Shown here: one piece after another, positions 1 to 4,928 of the stretch
How positions within the stretch are numbered: the first letter of the stretch is position 1
Layout of the letters: each line of letters opens with the position of its first letter
Notes under the pieces: model-generated
What the model was told of the DNA's origin: nothing
What the model saw: the letters and a program-made list of their open reading frames with translations, nothing else
Database searches by the model: none
Virus genome (UHGV): UHGV-2078699
Length of the DNA: 4,928 nucleotides
Direction: 5' to 3' (one strand)
Origin: a virus
Program-made: the position numbers and the translations under genes

Positions 1-23
1 GGATTCGATTTTCGCAGCGGCCT

Positions 24-56
24 TTTCAACATAACGAGTCGTACATTATGCGCACC
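24..56 (-). other. dif-like XerC/XerD recombination site (putative prophage attachment junction), atypical spacing
   Basis: The minus strand reads GGTGCGCATAA-TGTACGACTCG-TTATGTTGAAA. The first 11 nt are identical to the XerC arm of E. coli dif (GGTGCGCATAATGTATATTATGTTAAAT, recalled from memory). The last 11 nt match the XerD arm TTATGTTAAAT at 9 of 11 positions. The two arms are separated by 11 nt rather than the canonical 6. Confidence 0.4.
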
Positions 57-94
57 AATGGTAAGGATGGCGGGAACTGGCGTTACCGGTGCCG

Positions 95-328
95 TCATTG
101 GTCACAGACCGTAATCCACTGGCCCAGGACGTCTTTCAGGCAATGTTGGCATAAATCCAGTTTTAAGCGATTACTGTCACCAAAAATTGAACCGTATCCA
201 GCTAAGTGATTAACAGACAGAAACTCATTGAACTCAATGTCATCTACCACCGTCTTCGCATGGCGACCACAGCGATCGCAGGTCTTCGCACATAACATTA
301 CAGTATCGCTGGATGTGAAAAATTGCAT
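95..328 (-). CDS. hypothetical small Cys-rich protein, zinc-ribbon-like (77 aa)
   Basis: ORF with ATG at 328..326 preceded by a strong SD (GAGGAGA, 5-nt spacer). The protein has C13-x3-C17-x2-C20 and C61-x2-C64 plus C75, i.e. two CxxC knuckles about 40 residues apart, typical of a zinc ribbon. A loose resemblance to YgiT/MqsA-type zinc-finger domains is from memory only. Confidence 0.5.
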   Translation of the reverse strand: MQFFTSSDTVMLCAKTCDRCGRHAKTVVDDIEFNEFLSVNHLAGYGSIFGDSNRLKLDLCQHCLKDVLGQWITVCDQ

Positions 329-399
329 TTTATCTCCTCGTAATGCTGCCGCGCCGAATCAGCAATAACGCTAAAAAAACAGAATTGTTCGGCTTGGCC

Positions 400-444
400 A
401 ACCCCTGACACTAACAAAAGCAAGTTTTGTCATTGTCAGGGGTT
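400..444. promoter_or_regulatory. 45-nt near-perfect inverted repeat (stem-loop) between the two small ORFs
   Basis: AACCCCTGACA (400..410) pairs with TGTCAGGGGTT (434..444), and ACAAAA (414..419) pairs with TTTTGT (425..430), around a 5-nt loop GCAAG with a 3-nt internal mismatch. On the minus strand it sits 1 nt after the ORF 446..754 stop codon. A T7 run follows about 20 nt further downstream, so it is not a canonical intrinsic terminator. Confidence 0.5.
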
Positions 445-445
445 A

Positions 446-754
446 TCATATAAACCAATAGACCGTCCTTACGCCATTCTGGTTATCAATAACATAGCCG
501 CATTGTTTCCTTAAAAATTCTTCTGCTAAATCAATGGCTTTTACAGAAATCTCATAAGAAGGAAGTAAAGTGTATCCTTTCCCTTCACTGGCAGCTGCTT
601 TGATCGCATCCAGAGTATTATCAATCAGTAACAGAGCAAGTGATGCTTCATTTACCTGAGCCGAAGAACTTCTGGCTGCAAGTGTCATTGTTTTTGCTTC
701 TTCCGCTGTAATCGTTCGTTCTGCCAGAGCAGATAAAATCCCATAAGAATCCAT
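446..754 (-). CDS. hypothetical protein (102 aa), unknown function
   Basis: ORF with ATG at 754..752 and a GGGG-containing SD 7 nt upstream. The protein is Ala/Leu-rich and helical-looking at the N-terminus with a beta-like C-terminus, and has no recognisable signal peptide or TM segment. I recognise no family. Confidence 0.45.
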   Translation of the reverse strand: MDSYGILSALAERTITAEEAKTMTLAARSSSAQVNEASLALLLIDNTLDAIKAAASEGKGYTLLPSYEISVKAIDLAEEFLRKQCGYVIDNQNGVRTVYWFI

Positions 755-774
755 TAGTTACCCCAATCAATAAT

Positions 775-834
775 GTCCATTTGATGGATAGCGAGCAGGG
801 CTTACGCACCTACCCGCTATCCATCAAAGTGGAC
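775..834. promoter_or_regulatory. long hairpin overlapping the gene IV stop codon (candidate terminator / packaging-signal-like element)
   Basis: GTCCATTTGATGGATAGCG (775..793) pairs with CGCTATCCATCAAAGTGGAC (815..834), giving a 19-bp stem with one bulged G and a 21-nt loop. The gene IV stop codon (824..826) lies inside the right arm. In Ff phages the packaging-signal hairpin begins immediately after gene IV. Confidence 0.45.
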
Positions 835-2089
835 GAATGATATGTGCTGTAAGCAAAATATACATAATACGCTGTTCATTGCTGTCTGCCTTGCTACTGA
901 AAATCCAGCCTATAAGAGGAATTTTACTTATAACTGGAACTGAACGCTCGGCATTGCTGAACGATGAATCGATAAGCCCCCCCAATAACAACGTCTGACC
1001 ATCCTTAATCTGGACTGTCGTCTGAATCTGGCGCTGATTAGTAATAATATCGGATGCCTGATCATCATTGCTGATTGAATCAGCGCGAGTGTCGATAGTC
1101 AGAACTAGTTGCCCGTTACCCATGACAACAGGCGTTACCTTGAGAGAAACGCCAACATCATGACGCTCGATAGTCTGAAACGGATTATTTACCCCGGCAG
1201 ATTCGCCCGTTACCTTTCCGGTGATAAACGGCACATTCTTACCTACGGAAATGTAACCAGTCTGACCAGACTGAGTAAGAATACGCGGCGTTGAAATCAC
1301 CTTAGAGCGTGAATTACTCTGGACAGCACGCAGAGACAGCGCCAACACGTTACCATCAAAAATACCAAAAGAACCGCCCGCCGTAGAAAGAGCGCTACCC
1401 AGTGCAGAAGTATTAAAGCCCCCCGCAACCTTATGACCGGATGCAGAACCTGCCGCAAACGATAAATCAACGCCATCAGACAAGCTGGTTTCAAACATCA
1501 GCGACTGAATGAGAACCTGATCGCGGGCAACATCCACAGAATTGATAAAATCGGACAGAACCGGCAGCAGCTCGTCAGGCGCAGAAACAATCAGCGAGTT
1601 ATTGCCTGGATAATCCACGACATTACCACCACCATTAGAATCAAGATAAATTTTAATCAGTTGCTGAACATCGGACGATCTAACTTTTGTCAGCTTAAAA
1701 TTTCTGACCGTAAGCGCCACAGGTACTGGCTGGTAAGATGGCTCAGAAGGAAAAGTATCATAAGACTGGTTATCAGAATCATCGGAATCCGAAACCATCT
1801 GTGAAGGTAATTTAGACGGCAAAGAGACTACCGCAGGATTGCCAGAAAGCATGACAAAACCGTTAGCATTCAGAACAGACTTAAAGAAATCATCAATATT
1901 TGTTGGATTAACATCAGCATTAAATACGGTTACGTTTCCTTTAATATCAGGATTAACAATAACAGGCTTGCCAGTTTTTGAAGAATACCACTGAACAAAT
2001 GAGCGAACAGATGAATTATTTAAATTAACAGTTTCAGCAGAAACGCAGAATGAATAGGCAAATAAAAAAGCAACAATAACAGAGCGCAT
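824..2089 (-). CDS. gIV: filamentous-phage gene IV protein (pIV outer-membrane secretin)
   Basis: The translation aligns along its length with M13/fd pIV as recalled, e.g. VPFITGxVTGESAxVNNPFQTIER, DGQTLLLGGL, IPLIG..FSS and a C-terminal ...RPL. The ATG at 2089..2087 is preceded by AGGAG and gives an N-terminal signal peptide MRSVIVAFLFAYSFCVSA. The 31 codons the ORF track adds upstream (to 2182) overlap the gene I 3' end and are rejected as the start. Confidence 0.92.
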   Translation of the reverse strand: MRSVIVAFLFAYSFCVSAETVNLNNSSVRSFVQWYSSKTGKPVIVNPDIKGNVTVFNADVNPTNIDDFFKSVLNANGFVMLSGNPAVVSLPSKLPSQMVSDSDDSDNQSYDTFPSEPSYQPVPVALTVRNFKLTKVRSSDVQQLIKIYLDSNGGGNVVDYPGNNSLIVSAPDELLPVLSDFINSVDVARDQVLIQSLMFETSLSDGVDLSFAAGSASGHKVAGGFNTSALGSALSTAGGSFGIFDGNVLALSLRAVQSNSRSKVISTPRILTQSGQTGYISVGKNVPFITGKVTGESAGVNNPFQTIERHDVGVSLKVTPVVMGNGQLVLTIDTRADSISNDDQASDIITNQRQIQTTVQIKDGQTLLLGGLIDSSFSNAERSVPVISKIPLIGWIFSSKADSNEQRIMYILLTAHIIRPL

Positions 2090-2096
2090 AATAATA

Positions 2097-2471
2097 TTAC
2101 TCCTGACAGGTAACAGTCTGTAAATAACGGCCTTTTCTAATAACAACACGACAGGCATCTTTAATATCAACGGAATAACCATCTTTAATCAAATCAAAAT
2201 ACTGATATTTCATACCTTTTGCATCAACAAACGTAACGGAAACGTCAAAGCCAAGTTGTGAAAAAGAATTAATAGAAAGTCGGGGTAAGTCACTGGACGA
2301 ATCAGGCGTTACCGCCCTCGCCTGTTCAGCATAAGCAGATTTAATAGCTGAGATTTCATCAACATTCTTTCCAGACTGGAGCCAGAAACCAAACGCAAGC
2401 CCCAGCGCCAAAAAAGAAAGCATTAATATAAGACGGTTCGATTTGCGAAAATAAATTTTAGTGAGGCGCAT
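2097..2471 (-). CDS. gXI: putative gene XI protein (pXI / pI*), in-frame internal start within gene I
   Basis: An in-frame ATG at 2471..2469 is codon 241 of gene I, the same residue index as the pXI start in M13 as recalled (MKLTKIY there, MRLTKIYF here). It lies just N-terminal to the TM segment, with an AGAGGA SD-like element about 12 nt upstream. Confidence 0.5.
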   Translation of the reverse strand: MRLTKIYFRKSNRLILMLSFLALGLAFGFWLQSGKNVDEISAIKSAYAEQARAVTPDSSSDLPRLSINSFSQLGFDVSVTFVDAKGMKYQYFDLIKDGYSVDIKDACRVVIRKGRYLQTVTCQE

Positions 2472-3191
2472 ATAATAATTAAATCCTCTGTGAACAGAAA
2501 ATTGACCGTGCGTGATAAATGGTGGCAAAAGCGAAAATGCGCCATGAGGATAATTATCTGTGAACGCTTGTTTGGTATTGTAAGCAGAATAAAGAGATTT
2601 TCCTGTATATATCCATTTATCAACAGTGATTGAATTAACATTATCACCATATTTGACAATGCCAAAGTGTACCTTTGGTAAAGAAAATCTCGCTCCTGAA
2701 ACCAAATTCATAATGGAGCCAACAAAAGGAATGTTTAATTTATCTGAACGGCGACAATAAACAACATGCTCAGCAAGCGCCAGACGAGCTTGCTTATCCA
2801 TTATCGAAATATCCTGAATCAAAAATATAATATCCCAGCCTAATTTTCTGGCATGTAAAAACCAGTCAATAACAGGTTGTCTGTCTTTATCACCCCATGA
2901 GCGGGAATTAAACCAAGTACCACATTCATCAAGTACAAGGAGGCCATTACGGGATTCATCGTAAGATGTATTCCCAATACCAATAGCAAGTAAATCATTT
3001 AATGAAGGCTTGTCAGGAATGCGAATAACGCGCGTTTTTTTCGCATAACGCCCAACCATAGGCATATTATGCAATTTAAGATCAAGATTAGTGGCAACAG
3101 GACAACCCTTAGCAAGTCTTTCCTGTATTCTGGAAACACTAACAAGTGTCTTGCCTGAGCCTAATTTGCCTGTTACTACATAAACCGCCAT
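2097..3191 (-). CDS. gI: filamentous-phage gene I protein (pI assembly ATPase, Zot-like)
   Basis: N-terminus MAVYVVTGKLGSGKTLVSV with Walker A GKLGSGKT and Walker B-like LLVLDECGTWF. Roughly 70% identity by eye to M13 pI as recalled (IDWFLHARKLGWDIIFL, ALAEHVVYCRR). A single TM segment LILMLSFLALGLAFGFWL lies near residue 255. The ATG at 3191..3189 directly follows the gene VI stop (TAAATG), with SD AGGGTGA. Confidence 0.95.
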   Translation of the reverse strand: MAVYVVTGKLGSGKTLVSVSRIQERLAKGCPVATNLDLKLHNMPMVGRYAKKTRVIRIPDKPSLNDLLAIGIGNTSYDESRNGLLVLDECGTWFNSRSWGDKDRQPVIDWFLHARKLGWDIIFLIQDISIMDKQARLALAEHVVYCRRSDKLNIPFVGSIMNLVSGARFSLPKVHFGIVKYGDNVNSITVDKWIYTGKSLYSAYNTKQAFTDNYPHGAFSLLPPFITHGQFSVHRGFNYYMRLTKIYFRKSNRLILMLSFLALGLAFGFWLQSGKNVDEISAIKSAYAEQARAVTPDSSSDLPRLSINSFSQLGFDVSVTFVDAKGMKYQYFDLIKDGYSVDIKDACRVVIRKGRYLQTVTCQE

Positions 3192-3533
3192 TTAAATCAC
3201 CCTGTTTGCATAATCAAGAAATTTTTGTTTTAAATCGAAAACAAAAACACTGATACGAGTAACCATAATAACGTTAACACACGCCTGAAAATGGTCAGGC
3301 AGTACAGACGCCATTAAATGGGAGAAATCAGCAGGTAAACCGTTGTACATGACCTCAGCAAGGTACTGCATTAAAAGCGTAACAGTTGTTGTAATTAATG
3401 CGACCAATGCAAAGGCGATTAATCCTGTTCTGGTAGCAAGTCGAGCTAAAAAACTCGCCACATAGCCAATAAACAAAGGAACAAGACCAATAAGAAAACG
3501 CAACAATGCAGGAATACCTAATAATAAAGGCAT
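3192..3533 (-). CDS. gVI: filamentous-phage gene VI protein (pVI minor coat protein)
   Basis: 113-aa hydrophobic protein MPLLLGIPALLRFL...FVFDLKQK, matching M13 pVI (MPVLLGIPLLLRFL...IFIFDVKQK, recalled). The ATG at 3533..3531 shares one nucleotide with the gene III stop (TGATG). The ORF track starts one codon earlier at a GTG, which I do not favour. Confidence 0.88.
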   Translation of the reverse strand: MPLLLGIPALLRFLIGLVPLFIGYVASFLARLATRTGLIAFALVALITTTVTLLMQYLAEVMYNGLPADFSHLMASVLPDHFQACVNVIMVTRISVFVFDLKQKFLDYANRVI

Positions 3534-4067
3534 CACTCACCCCCTTTGCGAAGCAATGAAGTTAAAGAAGTAAAGACATACCAGAACGTAAGGCAATAAA
3601 AAACCCATGAAAGAACATCTTTAATAGTCAGTAATTTATCGCAACCAATATCAATCTGATAAACCTCTCCGGGAAAAATAATAAAATCAGAGCAGCCGTT
3701 ACCATTGGGTAAATTAGGCAGCATAGCACCTTTATTTAAAAATGCTTCCCATAAAGCACCGTGAGAATCCTTTTCAATTCCCAATTCAGAATCAGCTAAA
3801 GTAGAAGCGCCATCTAATTCAGAGTCGCCCTTTCCATAACGAGAATCACCACCTGAAGGGTCAGCAAAACGGCCAGCCCCCCGCGTAAGATTGTTAATGG
3901 AATCGTCAAGACGATTTATATTATTCCTGGTTTGTTCATCGGCATTTTTTTTATCATCTGATGAAGTGTCTTTCTCCGTTAATTTATCATGAATATCGCT
4001 GGCTATTTTGGGTGAAGCACCTTCGATCGCAGACTGAATATCACCTTTAGAAAGACTGGAACCACTA
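3533..4067 (-). pseudogene. gIII: gene III (pIII) C-terminal fragment, interrupted by IS630 insertion
   Basis: The C-terminal roughly 175 codons resemble the pIII linker and C-terminal domain (NGNG, IDIGCDK vs M13 SIDCDK, hydrophobic anchor YVFTSL, terminal LLRKGGE vs ILRNKES). Upstream of about 4068 the frame continues into antisense IS630 sequence and the N1/N2 receptor-binding domains are absent. The 5' boundary is approximate, about 5 nt either way. Confidence 0.8.
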
Positions 4068-4928
4068 AATAGCTGCGCGGAATAGTAGATCACTGAAAGG
4101 GAACTCAGCCCGGATTGTGCGATCTGATCAATCGCCAAACCAACCAAAATCACCAACCGGACTGAGCGATGCCGATCATAGTACCAATACCCCGTGGCGA
4201 ACGACGCCTGATGCAGAAAGCTATTCATAAAACGCGTGATAAAAATCATGCCCGCAGACTCACGGCCATGCTGATGCTTCATCGGGGTGAACGGGTCAGC
4301 GATGTTGCCAGAACTCTCTGTTGTGCCCGTTCATCCGTTGGTCGCTGGATTAACTGGTTTACGCACTCAGGTATTGAAGGCCTGAAATCCTTACCCGCAG
4401 GGCGCTCCCGACGCTGGCCTTTTGAACATATCTGCACCCTGTTACGTGAGCTGATAAAGCATTCTCCCGGCGATTTTGGTTATCAACGTTCACGCTGGAG
4501 CACCGAATTACTGGCAATAAAAATCAATGAGATAACCGGTTGCCAGTTACATGCAGGAACCGTTCGCCGCTGGTTGCCATCTGCGGGGCTTGTATGGCGC
4601 AGGGCCGCGCCAACTCTGCGTATCCGTGACCCACATAAAGATGAAAAGATGGCGGTAATCCACAAAGCGCTGGATGAATGCAGCGCAGAGCATCCGGTAT
4701 TTTATGAAGATGAAGTGGATATCCACCTTAATCCTAAAATCGGTGCGGACTGGCAGTTGCGCGGACAGCAGAAACGGGTAGTGACGCCGGGGCAGAACGA
4801 AAAATACTATCTGGCCGGCGCACTGCACAGTGGCACGGGTAAAGTCAGCTACGTGGGCGGCAACAGCAAAAGTTCAGCGCTGTTTATCGCTCTGCTGAAG
4901 CACCTGAAAGCCACTTACCGGCGGGCGA
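4068..4928 (+). mobile_element. IS630-family insertion sequence, left end and most of transposase (partial; continues beyond window)
   Basis: The sequence encodes a transposase matching IS630 as I recall it. GC content rises sharply relative to the AT-rich phage genes (sampled 60-nt lines are about 33% GC in gene IV and about 70% in the transposase). The left boundary is placed after a CTA at 4065..4067, consistent with IS630 inserting at CTAG with TA duplication. The exact inverted-repeat end is not verified. Confidence 0.8.
4169..4928 (+). CDS. IS630-family transposase (Tc1/mariner-like DDE), 3' truncated by the window edge
   Basis: Plus-strand frame open from the ATG at 4169 to the end of the window (253 codons): MPIIVPIPRGERRLMQKAIHKTRDKNHARRLTAMLMLHRGERVSDVARTLCCARSSVGRWINWF (N-terminal HTH) ... 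DPHKDEKMAVIHKALDECSAEHPVFYEDEVDIHLNPKIGADWQLRGQQKRVVTPGQNEKYYLAGALHSGTGKVSYVGG. It is missing from the supplied ORF track, presumably because no stop codon falls inside the window. Confidence 0.9.
   Translation, partial: MPIIVPIPRGERRLMQKAIHKTRDKNHARRLTAMLMLHRGERVSDVARTLCCARSSVGRWINWFTHSGIEGLKSLPAGRSRRWPFEHICTLLRELIKHSPGDFGYQRSRWSTELLAIKINEITGCQLHAGTVRRWLPSAGLVWRRAAPTLRIRDPHKDEKMAVIHKALDECSAEHPVFYEDEVDIHLNPKIGADWQLRGQQKRVVTPGQNEKYYLAGALHSGTGKVSYVGGNSKSSALFIALLKHLKATYRRA

Follow-up and report, generated by a model that had tools for sequence, protein, structure and literature searches.

A probable CTXphi-type attP1 site in a UPphi-type filamentous prophage interrupted by ISEc33

Filamentous phages that integrate at dif

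The attP1 and attP2 sites of CTXphi reportedly form a forked hairpin, a structure said to go back to the work of Val and colleagues in 2005 and of Das and colleagues in 2010. In this phage, the central region of attP1 comprises 12 bp and that of the inverted attP2 5–7 bp, and neither site works as double-stranded DNA; it is the folded (+) single strand that serves as the substrate of XerCD, with XerC catalyzing the sole strand exchange and replication completing the integration (PMC4246890). Integration of CTXphi is irreversible, and phage production therefore requires tandem copies (PMC4246890). The two sites of the El Tor phage read AGTGCGTATTA TGTGGCGCGGCA TTATGTTGAGG and AATGCGTATTA TACGCCA TTATGTTACGG (PMC3089051). 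In VGJ-type elements, the integrating form is double-stranded DNA, and a single attP is used (PMC4246890).

UPphi, CUS-1phi, and Ypfphi are published inoviruses that integrate at dif, and their attP biology is already known, which leaves little that is new in the site described here. CUS-1phi and Ypfphi have been classed as CTX-type, with attP features for the direct integration of single-stranded DNA (PMC4246890, PMC3089051). The scheme for Ypfphi, labeled "proposed" by Derbise and Carniel, comprises pairs of inverted XerC/XerD sites, a dif regenerated at the 3' end, and an "imperfect dif" between copies (PMC4266046). The genes II and V of UPphi are about 85% or more identical to those of Ypfphi, and the same split among the genes as in the prophage analyzed here has been described (PMC7307601). 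The match between the UPphi repeats and dif is confined to the first 15 bases of the latter; the main text of the respective paper uses neither "attP" nor "hairpin" and refers to the site as a phage copy of dif (PMC7307601).

A UPphi-type prophage and its dif-like site

The window, that is, the whole stretch of 4,928 nucleotides from the virus genome UHGV-2078699, represents on its minus strand the distal half of an inovirus genome, as indicated by its open reading frames and the annotation of identical DNA in Escherichia coli 1368KP (locus L001). All phage genes lie on the minus strand. The 3' part of gene III, which encodes the attachment protein (3533–4067; intact in L001 at 15533–16750), is followed by a gene VI-like gene (DUF5455; 3192–3533) and by gene I for the Zot-family assembly ATPase (2097–3191), both identified from the reading frame and the annotation of L001, and by gene IV for the secretin (824–2089; annotated in L001 at 12824–14089), which shares about 80% nucleotide identity with gene IV of IKe over 190 nt. 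Two small accessory genes come next: an open reading frame of 102 amino acids (446–754) and a hypothetical UPphi accessory gene of 77 amino acids (95–328), which is annotated as WP_001159442.1 in 1368KP and in uropathogenic E. coli (UPEC) F11 (locus L002) and is the last phage gene before attP. The former contains, at window 708–727, an exact match to primer IntCheck_RV of UPphi901 (PMC7307601).

Gene III is interrupted by a partial copy of the IS630-like element ISEc33 (4068–4928, plus strand), which was recognized by its transposase frame and its identity of 99.8–100% to annotated ISEc33 copies and continues past the end of the window. The left end of the element is located at about 4062–4069, and matches to intact prophages end at window 4067–4069. 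Because the element resides inside gene III, this copy of the prophage is unable to make intact g3p. The insertion at about 4067 is absent from 5,426 complete E. coli genomes; window 1–4067 matches 47 complete E. coli genomes with 83% coverage and an identity of up to 100%. A whole-window search of a phage collection that apparently lacks UPphi, CUS-1, and Ypfphi yielded weak matches to gene IV of IKe/PEar and matches to the insertion sequence.

By its sequence, the phage is assigned to the UPphi-type inoviruses (the Lineavirus-like group of Shapiro and Putonti 2020): it has the marker sequence, IKe-like morphogenesis genes including gene IV, two novel open reading frames after gene IV, and Ypfphi-like genes II and V. 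It also resembles the UPphi viruses in the reverse-oriented accessory genes beside dif and in the formation of tandem arrays at dif, but differs from them in the ISEc33 copy in gene III. The reverse-oriented accessory module, which adjoins attP2 outside the window (L001 10885–11956), varies among copies and strains; it encodes a protein with a PD-(D/E)XK nuclease domain and a DUF6953 protein in 1368KP and other hypothetical proteins in F11. Next to attP, this module thus forms a slot for variable cargo, in the place where CTXphi carries rstR.

The kinship with Ypfphi is restricted to part of the genome. In the Y. pestis locus, which represents Ypfphi, the proteins encoded by genes II and V are 87% and 93% identical to those of the window-type phage. 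By contrast, the morphogenesis genes are unrelated; pIV is only 27% identical, and a comparison of g3p, g8p, pVI, pI, and the two small open reading frames with the Y. pestis locus yielded no match. The entire attP module, however, is 100% identical at the tandem junction of Ypfphi in Y. pestis NCTC5923 (L006 9735–9828), and in the CUS-1-like copies of UPEC F11 it is identical except for one base in the loop, which bears out the resemblance to inovirus attachment sites from which an earlier note on this DNA had argued. These identities place the phage in the UPphi (IKe-like) group, with only the replication and attP module in common with Ypfphi and CUS-1phi.

The dif-like site is located at window 24–56. 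Its minus strand, read from 56 to 24, consists of an XerC-binding arm, a spacer, and an XerD-binding arm (GGTGCGCATAA-TGTACGACTCG-TTATGTTGAAA). In comparison with E. coli dif (GGTGCGCATAA TGTATA TTATGTTAAAT), the XerC arm (46–56) matches at 11 of 11 positions and the XerD arm (24–34) at 9 of 11. The reverse complement thus reproduces the arms and the 11-nt spacer that had been reported. The central region (35–45) begins with TGTA, which adjoins the XerC arm also in the central region of dif (TGTATA), so that the identity with dif spans the first 15 nt of the site (GGTGCGCATAATGTA). With its 11-nt spacer, the site resembles neither a chromosomal dif (a 28-bp site with a 6-bp central region) nor the single double-stranded attP of the VGJ type, whose arms are about 6–8 bp apart. 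Other XerD arms were sought at spacers of 4–10 nt; the best one matches at 5 of 11 positions, and there is none at the canonical spacing of 6–8 nt. The same 33-nt site is present at every phage-unit boundary in related genomes. Window 24–56 very probably represents the attP1 of a two-part site of the CTXphi type in a UPphi-type filamentous prophage and marks the boundary of a phage unit, either as the junction of a tandem array at dif or, less likely, in the circular replicative form. The alternative wording of the earlier note, a non-canonical att, was therefore apt.

The inverted partner and the forked hairpin

In every related copy, a second site (attP2) is found 34 nt past attP1. It is inverted, has a spacer of 5 nt, and reads GGTTCGCACAA-TGACG-TTATGCTAAAG. 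Because window 1–94 is 100% identical to the relatives, the genome represented by the window should also possess attP2. The window contains the start of the 34-nt segment between the two sites (1–23, minus strand; identical to L001 12001–12023, with the continuation taken from relatives). This segment holds a GC-rich hairpin with a stem of 10 bp; according to the predicted fold, position 23 is a linker base, 22–13 form the 5' arm of this apical stem, and 12–1 its loop of 12 nt. The window stops short of the 3' stem arm and of attP2, whose position past its left edge is known from relatives.

In the folded (+) strand, the XerC arm of attP1 pairs with TTGTGCGAACC of attP2, and the XerD arm pairs with TTTAGCATAA, including two G·T wobbles. 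The ATT at window 57–59 (minus strand), located in the conserved flanks, adds another 3 bp to the XerC-arm stem by pairing with the AAT just after attP2. As single-stranded DNA, the entire 121-nt region is predicted to form one long hairpin, in which an XerC duplex, an asymmetric bubble of 11/5 nt, an XerD duplex, and a GC cap follow each other. The fold of the (+) strand has a free energy of –31.2 kcal/mol (z = –7.8), and none of 200 shuffled sequences was as stable. Since the fold of the complementary strand has almost the same stability (–29.1 kcal/mol; z = –6.1), the choice of strand rests on the biology of packaging rather than on energy. Where loci are set with gene II on the plus strand, attP1 is always on the plus strand and attP2 always on the minus strand; the strand on which attP1 runs from the XerC to the XerD arm is the one that codes for genes II–IV. 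Among Inoviridae, the coding strand is the packaged (+) strand.

The geometry of the two sites is conserved also in more distant relatives. In Brenneria alni (locus L005), attP1 reads GGTTCGCATAA TGTGCCACACG TTATGTAGAAA and attP2 reads GGTTCGCATAA TAACG TTATGCAAAAG. The spacers comprise 11 and 6 nt in locus L008, where the sites are 49 nt apart, and 11 and 5 nt in locus L042; locus L017 has a spacer of 10 nt. Across the relatives, the spacer of attP1 ranges from 10 to 11 nt and that of attP2 from 5 to 6 nt, and the TGT directly after the XerC arm is invariant among all variants. Spacer length is maintained despite changes in sequence in Brenneria and in loci L008, L017, and L034. The preservation of a 10–11-nt spacer in divergent relatives is explained by the pairing of attP1 with the inverted partner site, and the 11-nt spacer, as judged from these comparisons, would be a conserved functional feature of the attP1/attP2 pairing and not a sign of degeneration.

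The predicted fold is supported also by covariation. In an alignment of 12 sequences, which are mostly close relatives and include the one from which the tested structure was derived, 94% of the cells are paired, compared with 28–49% when the partners are slid against each other. Eight pairs have changed on both sides, as opposed to 2.1 in shuffled alignments, and none of 500 shuffles reached eight. Given the small size and close relatedness of the alignment, these changes are supporting evidence for the fold rather than proof.

The site shares many properties with that of CTXphi. The two dif-like sites are inverted, close to each other, and located between accessory genes and a reverse-oriented regulatory module; the spacer of attP1 is over-long (12 bp in CTXphi, 11 nt here) and that of attP2 is short (5–7 bp in CTXphi, 5 nt here); the XerC arm is followed by TGT in both phages and by TGTA in the window; and the (+) strand is foldable in silico. 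The junctions are likewise of the CTX type, and there are tandem arrays, a regenerated dif, and no annotated integrase. The differences concern the distance between the sites (about 90 bp in CTXphi, 34 nt here), the target (dif1/dif2 of V. cholerae as opposed to the dif of Enterobacterales), and the absence of homology to CTXphi outside the Xer arms; moreover, for the window phage the mechanism is predicted from sequence.

A further detail shared by both phages is the G at position 8 of the XerD arm of attP1 (TTATGTTGA..), which occurs in TTATGTTGAAA (window 27, minus strand) and in TTATGTTGAGG of CTXphi. Since attP2 has an A at this position in both the window-type phage and CTXphi, the folded site contains a G·T wobble. 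The common G may reflect a constraint or a coincidence.

Alternatively, the double-stranded replicative form might recombine with dif through a single site, as in VGJphi, whereas the inverted partner would be irrelevant to integration, for example as part of a terminator. VGJphi is likewise a filamentous phage with an XerC-side exchange at dif that regenerates dif at one end, and such an exchange leaves identical junctions with single- and double-stranded substrates. The GC-rich apical hairpin is located between convergent transcription units and could terminate transcription, but a simple scan for terminators and promoters around it found nothing, as the loop comprises 12 nt and the T-tract is short. 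The attP central region of VGJ-type phages has the normal length, whereas the window phage has an 11-nt spacer and an inverted partner; an arm spacing of 11 bp is outside the 6–8 bp of Xer sites, and the absence of an XerD arm at 4–10 nt speaks against a hidden site of canonical spacing. Moreover, attP1 and attP2 co-vary in their arms, and the attP1 of CTXphi, with its 12-bp central region, is unsuitable as double-stranded DNA (PMC4246890). Integration of the VGJ type is therefore an unlikely explanation.

Parts of the attP region occur also outside of prophages. A search with a 110-nt attP region found matches at 475 places on E. coli plasmids; among the plasmid matches listed, most span only positions 32–103 of the query, that is, the tail of the XerD arm of attP1, the GC hairpin, and attP2. 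At one such locus (L049 4005–4071; NZ_CP062870.1 15648–15714), the remnant adjoins a truncated IS200C and a reverse-oriented gene of the STM4504/CBY_0614 family. It resembles a relic of the left end of such a phage that was picked up by large plasmids.

Junctions in dif arrays and the proposed route of integration

In related E. coli genomes, the prophage forms a tandem array between hipA and a perfect dif. In E. coli 1368KP, two tandem units of 8,670 bp adjoin hipA; a 33-nt site identical to that in the window is present at the host junction on the hipA side (20694–20726; host flank ttggtttatatt) and between the copies (12024–12056), and a perfect 28-bp dif ends the array at the far side (3359–3386). 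In E. coli K-12, 76 nt separate hipA from the native dif, whose XerC arm faces hipA; this indicates that the array splits dif at the boundary of its XerC arm and central region. By this sequence comparison, the crossover maps to the shared GGTGCGCATAATGTA. The annotation of the 8,670-bp unit includes no integrase, and the integrase/tRNA attachment site that would have spoken against integration at dif did not materialize; the view of the earlier note that a filamentous prophage here makes use of dif and XerCD is upheld by these arrays, and the partner site it expected at the other end is the perfect dif at their distal end. Ypfphi of Y. pestis and CUS-1phi of E. coli O18:K1:H7 resemble the window phage in their integration at dif, the formation of arrays, the imperfect dif between copies, and the dif at the 3' end (PMC4266046).

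The same polarity is found in other loci. In four prophages from IMG/VR (L012, L019, L029, and L047), which contain a single site of either type and are apparently present as one copy, the upstream site is of the attP1 type and the downstream site is a canonical dif. Junctions as expected from an XerC-side exchange, with dif at one end and an attP1-type hybrid at the other, or arrays, are thus present in these four loci and in the arrays of 1368KP and F11. In loci L019 and L007, the XerC arm is AGTGCGCATAA in the upstream site and GGTGCGCATAA in the downstream dif, a difference that would fit a crossover at the boundary of the XerC arm and the central region if the arms of host and phage differ.

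The leftmost site of Y. pestis NCTC5923 (XerC arm GGTGCACATAA, L006 993) was dropped from crossover mapping in favor of loci L019 and L007 because its upstream flank resembles phage flank. The 22 nt on its 5' side together with the arm (agattccgcctatcgttacctt and GGTGCACATAA; L006 960–1003) resemble agattctgccatccttaccatt and GGTGCGCATAA at L006 9700–9745, which represent the phage's own flank 5' of attP1 in this strain; no convincing open reading frame was found upstream of position 993. Either a Yersinia-like dif flank was once captured by the phage or a diverged phage remnant lies upstream.

The earlier note had interpreted the site in the window as a prophage/host junction and its long spacer as possible degeneration. 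Identical 33-nt sequences do occur at the real host junctions on the hipA side of 1368KP and F11, which means that the sequence of the site does not separate a host junction from a junction between copies. The flanks do: at a genuine boundary with the host, the XerC arm would be flanked by ttggtttatatt, or the site would be a canonical dif with a 6-bp central region, but window 57–94 is the end of the phage and window 1–23 is the apical hairpin that starts the next unit, and both are identical to the repeated unit. The presence of phage DNA on both sides identifies the site as a copy-to-copy junction or the attP of a replicative-form circle. It corresponds to the "imperfect dif" between the copies of Ypfphi (PMC4266046) and agrees with the UPphi repeats, whose likeness to dif ends after 15 bases (PMC7307601). 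Degeneration after integration is contradicted by the spacer sequence, which is unchanged in at least nine independent loci, including that of Y. pestis, and by a spacer length that is kept in Brenneria and the other divergent loci while the sequence differs, which is the opposite of decay. A hybrid host junction with a decayed spacer is accordingly very improbable. That the likeness to dif is fortuitous and without function, as might be suggested by the mismatches in the XerD arm and by the unusual spacer, is hardly credible, because only 0.0018 exact XerC arms are expected in the window from its base composition and only about 4e-6 composite sites (an exact XerC arm, a spacer of 4–14 nt, and an XerD arm with at most two mismatches) per window, or 0.004 per 5-Mb genome, and because the site recurs at every unit boundary, where an array integrated at dif needs it; the concern that the match falls within background frequency is thus dispelled.

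Under the preferred reading of the site as attP1 of a two-part, CTXphi-type attachment site, integration would proceed as follows. The packaged (+) strand, which corresponds to the minus strand of the window, would carry attP1, the 34-nt hairpin segment, and the inverted attP2 (XerD arm, 5 nt, XerC arm). This single strand would fold into a forked hairpin, with the XerC half-sites as one duplex arm and the XerD half-sites as the other around the 11/5-nt bubble, and would thereby recreate a dif-like target that is provided by neither of the double-stranded sites alone. The XerC of the host would cleave both the phage strand and the top strand of dif after GGTGCGCATAA and would then exchange the strands; on the minus strand of the window (the phage + strand), this cleavage is predicted between positions 46 and 45. 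The TGTA beside the XerC arm would pair with the central region of dif, and the pseudo-Holliday junction would be resolved by replication. By analogy with CTXphi, the substrate would be single-stranded, XerC would be the only catalyst, and integration would be irreversible.

The product of this reaction would consist, in this order, of hipA, the XerC arm of the host, the central region and XerD arm of the phage, the phage genome, the XerC arm of the phage, the central region and XerD arm of dif, and the host chromosome, so that a functional dif would be regenerated at the distal end. Further integrations would give rise to tandem arrays, whose internal junctions would be exact copies of attP1, as in the window. 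To the left of the window, the minus strand would then read CGCAGCGGCCTCTTTAGCATAACGTCATT(G/A)TGCGAACCAAT, followed by the reverse-oriented accessory genes.

The dif array of UPEC F11 (L002 1–20400 and L050; NZ_CP076123.1, about 1646700–1678000) is mixed. It begins at hipA with two UPphi-type copies, followed by at least two CUS-1/Ypf-like copies whose morphogenesis genes are different, and the same 33-nt attP1 site is present at every junction. The only co-infection with Ypfphi mentioned in the UPphi paper is located away from dif (PMC7307601). Incoming Ypfphi prefers to integrate between resident copies, at the "imperfect dif", a behavior that classical models do not predict (Derbise and Carniel, PMC4266046). 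It is conceivable, though rather doubtful, that the double-stranded attP1 between copies, with its 11-bp spacer, serves as a secondary target for the single-stranded DNA of superinfecting phages. The mixed array of F11 is compatible with such targeting between copies, and no less so with homologous recombination or a series of integrations at the distal dif.

The reading of the site as a CTX-type attP1 offers an explanation for the 15-base partial dif repeat of UPphi, which would consist of the XerC arm and the TGTA of attP1. The IKe-like and the CUS-1/Ypf-like inoviruses, which are otherwise unrelated lineages, share a module for replication and attachment and can, as in F11, coexist in a single dif array. 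In the annotation of prophages, dif-like sites with spacers of 10–12 nt should be taken as a reason to look for an inverted partner instead of being dismissed as degenerate.

What the first reader, a model, noticed from the sequence alone, without database searches (positions are those of the whole stretch)
95..754. Uncharacterised two-gene cargo cassette between gene IV and the putative att site
In Ff phages gene IV is followed by a non-coding intergenic region. Here two small ORFs with good ribosome-binding sites (102 aa, then a 77-aa zinc-ribbon-like protein) occupy that space, separated by a 45-nt hairpin and followed by a dif-like site. This is the position, distal to the assembly genes and next to att, where CTXphi carries ctxAB, so it is a natural moron slot. 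I recognise neither protein family. A small protein followed by a zinc-ribbon protein is loosely reminiscent of toxin-antitoxin or superinfection-exclusion modules, but the 117-bp structured spacer argues against a classical tightly coupled toxin-antitoxin pair.
Basis: partly seen in the sequence, partly recalled or inferred. Interest (0 to 1): 0.7.

Follow-up and report, generated by a model that had tools for sequence, protein, structure and literature searches.

The report
Known UPφ phage genes h1, h2
The two small genes after gene IV are real and conserved, but they are the already published, still uncharacterised "h1" and "h2" genes of the UPφ filamentous prophages of E. coli, and they behave as two independent accessory genes rather than a coupled pair.

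Summary
On the minus strand, gene IV (824-2089) is followed by a 102-aa ORF (446-754), a 117-nt spacer with a 45-nt hairpin (400-444), a 77-aa CxxC…CxxC ORF (95-328) and a dif-like site (24-56).

The window is a UPφ-type, IKe-related, dif-integrating inovirus of E. coli. The two ORFs are its published genes h1 and h2 (Shapiro & Putonti 2020), which that paper already compared by position with ctxAB. The core of the finding is therefore already known; the function is not.

What this analysis adds:
- Both genes are under purifying selection (dN/dS 0.11-0.16).
- They are separable, and neither matches a toxin-antitoxin or defence model, so a toxin-antitoxin pair is unlikely.
- h1 is a lineage-restricted ORFan.
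- h2 is not UPφ-specific. It belongs to a large, unnamed family of acidic zinc-ribbon proteins (over 2000 clusters). Members are the last gene next to dif in at least five enterobacterial inovirus lineages, and also occur on small plasmids, near Tn7-like transposition genes and in defence islands, with no fixed partner.
- The hairpin after gene IV is the homologue of IKe's morphogenetic signal.
- The "structured spacer" is a conserved cis element found only in phages with the same gene II type.

The most likely function, a protein-binding accessory role for the mobile element, is inferred and not shown.

The parts
824..2089 (-). Gene IV (secretin); gives the context for the finding.
   Evidence: Pfam Secretin E 6.6e-43, plus GspD N0 and Secretin_N domains. 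The RefSeq CDS in the identical locus L001 is 12824-14089. The 5' part is about 80% identical at nucleotide level to gene IV of IKe.
775..834 (-). Long hairpin overlapping the gene IV stop codon. It is the homologue of the stem-loop annotated in IKe as a possible terminator and morphogenetic (packaging) signal.
   Evidence: Inverted repeat at 780-828. DNA fold -24.5 kcal/mol, z = -8.8. The core CGGGTAGGTGCG..AGCCCTGC.CG is identical to IKe 6141-6196, annotated 'stem loop structure pot. transcription termination, morphogenetic signal'. Two compensatory arm changes occur in L071.
446..754 (-). ORF102, which is h1 of UPφ: an acidic 11-kDa cytoplasmic protein and a lineage-restricted ORFan.
   Evidence: RefSeq CDS WP_000378924. 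phrog_4115 E 2e-68, function unknown. An exhaustive HMMER search of 1.84 billion representative proteins gave only 7 hits, six of them its own lineage. dN/dS 0.16. pI 4.7. AF2 model pLDDT 76, with no convincing fold match.
342..447 (-). Conserved non-coding element: the 45-nt hairpin (400-444) plus a tail of about 60 nt. It is a candidate origin of replication or a promoter/leader for the last-gene slot.
   Evidence: It is 87-88% identical in UPφ, the Phytobacter phage L004 and the CUS-1-like phage L093, although the flanking ORFs differ. Those three share the gene II/V module. Phages with another gene II type either lack the element (L073) or keep only the hairpin (L071). No sigma-70 promoter or intrinsic terminator was found.
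95..328 (-). ORF77, which is h2 of UPφ: an acidic 8.7-kDa zinc-ribbon or treble-clef-like protein of a large unnamed family with the motif C-x2-C…GYGSxFGDG…C-x2-C.
   Evidence: RefSeq CDS WP_001159442. phrog_5435 E 4.5e-46. 60 loci in genome representatives. 2077 clusters at E<1e-5. Invariant C17, C20, G44, G46, S47, F49, G50, D51, C60, and C63 nearly so. dN/dS 0.11. Family core median pI 4.7.
24..56 (-). Phage-side dif-like site, one arm of a CTXφ-type folded attP. Its inverted partner lies just outside the window.
   Evidence: GGTGCGCATAATGTACGACTCGTTATGTTGAAA at 24-56(-). The partner GGTTCGCACAATGACGTTATGCTAAAG lies about 35 nt further on in the identical loci and in the circular form L094. 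True dif (28/28) is found 39 nt after the ORF77 stop at array ends (L003, L004, L063-66).

Best explanation
Identity (shown). The window is one defective copy of a UPφ-type inovirus, with IKe-like structural genes, a YpfΦ-like gene II/V module and integration at dif. ORF102 and ORF77 are its genes h1 and h2. The minus-strand order is: gene IV, packaging-signal/terminator hairpin, h1, a conserved 106-nt hairpin-plus-tail element, h2, attP. The two genes therefore sit between the cis-acting elements of what is a purely non-coding intergenic region in IKe and Ff.

Gene status (shown). Both are real protein-coding genes under purifying selection. They are two independent modules, not a functional pair. 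h1 is a lineage-restricted ORFan whose allele has been swapped by recombination. h2 is a single-gene cassette that has been gained and lost in the attP-proximal slot of several unrelated inoviruses. It also travels on plasmids, other phages, Tn7-like transposons and genomic or defence islands.

Mechanism (inferred). Both proteins are small, cytoplasmic and acidic, with no catalytic signature and no fixed partner gene. h2 most likely folds around one zinc ion held by four cysteines and displays the invariant GYGSxFGDG loop. It would then act by binding and modulating another protein, such as a host or rival-element factor (for example anti-defence or inter-element competition), which benefits persistence of the mobile element. 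h1 probably does something comparable but specific to the UPφ lineage. Expression is presumably by read-through from gene IV or from the conserved element.
For: Identity:
- The first 900 nt of the window (positions 1-900) are 99-100% identical to 49 E. coli genomes, including ECONIH2, which the UPφ paper uses as a case study.
- That paper describes h1 and h2 in the region that is intergenic in IKe, I2-2 and M13.
- A 7,938-bp circular Salmonella record carries the whole phage with gene IV, h1, h2 and attP.

Coding: dN/dS 0.11 and 0.16; PHROG matches.

Independence of the two genes:
- L071/L072 have an h1 allele, the hairpin, then about 330 nt of unrelated sequence instead of h2, then att.
- L004, L008 and L073 have h2 directly after the secretin gene without h1.
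- The Providencia phages have an unrelated 128-aa ORF instead of h1.
- h1 dS is 1.56, against 0.41 for the flanking genes IV and I.

h2 family and contexts:
- Family size and spread.
- Defence-island or transposon neighbours include GmrSD, CBASS, HsdR, PglZ, SIR2, AbiE-like genes and TniQ.
- No conserved neighbour was found.

Acidity.

Cis elements.
Against: - The defence-island association was not tested against a control set.
- In enterobacterial inoviruses h2 is always the gene next to attP, and both genes are 'core' in the 229 UPφ viruses of the 2020 paper. That would also fit a phage life-cycle role.
- No promoter was found for either gene, so expression is assumed, not shown.
Confidence: 0.55

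Rival explanations
1. h1 and/or h2 are phage life-cycle factors rather than cargo. Examples would be an accessory factor for XerCD recombination at attP/dif (XafT-like), or a factor acting on the adjacent origin-like element or packaging signal.
For: - h2 is the gene immediately next to attP/dif (39-40 nt) in UPφ and in the Phytobacter phage L004, and is the last gene of the rightward operon in at least five enterobacterial inovirus lineages.
- The non-integrating relatives IKe and I2-2 lack dif, h1 and h2 together.
- Both genes flank conserved cis elements.
- Both are reported as shared by all 229 UPφ viruses.
Against: - Phages with the same attP (94% identical) and the same gene II/V module lack h2. 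L093 is CUS-1-like with unrelated ORFs, and L071, L091 and L092 also lack it.
- Most family members are not near any dif-like site, nor in inoviruses.
- Neither protein matches DUF3653/XafT or any recombinase or replication family.
- Both proteins are acidic, which does not suit DNA binding.
Confidence: 0.2
2. The pair is a toxin-antitoxin, abortive-infection or superinfection-exclusion module in which the two proteins work together.
For: - Two small adjacent co-oriented genes next to an att site.
- The UPφ paper states, without giving data, that they probably interact.
- Some distant h2 homologues sit beside Xre/MbcA-type antitoxin genes, and one carries a weak HigA-like C-terminal match (E 1.7e-4, below the Pfam cut-off).
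Against: - The genes are separable in nature.
- The 117-nt spacer is an independently conserved element.
- There are no significant Pfam, NCBIfam or PADLOC hits.
- h2 has no conserved neighbour in 59 loci.
- h1 has no relatives outside the lineage, whereas h2 has thousands.
Confidence: 0.07
3. They are lysogenic-conversion or virulence factors acting on the animal host, in the way ctxAB does in CTXφ.
For: The position is analogous to ctxAB. UPφ is enriched in urinary and extra-intestinal E. coli according to the 2020 paper.
Against: - On reading the translated sequences, neither N-terminus shows the hydrophobic stretch expected of a signal peptide or membrane segment (no prediction tool was run); both are small acidic proteins.
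- h2 relatives are common in environmental Betaproteobacteria, Thermotogota, Dehalococcoidia and other non-pathogens.
- Neither matches a toxin family.
Confidence: 0.03

Closest known systems
h1 and h2 of UPφ viruses (UPφ901; Shapiro & Putonti 2020, Virus Evolution, PMC7307601)
   Same: They appear to be the same genes, although the published h1/h2 sequences were not compared directly. The first 900 nt of the window (positions 1-900) are 99.2% identical to the UPφ prophages of E. coli ECONIH2 used in that paper. The position is the same, between gene IV and dif, in a region that is intergenic in IKe, I2-2 and M13. The status, 'unknown function', is the same, as is the positional analogy to ctxAB.
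   Different: The paper reports homologues only in UPφ-related prophages and suggests that the two genes interact. Here h2 has over 2000 relatives across many phyla and kinds of mobile element, and h1 and h2 are found apart.
YPO2280a / YPO2281 of YpfΦ and their CUS-1 homologues (Derbise & Carniel 2014, PMC4266046)
   Same: Two small ORFs of unknown function between the secretin gene and attR of a dif-integrated enterobacterial inovirus. They are preceded by the same conserved 106-nt element and followed by the same attP type. The phages share the gene II/V module.
   Different: The proteins are not homologous. The CUS-1-like locus L093 encodes an unrelated 82-aa ORF and an unrelated ORF of about 64 aa. 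I assumed L093 is of the YpfΦ/CUS-1 type from its gene order; the Y. pestis sequence itself was not available.
ctxAB of CTXφ and rstC of RS1 (cargo or antirepressor genes at the att-proximal end of Vibrio inoviruses)
   Same: Position in the genome, and a CTXφ-like attP made of two inverted dif-like sites.
   Different: There is no sequence relationship and no visible secretion signal. h2 is widespread in non-pathogens.
Small zinc-finger inhibitor or sensor domains (YacG gyrase inhibitor, MqsA N-terminal domain, zf-PARP, HNH treble clef)

Membership tests
UPφ viruses, genes h1/h2 | Near-identity to UPφ prophages integrated at dif in E. coli (for example strain ECONIH2) | tested here: met
   Window 1-900 is 99.2% identical over 100% of its length to ECONIH2 CP014667, and 99-100% identical to 49 genomes. 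ECONIH2 is named as carrying a UPφ triple tandem.
UPφ viruses, genes h1/h2 | Two ORFs between gene IV and dif, in a phage with IKe-like structural genes and YpfΦ-like genes II and V | tested here: met
   Gene order in L001, L002 and L094. Gene IV is about 80% identical at nucleotide level to IKe over a 189-nt 5' segment. Genes II and V are 80.5% identical at nucleotide level to the CUS-1-like locus L093.
Type II toxin-antitoxin module | The two genes are inherited together as a unit | tested here: not met
   h1 occurs without h2 (L071/L072). h2 occurs without h1 (L004, L008, L073, plasmids and more than 50 other loci).
Type II toxin-antitoxin module | Tight translational or transcriptional coupling (short or overlapping junction) | tested here: not met
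   The gap is 117 nt and is occupied by an independently conserved hairpin-plus-tail element.
Type II toxin-antitoxin module | Match to a known toxin or antitoxin family | tested here: not met
   Pfam, NCBIfam and PADLOC give no hit above threshold.
YpfΦ/CUS-1 YPO2280a-YPO2281 | Protein homology | tested here: not met
   The post-secretin ORFs of the CUS-1-like locus L093 show no similarity on reading their translations, and tblastn with h1 and h2 (run before L093 was fetched) found relatives only in UPφ-type loci. The 2020 paper reports under 20% identity for all genes except II and V. The Y. pestis sequence itself was not examined.
Xer activation factor (XafT, DUF3653) | DUF3653/HTH domain | tested here: not met
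   No Pfam hit.
Xer activation factor (XafT, DUF3653) | Presence correlates with the att site it serves | tested here: not met
   The same attP (94% identical) occurs in phages without h2. Most h2 homologues have no dif-like site within 10 kb.
YacG-type zinc-finger gyrase inhibitor | Profile similarity to YacG | tested here: not met
   hhalign probability 0.3%, with 12 aligned columns covering only the first CxxC.
HNH / His-Me finger nuclease | Conserved catalytic His (and Asn) between the two CxxC knuckles | tested here: not met
   The invariant columns are C, C, G, G, S, F, G, D, C. No invariant His or Asn appears in 46 sequences.
zf-PARP-like zinc finger | Fold match | tested here: inconclusive
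Ff/IKe morphogenetic (packaging) signal, for the hairpin at 775-834 | Imperfect hairpin straddling the end of gene IV, with sequence homology to the annotated IKe element | tested here: met
   Alignment to IKe 6141-6196 with an identical core; z = -8.8. Packaging activity cannot be tested here.

The most novel reading that the evidence does not exclude
h2 may be the inovirus representative of a previously undescribed, very widespread family of small acidic zinc-binding proteins (C-x2-C…GYGSxFGDG…C-x2-C, over 2000 clusters). The family is carried as a stand-alone gene by phages, plasmids, transposons and defence islands. It could be a new class of protein inhibitor, for example an anti-defence factor or an inter-element competition factor. 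Separately, the 106-nt hairpin-plus-tail element between h1 and h2 could be the origin of replication recognised by the YpfΦ/UPφ-type gene II protein.
Probability: 0.2. Interest if true: 0.6.

Novelty: already known. Interest (0 to 1): 0.3.

Why it matters
UPφ prophages sit in the dif site of a few percent of sequenced E. coli (49 to 178 of 5426 complete genomes here). They are common in urinary isolates, and their only unexplained conserved genes are h1 and h2. Three results narrow the experiments worth doing:
- h2 is one member of a large cargo family of mobile elements.
- The two genes are independent.
- The neighbouring hairpins are cis-acting phage elements, not part of a gene cassette.

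The sensible next work is single-gene knock-outs, a partner pull-down for h2, and an origin test for the 106-nt element. The results also correct the published impression that h2 has no relatives outside UPφ.

Tried and rejected
- **CUS-1/YpfΦ identification.** I first took the phage for CUS-1/YpfΦ and the ORFs for YPO2280a/YPO2281. I rejected this after reading the UPφ paper and inspecting a CUS-1-like locus whose ORFs are unrelated.
- **Curated libraries.** Pfam, NCBIfam and PADLOC scans of both proteins gave only sub-threshold noise. Pfam on eight diverse h2 homologues, including fused forms, gave nothing above threshold; the best was a weak HigA-like tail in one of them.
- **PDB sequence search.** A profile search with the 46-sequence h2 alignment returned only C2H2 zinc-finger noise.
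- **YacG hypothesis.** This came from a shared C-x4-LGxW spacing that I recalled from memory. hhalign rejected it.
- **Conserved partner for h2.** All-against-all clustering of neighbours in 59 loci found only shadow ORFs. Pfam on the 150 nearest neighbours found no family in more than 5.
- **dif/Xer linkage outside Enterobacterales.** No dif-like sites lie near the non-enterobacterial homologues.
- **Providencia 128-aa ORF against h1.** No relationship (hhalign probability 3%).
- **Rfam.** The first 900 nt gave only spurious miRNA-like hits on the hairpin.
- **Promoter and terminator scan.** None found.
- **Literature.** Searches for the PHROG or WP identifiers, and for inovirus zinc-ribbon accessory genes, returned no papers.
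- **GenBank phages.** A tblastn of h2 against the phage collection found no match.

Full report
**1. What is in the window**

All phage genes are on the minus strand. In that direction the order is:
- a truncated gene III (3533 to about 4065);
- gene VI (3192-3536);
- gene I (2097-3191; Zot, E 6e-41);
- gene IV (824-2089; Secretin, E 7e-43);
- a 102-aa ORF (446-754);
- a 117-nt spacer (329-445);
- a 77-aa ORF (95-328) with cysteines at 17, 20, 60 and 63;
- a dif-like site (24-56).

The spacer contains a 20+20-nt inverted repeat at 400-444. It folds much better than shuffled sequence, with z = -5.5 as RNA and z = -6.6 for the hairpin as DNA. ORF77 has a GAGGAG Shine-Dalgarno sequence 5 nt from its ATG. 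ORF102 has a GGGG run 7 nt upstream.

**2. Which phage this is**

- The first 900 nt are 99-100% identical, over their full length, to 49 of 5426 complete E. coli genomes. Partial matches occur in 178 genomes.
- In these genomes the element forms tandem arrays next to hipBA, at the dif locus.
- One of the hits is strain ECONIH2, which Shapiro & Putonti (2020, PMC7307601) use as a case study of their "UPφ" viruses.
[quoted passage not shown] The genes are named h1 and h2.
- The paper also notes that this is the region where CTXφ carries the cholera toxin genes.
- ORF102 is h1 and ORF77 is h2.
- A 7,938-bp circular Salmonella "plasmid" (NZ_CP140410.1) carries the whole phage genome and looks like its replicative form. 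It has gene IV, h1, h2 and attP, followed by opposite-strand accessory genes and gene II.

I first mistook the phage for CUS-1/YpfΦ, whose YPO2280a and YPO2281 occupy the same position. A CUS-1-like E. coli prophage (L093) shows that those ORFs are unrelated proteins. This agrees with the under-20% identity reported for all genes except II and V.

**3. Are they genes?**

Yes.
- RefSeq annotates both, and both match PHROG families of unknown function (E 2e-68 and 4.5e-46).
- ORF77 against its 79%-identical Phytobacter homologue gives dN/dS = 0.11.
- ORF102 against the 61%-identical Salmonella-type allele gives dN/dS = 0.16.
- In that second comparison dS is 1.56 for h1 but only about 0.41 for the flanking genes IV and I. 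The h1 allele was therefore exchanged by recombination and did not simply evolve faster.

**4. The two genes are independent modules**

- L071/L072 is a UPφ-like backbone with genes I and IV 94-96% identical. It has the diverged h1 allele and the hairpin, then about 330 nt of unrelated sequence where h2 should be, and then homology resumes at att.
- Conversely, h2 homologues follow the secretin gene directly, without h1, in a Phytobacter inovirus (L004), a Klebsiella michiganensis inovirus (L008) and a Salmonella inovirus (L073/L074).
- In Providencia inoviruses an unrelated 128-aa ORF takes the place of h1.
- Close E. coli relatives of the Salmonella phage lack h2 altogether.
- Neither protein matches Pfam, NCBIfam or PADLOC models.

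This, together with the nature of the spacer described in section 7, makes a toxin-antitoxin pair unlikely.

**5. h1 (ORF102)**

- A filter-free HMMER search of 1.84 billion representative proteins found only seven hits. Six belong to its own lineage, and the seventh is a weak match to a repeat protein (E 1.6e-6).
- The AF2 model (pLDDT 76) has three helices followed by an alpha-beta-alpha-beta-beta unit.
- The protein is acidic (pI 4.7) and has no visible signal peptide or membrane segment.
- I cannot assign it a fold family.

**6. h2 (ORF77)**

Contrary to the 2020 paper, h2 has many relatives.
- A pattern scan of one genome per species returned 60 loci. They come from Enterobacterales, many Betaproteobacteria, Deltaproteobacteria, Bacteroidales, Thermotogota, Dehalococcoidia and even bins assigned to archaea.
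- A profile search found 2077 clusters at E<1e-5. All of the 120 best hits that were listed are "hypothetical" or unnamed, and none has a Pfam domain.
- The invariant residues are C17, C20, G44, G46, S47, F49, G50, D51 and C60. D18, E35, Y45, D58, Q61 and C63 are conserved in at least 90% of sequences. The signature is thus C-x2-C…GYGSxFGDG…C-x2-C.
- The family core is uniformly acidic (median pI 4.7, range 4.2-5.7).
- The AF2 model was poor (pLDDT 59). It shows a beta-hairpin carrying the GYGS loop and a helix that starts at the second CxxC.
- A PDB sequence-profile search and an hhalign test against YacG were negative.
- No His or Asn is conserved, so it is not an HNH nuclease.

**Contexts of h2**

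- In Enterobacterales it is the last gene of the rightward operon in at least five inovirus lineages with different replication genes: UPφ, L004, L008, L073 and the Providencia phages L081-84. A further Zot-containing viral contig, L103, also carries it. The Providencia phages are the exception to 'last gene': there a 70-aa DUF2158 ORF follows h2.
- Where measured (UPφ and the Phytobacter phage L004), its stop codon lies about 40 nt from dif or attP.
- It also occurs on 7-13-kb Proteus and Providencia plasmids, beside SIR2-family or AbiE-like genes.
- On Klebsiella plasmids it is present as a decayed phage fragment.
- In about 37 viral contigs, the Zot and secretin profiles I built from enterobacterial phages found no inovirus gene.
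- In Betaproteobacteria it sits in islands with GmrSD, CBASS, HsdR, PglZ, SNase, SRAP, UmuDC and integrases.
- Among the 150 nearest neighbours in 50 non-enterobacterial loci, the commonest families were TniQ (5), Xre-type HTH domains (5 and 4), integrase (3) and Xre/MbcA antitoxin domains (3). No family recurs as a partner.
- Some homologues carry C-terminal extensions or fusions.

Taken together, h2 looks like a stand-alone cargo gene of mobile elements.

**7. The non-coding elements around the genes**

*Hairpin after gene IV (775-834).* This hairpin overlaps the gene IV stop codon. It aligns with the IKe stem-loop annotated as "pot. transcription termination, morphogenetic signal", and the core of the two is identical. 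It shows two compensatory arm changes in L071 and has z = -8.8.

*The 106-nt element (342-447).* It comprises the 45-nt hairpin plus a tail.
- It is 87-88% identical in UPφ, L004 and the CUS-1-like L093, although the ORFs on either side differ.
- Between UPφ and L093 the only other conserved segments of note are attP (94%) and genes II and V (80.5%), apart from one short 87-nt match (81%).
- Phages with a different gene II keep only the hairpin (L071) or lack the element (L073).
- I infer a cis-acting element inherited with the replication and integration backbone. It could be an origin, or the promoter or leader of the last-gene slot. No sigma-70 promoter or intrinsic terminator was detected.

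*attP.* The site at 24-56 and an inverted partner about 35 nt beyond the start of the window form a CTXφ-type attP. Because the window shows the phage-type site and not true dif, this copy is probably followed by another copy in a tandem array, although the window's own downstream flank is not available.

**8. How it most likely works**

*Shown:* identity, coding status, independence of the two genes, the distribution of h2, and the conservation of the cis elements.

*Inferred:* h1 and h2 are accessory genes that were inserted between the packaging signal, an origin-like element and attP of an ancestral intergenic region. h2 is a zinc-stabilised, acidic protein. It most probably acts by binding another protein, for example as an anti-defence or competition factor that helps the element persist. 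h1 is a counterpart specific to this lineage.

*Main rival:* a life-cycle role, for example in Xer recombination or at the origin. The strict attP-proximal position in inoviruses favours it. Against it, phages with the same attP and the same gene II manage without h2.

A toxin-antitoxin pair and a ctxAB-like secreted toxin are both unlikely.

**9. Verdict**

Interest is low to moderate. The useful additions are the unexpectedly large h2 family, the separability of h1 and h2, and the reinterpretation of the hairpins as phage cis elements.

Noticed in passing
window 775-834 (-): A 60-nt hairpin overlaps the gene IV stop codon. It is homologous to the stem-loop annotated in IKe as a terminator and morphogenetic signal, and it shows compensatory arm changes in a related phage (L071). 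h1 and h2 therefore lie downstream of the probable packaging signal.
   Followed up: yes
window 342-447 (-); L094 1643-1748; L004 6152-6259; L093 9428-9531: A 106-nt non-coding element (hairpin plus tail) is conserved at 87-88% between phages that share the gene II/V module but have different ORFs on both sides. It is a candidate origin of replication, or a promoter/leader for the last-gene slot.
   Followed up: partly
window 1-56; L094 2036-2125: attP is of the CTXφ type, with two inverted dif-like sites about 35 nt apart around a small hairpin. Only one site (24-56) is inside the window. Because it is the phage-type site and not true dif, this copy is probably followed by another copy in a tandem array.
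   Followed up: partly
window ~4065-4928: Gene III is truncated. Its 5' half is replaced by foreign DNA that includes an IS630-family transposase fragment (HTH_32, HTH_33, DDE_3) running off the window on the plus strand. This prophage copy is defective for the attachment protein.
   Followed up: partly
L094 2138-2872; L001 10885-11956; L002 1679-3373: The accessory region on the opposite strand, on the other side of attP, is highly variable between UPφ copies. It carries a Fic/Doc-family toxin in the Salmonella circular form, a PD-(D/E)XK nuclease plus DUF6953 in strain 1368KP, and an HTH protein with others in F11. That side looks like the more active cargo slot.
   Followed up: no
L003 (JARKOR010000214.1): A contig binned as 'Candidatus Nanosynbacter' carries a copy of genes VI to h2 of this E. 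coli prophage that is 100% identical at protein level, together with the E. coli dif site. This almost certainly reflects a mis-binned or contaminating contig.
   Followed up: no
L014, L017, L018, L023, L024, L027, L028 (C-terminal tails); L015, L016, L019, L026, L029, L032-37, L045; L022, L030, L031, L036: Betaproteobacterial h2 homologues carry recurrent C-terminal additions. These are a short 'HGGEFP' motif in a tail, a 'DDPFDPxHK…AYQxYQ' extension, or a 150-aa fused domain in Polaromonas-type loci that has no Pfam match.
   Followed up: no
L006, L007, L095 (7-kb Proteus/Providencia plasmids): Small plasmids share a backbone of a rep gene, a cer-like Xer site and the h2 homologue, but carry different defence-like cargo (a SIR2-family protein in one, AbiE-like genes in another).
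   Followed up: no
L070 7421-7615; L066 4536-5254: Some UPφ copies in viral contigs have internal deletions. One fuses gene IV to the middle of h1, and another removes the middle of gene IV. Decayed copies are therefore common.
   Followed up: no
window 2097-2182: The longest ORF for gene IV (824-2182) would overlap gene I by 86 nt. RefSeq instead starts gene IV at 2089, just downstream of the gene I stop (2097-2099).
   Followed up: no

Follow-up and report, generated by a model that had tools for sequence, protein, structure and literature searches.

The 77-aa protein encoded by the last gene of a filamentous prophage of Escherichia coli is the stand-alone form of an undescribed domain of about 60 residues with four essentially invariant cysteines. 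The protein is tentatively read here as a free input module of antitoxin-like proteins, that is, as the product of an accessory gene which may modulate toxin-antitoxin (TA)-type or defence modules, or their trigger. This reading, which falls short of an even chance, draws on comparisons of sequence and gene context, while the main rival to it is a DNA-binding and dimerisation module.

The gene and its prophage

The analysed stretch of DNA (the window) comprises 4,928 nt of the UHGV virus genome UHGV-2078699 and is part of an E. coli CUS-1/YpfPhi-type filamentous (inovirus) prophage. Its minus strand encodes, in this order, the C-terminal part of pIII, pVI (DUF5455), pI/Zot, the pIV secretin, a 102-aa ORF and the 77-aa ORF, the last of which is the final gene of the prophage and adjoins attR/dif. 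The features of the window are as follows.

22..56, minus strand: imperfect dif-like junction between tandem copies, composed of GGTGCGCATAA (XerC arm), a spacer of about 11 nt and TTATGTTGAAA
95..328, minus strand: CDS of the 77-aa Cys4 zinc-finger protein, ATG start (RefSeq WP_001159442.1, 'hypothetical protein')
278-280, 269-271, 149-151 and 140-142, minus strand: codons of the predicted zinc ligands C17, C20, C60 and C63, respectively
176..199, minus strand: codons of the near-invariant hairpin loop G44-Y-G-S47-I-F49-G50-D51, a candidate ligand-binding surface judged by conservation and the AF2 model
333..339, minus strand: Shine-Dalgarno sequence GAGGAGA, 4 nt (TAAA) ahead of the ATG, read from the sequence
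400..444: 20-nt inverted repeat I1 (hairpin), 90% complementary, between the 102-aa and 77-aa ORFs
446..754, minus strand: 102-aa upstream ORF (WP_000378924), homologue of YPO2280a by gene order
780..828: 20-nt inverted repeat I2, between the stop codon of the secretin and the 102-aa ORF
824..2089, minus strand: pIV secretin, which directly or via a small ORF precedes the zinc-finger gene in four inovirus lineages

The original prediction had placed a 77-aa ORF at 95-328 of a mobile element without stating its strand, and both the ORF with its ATG start and the mobile element are confirmed, the strand being the minus one. The Shine-Dalgarno sequence GAGGAGA is likewise present, at 4 nt instead of the predicted 5 nt before the start codon. 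Counted directly, the cysteines of the protein are residues 13, 17, 20, 60, 63 and 75; the predicted pair C17-x2-C20 and the extra cysteines at 13 and 75 therefore stand, while the second pair is C60-x2-C63 and not C61-x2-C64. Only 14 residues remain after C63, and the protein consists of the zinc-finger domain only, with a predicted pI of 5.36. It is matched over residues 1-77 by phrog_5435 (E=4.5e-46), a PHROG without annotated function. Rare frameshifted or truncated variants of the protein occur in the databases (P0004, P0007, P0009, P0010 and P0012), each with one to three member sequences.

The 77-aa ORF is a genuine gene and subject to purifying selection, as its dN/dS is 0.106 (dS about 0.96) in comparison with the 79%-identical orthologue from Phytobacter (L018), the identical protein is found on at least 1,000 contigs, with a UniRef entry spanning 20 Enterobacterales taxa, and the ORF is intact in all the copies examined, namely two each in the E. 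coli loci L001 and L002, one in L098 and those on eight IMG/VR contigs. The expected presence of the ORF in related prophages is thereby borne out.

In complete E. coli genomes, the element lies as tandem copies beside hipBA, and a circular form of the same phage genome is recorded as a 7,938-bp Salmonella 'plasmid', NZ_CP140410 (L098). Comparison of the copies in L001, L002 and L098 places the 102-aa and 77-aa genes in the conserved backbone, while a variable slot across the att site holds a PD-(D/E)XK protein and DUF6953 (L001), an HTH protein and other genes (L002) or a Doc-family toxin (L098). No DNA or protein match was found among the sequenced phages of INPHARED, the phage being seen only as prophages and as the one 7.9-kb circular 'plasmid' record.

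In L001, the outermost 77-aa gene is followed, 39 nt after its stop codon, by a perfect dif site (3359-3386), GGTGCGCATAATGTATATTATGTTAAAT. At the junction in the window, about 40 nt beyond the stop codon, the XerC arm is intact, the spacer is longer and the second arm is XerD-like, and the site fails to match the dif pattern even with 3 mismatches allowed; the pattern (3 mismatches) was not found in the circular form either, which contains only a diverged site. The junction between tandem copies has been described as an imperfect dif, and two ORFs adjoining attR in CUS-1 of E. coli K1 and YpfPhi of Yersinia pestis, YPO2280a and YPO2281, have been reported to have 'no predictable functions' and to occupy the position of ctxAB in CTXPhi, the two phages sharing 99% nucleotide identity across a 7.1-kb segment that includes these ORFs (PMC4266046). 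By gene order and the description in that review only, the 77-aa ORF appears to be the YPO2281 homologue (PMC4266046), which it resembles in phage type, in being the last ORF by attR/dif and in following the secretin and one small ORF. The gene is thus already known, in that it is annotated and the YpfPhi/CUS-1 literature treats it as an ORF without predictable function; functional data for YPO2281 were not found in the literature.

Conservation and predicted fold of the domain

Nothing above threshold was found for the 77-aa protein in Pfam, NCBIfam or PADLOC, the noise below it comprising zf-FPG_IleRS at E=0.004, ribosomal S14 and Cas8b, and a PDB sequence search with the family profile returned nothing meaningful (best E=0.39). 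Direct homology search recovered 14 proteins, and a profile built from the intact ones recovered 1,657 proteins at E<=1. An HMM search of 1.84 billion cluster representatives matched 1,506 clusters, defined at 50% identity, at E<=1e-3 and 899 at E<=1e-10. A description of this large conserved Cys4 family, or of a zinc-finger antitoxin domain of this type, was not found in the literature.

Conservation of the cysteines among homologues, to which the original prediction had tied its zinc-binding motif, is evident for the two CxxC pairs. In the HMM alignment of 400 unique members covering both halves of the domain, C17, C20, C60 and C63 are all kept in 398, and in the remaining two (P0008 and P0248) C17 alone is missing. 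Conservation does not extend to C13 and C75, which are lineage-specific, serine being the commonest residue at both positions. Further near-invariant residues in the 400 members are D18 (96%), E35 (95%), G44 (98%), S47 (99%), F49 (98%), G50 (98%), D51 (100%), D58 (96%) and Q61 (93%), and the family signature reads C-D-R-C ... E-F-x-E-F ... G-Y-G-S-x-F-G-D-G ... D-L-C-Q-H-C. The conserved acidic residues are D18, E32, E35 and D58, and the domain as a whole is acidic, with a median pI of 5.25 and 91% of members below pH 7.

The AF2 model of the 77-aa protein, based on an alignment of 93 sequences, is small, rich in beta structure and confident, with a mean pLDDT of 84.6. In this model C17 and C20 lie in a beta-hairpin knuckle between predicted strands E14-16 and E23-25, C60 and C63 at the junction of strand E53-60 with helix H61-68, and GYGSxFGD forms the loop of a long predicted beta-hairpin made of strands E36-43 and E53-60. 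The predicted layout is fully compatible with one structural zinc ion, and by our reading the ligands are arranged more as in a treble-clef finger than as in the classical two-hairpin zinc ribbon. The original assignment as a C4 zinc ribbon thus holds for the small Cys4 zinc-finger type, while by the same reading the classical ribbon fits the model less well. Treble-clef and PARP-type zinc fingers and the ribosomal proteins eS26 and eS21 are the nearest likenesses, at scores below any homology level, and to our knowledge the GYGSxFGD loop has no counterpart.

Relation to known zinc-finger and antitoxin families

Profile comparison with the YgiT/MqsA, TraR/DksA and Ogr/Delta families had been put forward as a check of the original prediction, and no family was matched. 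Membership in one of them, as an MqsA/YgiT N-domain, a TraR/DksA RNAP-binding protein or an Ogr/Delta activator, is scarcely tenable, as the likeness is only the generic one of small size, two CxxC pairs and location on a mobile element, and the assignment is effectively refuted at both the sequence and the fold level. For MqsA/YgiT, there is no Pfam or NCBIfam match at E<=1, the hhalign probability for A3 against MqsA is 0.7%, and no fold match was obtained. The motif of zf-dskA_traR, which follows a helical or coiled-coil region, does not occur in this form in the 77-aa protein, and Ogr/Delta yields no Pfam match to it at E<=1.

MqsA is a type II antitoxin with an N-terminal Cys4 zinc domain, which is the point of likeness, and its cysteine pairs are about 30 residues apart, as against 39 residues between the pairs of the 77-aa protein. 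The latter has no C-terminal HTH-Xre and no MqsR-like neighbour. At least one family member pairs the domain with a HigA-like 'antidote' domain, which would be an MqsA-like layout.

Compared with type II antitoxins in general, the 77-aa protein is related to domains of antitoxin-like proteins (carriers of PF09722, TacA1 and dnstrm_HI1420), and it has neither a neutralising segment nor an adjacent cognate toxin, the dif-like junction lying downstream and the 102-aa ORF, which is free of toxin signatures, upstream. The neutralising C-terminal modules of PF09722-type antitoxins (Xre-RES, ParS and MbcA), TacA and CcdA recur in long members of the family, that of CcdA below threshold, whereas the 77-aa protein has none of them and corresponds only to the novel N-terminal module that replaces, or is added to, HTH or RHH.

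The 102-aa neighbour and the intergenic repeats

The 102-aa and 77-aa ORFs are 117 nt apart, and the gap contains the I1 hairpin. The region 329-450 folds with an MFE of -45.2 kcal/mol (z -5.08), but I1 is not a canonical terminator, as no T-run follows the hairpin. A consensus scan of positions 1-900 found no promoter or terminator, and Rfam gave only sub-threshold miRNA-hairpin artefacts across the 780-828 repeat. The 102-aa protein is confined to CUS-1-type phages and has no match among the toxin families of Pfam, PADLOC or NCBIfam, while its model has weak likeness to winged-helix, Smr and Alba folds and not to RelE or MqsR.

The original prediction had suggested a functional link between the two neighbours, and they might be thought to form an MqsRA-like TA or addiction pair, toxin first, which would stabilize the prophage or episome. 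The genes are adjacent and on the same strand in every CUS-1-type copy, accessory TA systems occur in inoviruses, and the 77-aa family is linked to antitoxins. Such a pair is nevertheless highly unlikely, as the 102-aa protein is restricted to the CUS-1 lineage, the 117-nt gap between the genes contains a strong hairpin, the upstream protein matches none of those toxin families and its model is not like RelE or MqsR, and a recognised toxin-binding segment is missing from the downstream one. As an obligate partner the 102-aa ORF is rejected, since members of the 77-aa family are found without it in three further inovirus lineages, on plasmids and in tailed-phage contigs, and on the same ground the suggested link has no comparative support.

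Stand-alone forms on mobile elements

Four inovirus lineages, including the CUS-1 type, contain a short form after the secretin. It is located directly 3' of the secretin gene in Klebsiella (L003-L006 and L023) and Phytobacter (L018), while an unrelated 128-aa ORF sits between the two genes in Providencia (L180-L182). The secretins of these other lineages are only 24-28% identical to that of the window. Short forms are also encoded by small Rep3 plasmids of Proteus and Providencia, and in two Rep3 plasmids with different cargo the common backbone starts 13 nt upstream of the start codon and consists of about 1.8 kb of mostly non-coding DNA followed by rep.

In IMG/VR, 80 viral contigs encode a relative, nearly all of 74-106 aa. 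Many of the contigs, 20-460 kb in length, are clearly not inoviruses, and the gene lies there among small, often overlapping genes. Its neighbours in tailed phages are mixed, comprising terminase, DNA methyltransferases, HNH endonucleases and nucleotide-metabolism genes, and this heterogeneity indicates that there is no conserved partner. That inoviruses, small plasmids and tailed phages commonly carry the free form as an accessory gene was not found described in the literature.

TLCPhi has a Xer activation factor, and by analogy the 77-aa protein might be an accessory factor for XerCD/dif integration or excision. Its gene is the nearest one to attR/dif, with the perfect dif just past the stop codon in the outermost copy and the imperfect junction in the window, and in two loci (L073 and L083) the gene of a relative is followed, with a 4-nt overlap, by that of a tyrosine recombinase (XerC/D-like). 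This role is extremely improbable in view of the abundance of the family in tailed-phage contigs, antitoxin fusions and Rep3 plasmids; moreover, a Rep3 plasmid of Proteus (L099) has no dif-like site within 3 mismatches, and the Klebsiella inovirus is not obviously dif-integrated, as its flanks differ between genomes.

Long forms and their genomic neighbours

Among the 329 members sampled, 147 are short, with no more than 15 residues beyond the domain, while 135 are long and 47 intermediate. Stand-alone proteins account for about 45% and long ones for about 40% of this sample, proportions that are biased because the sample consists of the best-scoring matches. The long forms have the domain at the N-terminus and a C-terminal extension.

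A Pfam scan of 83 long members identified PF09722 in 13, DUF4926 in two, TacA1 in one and the dnstrm_HI1420 'antidote' in one; the sole other match was one generic zinc ribbon, and most tails have no Pfam match. Every tail recognised by Pfam, with the exception of the zinc ribbon, is thus a toxin-neutralising antitoxin module. Representative matches are those of P0074 to PF09722 (the Xre/MbcA/ParS_C toxin-binding domain; 33.5 bits, cutoff 24.5) and of P0114 to DUF4926 (39.3 bits, cutoff 29.1), while the 102-aa Salmonella/Klebsiella variant P0020 resembles the CcdB-binding C-terminus of CcdA below threshold (E=0.008). The loose notion of an 'antitoxin-like' protein in the original prediction is hence supported by a route that it had not foreseen, the N-terminal fusion of the domain to toxin-binding modules of antitoxins.

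The genes next to family members were inspected in 80 genome loci, mostly from Burkholderiales and also from Chloroflexota, Desulfobacterota and Bacteroidota. In nine Roseateles/Pelomonas-type loci, the long form is followed by SNase (a staphylococcal-nuclease homologue), mostly at a distance of 2 or -4 nt. A GNAT acetyltransferase (L062), a nucleotidyltransferase (NTP_transf_2; L053) and a Mrr-like nuclease (Mrr_cat; L011) are encoded downstream of other members, and on Klebsiella plasmids the downstream DUF2971 protein, which in L015 is paired with a form that has the CcdA-like tail, matches the PADLOC defence candidate PDC-S31 (E=1.8e-36). The genes 3' of the PF09722 fusions examined do not encode canonical RES, ParT or MbcT toxins. 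The domain as a recurrent N-terminal antitoxin module before nuclease, GNAT or defence-candidate genes was not found described in the literature.

By our reading, P0261 is probably an RHH-TacA antitoxin, and the Polaromonas group (L058-L067) probably combines an HTH with a PF09722-like end. As these fusions already hold a complete DNA-binding antitoxin, the zinc finger would be an added N-terminal module there. Many other fusions (those of the P0074 type, the CcdA-tail type and the DUF4926 type) contain no other candidate DNA-binding domain.

The latter fusions make a DNA-binding role a serious alternative, in which the domain would be a small zinc-dependent DNA-binding and dimerisation module standing in for HTH or RHH in antitoxins, and the phage protein a regulator or Xis-like factor. 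The overlap with the recombinase gene in L073 and L083 would fit such an Xis-like role, and the weak fold matches include nucleic-acid-binding fingers. Several features make this alternative, although the main one, somewhat unlikely: apart from the fusions with a complete RHH or HTH, the acidity of the domain and the acidic, aromatic or glycine nature of its near-invariant residues argue against it, and an invariant recognition surface is hard to square with diverse operators. Moreover, k-mer enrichment in 130 non-redundant upstream regions, a test of low power, revealed no shared operator motif, and inverted repeats precede 21% of family genes as against 14% of controls, which is not a clear enrichment.

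Proposed role of the domain

In the tentatively preferred reading as a free input module, the four cysteines would hold a structural zinc ion and the GYGSxFGD loop would be the working surface. As the loop and the conserved acidic residues are invariant whatever the fused module, partner, promoter or host, the domain would most likely recognise something common to all hosts, candidates being a conserved protein or a generic nucleic-acid structure. A particular toxin is probably not its ligand, since the partners vary, nor probably is a particular operator sequence, given the acidity of the domain and the lack of a shared upstream motif in the low-power test.

In the antitoxin fusions, the domain would then act as an input or regulatory module. 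As the 77-aa protein has no neutralising part, it may represent a free copy of this module, a non-morphogenetic accessory that would bind the same ligand and thereby tune or blunt TA or abortive-infection-type modules, or their trigger, to the benefit of the element. A more specific version, which is distinctly unlikely, takes the domain as the sensor of a broad, unrecognised TA-type immune class with SNase, GNAT, PDC-S31/DUF2971 and Mrr-like proteins as effectors. In that case the free copies of 74-106 aa on inoviruses, small plasmids and many tailed phages would be anti-defence decoys or sponges; by competing for the ligand that activates the modules, be it a conserved protein, a nucleic-acid structure or a small molecule, they would keep the modules silent while the element establishes itself.

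With these data, an isolated 'hypothetical protein' becomes a testable problem, namely a family of about 1,500 clusters with a sharp Cys4 and GYGSxFGD signature and a genomic logic of its own, being free on phages and plasmids and, in bacteria, fused to antitoxin modules ahead of genes for nucleases, GNAT proteins or defence candidates; the hypotheses that first suggest themselves (an MqsA-like or TraR-like protein, or a partner of the 102-aa protein) are now unlikely. If the reading as an input module with a counter-defence function is true, the domain would be a widespread new player in phage-host conflict, and the YpfPhi/CUS-1 ORF would be a counter-defence gene, which would give a role to a conserved gene of the prophages of the plague bacillus and E. 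coli K1.

The 77-aa gene has the characteristics of an inovirus accessory gene, as it is not part of the replication, structural or assembly modules and is found again after pIV in related phages. Pf phages carry TA (PfiAT) and kinase-phosphatase (KKP) modules which control production and defence. The 77-aa gene resembles these modules and ctxAB of CTXPhi in occupying the slot after the assembly and secretion genes at the end of the inovirus genome; ctxAB, PfiAT and KKP encode different proteins, whereas here one small gene is found repeatedly, in four inovirus lineages and far outside the inoviruses.

Prophage copies and tandem junction

The prophage copy in the window carries a pIII attachment-protein gene which is split by an IS630-type transposase:

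Window 4068–4928, + strand: IS630-type transposase (ORF running from 4211 past the window end), with HTH_23/HTH_32/HTH_29 and the start of DDE_3

As compared with the intact pIII of L001, an E. coli genome locus with tandem prophage copies, the match ends at approximately window 4067, beyond which lies the transposase, and the listed 249-aa ORF (3533–4282) is thus a chimera. This copy is probably non-infective, as its pIII gene is interrupted. For the secretin, a 452-aa ORF starting at 2182 (window 824–2182, − strand) appears in the mechanical ORF list and would overlap the end of pI, while the RefSeq annotation gives a 421-aa protein starting at 2089, the N-terminus of which (MRSVIVAFLF...) looks like a signal peptide.

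At the junction of the tandem copies (window 22–56) the XerC arm GGTGCGCATAA is retained, but the spacer is ~11 nt long and the XerD arm has diverged, while the outermost prophage copy is flanked by a perfect dif (L001 3359–3386). Two frameshifted database variants of the 77-aa zinc-finger protein, P0004 and P0010, read through the junction/dif site, and their '...GAHNV' segment is the translation of GGTGCGCATAATGT.

Otherwise near-identical phage copies vary, even inside one tandem array, in a cargo slot that has the att site on one side and the replication module on the other:

L001 (E. coli), 10124–11956: cargo slot
L002 (E. coli), 10271–11960 and 1679–3373: cargo slots
L098 (circular Salmonella form), 2138–3207: cargo slot

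The slot contains a PD-(D/E)XK nuclease and DUF6953, a set of small ORFs including an HTH one, or a toxin of the Doc family.

Intergenic inverted repeats

Two 20-nt inverted repeats, each 90% complementary, flank the 102-aa ORF:

Window 400–444: between the 102-aa and 77-aa ORFs
Window 780–828: between the secretin and the 102-aa ORF

The predicted fold of window 329–450 has an energy of −45.2 kcal/mol (z −5.1). Neither repeat is a canonical terminator, as no T-run follows it; possible functions are attenuation, RNA stability or a phage single-strand DNA signal (e.g. a packaging/origin hairpin).

Architecture of the zinc-finger family

Many long family members, which carry a C-terminal extension, contain the conserved short linear motif F-D-x(2,4)-H-G-G-E-F-P (x represents any amino acid) after the zinc-finger domain, and this motif is common to forms with different C-terminal modules (e.g. 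P0075, P0080, P0081, P0104 and P0114; loci L021–L037). The zinc-finger domain itself occurs in two tandem copies in P0130 (228 aa) and P0197 (186 aa). Chimeric proteins also recur, among them P0014 (105 aa, 70 member sequences) and sequences clustering with the 102-aa protein: an N-terminal piece of pII/G2P, the replication protein, is fused either to the 23 C-terminal residues of the 77-aa protein or to the 102-aa protein. Their recurrence suggests common deletion/recombination derivatives, i.e. defective or mini-phage copies.

Occurrence in Providencia inoviruses and Rep3 plasmids

Three Providencia inoviruses (L180, L181 and L182) share the structural module, a 128-aa ORF, the zinc-finger gene and a DUF2158 gene, while their replication modules differ, with Rep_trans in one and Phage_GPA in another. 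In L182 the zinc-finger and DUF2158 genes are instead found together at the other end of the prophage, which fits a circular permutation via a different integration junction.

Proteus and Providencia Rep3 plasmids of 7 kb with different cargo have a common backbone, as aligned in two of them:

L099 2927–6269, against L007 4604–6534 and 1–1464

This backbone begins 13 nt upstream of the zinc-finger start codon and includes ~1.8 kb of mostly non-coding DNA ahead of rep. On one such plasmid bearing the zinc-finger gene, SIR2_2 and a ParE toxin-antitoxin pair are encoded as cargo.

Follow-up and report, generated by a model that had tools for sequence, protein, structure and literature searches.

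A long palindrome in UPphi-type filamentous prophages is probably the first hairpin of a phiX174-type primosome assembly site, the predicted minus-strand origin

We analyzed a stretch of 4,928 nucleotides of viral DNA (UHGV virus genome UHGV-2078699; hereafter, the window) that carries a long, near-perfect palindrome between two small ORFs. This palindrome is probably the first hairpin (H1) of a primosome assembly site of the phiX174 type (PAS, also termed n'/factor Y site or ssi), which would serve as the minus-strand origin of a filamentous phage. H1 and a second, adjacent hairpin (H2) constitute a noncoding cassette (Table 1) whose structure is conserved, covaries and is specific to one strand, which occurs independently of the type of phage initiator, and which resembles sites in phiX174 and ColE1. 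PriA binding and priming at the cassette are what these comparisons would predict.

Table 1. Positions of the cassette and neighboring features in the window.
Feature	Position	Strand	Description
Whole conserved cassette	342..447 (about 105 nt)	-	5' GAT, H1, G, H2, AGCATT
H1 (reported palindrome)	400..444	-	20-bp stem; 5-nt loop, CTTGC on the viral strand
Linker G, single unpaired	399..399	-	between H1 and H2, within the invariant junction GGGGTT-G-GCCAAGCCG
H2	348..398	-	stem GCCAAGCCGAA / TTCGGCGCGGC; conserved 2x2 internal loop, AA opposite GC
Hairpin I2	780..828	-	overlaps the secretin (gIV) stop codon; outside the cassette
ORF102	446..754	-	upstream accessory ORF, variable between phages; unknown ORF in PMC7307601
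ORF77	95..328	-	downstream zinc-ribbon-like accessory ORF; variable or absent in other cassette phages
dif-like attP	24..56	-	perfect XerC arm GGTGCGCATAA at 46-56; read from the sequence

The window belongs to an inovirus prophage of the UPphi/YpfPhi/CUS-1 group that is integrated at dif. The genes near the palindrome are all located on the minus strand, and they comprise a pIII remnant, pVI (DUF5455), pI (Zot), the pIV secretin, and two small ORFs, i.e., the distal half of the phage. Positions 1-4067 are 99-100% identical in 47 complete E. coli genomes, while from about position 4068 onward the window consists of an IS630-family element inserted in gIII. In strain 1368KP, two tandem prophage copies of 8,670 bp each are present beside hipA, at dif. 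The UPphi901 group has been described as having IKe-like structural genes, gII and gV genes that are more than 85% identical to those of YpfPhi, and two unknown ORFs where IKe and M13 have intergenic DNA (PMC7307601); neither that paper nor a review of YpfPhi mentions hairpins or origins. The CUS-1 prophage of UTI89 is nearly identical to YpfPhi.

Of 5426 E. coli genomes, 166 matched a 76-nt query containing the palindrome. The median was two “places” per genome, which correspond to a single palindromic copy counted once on each strand. All three contexts that were inspected are dif-integrated inovirus prophages, and each related locus retrieved is from an inovirus. The palindrome was also identified in five records of the plasmid collection; two of these, small circles of 7.9 and 10.2 kb, were examined and proved to be replicative forms of filamentous phages.

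The arms of the palindrome (400-419 and 425-444) are 20 nt each and are complementary at 18 of 20 positions (90%); read on the minus (coding) strand, a G.T wobble accounts for one of the two positions that lack a Watson-Crick pair. The 101 nt around the palindrome fold with z-scores of -5.5 as RNA, -6.1 as minus-strand DNA and -5.0 as plus-strand DNA, and none of 200 dinucleotide shuffles folded as well, as RNA or as DNA of either strand. An earlier note on this DNA, made from the letters alone, had described a near-perfect palindrome with a 20-bp stem and had suggested structure prediction as a check, and its description holds: the arms match and the fold is far beyond that of the shuffles. 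The placement given there was right as well, i.e., 1 nt after the ORF102 stop codon (446-448), about 70 nt before the zinc-ribbon ORF (71 nt separate the stem end from the ORF77 ATG at 326-328), and about 20 nt from a run of seven T (373-379, A7 on the plus strand; 20 nt between the run and the H1 stem). A search of Rfam with positions 1-900 (E up to 10) returned only meaningless miRNA-like hairpin matches, a promoter scan gave nothing, and no conserved hexamers were found in a visual search for -35/-10 mimicry across coaxially stacked H1 and H2. It is worth noting that the CTTG of the H1 loop loosely resembles the superfamily I Rep nick motif reported for phiLf.

The earlier note could not show that the minus strand carries the genes and is the functional strand, nor that there are two further hairpins, the conserved one at 398-348 (H2) and a 20-bp one at 780-828 (I2). 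The packaged strand of inoviruses has the sense of the genes, and the viral strand corresponds to the minus strand of the window, on which GAT, H1 (444-400), the linker (399), H2, and AGCATT follow one another. The 5' arm of H2 occupies 398-388 and the 3' arm 358-348, and its T-rich loop contains the T7 run together with a small inner hairpin. H1 is followed by GGCCAAGCCG and by no T tract, the T7 run being located inside the H2 loop. The minimum free energy (MFE) fold of the window cassette as a single strand yields exactly H1 and H2, and both hairpins were likewise predicted in all nine inovirus variants folded and in three microviruses, with MFE pairing in the H2 region that deviates from the consensus stem in L018, pB72D, and FL68.

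The bounds of the cassette are sharp, with 85% identity over 106 nt between the UPphi-type unit and CUS-1. Between the UPphi-type prophage and the CUS-1/YpfPhi prophages, only gII and gV, ORF140, a 41-bp dif-like attP and the cassette (342-447) are conserved, in contrast to the structural genes and the small ORFs on either side of the palindrome. Two of these segments, the cassette and the attP segment (42-82), are the only purely noncoding blocks common to the UPphi-type unit and CUS-1. The downstream distance from the cassette to the dif-like attP (24-56) is about 290 nt. The flanking ORFs vary between phages or are missing, which argues against reading the palindrome as a locus-specific regulatory element of the two “cargo” ORFs between which the earlier note had placed it.

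We collected 21 distinct variants of the cassette from E. coli, Yersinia pestis, Klebsiella, Brenneria, Phytobacter, and IMG/VR contigs. The 16-mer GGGGTTGGCCAAGCCG was the search pattern for IMG/VR, and its invariance among the IMG/VR copies is therefore partly due to ascertainment; it matched 52 stretches, of which about 20 were chance matches without the cassette. A gapped-pattern scan of IMG/VR, in which none of 77 newly fetched loci gave a match to the covariance model described below, was used as a negative control. In the alignment of H1, 92% of the cells are paired, and double changes occur in four pairs, with three types of Watson-Crick pairs at stem position 8; the observed covariation score was matched by none of 500 shuffles. 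Across all comparisons, double changes are seen at stem positions 4, 7, 13, and 16. Compensatory changes at positions 4 and 16 are found in a more distant copy (L085), and L088 contributes further changes at the same two positions. Positions 13/14 are mostly T.G and G.T, forming tandem wobbles on the viral strand in 10-15 of 18 variants. These wobbles pair on the viral strand only.

H2 shows covariation of its own. In L085, the arms GCC-AA-GCCGCA / TGCGGC-GC-GGC are replaced by a perfect, compensated stem (ACCTGGCCGCA / TGCGGCCAGGT), and the position following CCG covaries among variants (A-T vs. C-G). The H2 loop is variable in sequence and constrained in length, with 23-26 nt between the 13-nt arms in all 21 variants. 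The most divergent H1 was found in the Citrobacter plasmid pB72D, the replicative form of an inovirus, in which the upper two-thirds of H1 are unrelated in sequence, yet paired, and the loop is not CTTG, whereas the junction and H2 are conserved. The cassette always points the same way as the core genes and the IKe-like packaging signal. Overall, H1 is under selection as a structure on a single strand, and the base of H1, the junction, and H2 hold sequence information.

The cassette co-occurs with three types of initiators, namely the Ypf-type gpII, the gpII of L046 and L018, and the Rep_trans protein of pB72D. The L046/L018 gpII is without significant BLASTP similarity to either Ypf-type or IKe gpII (E 0.002-0.005 over about 50 aa), and L046 carries an Ff-type gV. 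The accompanying morphogenesis modules, IKe-like or CUS-1-like, are also of at least two unrelated kinds. Conversely, elements with gpII proteins that are 67-74% identical, namely the Salmonella satellite-like L064 and L065 and the E. coli element L066, are without the cassette. The presence of the same cassette beside unrelated initiators and morphogenesis modules suggests recognition by a host factor, and the comparison points to a cassette that would work through host factors, independently of the phage's own initiator.

Only inovirus copies, 18 in total, went into the covariance model (R1), which was then run with filters off. In the whole phiX174 genome, the sole strong match of R1 was at 2302-2372 on the plus strand (36.4 bits; E about 1e-8, a rough value as are all R1 E-values, because the model calibration was shortened), and the next scored 11 bits. 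R1 also matched the F-G intergenic regions of the microviruses PJNS002 (43.4 bits) and FL68 (30.2 bits). In ColE1, it matched 1532-1609 on the minus strand (36.3 bits; next best 12 bits), adjoining rop and outside the annotated coding genes of the ColE1 record; we take this stretch to be the factor Y/n' effector site mapped in the 1980s, ssiB or pas-BL. All secondary matches in the phiX174, microvirus, and ColE1 targets scored 15 bits or lower. Unrelated viral contigs from IMG/VR, 691 kb in total, gave no match with an E-value of 0.001 or lower. In the inovirus loci, matches of R1 outside the cassettes were limited to echoes of H1 on the reverse strand and a single degenerate hairpin resembling H1 (L088, 38 bits).

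The likeness to phiX174 needed a structure-aware model, as blastn of the cassette against the phage collection gave no match, and plain Smith-Waterman alignment to phiX174 is marginal: 8 of 300 shuffles reached the score of the CUS-1 copy, and the window copy was not significant. Plain alignment being weak, the claim of homology rests on the joint scoring of sequence and structure and on short exact motifs. Among the latter, the junction 14-mer GGGGTTGRCCAAGC occurs once in phiX174 (2346-2359) and in none of 200 shuffles. The F-G intergenic region of phiX174 reads TTATAACGCCGAAGCGGTAAAAATTTTAATTTTTGCCGCTGAGGGGTTGACCAAGCGAAGCGCGGTAGG. The cassette and the known sites have in common the start ATAACGCC, a mismatch at stem position 4, the junction GGGGTTG(A/G)CCAAGC, the AA/GC internal loop of H2, and a trailing AG. 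The matched regions of phiX174 and ColE1 coincide with sites of host-dependent priming. The F-G hairpin of phiX174 overlaps ori(-) and is the PriA binding site, and a shorter functional hairpin is located just downstream at 2353-2373 (bioRxiv 10.64898/2026.07.25.740675). At a primosome assembly site, PriA, PriB, PriC, and DnaT load DnaB on SSB-coated DNA (PMC5778457), and ColE1-type origins possess the primosome sites ssiA and ssiB (PMC3167613).

Four features that define a PAS can be recognized in the cassette. It is a single-stranded DNA element in the range of ~70-100 nt that folds into two adjacent hairpins; its similarity to defined prototypes is specific, in both sequence and structure; it is orientation-specific on the single-stranded template strand, where the sense of the strand is taken from general knowledge of inoviruses; and, from the comparative evidence, it is independent of the initiator of the replicon. 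A PAS further activates the PriA ATPase and allows DnaB to be loaded and primers to be made on SSB-coated DNA in a manner dependent on PriA, PriB, DnaT, and DnaC, which the cassette would be predicted to do as well.

Several other readings of the palindrome were considered. One is an element acting at the RNA level at the end of the viral-sense operon, i.e., a terminator or attenuator, an RNase III site, or a 3'-end stabilizer between ORF102 and ORF77, which we regard as unlikely. The mRNA has the same sense as the viral strand and forms the hairpin equally well (-35.5 kcal/mol as RNA), starting 1 nt past a stop codon. In addition, terminator T_F overlaps the phiX174 counterpart, in which a U tract comes after the short second hairpin (bioRxiv 10.64898/2026.07.25.740675), and H2 is followed by TTTT in pB72D and Brenneria. 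However, there is no U tract right after H1, nor after H2 in the window, and a terminator scan of positions 1-1000 identified no intrinsic-terminator pattern, while a canonical GC-rich hairpin followed by T5 is already present in the attP region, about 300 nt downstream of the cassette. These observations agree with the earlier note, which had not regarded the palindrome as a textbook intrinsic terminator. Furthermore, several traits of the cassette would be superfluous in a terminator, namely its invariant single-stranded blocks, an H2 loop held to a narrow range of lengths, and its specific similarity to the ColE1 site, and the ORFs downstream are variable or absent. Nevertheless, the cassette may have a secondary role at the RNA level beside its DNA function, comparable to the overlap of the phiX174 counterpart with T_F.

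The second reading is a plus-strand (rolling-circle) origin, at which gpII would bind and nick. We initially favored this reading, as the cassette travels with gII and gV between UPphi and CUS-1/YpfPhi; the invariant blocks also suggest sequence-specific recognition, and the two neighboring hairpins, whose T-rich loop closes with T(G/A)AT beside a stem arm, recall the nick hairpin of Ff/IKe (IKe 6554-6599). It was dropped over the unrelated initiators and the loop of pB72D, and it now appears very unlikely. The cassette is kept, with compensatory changes, beside unrelated or very distant initiators (L046/L018 and pB72D), it is lacking from the elements with 67-74% identical gpII, and the CTTG loop is not conserved in pB72D. 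Moreover, the matches in phiX174 and ColE1 are to host-dependent priming sites and not to the plus-strand origins of phiX174 or IKe.

A double-stranded operator for a dimeric phage regulator or a neighboring small protein, as offered in the earlier note, is highly improbable. The palindrome does lie between two small ORFs, one of which (ORF77) has a zinc-ribbon-like motif, and a symmetric site for a dimer also predicts covariation in the inverted repeat. Yet the regulators (ORF60, the 148-aa HTH protein, and others) and the flanking ORFs differ or are absent among phages with the cassette, and the upper stem is wholly replaced in pB72D and the microviruses with pairing kept. Tolerance of G.T wobbles on one strand only, and a partner hairpin (H2) that is not palindromic, are also not expected of an operator.

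We find it equally hard to credit that the palindrome is the packaging (morphogenetic) signal of the filamentous phage, although it is a long, imperfect viral-strand hairpin in a region like the Ff intergenic region, and although an obvious packaging hairpin of the IKe type was not seen after gIV in CUS-1. A separate hairpin, I2, overlaps the gIV stop codon as in IKe, and it aligns to the IKe stem-loop annotated as “morphogenetic signal” (6141-6196), with which it shares the core GGGTAGGTGCG..AGCCCTGC. I2 is thus the probable packaging signal, and the packaging-type hairpin proposed in the earlier note is to be sought there rather than at 400-444. The cassette, by contrast, is common to phages with unrelated sets of pVII, pIX, pI, and pIV, and it matches phiX174 and ColE1, which have no packaging of the inovirus type. 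Finally, a generic dispersed repeat (REP/IRU/MITE-like) without a locus-specific role, which the earlier note had named as the finding that would overturn its reading and which the REP-like size of the palindrome and its enterobacterial genome might suggest, can be set aside given about one copy per prophage, the small share of E. coli genomes with matches, and the filamentous-prophage contexts.

These exclusions leave an orientation-specific signal for a host factor in a region like the Ff intergenic region, which argues for a complementary-strand origin. The rest of the genome is consistent with this assignment. The complete circular genome L096 has no homolog of the minus- or plus-strand origins of IKe, and only the core of the packaging signal was found when the IKe intergenic region was searched against the complete UPphi genome (blastn-short). 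The other noncoding stretches of L096 are the packaging signal, attP with a terminator, promoter regions, and a terminator after gVIII, and the cassette is its only noncoding block without another obvious role. Among the three alternatives that the earlier note had offered, the evidence supports the origin hairpin of a single-stranded DNA phage.

If the cassette is a PAS, its action can be outlined as follows. After infection, or after single strands have been produced by rolling-circle replication, the SSB-coated viral strand would expose H1 and H2 as a fork-like structure that might be recognized by host PriA. PriA, with PriB, DnaT, and DnaC, would then load DnaB and DnaG, and the primers made would allow complementary-strand synthesis, converting the single strand to the replicative form. 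The cassette would therefore be a minus-strand origin that replaces the RNA-polymerase-type origin of Ff and IKe.

With the PAS reading, the one conserved noncoding block that had no explanation in the UPphi/YpfPhi/CUS-1 prophages receives a function, and dependence on PriA, PriB, and DnaT is predicted. The element itself is of a familiar kind, and the novelty would be its presence in a type of replicon where it was not expected. The literature searched contained no paper linking primosome assembly sites to filamentous phages, and an earlier mention in the original CUS-1/YpfPhi papers is possible. The covariance model is also a tool to annotate minus-strand origins in inovirus prophages, which normally go unannotated.

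More broadly, we tentatively suggest that the PAS could be a horizontally mobile noncoding module, essentially one two-hairpin signal that has passed between Microviridae, ColE1-type plasmids, and dif-integrating Inoviridae whatever the initiator of each replicon, in which case the enterobacterial group of these inoviruses would be PriA-dependent and the inovirus version would form a distinct subclass. A small cassette holding a host-recognized origin might then be able to pass from one virus family to another and to or from plasmids. Some prophages of the UPphi/YpfPhi/CUS-1 group are linked to virulence in Y. pestis and E. coli K1. If the mobile-module reading is true, YpfPhi of Yersinia pestis and CUS-1 of E. 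coli K1 would depend on the PriA replication-restart pathway, and the enlarged, T-rich loop of H2 would be an extra functional part, such as a region where primers start or a contact for a second protein.

With respect to known systems, the minus-strand origin of Ff and IKe (hairpins B and C) is the positional counterpart of the cassette. Both consist of two adjacent viral-strand hairpins with the same proposed job, and both are located downstream of gIV and the packaging signal. However, the two have no similarity in sequence or in the model. In Ff and IKe, complementary-strand synthesis is begun by the host RNA polymerase, in this case the holoenzyme, whereas the PriA primosome proposed here is the hallmark of phiX174 and ColE1-type replicons. 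The complementary-strand origin of G4 is likewise a single-strand initiation signal composed of intergenic hairpins in a single-stranded DNA phage, but it is recognized directly by the DnaG primase. R1 gave nothing above 8 bits in either G4 or IKe, and it showed no likeness to the IKe hairpins at 6333-6438 or to the G4 origin at 3884-4019. A G4-type primase origin was ruled out on this lack of similarity and because no CTG start site after H1 is conserved among the variants.

The ColE1 site resembles the cassette. Its first hairpin reads CCCGG..CAGCTTGTCTG..CCGGG and includes the CTTG loop, and its second reads GCTGACAAGCCC-GTCA-GGGCGCGTCAGC, with the same AA/GC internal loop and a trailing AGC. 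It differs in the 4-nt loop of H2, compared to ~30 nt of T-rich sequence in the inovirus cassette, and in the base of H1, which is GC-rich in ColE1 and AAC/GTT in the inovirus cassette. It also serves a theta-replicating plasmid, where priming takes place on the displaced strand, while the cassette is found in an inovirus.

The PAS of phiX174 is also close to the cassette. The loop and upper stem of H1 differ in sequence between phiX174 and the inovirus cassette, and H2 of phiX174 is a mini-hairpin with a GAA loop, whereas the inovirus H2 has two extra stem pairs and a length-constrained T-rich loop. PriA dependence is proven in the microvirus and is predicted for the inovirus by homology. In both cases, however, the packaged strand forms an imperfect hairpin of 20-22 bp, with 21 bp in phiX174, that starts with ATAACGCC and ends with GGGGTT; position 4 of its stem is mismatched and its apex is rich in A/T. 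A one-base linker comes next, and then a second stem (NCC-AA-GC / GC-GC-GGN) that leads into AG. Like the PAS of phiX174, the inovirus cassette appears to depend on the host rather than on the initiator of the replicon.

The attachment-protein gene gIII is interrupted in the window by an IS630-family transposase gene, and similarity to intact prophages ends at 4067; this copy of the prophage is therefore probably unable to produce infectious virions. It is also because of the IS630-family element that 1328 genomes match the window.

Features of the window outside the proposed PAS cassette
Feature	Position	Strand	Remarks
dif-like attP region	13-56	minus	complete form in L096 (circular UPphi genome), 1996-2137
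Second hairpin	780-828	minus	20-bp stem; overlaps secretin stop codon
Secretin, mechanical ORF	824-2182	minus	452 aa
Secretin, equivalent of RefSeq annotation	824-2089		421 aa
gIII	3533-4067	minus	interrupted
IS630-family transposase gene	~4068-4928	plus	HTH_32, HTH_23, DDE_3 domains

The mechanical secretin ORF begins farther upstream than in the RefSeq annotation and would run into the end of the Zot gene; of the two starts, the shorter is the more plausible. At the other end of the secretin gene, the second hairpin aligns to the IKe stem-loop annotated as 'morphogenetic signal', with which it has the core GGGTAGGTGCG..AGCCCTGC in common, and a compensated form is present in the APEC E19057 relative. 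We regard this hairpin as the probable packaging signal.

Two further observations concern the compared loci. A satellite-like element of Salmonella enterica (L064 9478-12600, and L065) carries genes for an HTH regulator, gII (74% identical), an Ff-type gV, and two small ORFs, with no morphogenesis genes. After it, three hairpins with 22-bp stems lie clustered together (12408-12591); the covariance model search did not find the PAS cassette in this element. In the contig L088, which holds a full cassette at 15821-15927, there is also a degenerate second hairpin resembling the cassette hairpin H1 (5512-5574), located 4.5 kb upstream of gII and followed by GGCCGCAGG, with the second cassette hairpin, H2, absent. 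This hairpin may be what is left of another element.

Reverse-oriented accessory genes adjoin attP (L001 16555-17626; L096 2138-2872) and differ among otherwise near-identical phages, encoding a DpnII/MboI-like nuclease and DUF6953 in E. coli 1368KP and a Doc-family toxin in the Salmonella circular form. The position resembles a cargo hotspot. Beside the dif-like attP, whose XerC arm is perfect (GGTGCGCATAA), lies a GC-rich hairpin of 14 bp without mismatches; with runs of A and T on its flanks, it has the appearance of a bidirectional terminator. In the circular genome, the single strand is also predicted to fold so that the dif-like site pairs with an inverted partial copy, CGTCATTGTGCGAACC; only the 5' arm is included in the window, and the arrangement brings to mind the attP of CTXphi in its folded, single-stranded form.

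Follow-up and report, generated by a model that had tools for sequence, protein, structure and literature searches.

A very probable UPΦ-type filamentous prophage: its assembly, export and tip-protein genes, with gIII split by ISEc33

The stretch of DNA analysed here (the window, 4,928 nt) carries the filamentous-phage genes III-VI-I(XI)-IV, co-linear on the minus strand in the order given by the original prediction, with accessory open reading frames (ORFs) and an attachment-site arm on one side and an insertion sequence on the other. gI (2097-3191, minus strand) encodes the inner-membrane assembly ATPase pI, a protein of 364 aa (Pfam Zot, E = 6e-41) with a Walker A motif GKLGSGKT at residues 8-15 and a Walker B motif LLVLDE at residues 84-89. 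Over its whole length pI is 66% identical to the protein of IKe, 65% to that of I2-2 and 54% to that of f1; the roughly 70% identity to M13 pI estimated by eye was therefore too high for the entire protein, a value of 72% to f1 being reached only in residues 1-180, with 47% in residues 181-240 and 31% in residues 241-364. RefSeq calls this protein "zonular occludens toxin" in these prophages, a label that invites toxin over-interpretation. In Ff phages, pXI starts at Met241 of pI. Here Met241 aligns exactly with Met241 of f1 pI, as had been claimed for codon 241, and gXI is thus a putative in-frame internal gene (2097-2471, minus strand; 124 aa) whose product comprises a basic amphipathic segment, a transmembrane helix and a periplasmic domain; by analogy, we infer that Met241 would serve as the pXI start in this phage too.

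gIV (824-2089, minus strand) encodes the outer-membrane secretin pIV, of 421 aa, with an N-terminal signal peptide and with the N0, N3 and secretin domains all present (Pfam GspD N0, Secretin_N and Secretin); it is 73% identical to the I2-2 protein, 71% to that of IKe and 51% to that of f1. Matches to f1 by blastp (E = 4e-144 for pI and 9e-143 for pIV) bear out the proposed Ff/IKe-like morphogenesis module, and the PHROGs families hit are "protein I of M13" and "protein IV of M13". gVI (3192-3533, minus strand; Pfam DUF5455) encodes the minor tip protein pVI, of 113 aa, 56% identical to that of PEar1, 52% to that of IKe and 35% to that of f1. Finally, identities and break point define 3533-4067 (minus strand) as a 3' fragment of gIII, its last 177 codons, which correspond to the whole C-terminal virion-anchor domain; the gene is incomplete because an insertion sequence begins at 4068. 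This domain is 53-54% identical to those of IKe, PEar1 and I2-2, and only 58 of its residues can be aligned with f1, at 36% identity, in agreement with the original statement that it diverges more than pI or pIV.

The genes are tightly packed, with junction spacings of -1, 0 and +7 nt. As originally described, the gIII stop and the gVI start have one base in common (TGATG at 3535-3531, minus strand), the gVI stop directly abuts the gI start (TAAATG at 3194-3189, minus strand) and a 7-nt spacer (2096-2090) lies between the gI stop and the gIV ATG (2089), which is preceded by a GGAG 11 nt upstream. The further statement that these junctions mirror those of Ff phages holds only loosely, since f1 has a 2-nt gap between gIII and gVI and a 23-nt overlap between gI and gIV; the 1-nt III/VI overlap is the arrangement of IKe and PEar1.

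Just after gIV lies a predicted packaging (morphogenetic) signal hairpin (775-834, minus strand; dG -24.5, z -8.5), which, like its counterparts in IKe and I2-2, takes in the stop codon of gIV. PEar1, the window and the annotated morphogenetic signals of IKe and I2-2 all have the same apex, GGGTAGGTGCG..AGCCCTGC; the sequence of the lower stem varies among them with the pairing kept. Two accessory ORFs follow on the same strand. The first (446-754, 102 aa), recognised by position, has no Pfam family match; the second (95-328, 77 aa, with two CxxC pairs) belongs to phrog_5435, of unknown function (E = 4.5e-46), and has no Pfam or PADLOC family match. Between them stands a strong hairpin (400-444, minus strand) with 20-nt arms that are 90% complementary (dG -18.6, z -7.2). 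Both ORFs encode proteins identical to those of E. coli and Salmonella copies of the phage (WP_001159442.1 for the 77-aa protein).

Positions 1-59 form one arm of the phage attachment site, attP, as recognised by alignment to dif. An imperfect dif-like site occupies 29-56; its 15 nt at 42-56 (TACATTATGCGCACC) are the XerC-arm end of E. coli dif, and all eight mismatches to dif fall outside them. In the E. coli copy L001, the arm sequence recurs between tandem phage copies and adjoining hipA, and the full imperfect palindrome of about 100 nt, present in the overlapping, collapsed metagenome contig L086, folds on the viral strand (dG -31.2, z -7.5). Judged by its sequence, 1-59 is a phage-phage junction, of tandem copies or of a circular form, and not a junction with the chromosome.

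At the opposite end, 4068-4928 (plus strand) is the left part of ISEc33, an element of the IS630 family, whose transposase ORF starts at 4169 and runs past the end of the window. Its nucleotide sequence matches, at 99.9-100% identity, copies that carry the annotation "IS630-like element ISEc33 family transposase", and the transposase contains the Pfam domains HTH_23/HTH_32 (an N-terminal HTH) and DDE_3. Comparison of the junctions identifies 4066-4067 as the TA of a CTAG target, duplicated by the insertion: the intact gene reads CACTAGAGCC at this point, the window reads CACTA and then the element, and the second junction, in L086, reads the element and then TAGAGCC. The original prediction was thus right that an IS630-family element is present; it is, however, not merely nearby but interrupts gIII. 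The insertion point is the exact boundary of the Gly/Ser linker and the C-terminal domain, so that the remaining ORF for that domain has neither signal peptide nor receptor-binding domains; the signal peptide, the pilus-binding and TolA-binding domains and the linker have all been cut away from gIII in the window. Both halves of the gene are recovered in L086. The junction between the element and gIII occurs in none of 5,426 complete genomes.

The DNA at 1-4067 is found at 98.9-100% identity in a prophage of 47 complete E. coli genomes, out of the 5,426 complete genomes, and L086 overlaps the window at 100%. In L001, prophage units of 8,670 bp lie in tandem between a perfect dif and hipA, and the junction between copies repeats only 15 nt of dif. 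Salmonella carries the same phage as a circular record of 7,938 bp (an episome). The enterobacterial residence suggested at the outset is therefore confirmed, in 47 complete E. coli chromosomes and one Salmonella episome. The intact copies and L086 also contain the upstream genes whose presence had been left to be checked, namely II, V, VII, IX and VIII, together with the 5' half of gIII, and hence the full gene set; gIX is unannotated there, and the RefSeq annotation of these prophages omits both gIX and gXI. Intact gIII in L001 encodes 405 aa, and intact g3p contains GGGES repeats. In the 5' half of gIII a pilus-binding domain (residues 22-125) is placed before the TolA-binding domain (135-176), which is an IKe-type architecture.

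Every protein is closer to those of IKe, I2-2 and PEar1 (52-73% identity), the closest characterised phages, than to those of f1 (35-54%), and If1 likewise gives lower identities than these three. The proposal of a lineage distinct from Ff and similar to IKe and I2-2 is accordingly upheld. At the nucleotide level, 46-57% of the window can be matched to IKe/I2-2-type Lineavirus, with an identity of about 67-69%. The alternative wording, that the lineage could be novel, is unlikely to stand: from its sequence features it fits the UPΦ viruses published in 2020 (Shapiro and Putonti, 2020, Virus Evol 6:veaa030; PMC7307601), a Lineavirus-like type related to IKe and I2-2 and found in E. coli and other Enterobacterales, whose inclusion in Lineavirus was proposed by those authors as provisional. 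UPΦ viruses are defined by a core like that of IKe and I2-2, a pair of unknown ORFs following gIV and a 15-nt dif repeat between copies, and further by GGGES repeats in g3p and by gII and gV similar to those of CUS-1 and YpfΦ (PMC7307601). The ORFs 446-754 and 95-328 are the positional counterparts of the UPΦ "h1/h2", matched by position and properties. Very probably, then, the region comes from a dif-integrating filamentous prophage of the UPΦ type and comprises its genes for assembly, export and the tip proteins, gIII having been split by ISEc33, with the assignment being a match to every published descriptive feature and not an alignment with UPΦ901 itself.

That mode of comparison leaves some room for a Lineavirus-like lineage apart from the published UPΦ viruses, that is, a new member, and the unit length and accessory genes are indeed unlike those of the 7,560-bp reference UPΦ901 (PMC7307601). 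This is unlikely, however, because all published diagnostic traits are present, including such idiosyncratic ones as the GGGES repeats and the 15-nt dif repeat, and because UPΦ core proteins are about 98% identical across hosts while the accessory ORFs vary (PMC7307601). The 8,670-bp unit of L001 is longer than 7,560 bp because its accessory genes differ, a variation reported in the same study. Moreover, the host range (E. coli and Salmonella) agrees, and so does the prevalence, 47 of 5,426 complete genomes here and 189 of 12,401 assemblies for UPΦ (PMC7307601). An interrupted gIII might also suggest a decaying or domesticated remnant in which the secretin/ATPase pair is retained for a host function, a reading with very little to recommend it, since the other 4,067 bp show no further lesion and match intact tandem prophages at 100%, and both gIII halves persist with the full gene set in L086; an intact remainder and two surviving halves indicate a recent single hit and not a long-term domestication.

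Identity with CUS-1/YpfΦ is scarcely credible. That filamentous prophage, which occurs in ExPEC E. coli and in Yersinia pestis, is likewise about 8.7 kb long, tandem, inserted at dif adjoining hipA and provided with two unknown ORFs beside the attachment site. In the comparison, the dif prophage of UTI89 (O18:K1:H7) stood in for the CUS-1 type; identity to its genes is 86% for gII and 93% for gV of the intact copy, but pI, pVI and the pIII C-domain of the window have no blastp match in it at E<0.01 and pIV reaches 27% over part of its length. YpfΦ is itself less than 20% identical to UPΦ901 in all genes but II and V (PMC7307601). The CUS-1/YpfΦ identity was rejected for 824-4067, the morphogenesis genes being essentially unrelated to those of the UTI89 prophage, where a CUS-1/YpfΦ phage would be expected to have homologues of YPO2277-YPO2280 conserved at about 99%. 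Of the expected upstream replication module, gII and gV do exist, but they are CUS-1/YpfΦ-like and more distantly I2-2-like, not IKe- or Ff-like. The same morphogenesis block is accompanied by CUS-1-like gII and gV in E. coli and by a different replication region in Izhakiella and Rosenbergiella, and the two blocks clearly have separate histories; their pairing illustrates modular exchange among enterobacterial inoviruses. As for a true Ff phage (M13, f1 or fd), or contamination by a cloning or phage-display vector, the shared gene order, the pXI start at codon 241 and the conserved first 180 residues of pI do not save this reading, which is ruled out by the low f1 identities given above for pI, pIV, pVI and the pIII C-domain, by a blastn similarity to f1 that is about 70% and limited to 18% of the window, by a 7-nt spacer in place of the gI/gIV overlap, and by the IKe-type domain order of pIII in intact copies.

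If the UPΦ-type prophage works as its relatives do, the steps of assembly can be proposed by homology to Ff and IKe, on the basis of established Ff biology. pI and the internally initiated pXI would form an inner-membrane ATPase complex that would dock onto the outer-membrane pIV secretin channel; the hairpin at 775-834 would mark the pV-coated single strand for assembly; pV would be exchanged for pVIII during extrusion of the filament; and the pIII/pVI cap would end assembly and free the virion. ISEc33 at the CTAG within gIII would disable pIII in this copy, which is predicted to be gIII-null. Alone, such a copy is predicted neither to make infectious particles nor to release them, unless pIII came from a sibling copy. 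The insertion is taken to be recent because the rest of 1-4067 is 100% identical to intact prophages. The position of ISEc33, exactly between linker and C-domain in a copy otherwise pristine, prompted the further idea that the split gene is a selected state and not an accident, either a first step of domestication or a helper-dependent copy within a tandem array. We regard this as decidedly improbable; were it true, virion shedding and the envelope-perturbing TolA-binding part of pIII would cease, while the pI/pXI-pIV channel, the accessory ORFs and the attP-adjacent cargo slot would stay.

The finding carries little weight as a new occurrence: the prophage group was already on record from more than 200 genomes, and this copy adds one. 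An inovirus assembly module could be recognised from raw sequence alone, and the split gIII offers a clean natural allele, predicted to be null, of a UPΦ-type phage.

Among known systems, the UPΦ viruses agree most fully with the phage described here. They have all Ff/IKe core genes at about 70% amino acid identity to IKe and I2-2 (here the full set, at roughly 50-73%), two ORFs, h1 and h2, where IKe and M13 have intergenic DNA (two ORFs in the same place here), tandem copies at dif that repeat no more than roughly its first 15 bases between them, as in L001, and gII and gV that share over 85% identity with those of YpfΦ and CUS-1, the other genes being unrelated, a trait found here too with the UTI89 prophage as stand-in. 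The GGGES repeats in g3p, the variable accessory ORFs adjacent to attP and hosts including E. coli and Salmonella are also shared. The present copy differs by having ISEc33 inside gIII, and the three accessory ORFs reported from UPΦ901 are different from those in L086 and L001. CUS-1/YpfΦ shares XerCD integration at dif, tandem copies, a folded attP with two inverted dif-like sites (the hybrid site GGTGCGCATAATGTACGACTCGTTATGT is identical) and the gII/gV module, but not the morphogenesis genes. IKe, I2-2 and the Erwinia phages PEar1/2/4/6 show the same gene order, the conserved packaging-signal apex and the same pIII order of pilus-binding then TolA-binding domains as the intact copies, with identities of 65-66% for pI, 71-73% for pIV, 52-56% for pVI and 50-55% for pIII; unlike this phage, they are non-integrating and have neither attP/dif nor the two ORFs after gIV, and the replication genes of IKe and I2-2 are more distant (I2-2 gII 56% and gV 39% identical; IKe gII only 21-24%, with no detectable similarity for IKe gV). 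The Ff phages (M13, f1 and fd; Inovirus) have in common the order III-VI-I(XI)-IV, the Met241 pXI start, the Walker motifs, the secretin domains and a packaging hairpin after gIV, and differ in the gI/gIV overlap, in a pIII order of N1 (TolA-binding) then N2 (pilus-binding) and in the lack of integration. Lastly, the insertion corresponds to known ISEc33 copies in its CTAG target, TA duplication and nucleotide identity, and differs from them only in its site inside a phage gene.

The block at 824-4067, which the original prediction had read as an Ff/IKe-like inovirus morphogenesis module, is located on the minus strand and contains the last 177 codons of gIII (3533-4067), gVI (3192-3533, 113 aa), gI (2097-3191, 364 aa) and gIV (824-2089, 421 aa). 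This interpretation is supported. Pfam searches identified a Zot domain in pI, the GspD-N0, Secretin_N and Secretin domains in pIV and DUF5455 in pVI, in agreement with the assignment of these three genes, and matches to "protein I of M13" and "protein IV of M13" were found in PHROGs. A scan for promoter- and terminator-like sites was uninformative, such sites being fewer than in shuffled sequence.

The identity of pI to M13 pI, put at about 70% in the prediction, had to be lowered: against f1 pI it is 54% overall, with 72% over residues 1-180 (the ATPase core), 47% over residues 181-240 and 31% over the stretch shared with pXI, and the value for the ATPase core is probably the source of the higher figure. 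With this exception, the prediction was essentially right. All four proteins are nearer to those of the Lineavirus phages IKe and I2-2 and of the Erwinia phage PEar1 than to those of f1, with identities of 65-66% versus 54% for pI, 71-73% versus 51% for pIV, 52-56% versus 35% for pVI and, for the pIII C-domain, 53-54% over the whole length versus 36% over 58 residues. Similarly, in a nucleotide search of a phage collection, PEar, IKe and I2-2 rank above If1 and f1.

The gene junctions had been described as mirroring those of Ff, and each of the listed details is present in the sequence: one base is shared by the gIII stop and the gVI start (TGATG), the gVI stop is directly followed by the gI start (TAAATG), gIV begins after a 7-nt spacer downstream of the gI stop, with GGAG ahead of its ATG, and codon 241 of gI encodes a Met, the proposed internal gXI start, which stands opposite Met241 of f1 pI in a global alignment. 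In Ff, this Met241 is the initiation codon of pXI. The likeness, however, is nearer to IKe than to Ff, since the 1-nt gIII/gVI overlap is common to the window, IKe and PEar1, whereas f1 has a 2-nt gap at this position as well as a 23-nt gI/gIV overlap that is missing from the window.

A 60-nt hairpin at 775-834 (dG -24.5 kcal/mol, z = -8.5) overlaps the gIV stop. Its apex, GGGTAGGTGCG..AGCCCTGC, is also found in the morphogenetic signals annotated for IKe and I2-2, while the lower stem differs from them in sequence but keeps its pairing; the apex match and the preserved pairing therefore make the packaging signal part of the morphogenesis module. After gIV, two further minus-strand ORFs, at 446-754 (102 aa) and 95-328 (77 aa, with two CxxC pairs), are conserved and are the "h" genes by which the group is characterised. 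For both, Pfam scores stayed at the level of sub-threshold noise, no match came from PADLOC or from a sequence search of the PDB, and a single-sequence structure prediction of the 77-aa product was unusable (pLDDT 43). Between them, at 400-444, lies a strong 20-bp hairpin (z -7.2), which may serve as a terminator or as an element of a minus-strand origin.

The start of gIII is not at 4067. The window departs from an intact copy after ...GGAACCACTA, where intact gIII reads CACTAGAGCC, and from 4068 onward it matches, at 99.9-100% identity, copies that carry the annotation IS630-like ISEc33, with a transposase gene that starts at 4169 and runs past the window end. The second junction, at which the IS abuts TAGAGCC, is provided by an overlapping ENA metagenome contig (ERZ27238691 k111_8714, L086) that is 100% identical to window 1-4405. 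From both junctions it follows that ISEc33 was inserted at CTAG with duplication of TA (4066-4928 for the TA and the part of the element in the window), and such a target and duplication are the signature of the IS630 family. Within pIII, the break separates the Gly/Ser linker from the C-terminal domain precisely where the two meet. The first half of the gene (228 codons, 5'), which encodes the signal peptide, the G3P pilus-binding domain and the TolA-binding domain in the IKe order, sits beyond ISEc33, on the far side from the C-domain. This IS/gIII junction was found in none of the 5,426 complete E. coli genomes searched, and a routine IS insertion is the sole particular feature of this copy. 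A 249-aa ORF at 3533-4282 (minus strand), called as a gene in the ENA metagenome, was considered as a functional fusion and rejected because its first 72 codons are antisense to the IS, its ATG is not preceded by a Shine-Dalgarno sequence and it lacks a signal peptide; as a chimera that joins antisense IS sequence to the pIII C-domain, it is an artefact of annotation and not a gene.

The gI/gXI, gIV and gVI genes and the packaging hairpin are identified and intact, and gIII is split by the IS. By what is known of Ff and IKe, a trans-envelope machine would be built by pI and pXI together with the pIV secretin, to which the hairpin at 775-834 would direct the pV-coated strand, and pIII and pVI would cap and free the filament. 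Since the signal peptide is missing from the C-domain ORF and the membrane anchor from the N-terminal half, the IS-bearing copy is predicted to be gIII-null. In Ff, filaments made without pIII are not released and stay attached to the cell. The IS-bearing copy would need pIII from a sibling copy. The window starts within attP, and its positions 1-59 are a phage-phage junction, which could represent either a tandem-copy junction or a circular replicative form, so that a second copy is possible.

DNA matching window 1-4067 at 98.9-100% identity is present in 47 of the 5,426 complete E. coli genomes. In strain 1368KP (L001), an 8,670-bp unit is present in two tandem copies flanked by a perfect dif site and hipA, while the inter-copy junction and the hipA end carry only an imperfect site, of which the first 15 nt are those of dif. 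The upstream genes expected for an inovirus were found in this unit: gII, gV, gVII, gIX and gVIII precede gIII, gVI, gI, gIV, the two ORFs and a few accessory ORFs on the other strand. The gIX gene (L001 17059-17154, minus strand; 31 aa, MYIVYFFGAYTFGFALFYAVGSFKSFSDRLM) is unannotated in the RefSeq copies, as is gXI, and pI is called there "zonular occludens toxin domain-containing protein". The attP (window 1-59; L086 4335-4460) is an imperfect palindrome of about 100 nt with two inverted dif-like sites, which folds on the viral strand (dG -31, z -7.5) in a manner resembling the attP hairpin of CTXΦ. A 9,565-bp E. coli "plasmid" (NZ_CP128883.1), a small circular record with CUS-1-type gII/gV and an attP arm, probably represents the replicative form of a filamentous phage, entered in the database as a plasmid. 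The cargo between attP and the small reverse-strand ORFs differs by copy: a PD-(D/E)XK nuclease and DUF6953 in 1368KP (L001 19555-20626), a 159-aa ORF and a 91-aa zinc-ribbon ORF with weak Lar-like and PADLOC matches in the metagenome contig (L086 4447-5201), and a Doc-family toxin in a Salmonella episome (L087 2138-2872).

Morphogenesis proteins 87-96% identical to those of the window were found in the Erwiniaceae, in Izhakiella australiensis (L005) and Rosenbergiella gaditana (L006), where neither the CUS-1-like gII/gV nor the two h-ORFs had a match, so the morphogenesis block occurs together with different replication modules. The Izhakiella contig (8,271 bp, 336x coverage) looks like a replicative form. 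Identical or nearly identical inovirus DNA also occurs on contigs assigned to Candidatus Nanosynbacter (100% identity) and Paenibacillus (coverage 0.57), and more distant DNA (pI 54-56%) on contigs assigned to Actinomadura and SAR11 (the four loci are L007, L008, L014 and L016); these placements most likely reflect mis-binning or contamination of public assemblies.

The location at dif and hipA, the tandem copies and the 8.7-kb unit suggested CUS-1/YpfΦ, dif-integrating phages that share site, size and tandem habit with the E. coli copy, and the hybrid site GGTGCGCATAATGTACGACTCGTTATGT of the attP described here is identical in the CUS-1-type prophage of UTI89 (O18:K1:H7). This assignment was rejected on the comparison with UTI89 and on the published description of UPΦ, a group of IKe-related filamentous prophages (Shapiro and Putonti, 2020; PMC7307601). 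The UTI89 dif prophage resembles the intact copy in gII (86%) and gV (93%), but its secretin is only 27% identical to the window pIV, and its Zot, DUF2523 and attachment proteins had no match among the window proteins. UPΦ901, the reference, is missing from the phage collection searched by nucleotide, and none of six strain or accession names from the matches appears in any of the supplementary files of that study, whose spreadsheet includes SRA metagenome runs. In UPΦ, genes II and V are >85% identical to those of YpfΦ and all others <20%, while the core genes are about 70% identical to IKe and I2-2; a dif site lies at the genome start, tandem copies repeat only about 15 bases of dif, the reverse-strand ORFs beside dif vary, two novel genes occupy the place of the intergenic region of IKe and M13, and g3p has a variable "GGGES" repeat (PMC7307601). 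The intact g3p contains ...GGGESGGGESGGGSSGG..., and a 7,938-bp circular Salmonella record holds the same phage with identical h-ORF proteins, in agreement with the published host range of UPΦ. The result of the UTI89 comparison is precisely the UPΦ pattern, matched by description rather than by alignment to UPΦ901, and the lineage is one already described and common.

Follow-up and report, generated by a model that had tools for sequence, protein, structure and literature searches.

A hairpin overlapping the end of gene IV in a UPφ prophage is a probable orthologue of the IKe and I2-2 packaging signals

The hairpin that overlaps the end of gene IV in the filamentous prophage described here is very probably a packaging (morphogenetic) signal, orthologous to the signals of phages IKe and I2-2 and, by analogy with them, expected to work as one. 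This reading is supported by the position of the hairpin, its sequence homology, a shared motif, covariation in the stem and a strand bias in folding. That this phage would require the hairpin for encapsidation, and that the hairpin would direct the process, are carried over from Ff and IKe. The window analysed is a stretch of 4,928 nucleotides from the virus genome UHGV-2078699, to which unlabelled coordinates refer. Because all of the phage genes lie on the window minus strand, that strand is the phage plus strand. The features discussed below are listed in Table 1.

Table 1. Coordinates of the hairpin, its parts and the neighbouring genes in the window
Feature	Coordinates	Strand	Basis or remark
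Probable packaging-signal hairpin, whole	775..834	- (phage plus strand)	Folds, inverted repeat, alignment with the IKe and I2-2 signals
Ascending (5') limb	809..834	-	Outer helix 834-830, bulged C 829, main stem 828-809
CGGGT…GGTG motif, CGGGTAGGTG	807..816	-	In the ascending limb; common to IKe, I2-2 and f1
Apical loop GTAA	802..805	-	Closed by a GC/GC clamp; bulged T 808 adjoins
Descending (3') limb	775..801	-	I2-2 nucleotide homology stops within this limb, at 786
Gene IV stop codon TGA	824..826	-	Base-paired within the stem
Gene IV, outer-membrane secretin pIV	824..2089	-	Pfam Secretin, E 6e-43; annotated in L001, a near-identical prophage, as a CDS of 1266 nt
Gene I, Zot-type assembly ATPase pI	2097..3191	-	Pfam Zot, E 6e-41
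Gene VI	3192-3536	-	DUF5455
Gene III remnant	3533-4069	-	Cut by an IS630-family insertion from 4070 on
orf102, by position 'h1' of UPφ phages (PMC7307601)	446..754	-	Start codon 21 nt downstream of the hairpin
orf77, by position h2 of UPφ phages	95-328	-	Small ORF

The prophage that carries the hairpin

The window belongs to an I2-2/IKe-like (Lineavirus-like) prophage integrated at dif, and is a member of the published UPφ group, an assignment made by its match to the description of that group (PMC7307601). UPφ phages are I2-2/IKe-like, integrate in tandem at dif, carry two uncharacterised genes, h1 and h2, where IKe, I2-2 and M13 are intergenic, and have reverse-oriented ORFs next to dif (Shapiro & Putonti 2020, PMC7307601). 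The gene order, tandem units, identity to I2-2 and IKe, and attP of the present prophage agree with this description. Of 5426 complete E. coli genomes, 49 contain near-identical DNA. In strain ECONIH2, tandem units of 8344 bp lie beside the ydeQRS-fimbrial region, the site of dif, and the order within a unit is gII-gV-gVII-gVIII-gIII-gVI-gI-gIV-orf102-orf77-attP, then four reverse-oriented ORFs. The structural genes share 65-71% nucleotide identity with I2-2, IKe and PEar1, and gene II matches I2-2 only. The partner genes found in the prophage family are those for pVII, pVIII, pIII, pVI, pI and pIV. CUS-1/Ypfφ was considered as the identity of the prophage, given integration at dif, tandem copies and two ORFs beside att, and was dropped; the I2-2 and IKe matches fit UPφ, of which only genes II and V resemble Ypfφ (PMC7307601). 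Release of phage DNA, though not new infection, has been demonstrated for the group (PMC7307601).

The copy in the window is interrupted. An IS630-family insertion sequence with HTH_32, HTH_33 and DDE_3 domains occupies 4070-4928 and splits gene III. The intact prophage L001 is collinear with the window only as far as 4069, and the ORF listed at 3533-4282 is therefore the C-terminal part of gene III joined to sequence from the end of the insertion element. This copy alone cannot make pIII, and since gene III is cut at 4070, it could be packaged only with the help of a tandem or co-resident copy. Copy number is uneven across E. coli genomes, with a median of 2 places per genome and up to 16-17 (for example EC5502), and a few of the places sit on plasmids. 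Four public assemblies labelled as Candidatus Nanosynbacter (L003), SAR11 (L009), Actinomadura (L012) and Paenibacillus (L022) also carry enterobacterial filamentous-phage DNA, L003 with a gene IV that is 100% identical and L009 with M13 sequence; contamination or mis-binning is the most likely source.

Structure of the hairpin

The preliminary description had placed a hairpin at 775-834, and an inverted repeat is present there with strict arms at 780-799 and 809-828. It ranks second by strength among the inverted repeats of the window. When positions 770-840 were folded as ssDNA, the energy was -21.1 kcal/mol for the window plus strand (z -7.8) and -24.5 kcal/mol for the minus strand (z -8.7); the corresponding RNA folds gave -36.9 kcal/mol (z -8.9) and -46.4 kcal/mol (z -9.8). 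In all four folds the real energy was better than that of each of 200 dinucleotide shuffles. The hairpin lies far outside chance expectation.

The two strands differ in the shape that they adopt. The 19-bp stem with a single bulge and a 21-nt loop given in the preliminary description is correct for the window plus strand, which folds into 19 bp with one bulge and a top that is large and for the most part open. It does not describe the minus strand, on which the genes lie. There, two G·T pairs close the top, and the result is a stem of 27 bp with a bulged C, a bulged T and a loop of only 4 nt. The 21-nt loop was thus a consequence of reading the non-functional strand. The reported overlap with the end of gene IV stands: the hairpin starts 8-10 nt ahead of the stop codon, and the ascending limb takes in the last three gene IV codons (..R P L) together with the stop. 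A search of Rfam returned only miRNA-precursor models far below threshold (27.5 bits compared with a gathering score of 100), which are generic hairpin matches.

Homology to known packaging signals

The hairpin was compared with the elements annotated in related phages. In the GenBank record of IKe (NC_002014) gene IV runs to 6151, and the label 'stem loop structure pot. transcription termination, morphogenetic signal' is given to 6141-6196; in that of I2-2 (NC_001332) gene IV runs to 2273, and a 'morphogenetic signal' is placed at 2260-2330. The overlap of the window hairpin with the gene IV stop matches that of these two elements, the annotations of which rest largely on analogy with Ff. In blastn, homology with I2-2 is unbroken from gene I through gene IV and into the hairpin (window 3047-786 to I2-2 31-2310, 69%), and IKe and PEar1 match over window 789-866. 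The upper stem is almost identical in the alignment, reading GCGGGTAGGTGCGTAAGCCCTGCTCGC in the window, CCGGGTAGGTGCGCTAGCCCTGCCCG in IKe and GGGGTAGGTGCGTTAGCCCTGCCCC in I2-2, and CGGGTAGGTGCG..AGCCCTGC is near-identical across all three. The Ff signal carries CGGGT closely followed by GGTG on its ascending limb (Russel & Model 1989, as cited in bioRxiv 10.1101/2023.12.30.573655). The same arrangement is found on the minus strand of the window at 816-807, and M13 has GGCGGGTGTGGTGG at the matching place. Scores from a covariance model for the annotated members are not independent of these comparisons, as the same sequences trained the model. The alignment with the IKe and I2-2 signals, together with the compensatory changes and plus-strand stability described below, supports the earlier suggestion of an Ff-type packaging-signal homologue 3' of gene IV.

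The I2-2 signal, like the window hairpin, starts within the last gene IV codons and has a near-identical upper stem (GGGTAGGTGCGT.AGCCCTGC), a bulged T before the GC clamp, a GNNA loop and G·T pairs confined to the plus strand. It differs in the lower stem, where several pair differences are compensated, and is one base shorter beside the stop codon. About 760 nt of non-coding intergenic sequence follow the signal in I2-2, whereas in the window an ORF begins 21 nt later; I2-2 also does not integrate, unlike the window prophage (PMC7307601). The IKe signal and the same element in the Erwinia phages PEar1-6 likewise overlap the gene IV stop, and they share the plus-strand bias and the upper stem (CGGGTAGGTGCG..AGCCCTGCCCG). 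Internal loops, however, break up the lower stem of the IKe signal, which differs in sequence; the fold of this signal is weaker (-18 to -20 kcal/mol, compared with -24.5 in the window), and the replication origins, not genes, come after it.

Hairpin A of the Ff phages (f1/M13/fd) is again a long imperfect hairpin directly 3' of gene IV, with the motif on its ascending limb and greater stability on the plus strand (-29.9 versus -24.1). It is longer than the window hairpin, cannot be aligned with it beyond the motif, and starts after gene IV rather than within it (M13 gene IV ends at 5500). The function of the Ff signal depends on orientation and involves pVII/pIX and pI (bioRxiv 10.1101/2023.12.30.573655; PMC10175506). 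Integrative Xanthomonas phages (φLf-UK and others) also need a cis-acting ssDNA hairpin for encapsidation, but their signals have stems of 7-8 bp within 20-26 nt, are independent of orientation, depend on essential loop bases and lie mostly within the replication gene (bioRxiv 10.1101/2023.12.30.573655). The window hairpin is of the Ff/IKe type and not of the Xanthomonas type. The folded attP(+) of CTXφ is likewise a plus-strand ssDNA hairpin with a function in cis in an integrating filamentous phage; it differs in being built from two inverted dif-like sites around an unpaired centre, whereas 775-834 has no dif-like sequence.

Conservation of the stem and strand bias

The preliminary description had proposed looking for covariation in relatives, and the stem proved to be kept through compensatory changes. 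In L002 (LSN03-016011/A), with a gene IV that is 87% identical, a hairpin lies at the same place. Compared with the window, its 20-bp stem has seven pairs changed on both sides, one changed on one side and one lost, and L098 shows 2 further both-side compensatory changes. When pairs were counted outward from the apex in 11 distinct variants, approximately ten stem positions had at least two Watson-Crick types, for example AT/GC, GC/TA, CG/GC, GC/CG/TA and AT/GC/CG. The loop varies (GTAA, GTGA, GTTA, GCTA, GCCA and GTTAA) and the two closing GC pairs and the bulged T are constant. The hairpin occurs once per phage unit and was found in these phages only. As far as sequence comparison can tell, the stem is maintained in evolution for its structure over its sequence.

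These variants were collected by a pattern scan of viral contigs (L087-type, L098/L111, L091/L100/L129 and L103) and a genome scan (Izhakiella, L004). The viral-contig scan yielded 43 loci, of which approximately 15 were true homologues and the rest chance matches without a hairpin. The covariance-model search was run with a cut-off of 1e-8; at E ≤ 1, opposite-strand matches were mixed in. A MAFFT alignment misplaced the L002 group in the 3' limb, where it was out of register, and a covariance-model realignment and a per-sequence pair table were used besides. For the 12 distinct variants in the model-fitted alignment, covariation scored 0.311, compared with 0.154 ± 0.016 for shuffled alignments (0 of 500) and a maximum of 0.163 among slid controls, figures that are supportive and not a probability, because the alignment is imperfect (it pairs only 72.6% of cells, with the L002 group and the lower stems of the IKe group out of register) and the shuffle control overstates independence for variants that are phylogenetically related.

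More distant relatives in Xenorhabdus, Photorhabdus, the 'Actinomadura' contig and Halomonadaceae were kept apart from the covariation analysis. With gene IV approximately 50% identical, L007/L008 (Xenorhabdus bakwenae), L010/L011 (Photorhabdus) and L012 ('Actinomadura' contig) have a long hairpin containing G·T pairs at the gene IV stop or up to approximately 20 nt past it, of 27 bp in L007/L008. These hairpins cannot be aligned with that of the window, and the tops of L010 and L012 share CTGCGCAGCGGGGGGA; they are probably the packaging signals of further lineages. The Halomonadaceae relatives of gene IV had no obvious hairpin right after the gene.

Folding of both strands as ssDNA and RNA, with IKe and M13 for comparison, had also been proposed, and it favoured the plus strand of a real hairpin in every case. 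In each of the 12 variants the plus-strand fold is more stable than that of the complement by 3-10 kcal/mol, which is a computational proxy for orientation, and the hairpins of M13, IKe and I2-2 have the same bias. G·T pairs occur at no fewer than five different stem positions in different lineages, and no A·C opposition was seen on the plus strand. Such a bias is predicted for selection acting on plus-strand ssDNA or on sense RNA and is unexpected for a site in duplex DNA. In both Ff and IKe the packaging signal works in one orientation only, as stated in bioRxiv 10.1101/2023.12.30.573655.

Alternative functions of the hairpin

An RNA element would share the strand bias, and the hairpin might act mainly as a terminator, attenuator or 3' stabiliser of the gene III-VI-I-IV transcript. 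A role of this kind may set the level of read-through into the accessory orf102 and orf77, and it is compatible with packaging. The great stability of the sense-strand RNA hairpin is in keeping with it, as are the mention of transcription termination in the IKe record, a tail, AUUAUUGAUU, that is moderately U-rich, and the finding of no sigma-70-like promoter between gene IV and orf102. This last result also places the hairpin inside any transcript that reaches orf102, so that it must be read through. Against termination, a terminator scan made no call at the hairpin and the U-run is interrupted; a G+C-rich stem directly followed by a U-run, as in an intrinsic terminator, was found neither by the scan nor in the tail, and the tail is not conserved. 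Relatives that keep the hairpin lack a T-rich tail, with CCCCTGAAC in L098, GAACCAGA in L002, TCTCCGTG in IKe and CCCCTGACC in I2-2. Because the orf102 start, 21 nt downstream, is preceded by a Shine-Dalgarno sequence (GGGG) of its own and no promoter was found, read-through is the simpler reading. In f1, a Rho-dependent terminator has been reported after gene IV, and termination of this type needs an untranslated C-rich rut region; the position of the orf102 start leaves little untranslated RNA after the window hairpin. A terminator would also leave unexplained the conserved CGGGT…GGTG and the homology to packaging signals. The terminator or RNA-stability alternative raised in the preliminary description therefore finds little support in the sequence, and a mainly RNA-level function is doubtful; in part, the hairpin may still attenuate or stabilise the transcript.

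The other explanations are considerably weaker. A minus-strand (complementary-strand) replication origin, primed by RNA polymerase or primase on the entering ssDNA, might be sought in a long, plus-strand-biased hairpin within the former intergenic region, and the minus-strand origin hairpins of Ff and IKe do come after the packaging signal. In the alignments, however, the counterparts of the window hairpin are the morphogenetic signals of IKe and I2-2, not the minus-origin hairpins of IKe (6333-6385 and 6410-6438), and no -35/-10-like pair was found within the window hairpin, which makes an origin at this site very unlikely. It is scarcely credible that the hairpin is a substrate for Xer recombination, whether as part of a CTXφ-like folded attP or as another integration site. 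The phage does integrate at dif using a folded hairpin, but the window has a single dif-like site, at 29-56, with the exact XerC arm GGTGCGCATAA, and the real attP hairpin is a separate structure approximately 720 nt away. Equally hard to credit is a chance palindrome or a functionless host repeat. Hairpins do arise by chance, but not readily with z scores of -7.8 to -9.8 that 200 shuffles failed to match, and neither compensatory changes in relatives nor a single occurrence per unit, restricted to these phages, would be expected of one.

The region downstream of the hairpin

Similarity among UPφ variants, and between them and I2-2, stops within the hairpin or directly after it, and different small ORFs follow. 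Between UPφ variants, identity is 57-60% over the 300 nt after the hairpin, which is background, compared with 68-86% over the 300 nt before it (loci: window ~775-821; L002 8606-8960; and the sequence past the hairpins of L098, L091, L100, L103 and L004). Megablast matches to divergent relatives begin at window 821. In these alignments the hairpin forms the edge of a variable cargo slot; in CTXφ, ctxAB is carried in the corresponding position. A further proposal, that the hairpin acts as a fixed boundary for the swapping of accessory cargo and also as an RNA gate on read-through from the morphogenesis operon, we regard as improbable. If it were true, one DNA/RNA element would couple virion assembly, module exchange and the dosage of accessory genes.

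Pfam searches with orf102 and orf77 gave sub-threshold matches only, and a cluster look-up gave 'hypothetical protein' names from a noisy cluster. The exact orf102 and orf77 proteins are present on more than 1000 contigs of E. coli, Salmonella and Klebsiella. Two CxxC pairs in orf77 (C15/C18 and C61/C64) and a sub-threshold zinc-finger match suggest that its product may be a small zinc-binding protein.

Several other elements were seen in this part of the prophage. The attP is a CTX-type forked hairpin, found whole in L001 (11960-12060); the window begins inside its loop, and window 1-56 forms the right arm. Its inverted dif-like sites, GGTGCGCATAA / TTATGTTGAAA opposite GGTTCGCACAA / TTATGCTAAAG, flank an unpaired central region, and a perfect 10-bp stem, GGCCGCTGCG, with a 12-nt loop forms the top. 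On the phage plus strand its folding energy is -31.2 kcal/mol (z -7.6), and the exact E. coli dif XerC arm is at window 46-56. A second strong hairpin, with 20-bp arms and a 5-nt gap (z -6.8), lies at 400-444, 1 nt past the orf102 stop. L002 has this hairpin as well (8518-8562), with several compensatory changes and behind a different cargo ORF, and the top is nearly conserved (AAAACTTGCTTTT in the window, AAAACTTGTTTTT in L002). No T-run adjoins the 400-444 hairpin, and BLAST gave no similarity to the origin regions of IKe or I2-2; it may be a minus-strand origin or a terminator. In L001, a 34-nt stretch at 10680-10712 is 91% identical to I2-2 intergenic sequence at 2666-2699. It lies between two reverse-oriented ORFs, approximately 370 nt upstream of gene II, and may be a conserved origin element.

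Discussion

The role that we propose for the gene IV hairpin follows the model for Ff. In that system, pV covers the new plus strand except for the signal hairpin, to which the C-terminal ends of pVII and pIX gain access for recognition at the pI/pXI complex, and pV is exchanged for pVIII during extrusion through pIV, with the hairpin end first; pI is part of the machinery that receives the packaging signal (PMC10175506). By analogy, the plus strand of the UPφ phage (the window minus strand) would be made as circular ssDNA and coated by pV, and the self-paired 27-bp stem would stay uncoated and protrude at one end. At the inner membrane the stem would be recognised by the pVII/pIX tip proteins and the pI assembly complex, and assembly and extrusion through the pIV secretin would begin at the hairpin end.

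The finding leaves the understanding of filamentous phage assembly as it was. For UPφ prophages, which occur in urinary and other E. coli, Salmonella, Klebsiella and Citrobacter, it supplies a concrete and testable cis element for encapsidation; the paper on the group mentions no hairpin, stem-loop or packaging signal (PMC7307601). In practical terms, the hairpin could be cloned to make phagemids packaged by UPφ, or deleted to give a non-transmissible prophage. The signal no longer adjoins the origins in these phages, because h1/h2, the CTX-type attP and the reverse-oriented module occupy the old intergenic region. A signal of the Ff/IKe type would thus have stayed with gene IV while accessory genes, attP and a regulatory module filled the old intergenic region.

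Follow-up and report, generated by a model that had tools for sequence, protein, structure and literature searches.

Results

Gene content of the window and assignment of the prophage

The window analysed here (the whole stretch of DNA, 4,928 nt in length) consists of a series of filamentous phage genes, all of which lie on the minus strand, and of the left part of an insertion sequence (IS) carrying a plus-strand transposase gene. The phage part begins with two small open reading frames (ORFs) without a family assignment, encoding 77 aa (95-328, minus strand) and 102 aa (446-754, minus strand). They are followed by gene IV for the secretin (824..2089, minus strand; 421 aa from the annotated start; PF00263, PF21305 and PF03958), gene I for the Zot-type assembly ATPase (2097..3191, minus strand; 364 aa; PF05707, E 6e-41), gene VI for a DUF5455 protein (3192..3533, minus strand; 113 aa from the ATG at 3533; PF17537, E 6.7e-9), and the 3' part of gene III (3533..4066, minus strand). 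The 77-aa ORF product shows no similarity to the 91-aa ECs_2282-family protein encoded by a related metagenome contig described below, both proteins being small and possessing a zinc motif.

The genes IV, I, VI and III share 67-69% nucleotide identity with those of phages IKe, I2-2 and Erwinia PEar. Much closer relatives, 99-100% identical prophages, are held by 49 complete Escherichia coli genomes, in which the gene after gene VI is annotated as 'attachment protein'. The prophage of E. coli 1368KP, whose gene III is uninterrupted, occurs there in two or more tandem copies and is 100% identical to positions 1-4067 of the window (0 differences in 4067 nt). The genes VI, I and IV, which the original prediction had described as intact, are uninterrupted and show 100% DNA identity to their counterparts in the 1368KP prophage, where gene VI carries the same annotation.

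The last 1368KP copy abuts host DNA next to hipBA. Positions 46-59 of the window (ACATTATGCGCACC) correspond to the XerC-arm half of dif, which maps near hipA in E. coli. Only this half is conserved: a search of the analysed loci for the complete 28-bp dif of E. coli, with up to 3 mismatches allowed, gave no match, and dif is likewise stated not to be repeated in full in UPphi prophages (PMC7307601). Positions 1-59 as a whole are equivalent to the phage-end segment that adjoins host DNA near hipA in 1368KP. In the window, this segment is joined to the start of the phage unit, from which it follows that more phage DNA adjoins this copy, in a tandem array or a circle. The UPphi viruses (UPphi901 group; Shapiro & Putonti 2020) are IKe/I2-2-like phages that integrate at dif, usually as tandem copies (PMC7307601), and on the basis of its gene sequences and end segment the host phage is assigned to this IKe/I2-2-like, dif-integrating UPphi group, the assignment being one of group-level membership.

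The insertion sequence ISEc33 and its transposase

The right-hand 861 nt of the window (4068..4928, plus strand) represent the left portion of ISEc33, a member of the IS630 family, the remainder of which lies beyond the window end. The start of the element, fixed by script, is position 4068, where it reads AATAGCTGCGCGG..., 101 nt 5' of the transposase ATG. Over all 861 nt, there are 0 mismatches to a complete ISEc33 copy in another E. coli genome (L002, positions 1507-2659). This complete copy has flanks CTA...TAG and a length of 1153 bp, in agreement with the approximately 1.15 kb anticipated for the inserted element. Its right end, TATTAGGCGCAGCTATT, pairs with the left terminal inverted repeat of the window element, AATAGCTGCGCGGAATA (4068..4084, plus strand).

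About 105 E. coli records hold copies with 99% identity or more, annotated as 'IS630-like element ISEc33 family transposase'. Window positions 3400-4928 matched about 150 E. coli records at this level, and these matches all carry that annotation and begin at 4060-4064. ISEc33 is multicopy in some E. coli genomes, with up to 10 places per genome, and CTA precedes 25 of the 25 listed copies. Because the IS630-family copies that are commoner in E. coli reach only about 83-88% identity to the window element, the latter is, as judged by sequence identity, ISEc33 rather than IS630 in the strict sense. The label 'IS630' given to it previously therefore holds for the family and not for the element itself.

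The ISEc33 transposase gene is translated from position 4169 (4169..4928, plus strand), antisense to gene III, and runs past the window end, exactly as had been predicted; the window contains the first 253 of its 343 codons. This fragment scores 156.7 bits against the NCBIfam model of the IS630 family transposase, NF033545 (cut-off 100, E 8.5e-46), and matches Pfam helix-turn-helix domains. The match to DDE_3 covers the first 77 of 146 profile positions only, with 26.5 bits versus a cut-off of 28.6. The complete 343-codon transposase ORF is present in the identical full-length L002 copy, the annotated coding sequence of which starts at the equivalent base. In its NF033545 match, its inverted repeats, its length of 1153 bp (the family range being approximately 1.1-1.2 kb) and the TA duplication at CTAG described below, the element displays traits of the IS630 family.

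The gene III remnant and its uninterrupted allele

The 3' part of gene III comprises 177 codons and a stop codon (SGSSLSKGD...RKGGE), close to the roughly 175 C-terminal codons of pIII originally recognised. Since the C domain of the attachment protein (g3p) has no family in Pfam or NCBIfam, it was identified by BLASTP to IKe g3p, residues 260-432 of which align with 174 residues of the remnant at 53% identity (E 5e-65), the anchor ...VLSWVFYCLTFWYVFTSLTSLLRKG included. The remnant extends from the end of the Gly/Ser linker through the C domain to the C-terminal membrane anchor, and has neither a start codon nor a signal peptide of its own. Its DNA shows 100% identity to the corresponding 3' part in E. 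coli 1368KP, where the attachment protein gene is uninterrupted.

The uninterrupted 1368KP gene is 1218 nt long and encodes 405 aa, 50% identical to IKe g3p over the full length. The N-terminal domains of the encoded protein match the IKe structures 4eo0 (pilus-binding) and 4eo1 (TolA-binding), and the Pfam families PF21443 (E 7e-26) and PF05357 (E 3e-6) are detected in the N-terminal part of g3p both in this allele and in the metagenome contig described below. A signal peptide is predicted by alignment to the annotated signal peptide of IKe g3p.

Upstream of the remnant, the gene III frame remains open for another 72 codons (4067..4282, minus strand), which consist of the TA junction codon and antisense IS sequence and extend to an ATG at 4282. 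The antisense IS sequence into which the pIII frame was said to run is thus the remaining N-terminal part of the 249-aa chimeric ORF found in the ORF list (3533..4282, minus strand), which represents gene III only over 3533-4066. The product of this ORF has no family match, and the ORF is probably not a real fusion gene. A crude consensus scan, a weak negative by its nature, detected no promoter-like site at the IS end or close to it from which the gene III 3' part could be transcribed. At the other end of the remnant, the start of gene VI overlaps the stop codon of gene III (TGATG at 3531-3535), and because of this overlap translation of gene VI may be coupled to that of gene III.

The target site and the two junctions

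Comparison with the uninterrupted allele, which reads GGCTCTAGTGGT / CTCTAGTG at the insertion point, identified CTAG as the target. Within gene III it lies at nt 683-686, in the Gly/Ser-linker codons S228/S229. Up to ...GGAACCACTA the window agrees with the uninterrupted gene, which from there goes on with GAGCC.... Alignment of the two alleles places the left copy of the duplicated target TA at 4066..4067, directly adjoining the IS end at 4068, so that the left end of the element is defined to the base. CTAG is the preferred target of IS630, and it is rare in this phage, with 5 sites in the 8311 nt of the phage unit versus 583 TA dinucleotides counted in the unit as extracted. With one such site in the gene III linker, the insertion provides a clean natural case of CTAG targeting by the IS630 family.

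The window ends 292 nt before the right end of the IS, and the right junction was observed on a second sequence, the ENA metagenome contig ERZ27238691 k111_8714 (8756 bp; hereafter L003), which may or may not be an independent sample. L003 was the one contig found by a look-up of the 249-aa chimeric ORF. It is 100% identical to window positions 1-4405, including 338 nt of the IS. In L003, 338 nt of the IS left end and TA are followed by the 3' part of gene III, by VI, I and IV, and by the small ORFs; genes II, V and VIII come next, and after the 5' part of gene III there are TA and 105 nt that belong to the IS right end. The replication and coat genes (II, V, VIII) are uninterrupted, and the packaging-signal hairpin is present. 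A gene caller did predict the 249-aa chimera on this contig.

The gene III 5' part (L003 positions 7967-8656) contains the signal peptide, the PF21443 pilus-binding domain, the PF05357 TolA-binding domain and the Gly-rich linker. It encodes 228 native residues followed by a lysine and a stop codon (..GGGSK-stop), the frame terminating at TCT AAA TAG within the IS end after one IS-derived codon. The second copy of the target TA is located at L003 8650-8651, and the IS right end adjoining the gene III 5' part is the same as in the complete ISEc33 copy. The two junctions accordingly read CTA + IS in the window and IS + TAG in L003, and in silico excision of the IS together with one TA yields a 1218-nt gene III identical to the 1368KP gene. 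The original prediction, that an IS630-family insertion splits an inovirus gene III, is thereby borne out: L003 shows the right IS end, a duplicated TA at CTAG and the 5' part of gene III with its signal peptide and N-terminal domains, and the transposase similarity is confirmed by the NF033545 match. The receptor-binding half of gene III has been separated from the anchoring half by a precise IS630-family event.

Since the window stops inside the IS, we extrapolate the right junction of its source from L003. Beyond the window, we would expect 292 nt more of ISEc33 (4929-5220), TA at 5221-5222, and then GAGCCACCGCCAGAAC..., the antisense sequence of the gene III 5' part; read from 5221, the same right side would follow the IS right end as TA + GAGCCACCGCC....

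No record spanning both the phage and the IS parts was found among 5426 complete E. coli genomes, and the exact left and right junction sequences had no match in a one-genome-per-species set, the JGI metagenomes and the IMG/VR viral contigs. The insertion allele is rare, L003 being the one contig found to share the junction. L003 crosses the phage-phage att junction and enters the IS at both of its ends, and it branches neither into host DNA nor into an uninterrupted gene III. Argued from the behaviour of assemblers, this lack of branching is a hint that, in the L003 sample, the IS allele is dominant, and so is the phage-phage junction.

Discussion

Origin and age of the split gene

The explanation that we consider highly probable is that ISEc33 transposed into the gene III linker of a UPphi-type E. 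coli prophage and split the gene. In this event, the 1153-bp element, which encodes a Tc1/mariner-type DDE transposase, would have inserted into CTAG at the linker codons S228/S229 and duplicated the central TA. Chance can be dismissed as the source of the underlying matches, as their E-values are far below chance expectation and the DNA identities are 100%. Judged by sequence divergence, the insertion is very recent, because neither the phage DNA nor the IS has diverged from the uninterrupted prophage or from other copies of the element.

A different history of the window's source has to be weighed, in which the insertion was followed by a deletion or rearrangement, and the 5' part of gene III was lost and not just separated. 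IS elements can mediate adjacent deletions, and the window ends inside the IS with the right junction beyond view. However, in L003, which is identical over the 4405 shared bases, the 5' part is complete and lies directly beside the right IS end, and we regard such a loss as very unlikely.

The original prediction had left the choice between a recent inactivation and a domestication of the export machinery, in which genes VI, I and IV were kept by selection as an export machine after the loss of gene III. These genes are indeed uninterrupted, but at the DNA level they match, with 100% identity, those of prophages whose gene III is uninterrupted, and the IS does not differ from other copies; with phage genes and IS both undiverged, there has been no time for selection to act. 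The intactness of VI, I and IV consequently needs no selective explanation. Furthermore, genes II, V and VIII are also uninterrupted in L003, which retains the packaging-signal hairpin, and the allele is rare, being found in one contig only. Of the two possibilities, recent inactivation agrees with the 0 substitutions and the identical IS, and domestication, which is unsupported, appears extremely unlikely.

A misjoin made in assembly, with gene III really uninterrupted, is a further reading, for which the multicopy nature of ISEc33 (up to 10 places in some genomes) and the absence of the junction from the 5426 complete E. coli genomes and three large contig collections would speak. Its probability is practically negligible, as the separately assembled L003 has both junctions with the precise TA duplication at CTAG that is the signature of IS630-family transposition, and the two gene III halves rejoin to the base.

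Transposition of ISEc33 into the prophage gene is, on this evidence, an ordinary gene disruption by a mobile element, in which both partners, ISEc33 and a UPphi prophage, are known and the mechanism is textbook. The new allele adds nothing conceptually and matters little beyond annotation. In annotation, gene III should be described as a pseudogene interrupted by ISEc33 in this UPphi copy, and the 249-aa chimera should not be called a protein.

Predicted consequences for the phage

The consequences of the split can be predicted from the biology of the Ff phages. In Ff, Gly-rich linkers connect the N1-N2 domains of pIII with the C domain, a lack of pIII lowers the infectivity of the phage about 10^6-fold, and both pIII and pVI are needed for assembly termination and virion release (PMC10175506). 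The Ff C domain can support assembly, since a pIII mutant with an internal deletion has its assembly defect complemented by it, and it does not support infectivity (PMC10175506). By analogy, this copy would provide no virion-anchored receptor-binding protein, and any particles would lack infectivity. Assembly termination and release would fail too, as these steps need the membrane-inserted C domain together with pVI. Gene VI, the start of which overlaps the gene III stop, might in addition be under-expressed by polarity. On the Ff model, this copy would be expected to yield no infectious, released particles.

The term 'defective' may nevertheless apply to this copy only, given that UPphi prophages usually occur in tandem and that more phage DNA adjoins window positions 1-59; if another copy of the array retained an uninterrupted gene III, it could complement the loss. 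We consider it unlikely that the IS-bearing phage genome is not a dead end, that is, that it is still replicating and possibly spreading. On this reading, the unbranched structure of L003 would suggest a multicopy circular replicative form, or else a long tandem array with ISEc33 in every copy. With pIII supplied in trans, the 9.46-kb genome could then be packaged, as the length of a filamentous capsid is not strictly limited, and ISEc33 could be moved between cells.

The 5' part of the split gene might affect the host as well. In Ff, periplasmic N1 makes cells 10^4-fold less sensitive to phage uptake and alters the deoxycholate and colicin A phenotypes (PMC10424213). An anchorless N-terminal fragment from the split gene, if made, would resemble periplasmic N1; a further reading, which we regard as unlikely, is that the secreted fragment could block TolA or the pili and exclude related phages. 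If the strain were available, the split gene would represent a natural test of the effect that an anchorless, secreted N-terminal fragment of g3p has on its host.

Comparison with known systems

Compared with ISEc33 as known from other E. coli genomes, the window element has the same left inverted repeat, transposase start and TA duplication at CTAG; there is no difference within the element, and only the insertion site is new. The two fragments of gene III resemble laboratory truncations of Ff gene III: the 5' fragment is the counterpart of an anchorless, secreted N1 or N1-N2 fragment, and the 3' fragment that of a C-domain-only pIII. The Ff constructs, however, were engineered with promoters and signal peptides, whereas the 3' fragment here has neither.

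With the UPphi prophages, the phage shares core genes like those of IKe and I2-2, a dif-like site, tandem integration next to hipBA at the terminus, extra small ORFs between genes IV and II, and a variable Gly-rich linker in g3p. It differs from them in that gene III of this copy is interrupted by an IS. Damage to gene III is mentioned in the text of the UPphi description for only one phage, which has an early stop codon, and the words 'insertion sequence' and 'transposase' are absent from that text (PMC7307601). The parts of the uninterrupted allele are arranged as in IKe g3p (signal peptide, pilus-binding domain, TolA-binding domain, Gly-rich linker, and C domain with anchor), with a shorter linker. 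In the copy analysed here, this arrangement is split at the end of the linker, which leaves the receptor-binding part and the anchoring part in separate reading frames at a distance of 1.15 kb.

Attachment junction and copy arrangement

The region of interest (window 40-67) includes the segment ACATTATGCGCACC (window 46-59), which is the half of E. coli dif that carries the XerC arm. At window 59/60 phage sequence is joined to phage sequence, while this 59-nt segment (window 1-59) adjoins host DNA beside hipA at position 15729 of L001, the E. coli 1368KP locus with tandem UPphi-type prophage copies. Taken together, these two junctions place the copy in the window in a tandem array or a circle.

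The metagenome contig identical to window 1-4405 (L003, ERZ27238691 k111_8714) also traverses the att junction without a break. Its ends lie in the insertion sequence ISEc33, with 338 nt of IS sequence on one side (1-338) and only 105 nt on the other (8652-8756). In a k=111 assembly, such unequal IS extents and an unbroken crossing of the att site are unusual when the IS is multicopy and the prophage integrated. The structure of the contig may mean that the IS-bearing unit is present in many copies, or that the sample holds other partial copies of the IS.

Possible recombination in gene III and between phages

Gene III (L001 10533-11750) is mosaic across E. coli genomes: BLAST matches in other genomes break off at nt 539-553, in the Gly-rich linker, and the gene is between 1203 and 1331 nt long. 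This linker looks like a hot spot of recombination and expansion. The IS insertion also falls in this linker.

The two halves of the metagenome contig differ in their identity to 1368KP. The part from the 3' portion of gene III to the att site (L003 339-4454) is ~100% identical, whereas the part from gene II to the 5' portion of gene III (5225-8651) shows only 99.1% identity, with 30 mismatches, despite gene III itself being identical in both phages. This unevenness suggests recombination between related UPphi phages.

The accessory modules of these otherwise near-identical phages are unlike: a 159-aa protein and a 91-aa zinc-binding protein of the ECs_2282 family are encoded in the contig (L003 4447-5201), whereas a PD-(D/E)XK nuclease and a DUF6953 protein occupy the same place in 1368KP (L001 5885-6956).

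Gene starts, small genes and hairpins

Two starts are at issue for gene IV (window 2089-2182). The mechanically called ORF (452 aa, beginning at window 2182) shares 86 nt with gene I, whereas the start that related genomes have annotated lies at window 2089 and yields 421 aa. The first-ATG rule has probably produced the longer ORF as an artefact.

Two small ORFs on the minus strand, one of 77 aa with CxxC motifs (window 95-328) and one of 102 aa (446-754), matched no family in Pfam and NCBIfam. They probably correspond to the genes that PMC7307601 mentions as UPphi-specific and of unknown function; in the filamentous phage IKe, the corresponding place is intergenic. Between them lies a strong hairpin with 20-nt arms (window 396-444; z -7.3), which could serve as a terminator or be related to an origin.

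A further hairpin, a long one (window 776-834, minus strand; DNA fold -24.5 kcal/mol, z -8.7) directly follows the gene IV stop. The apical part, CGGGTAGGTGCG..AGCCCTGC, also occurs in the morphogenetic (packaging) signal annotated for IKe. This hairpin, which is complete, is likely to be the packaging signal.
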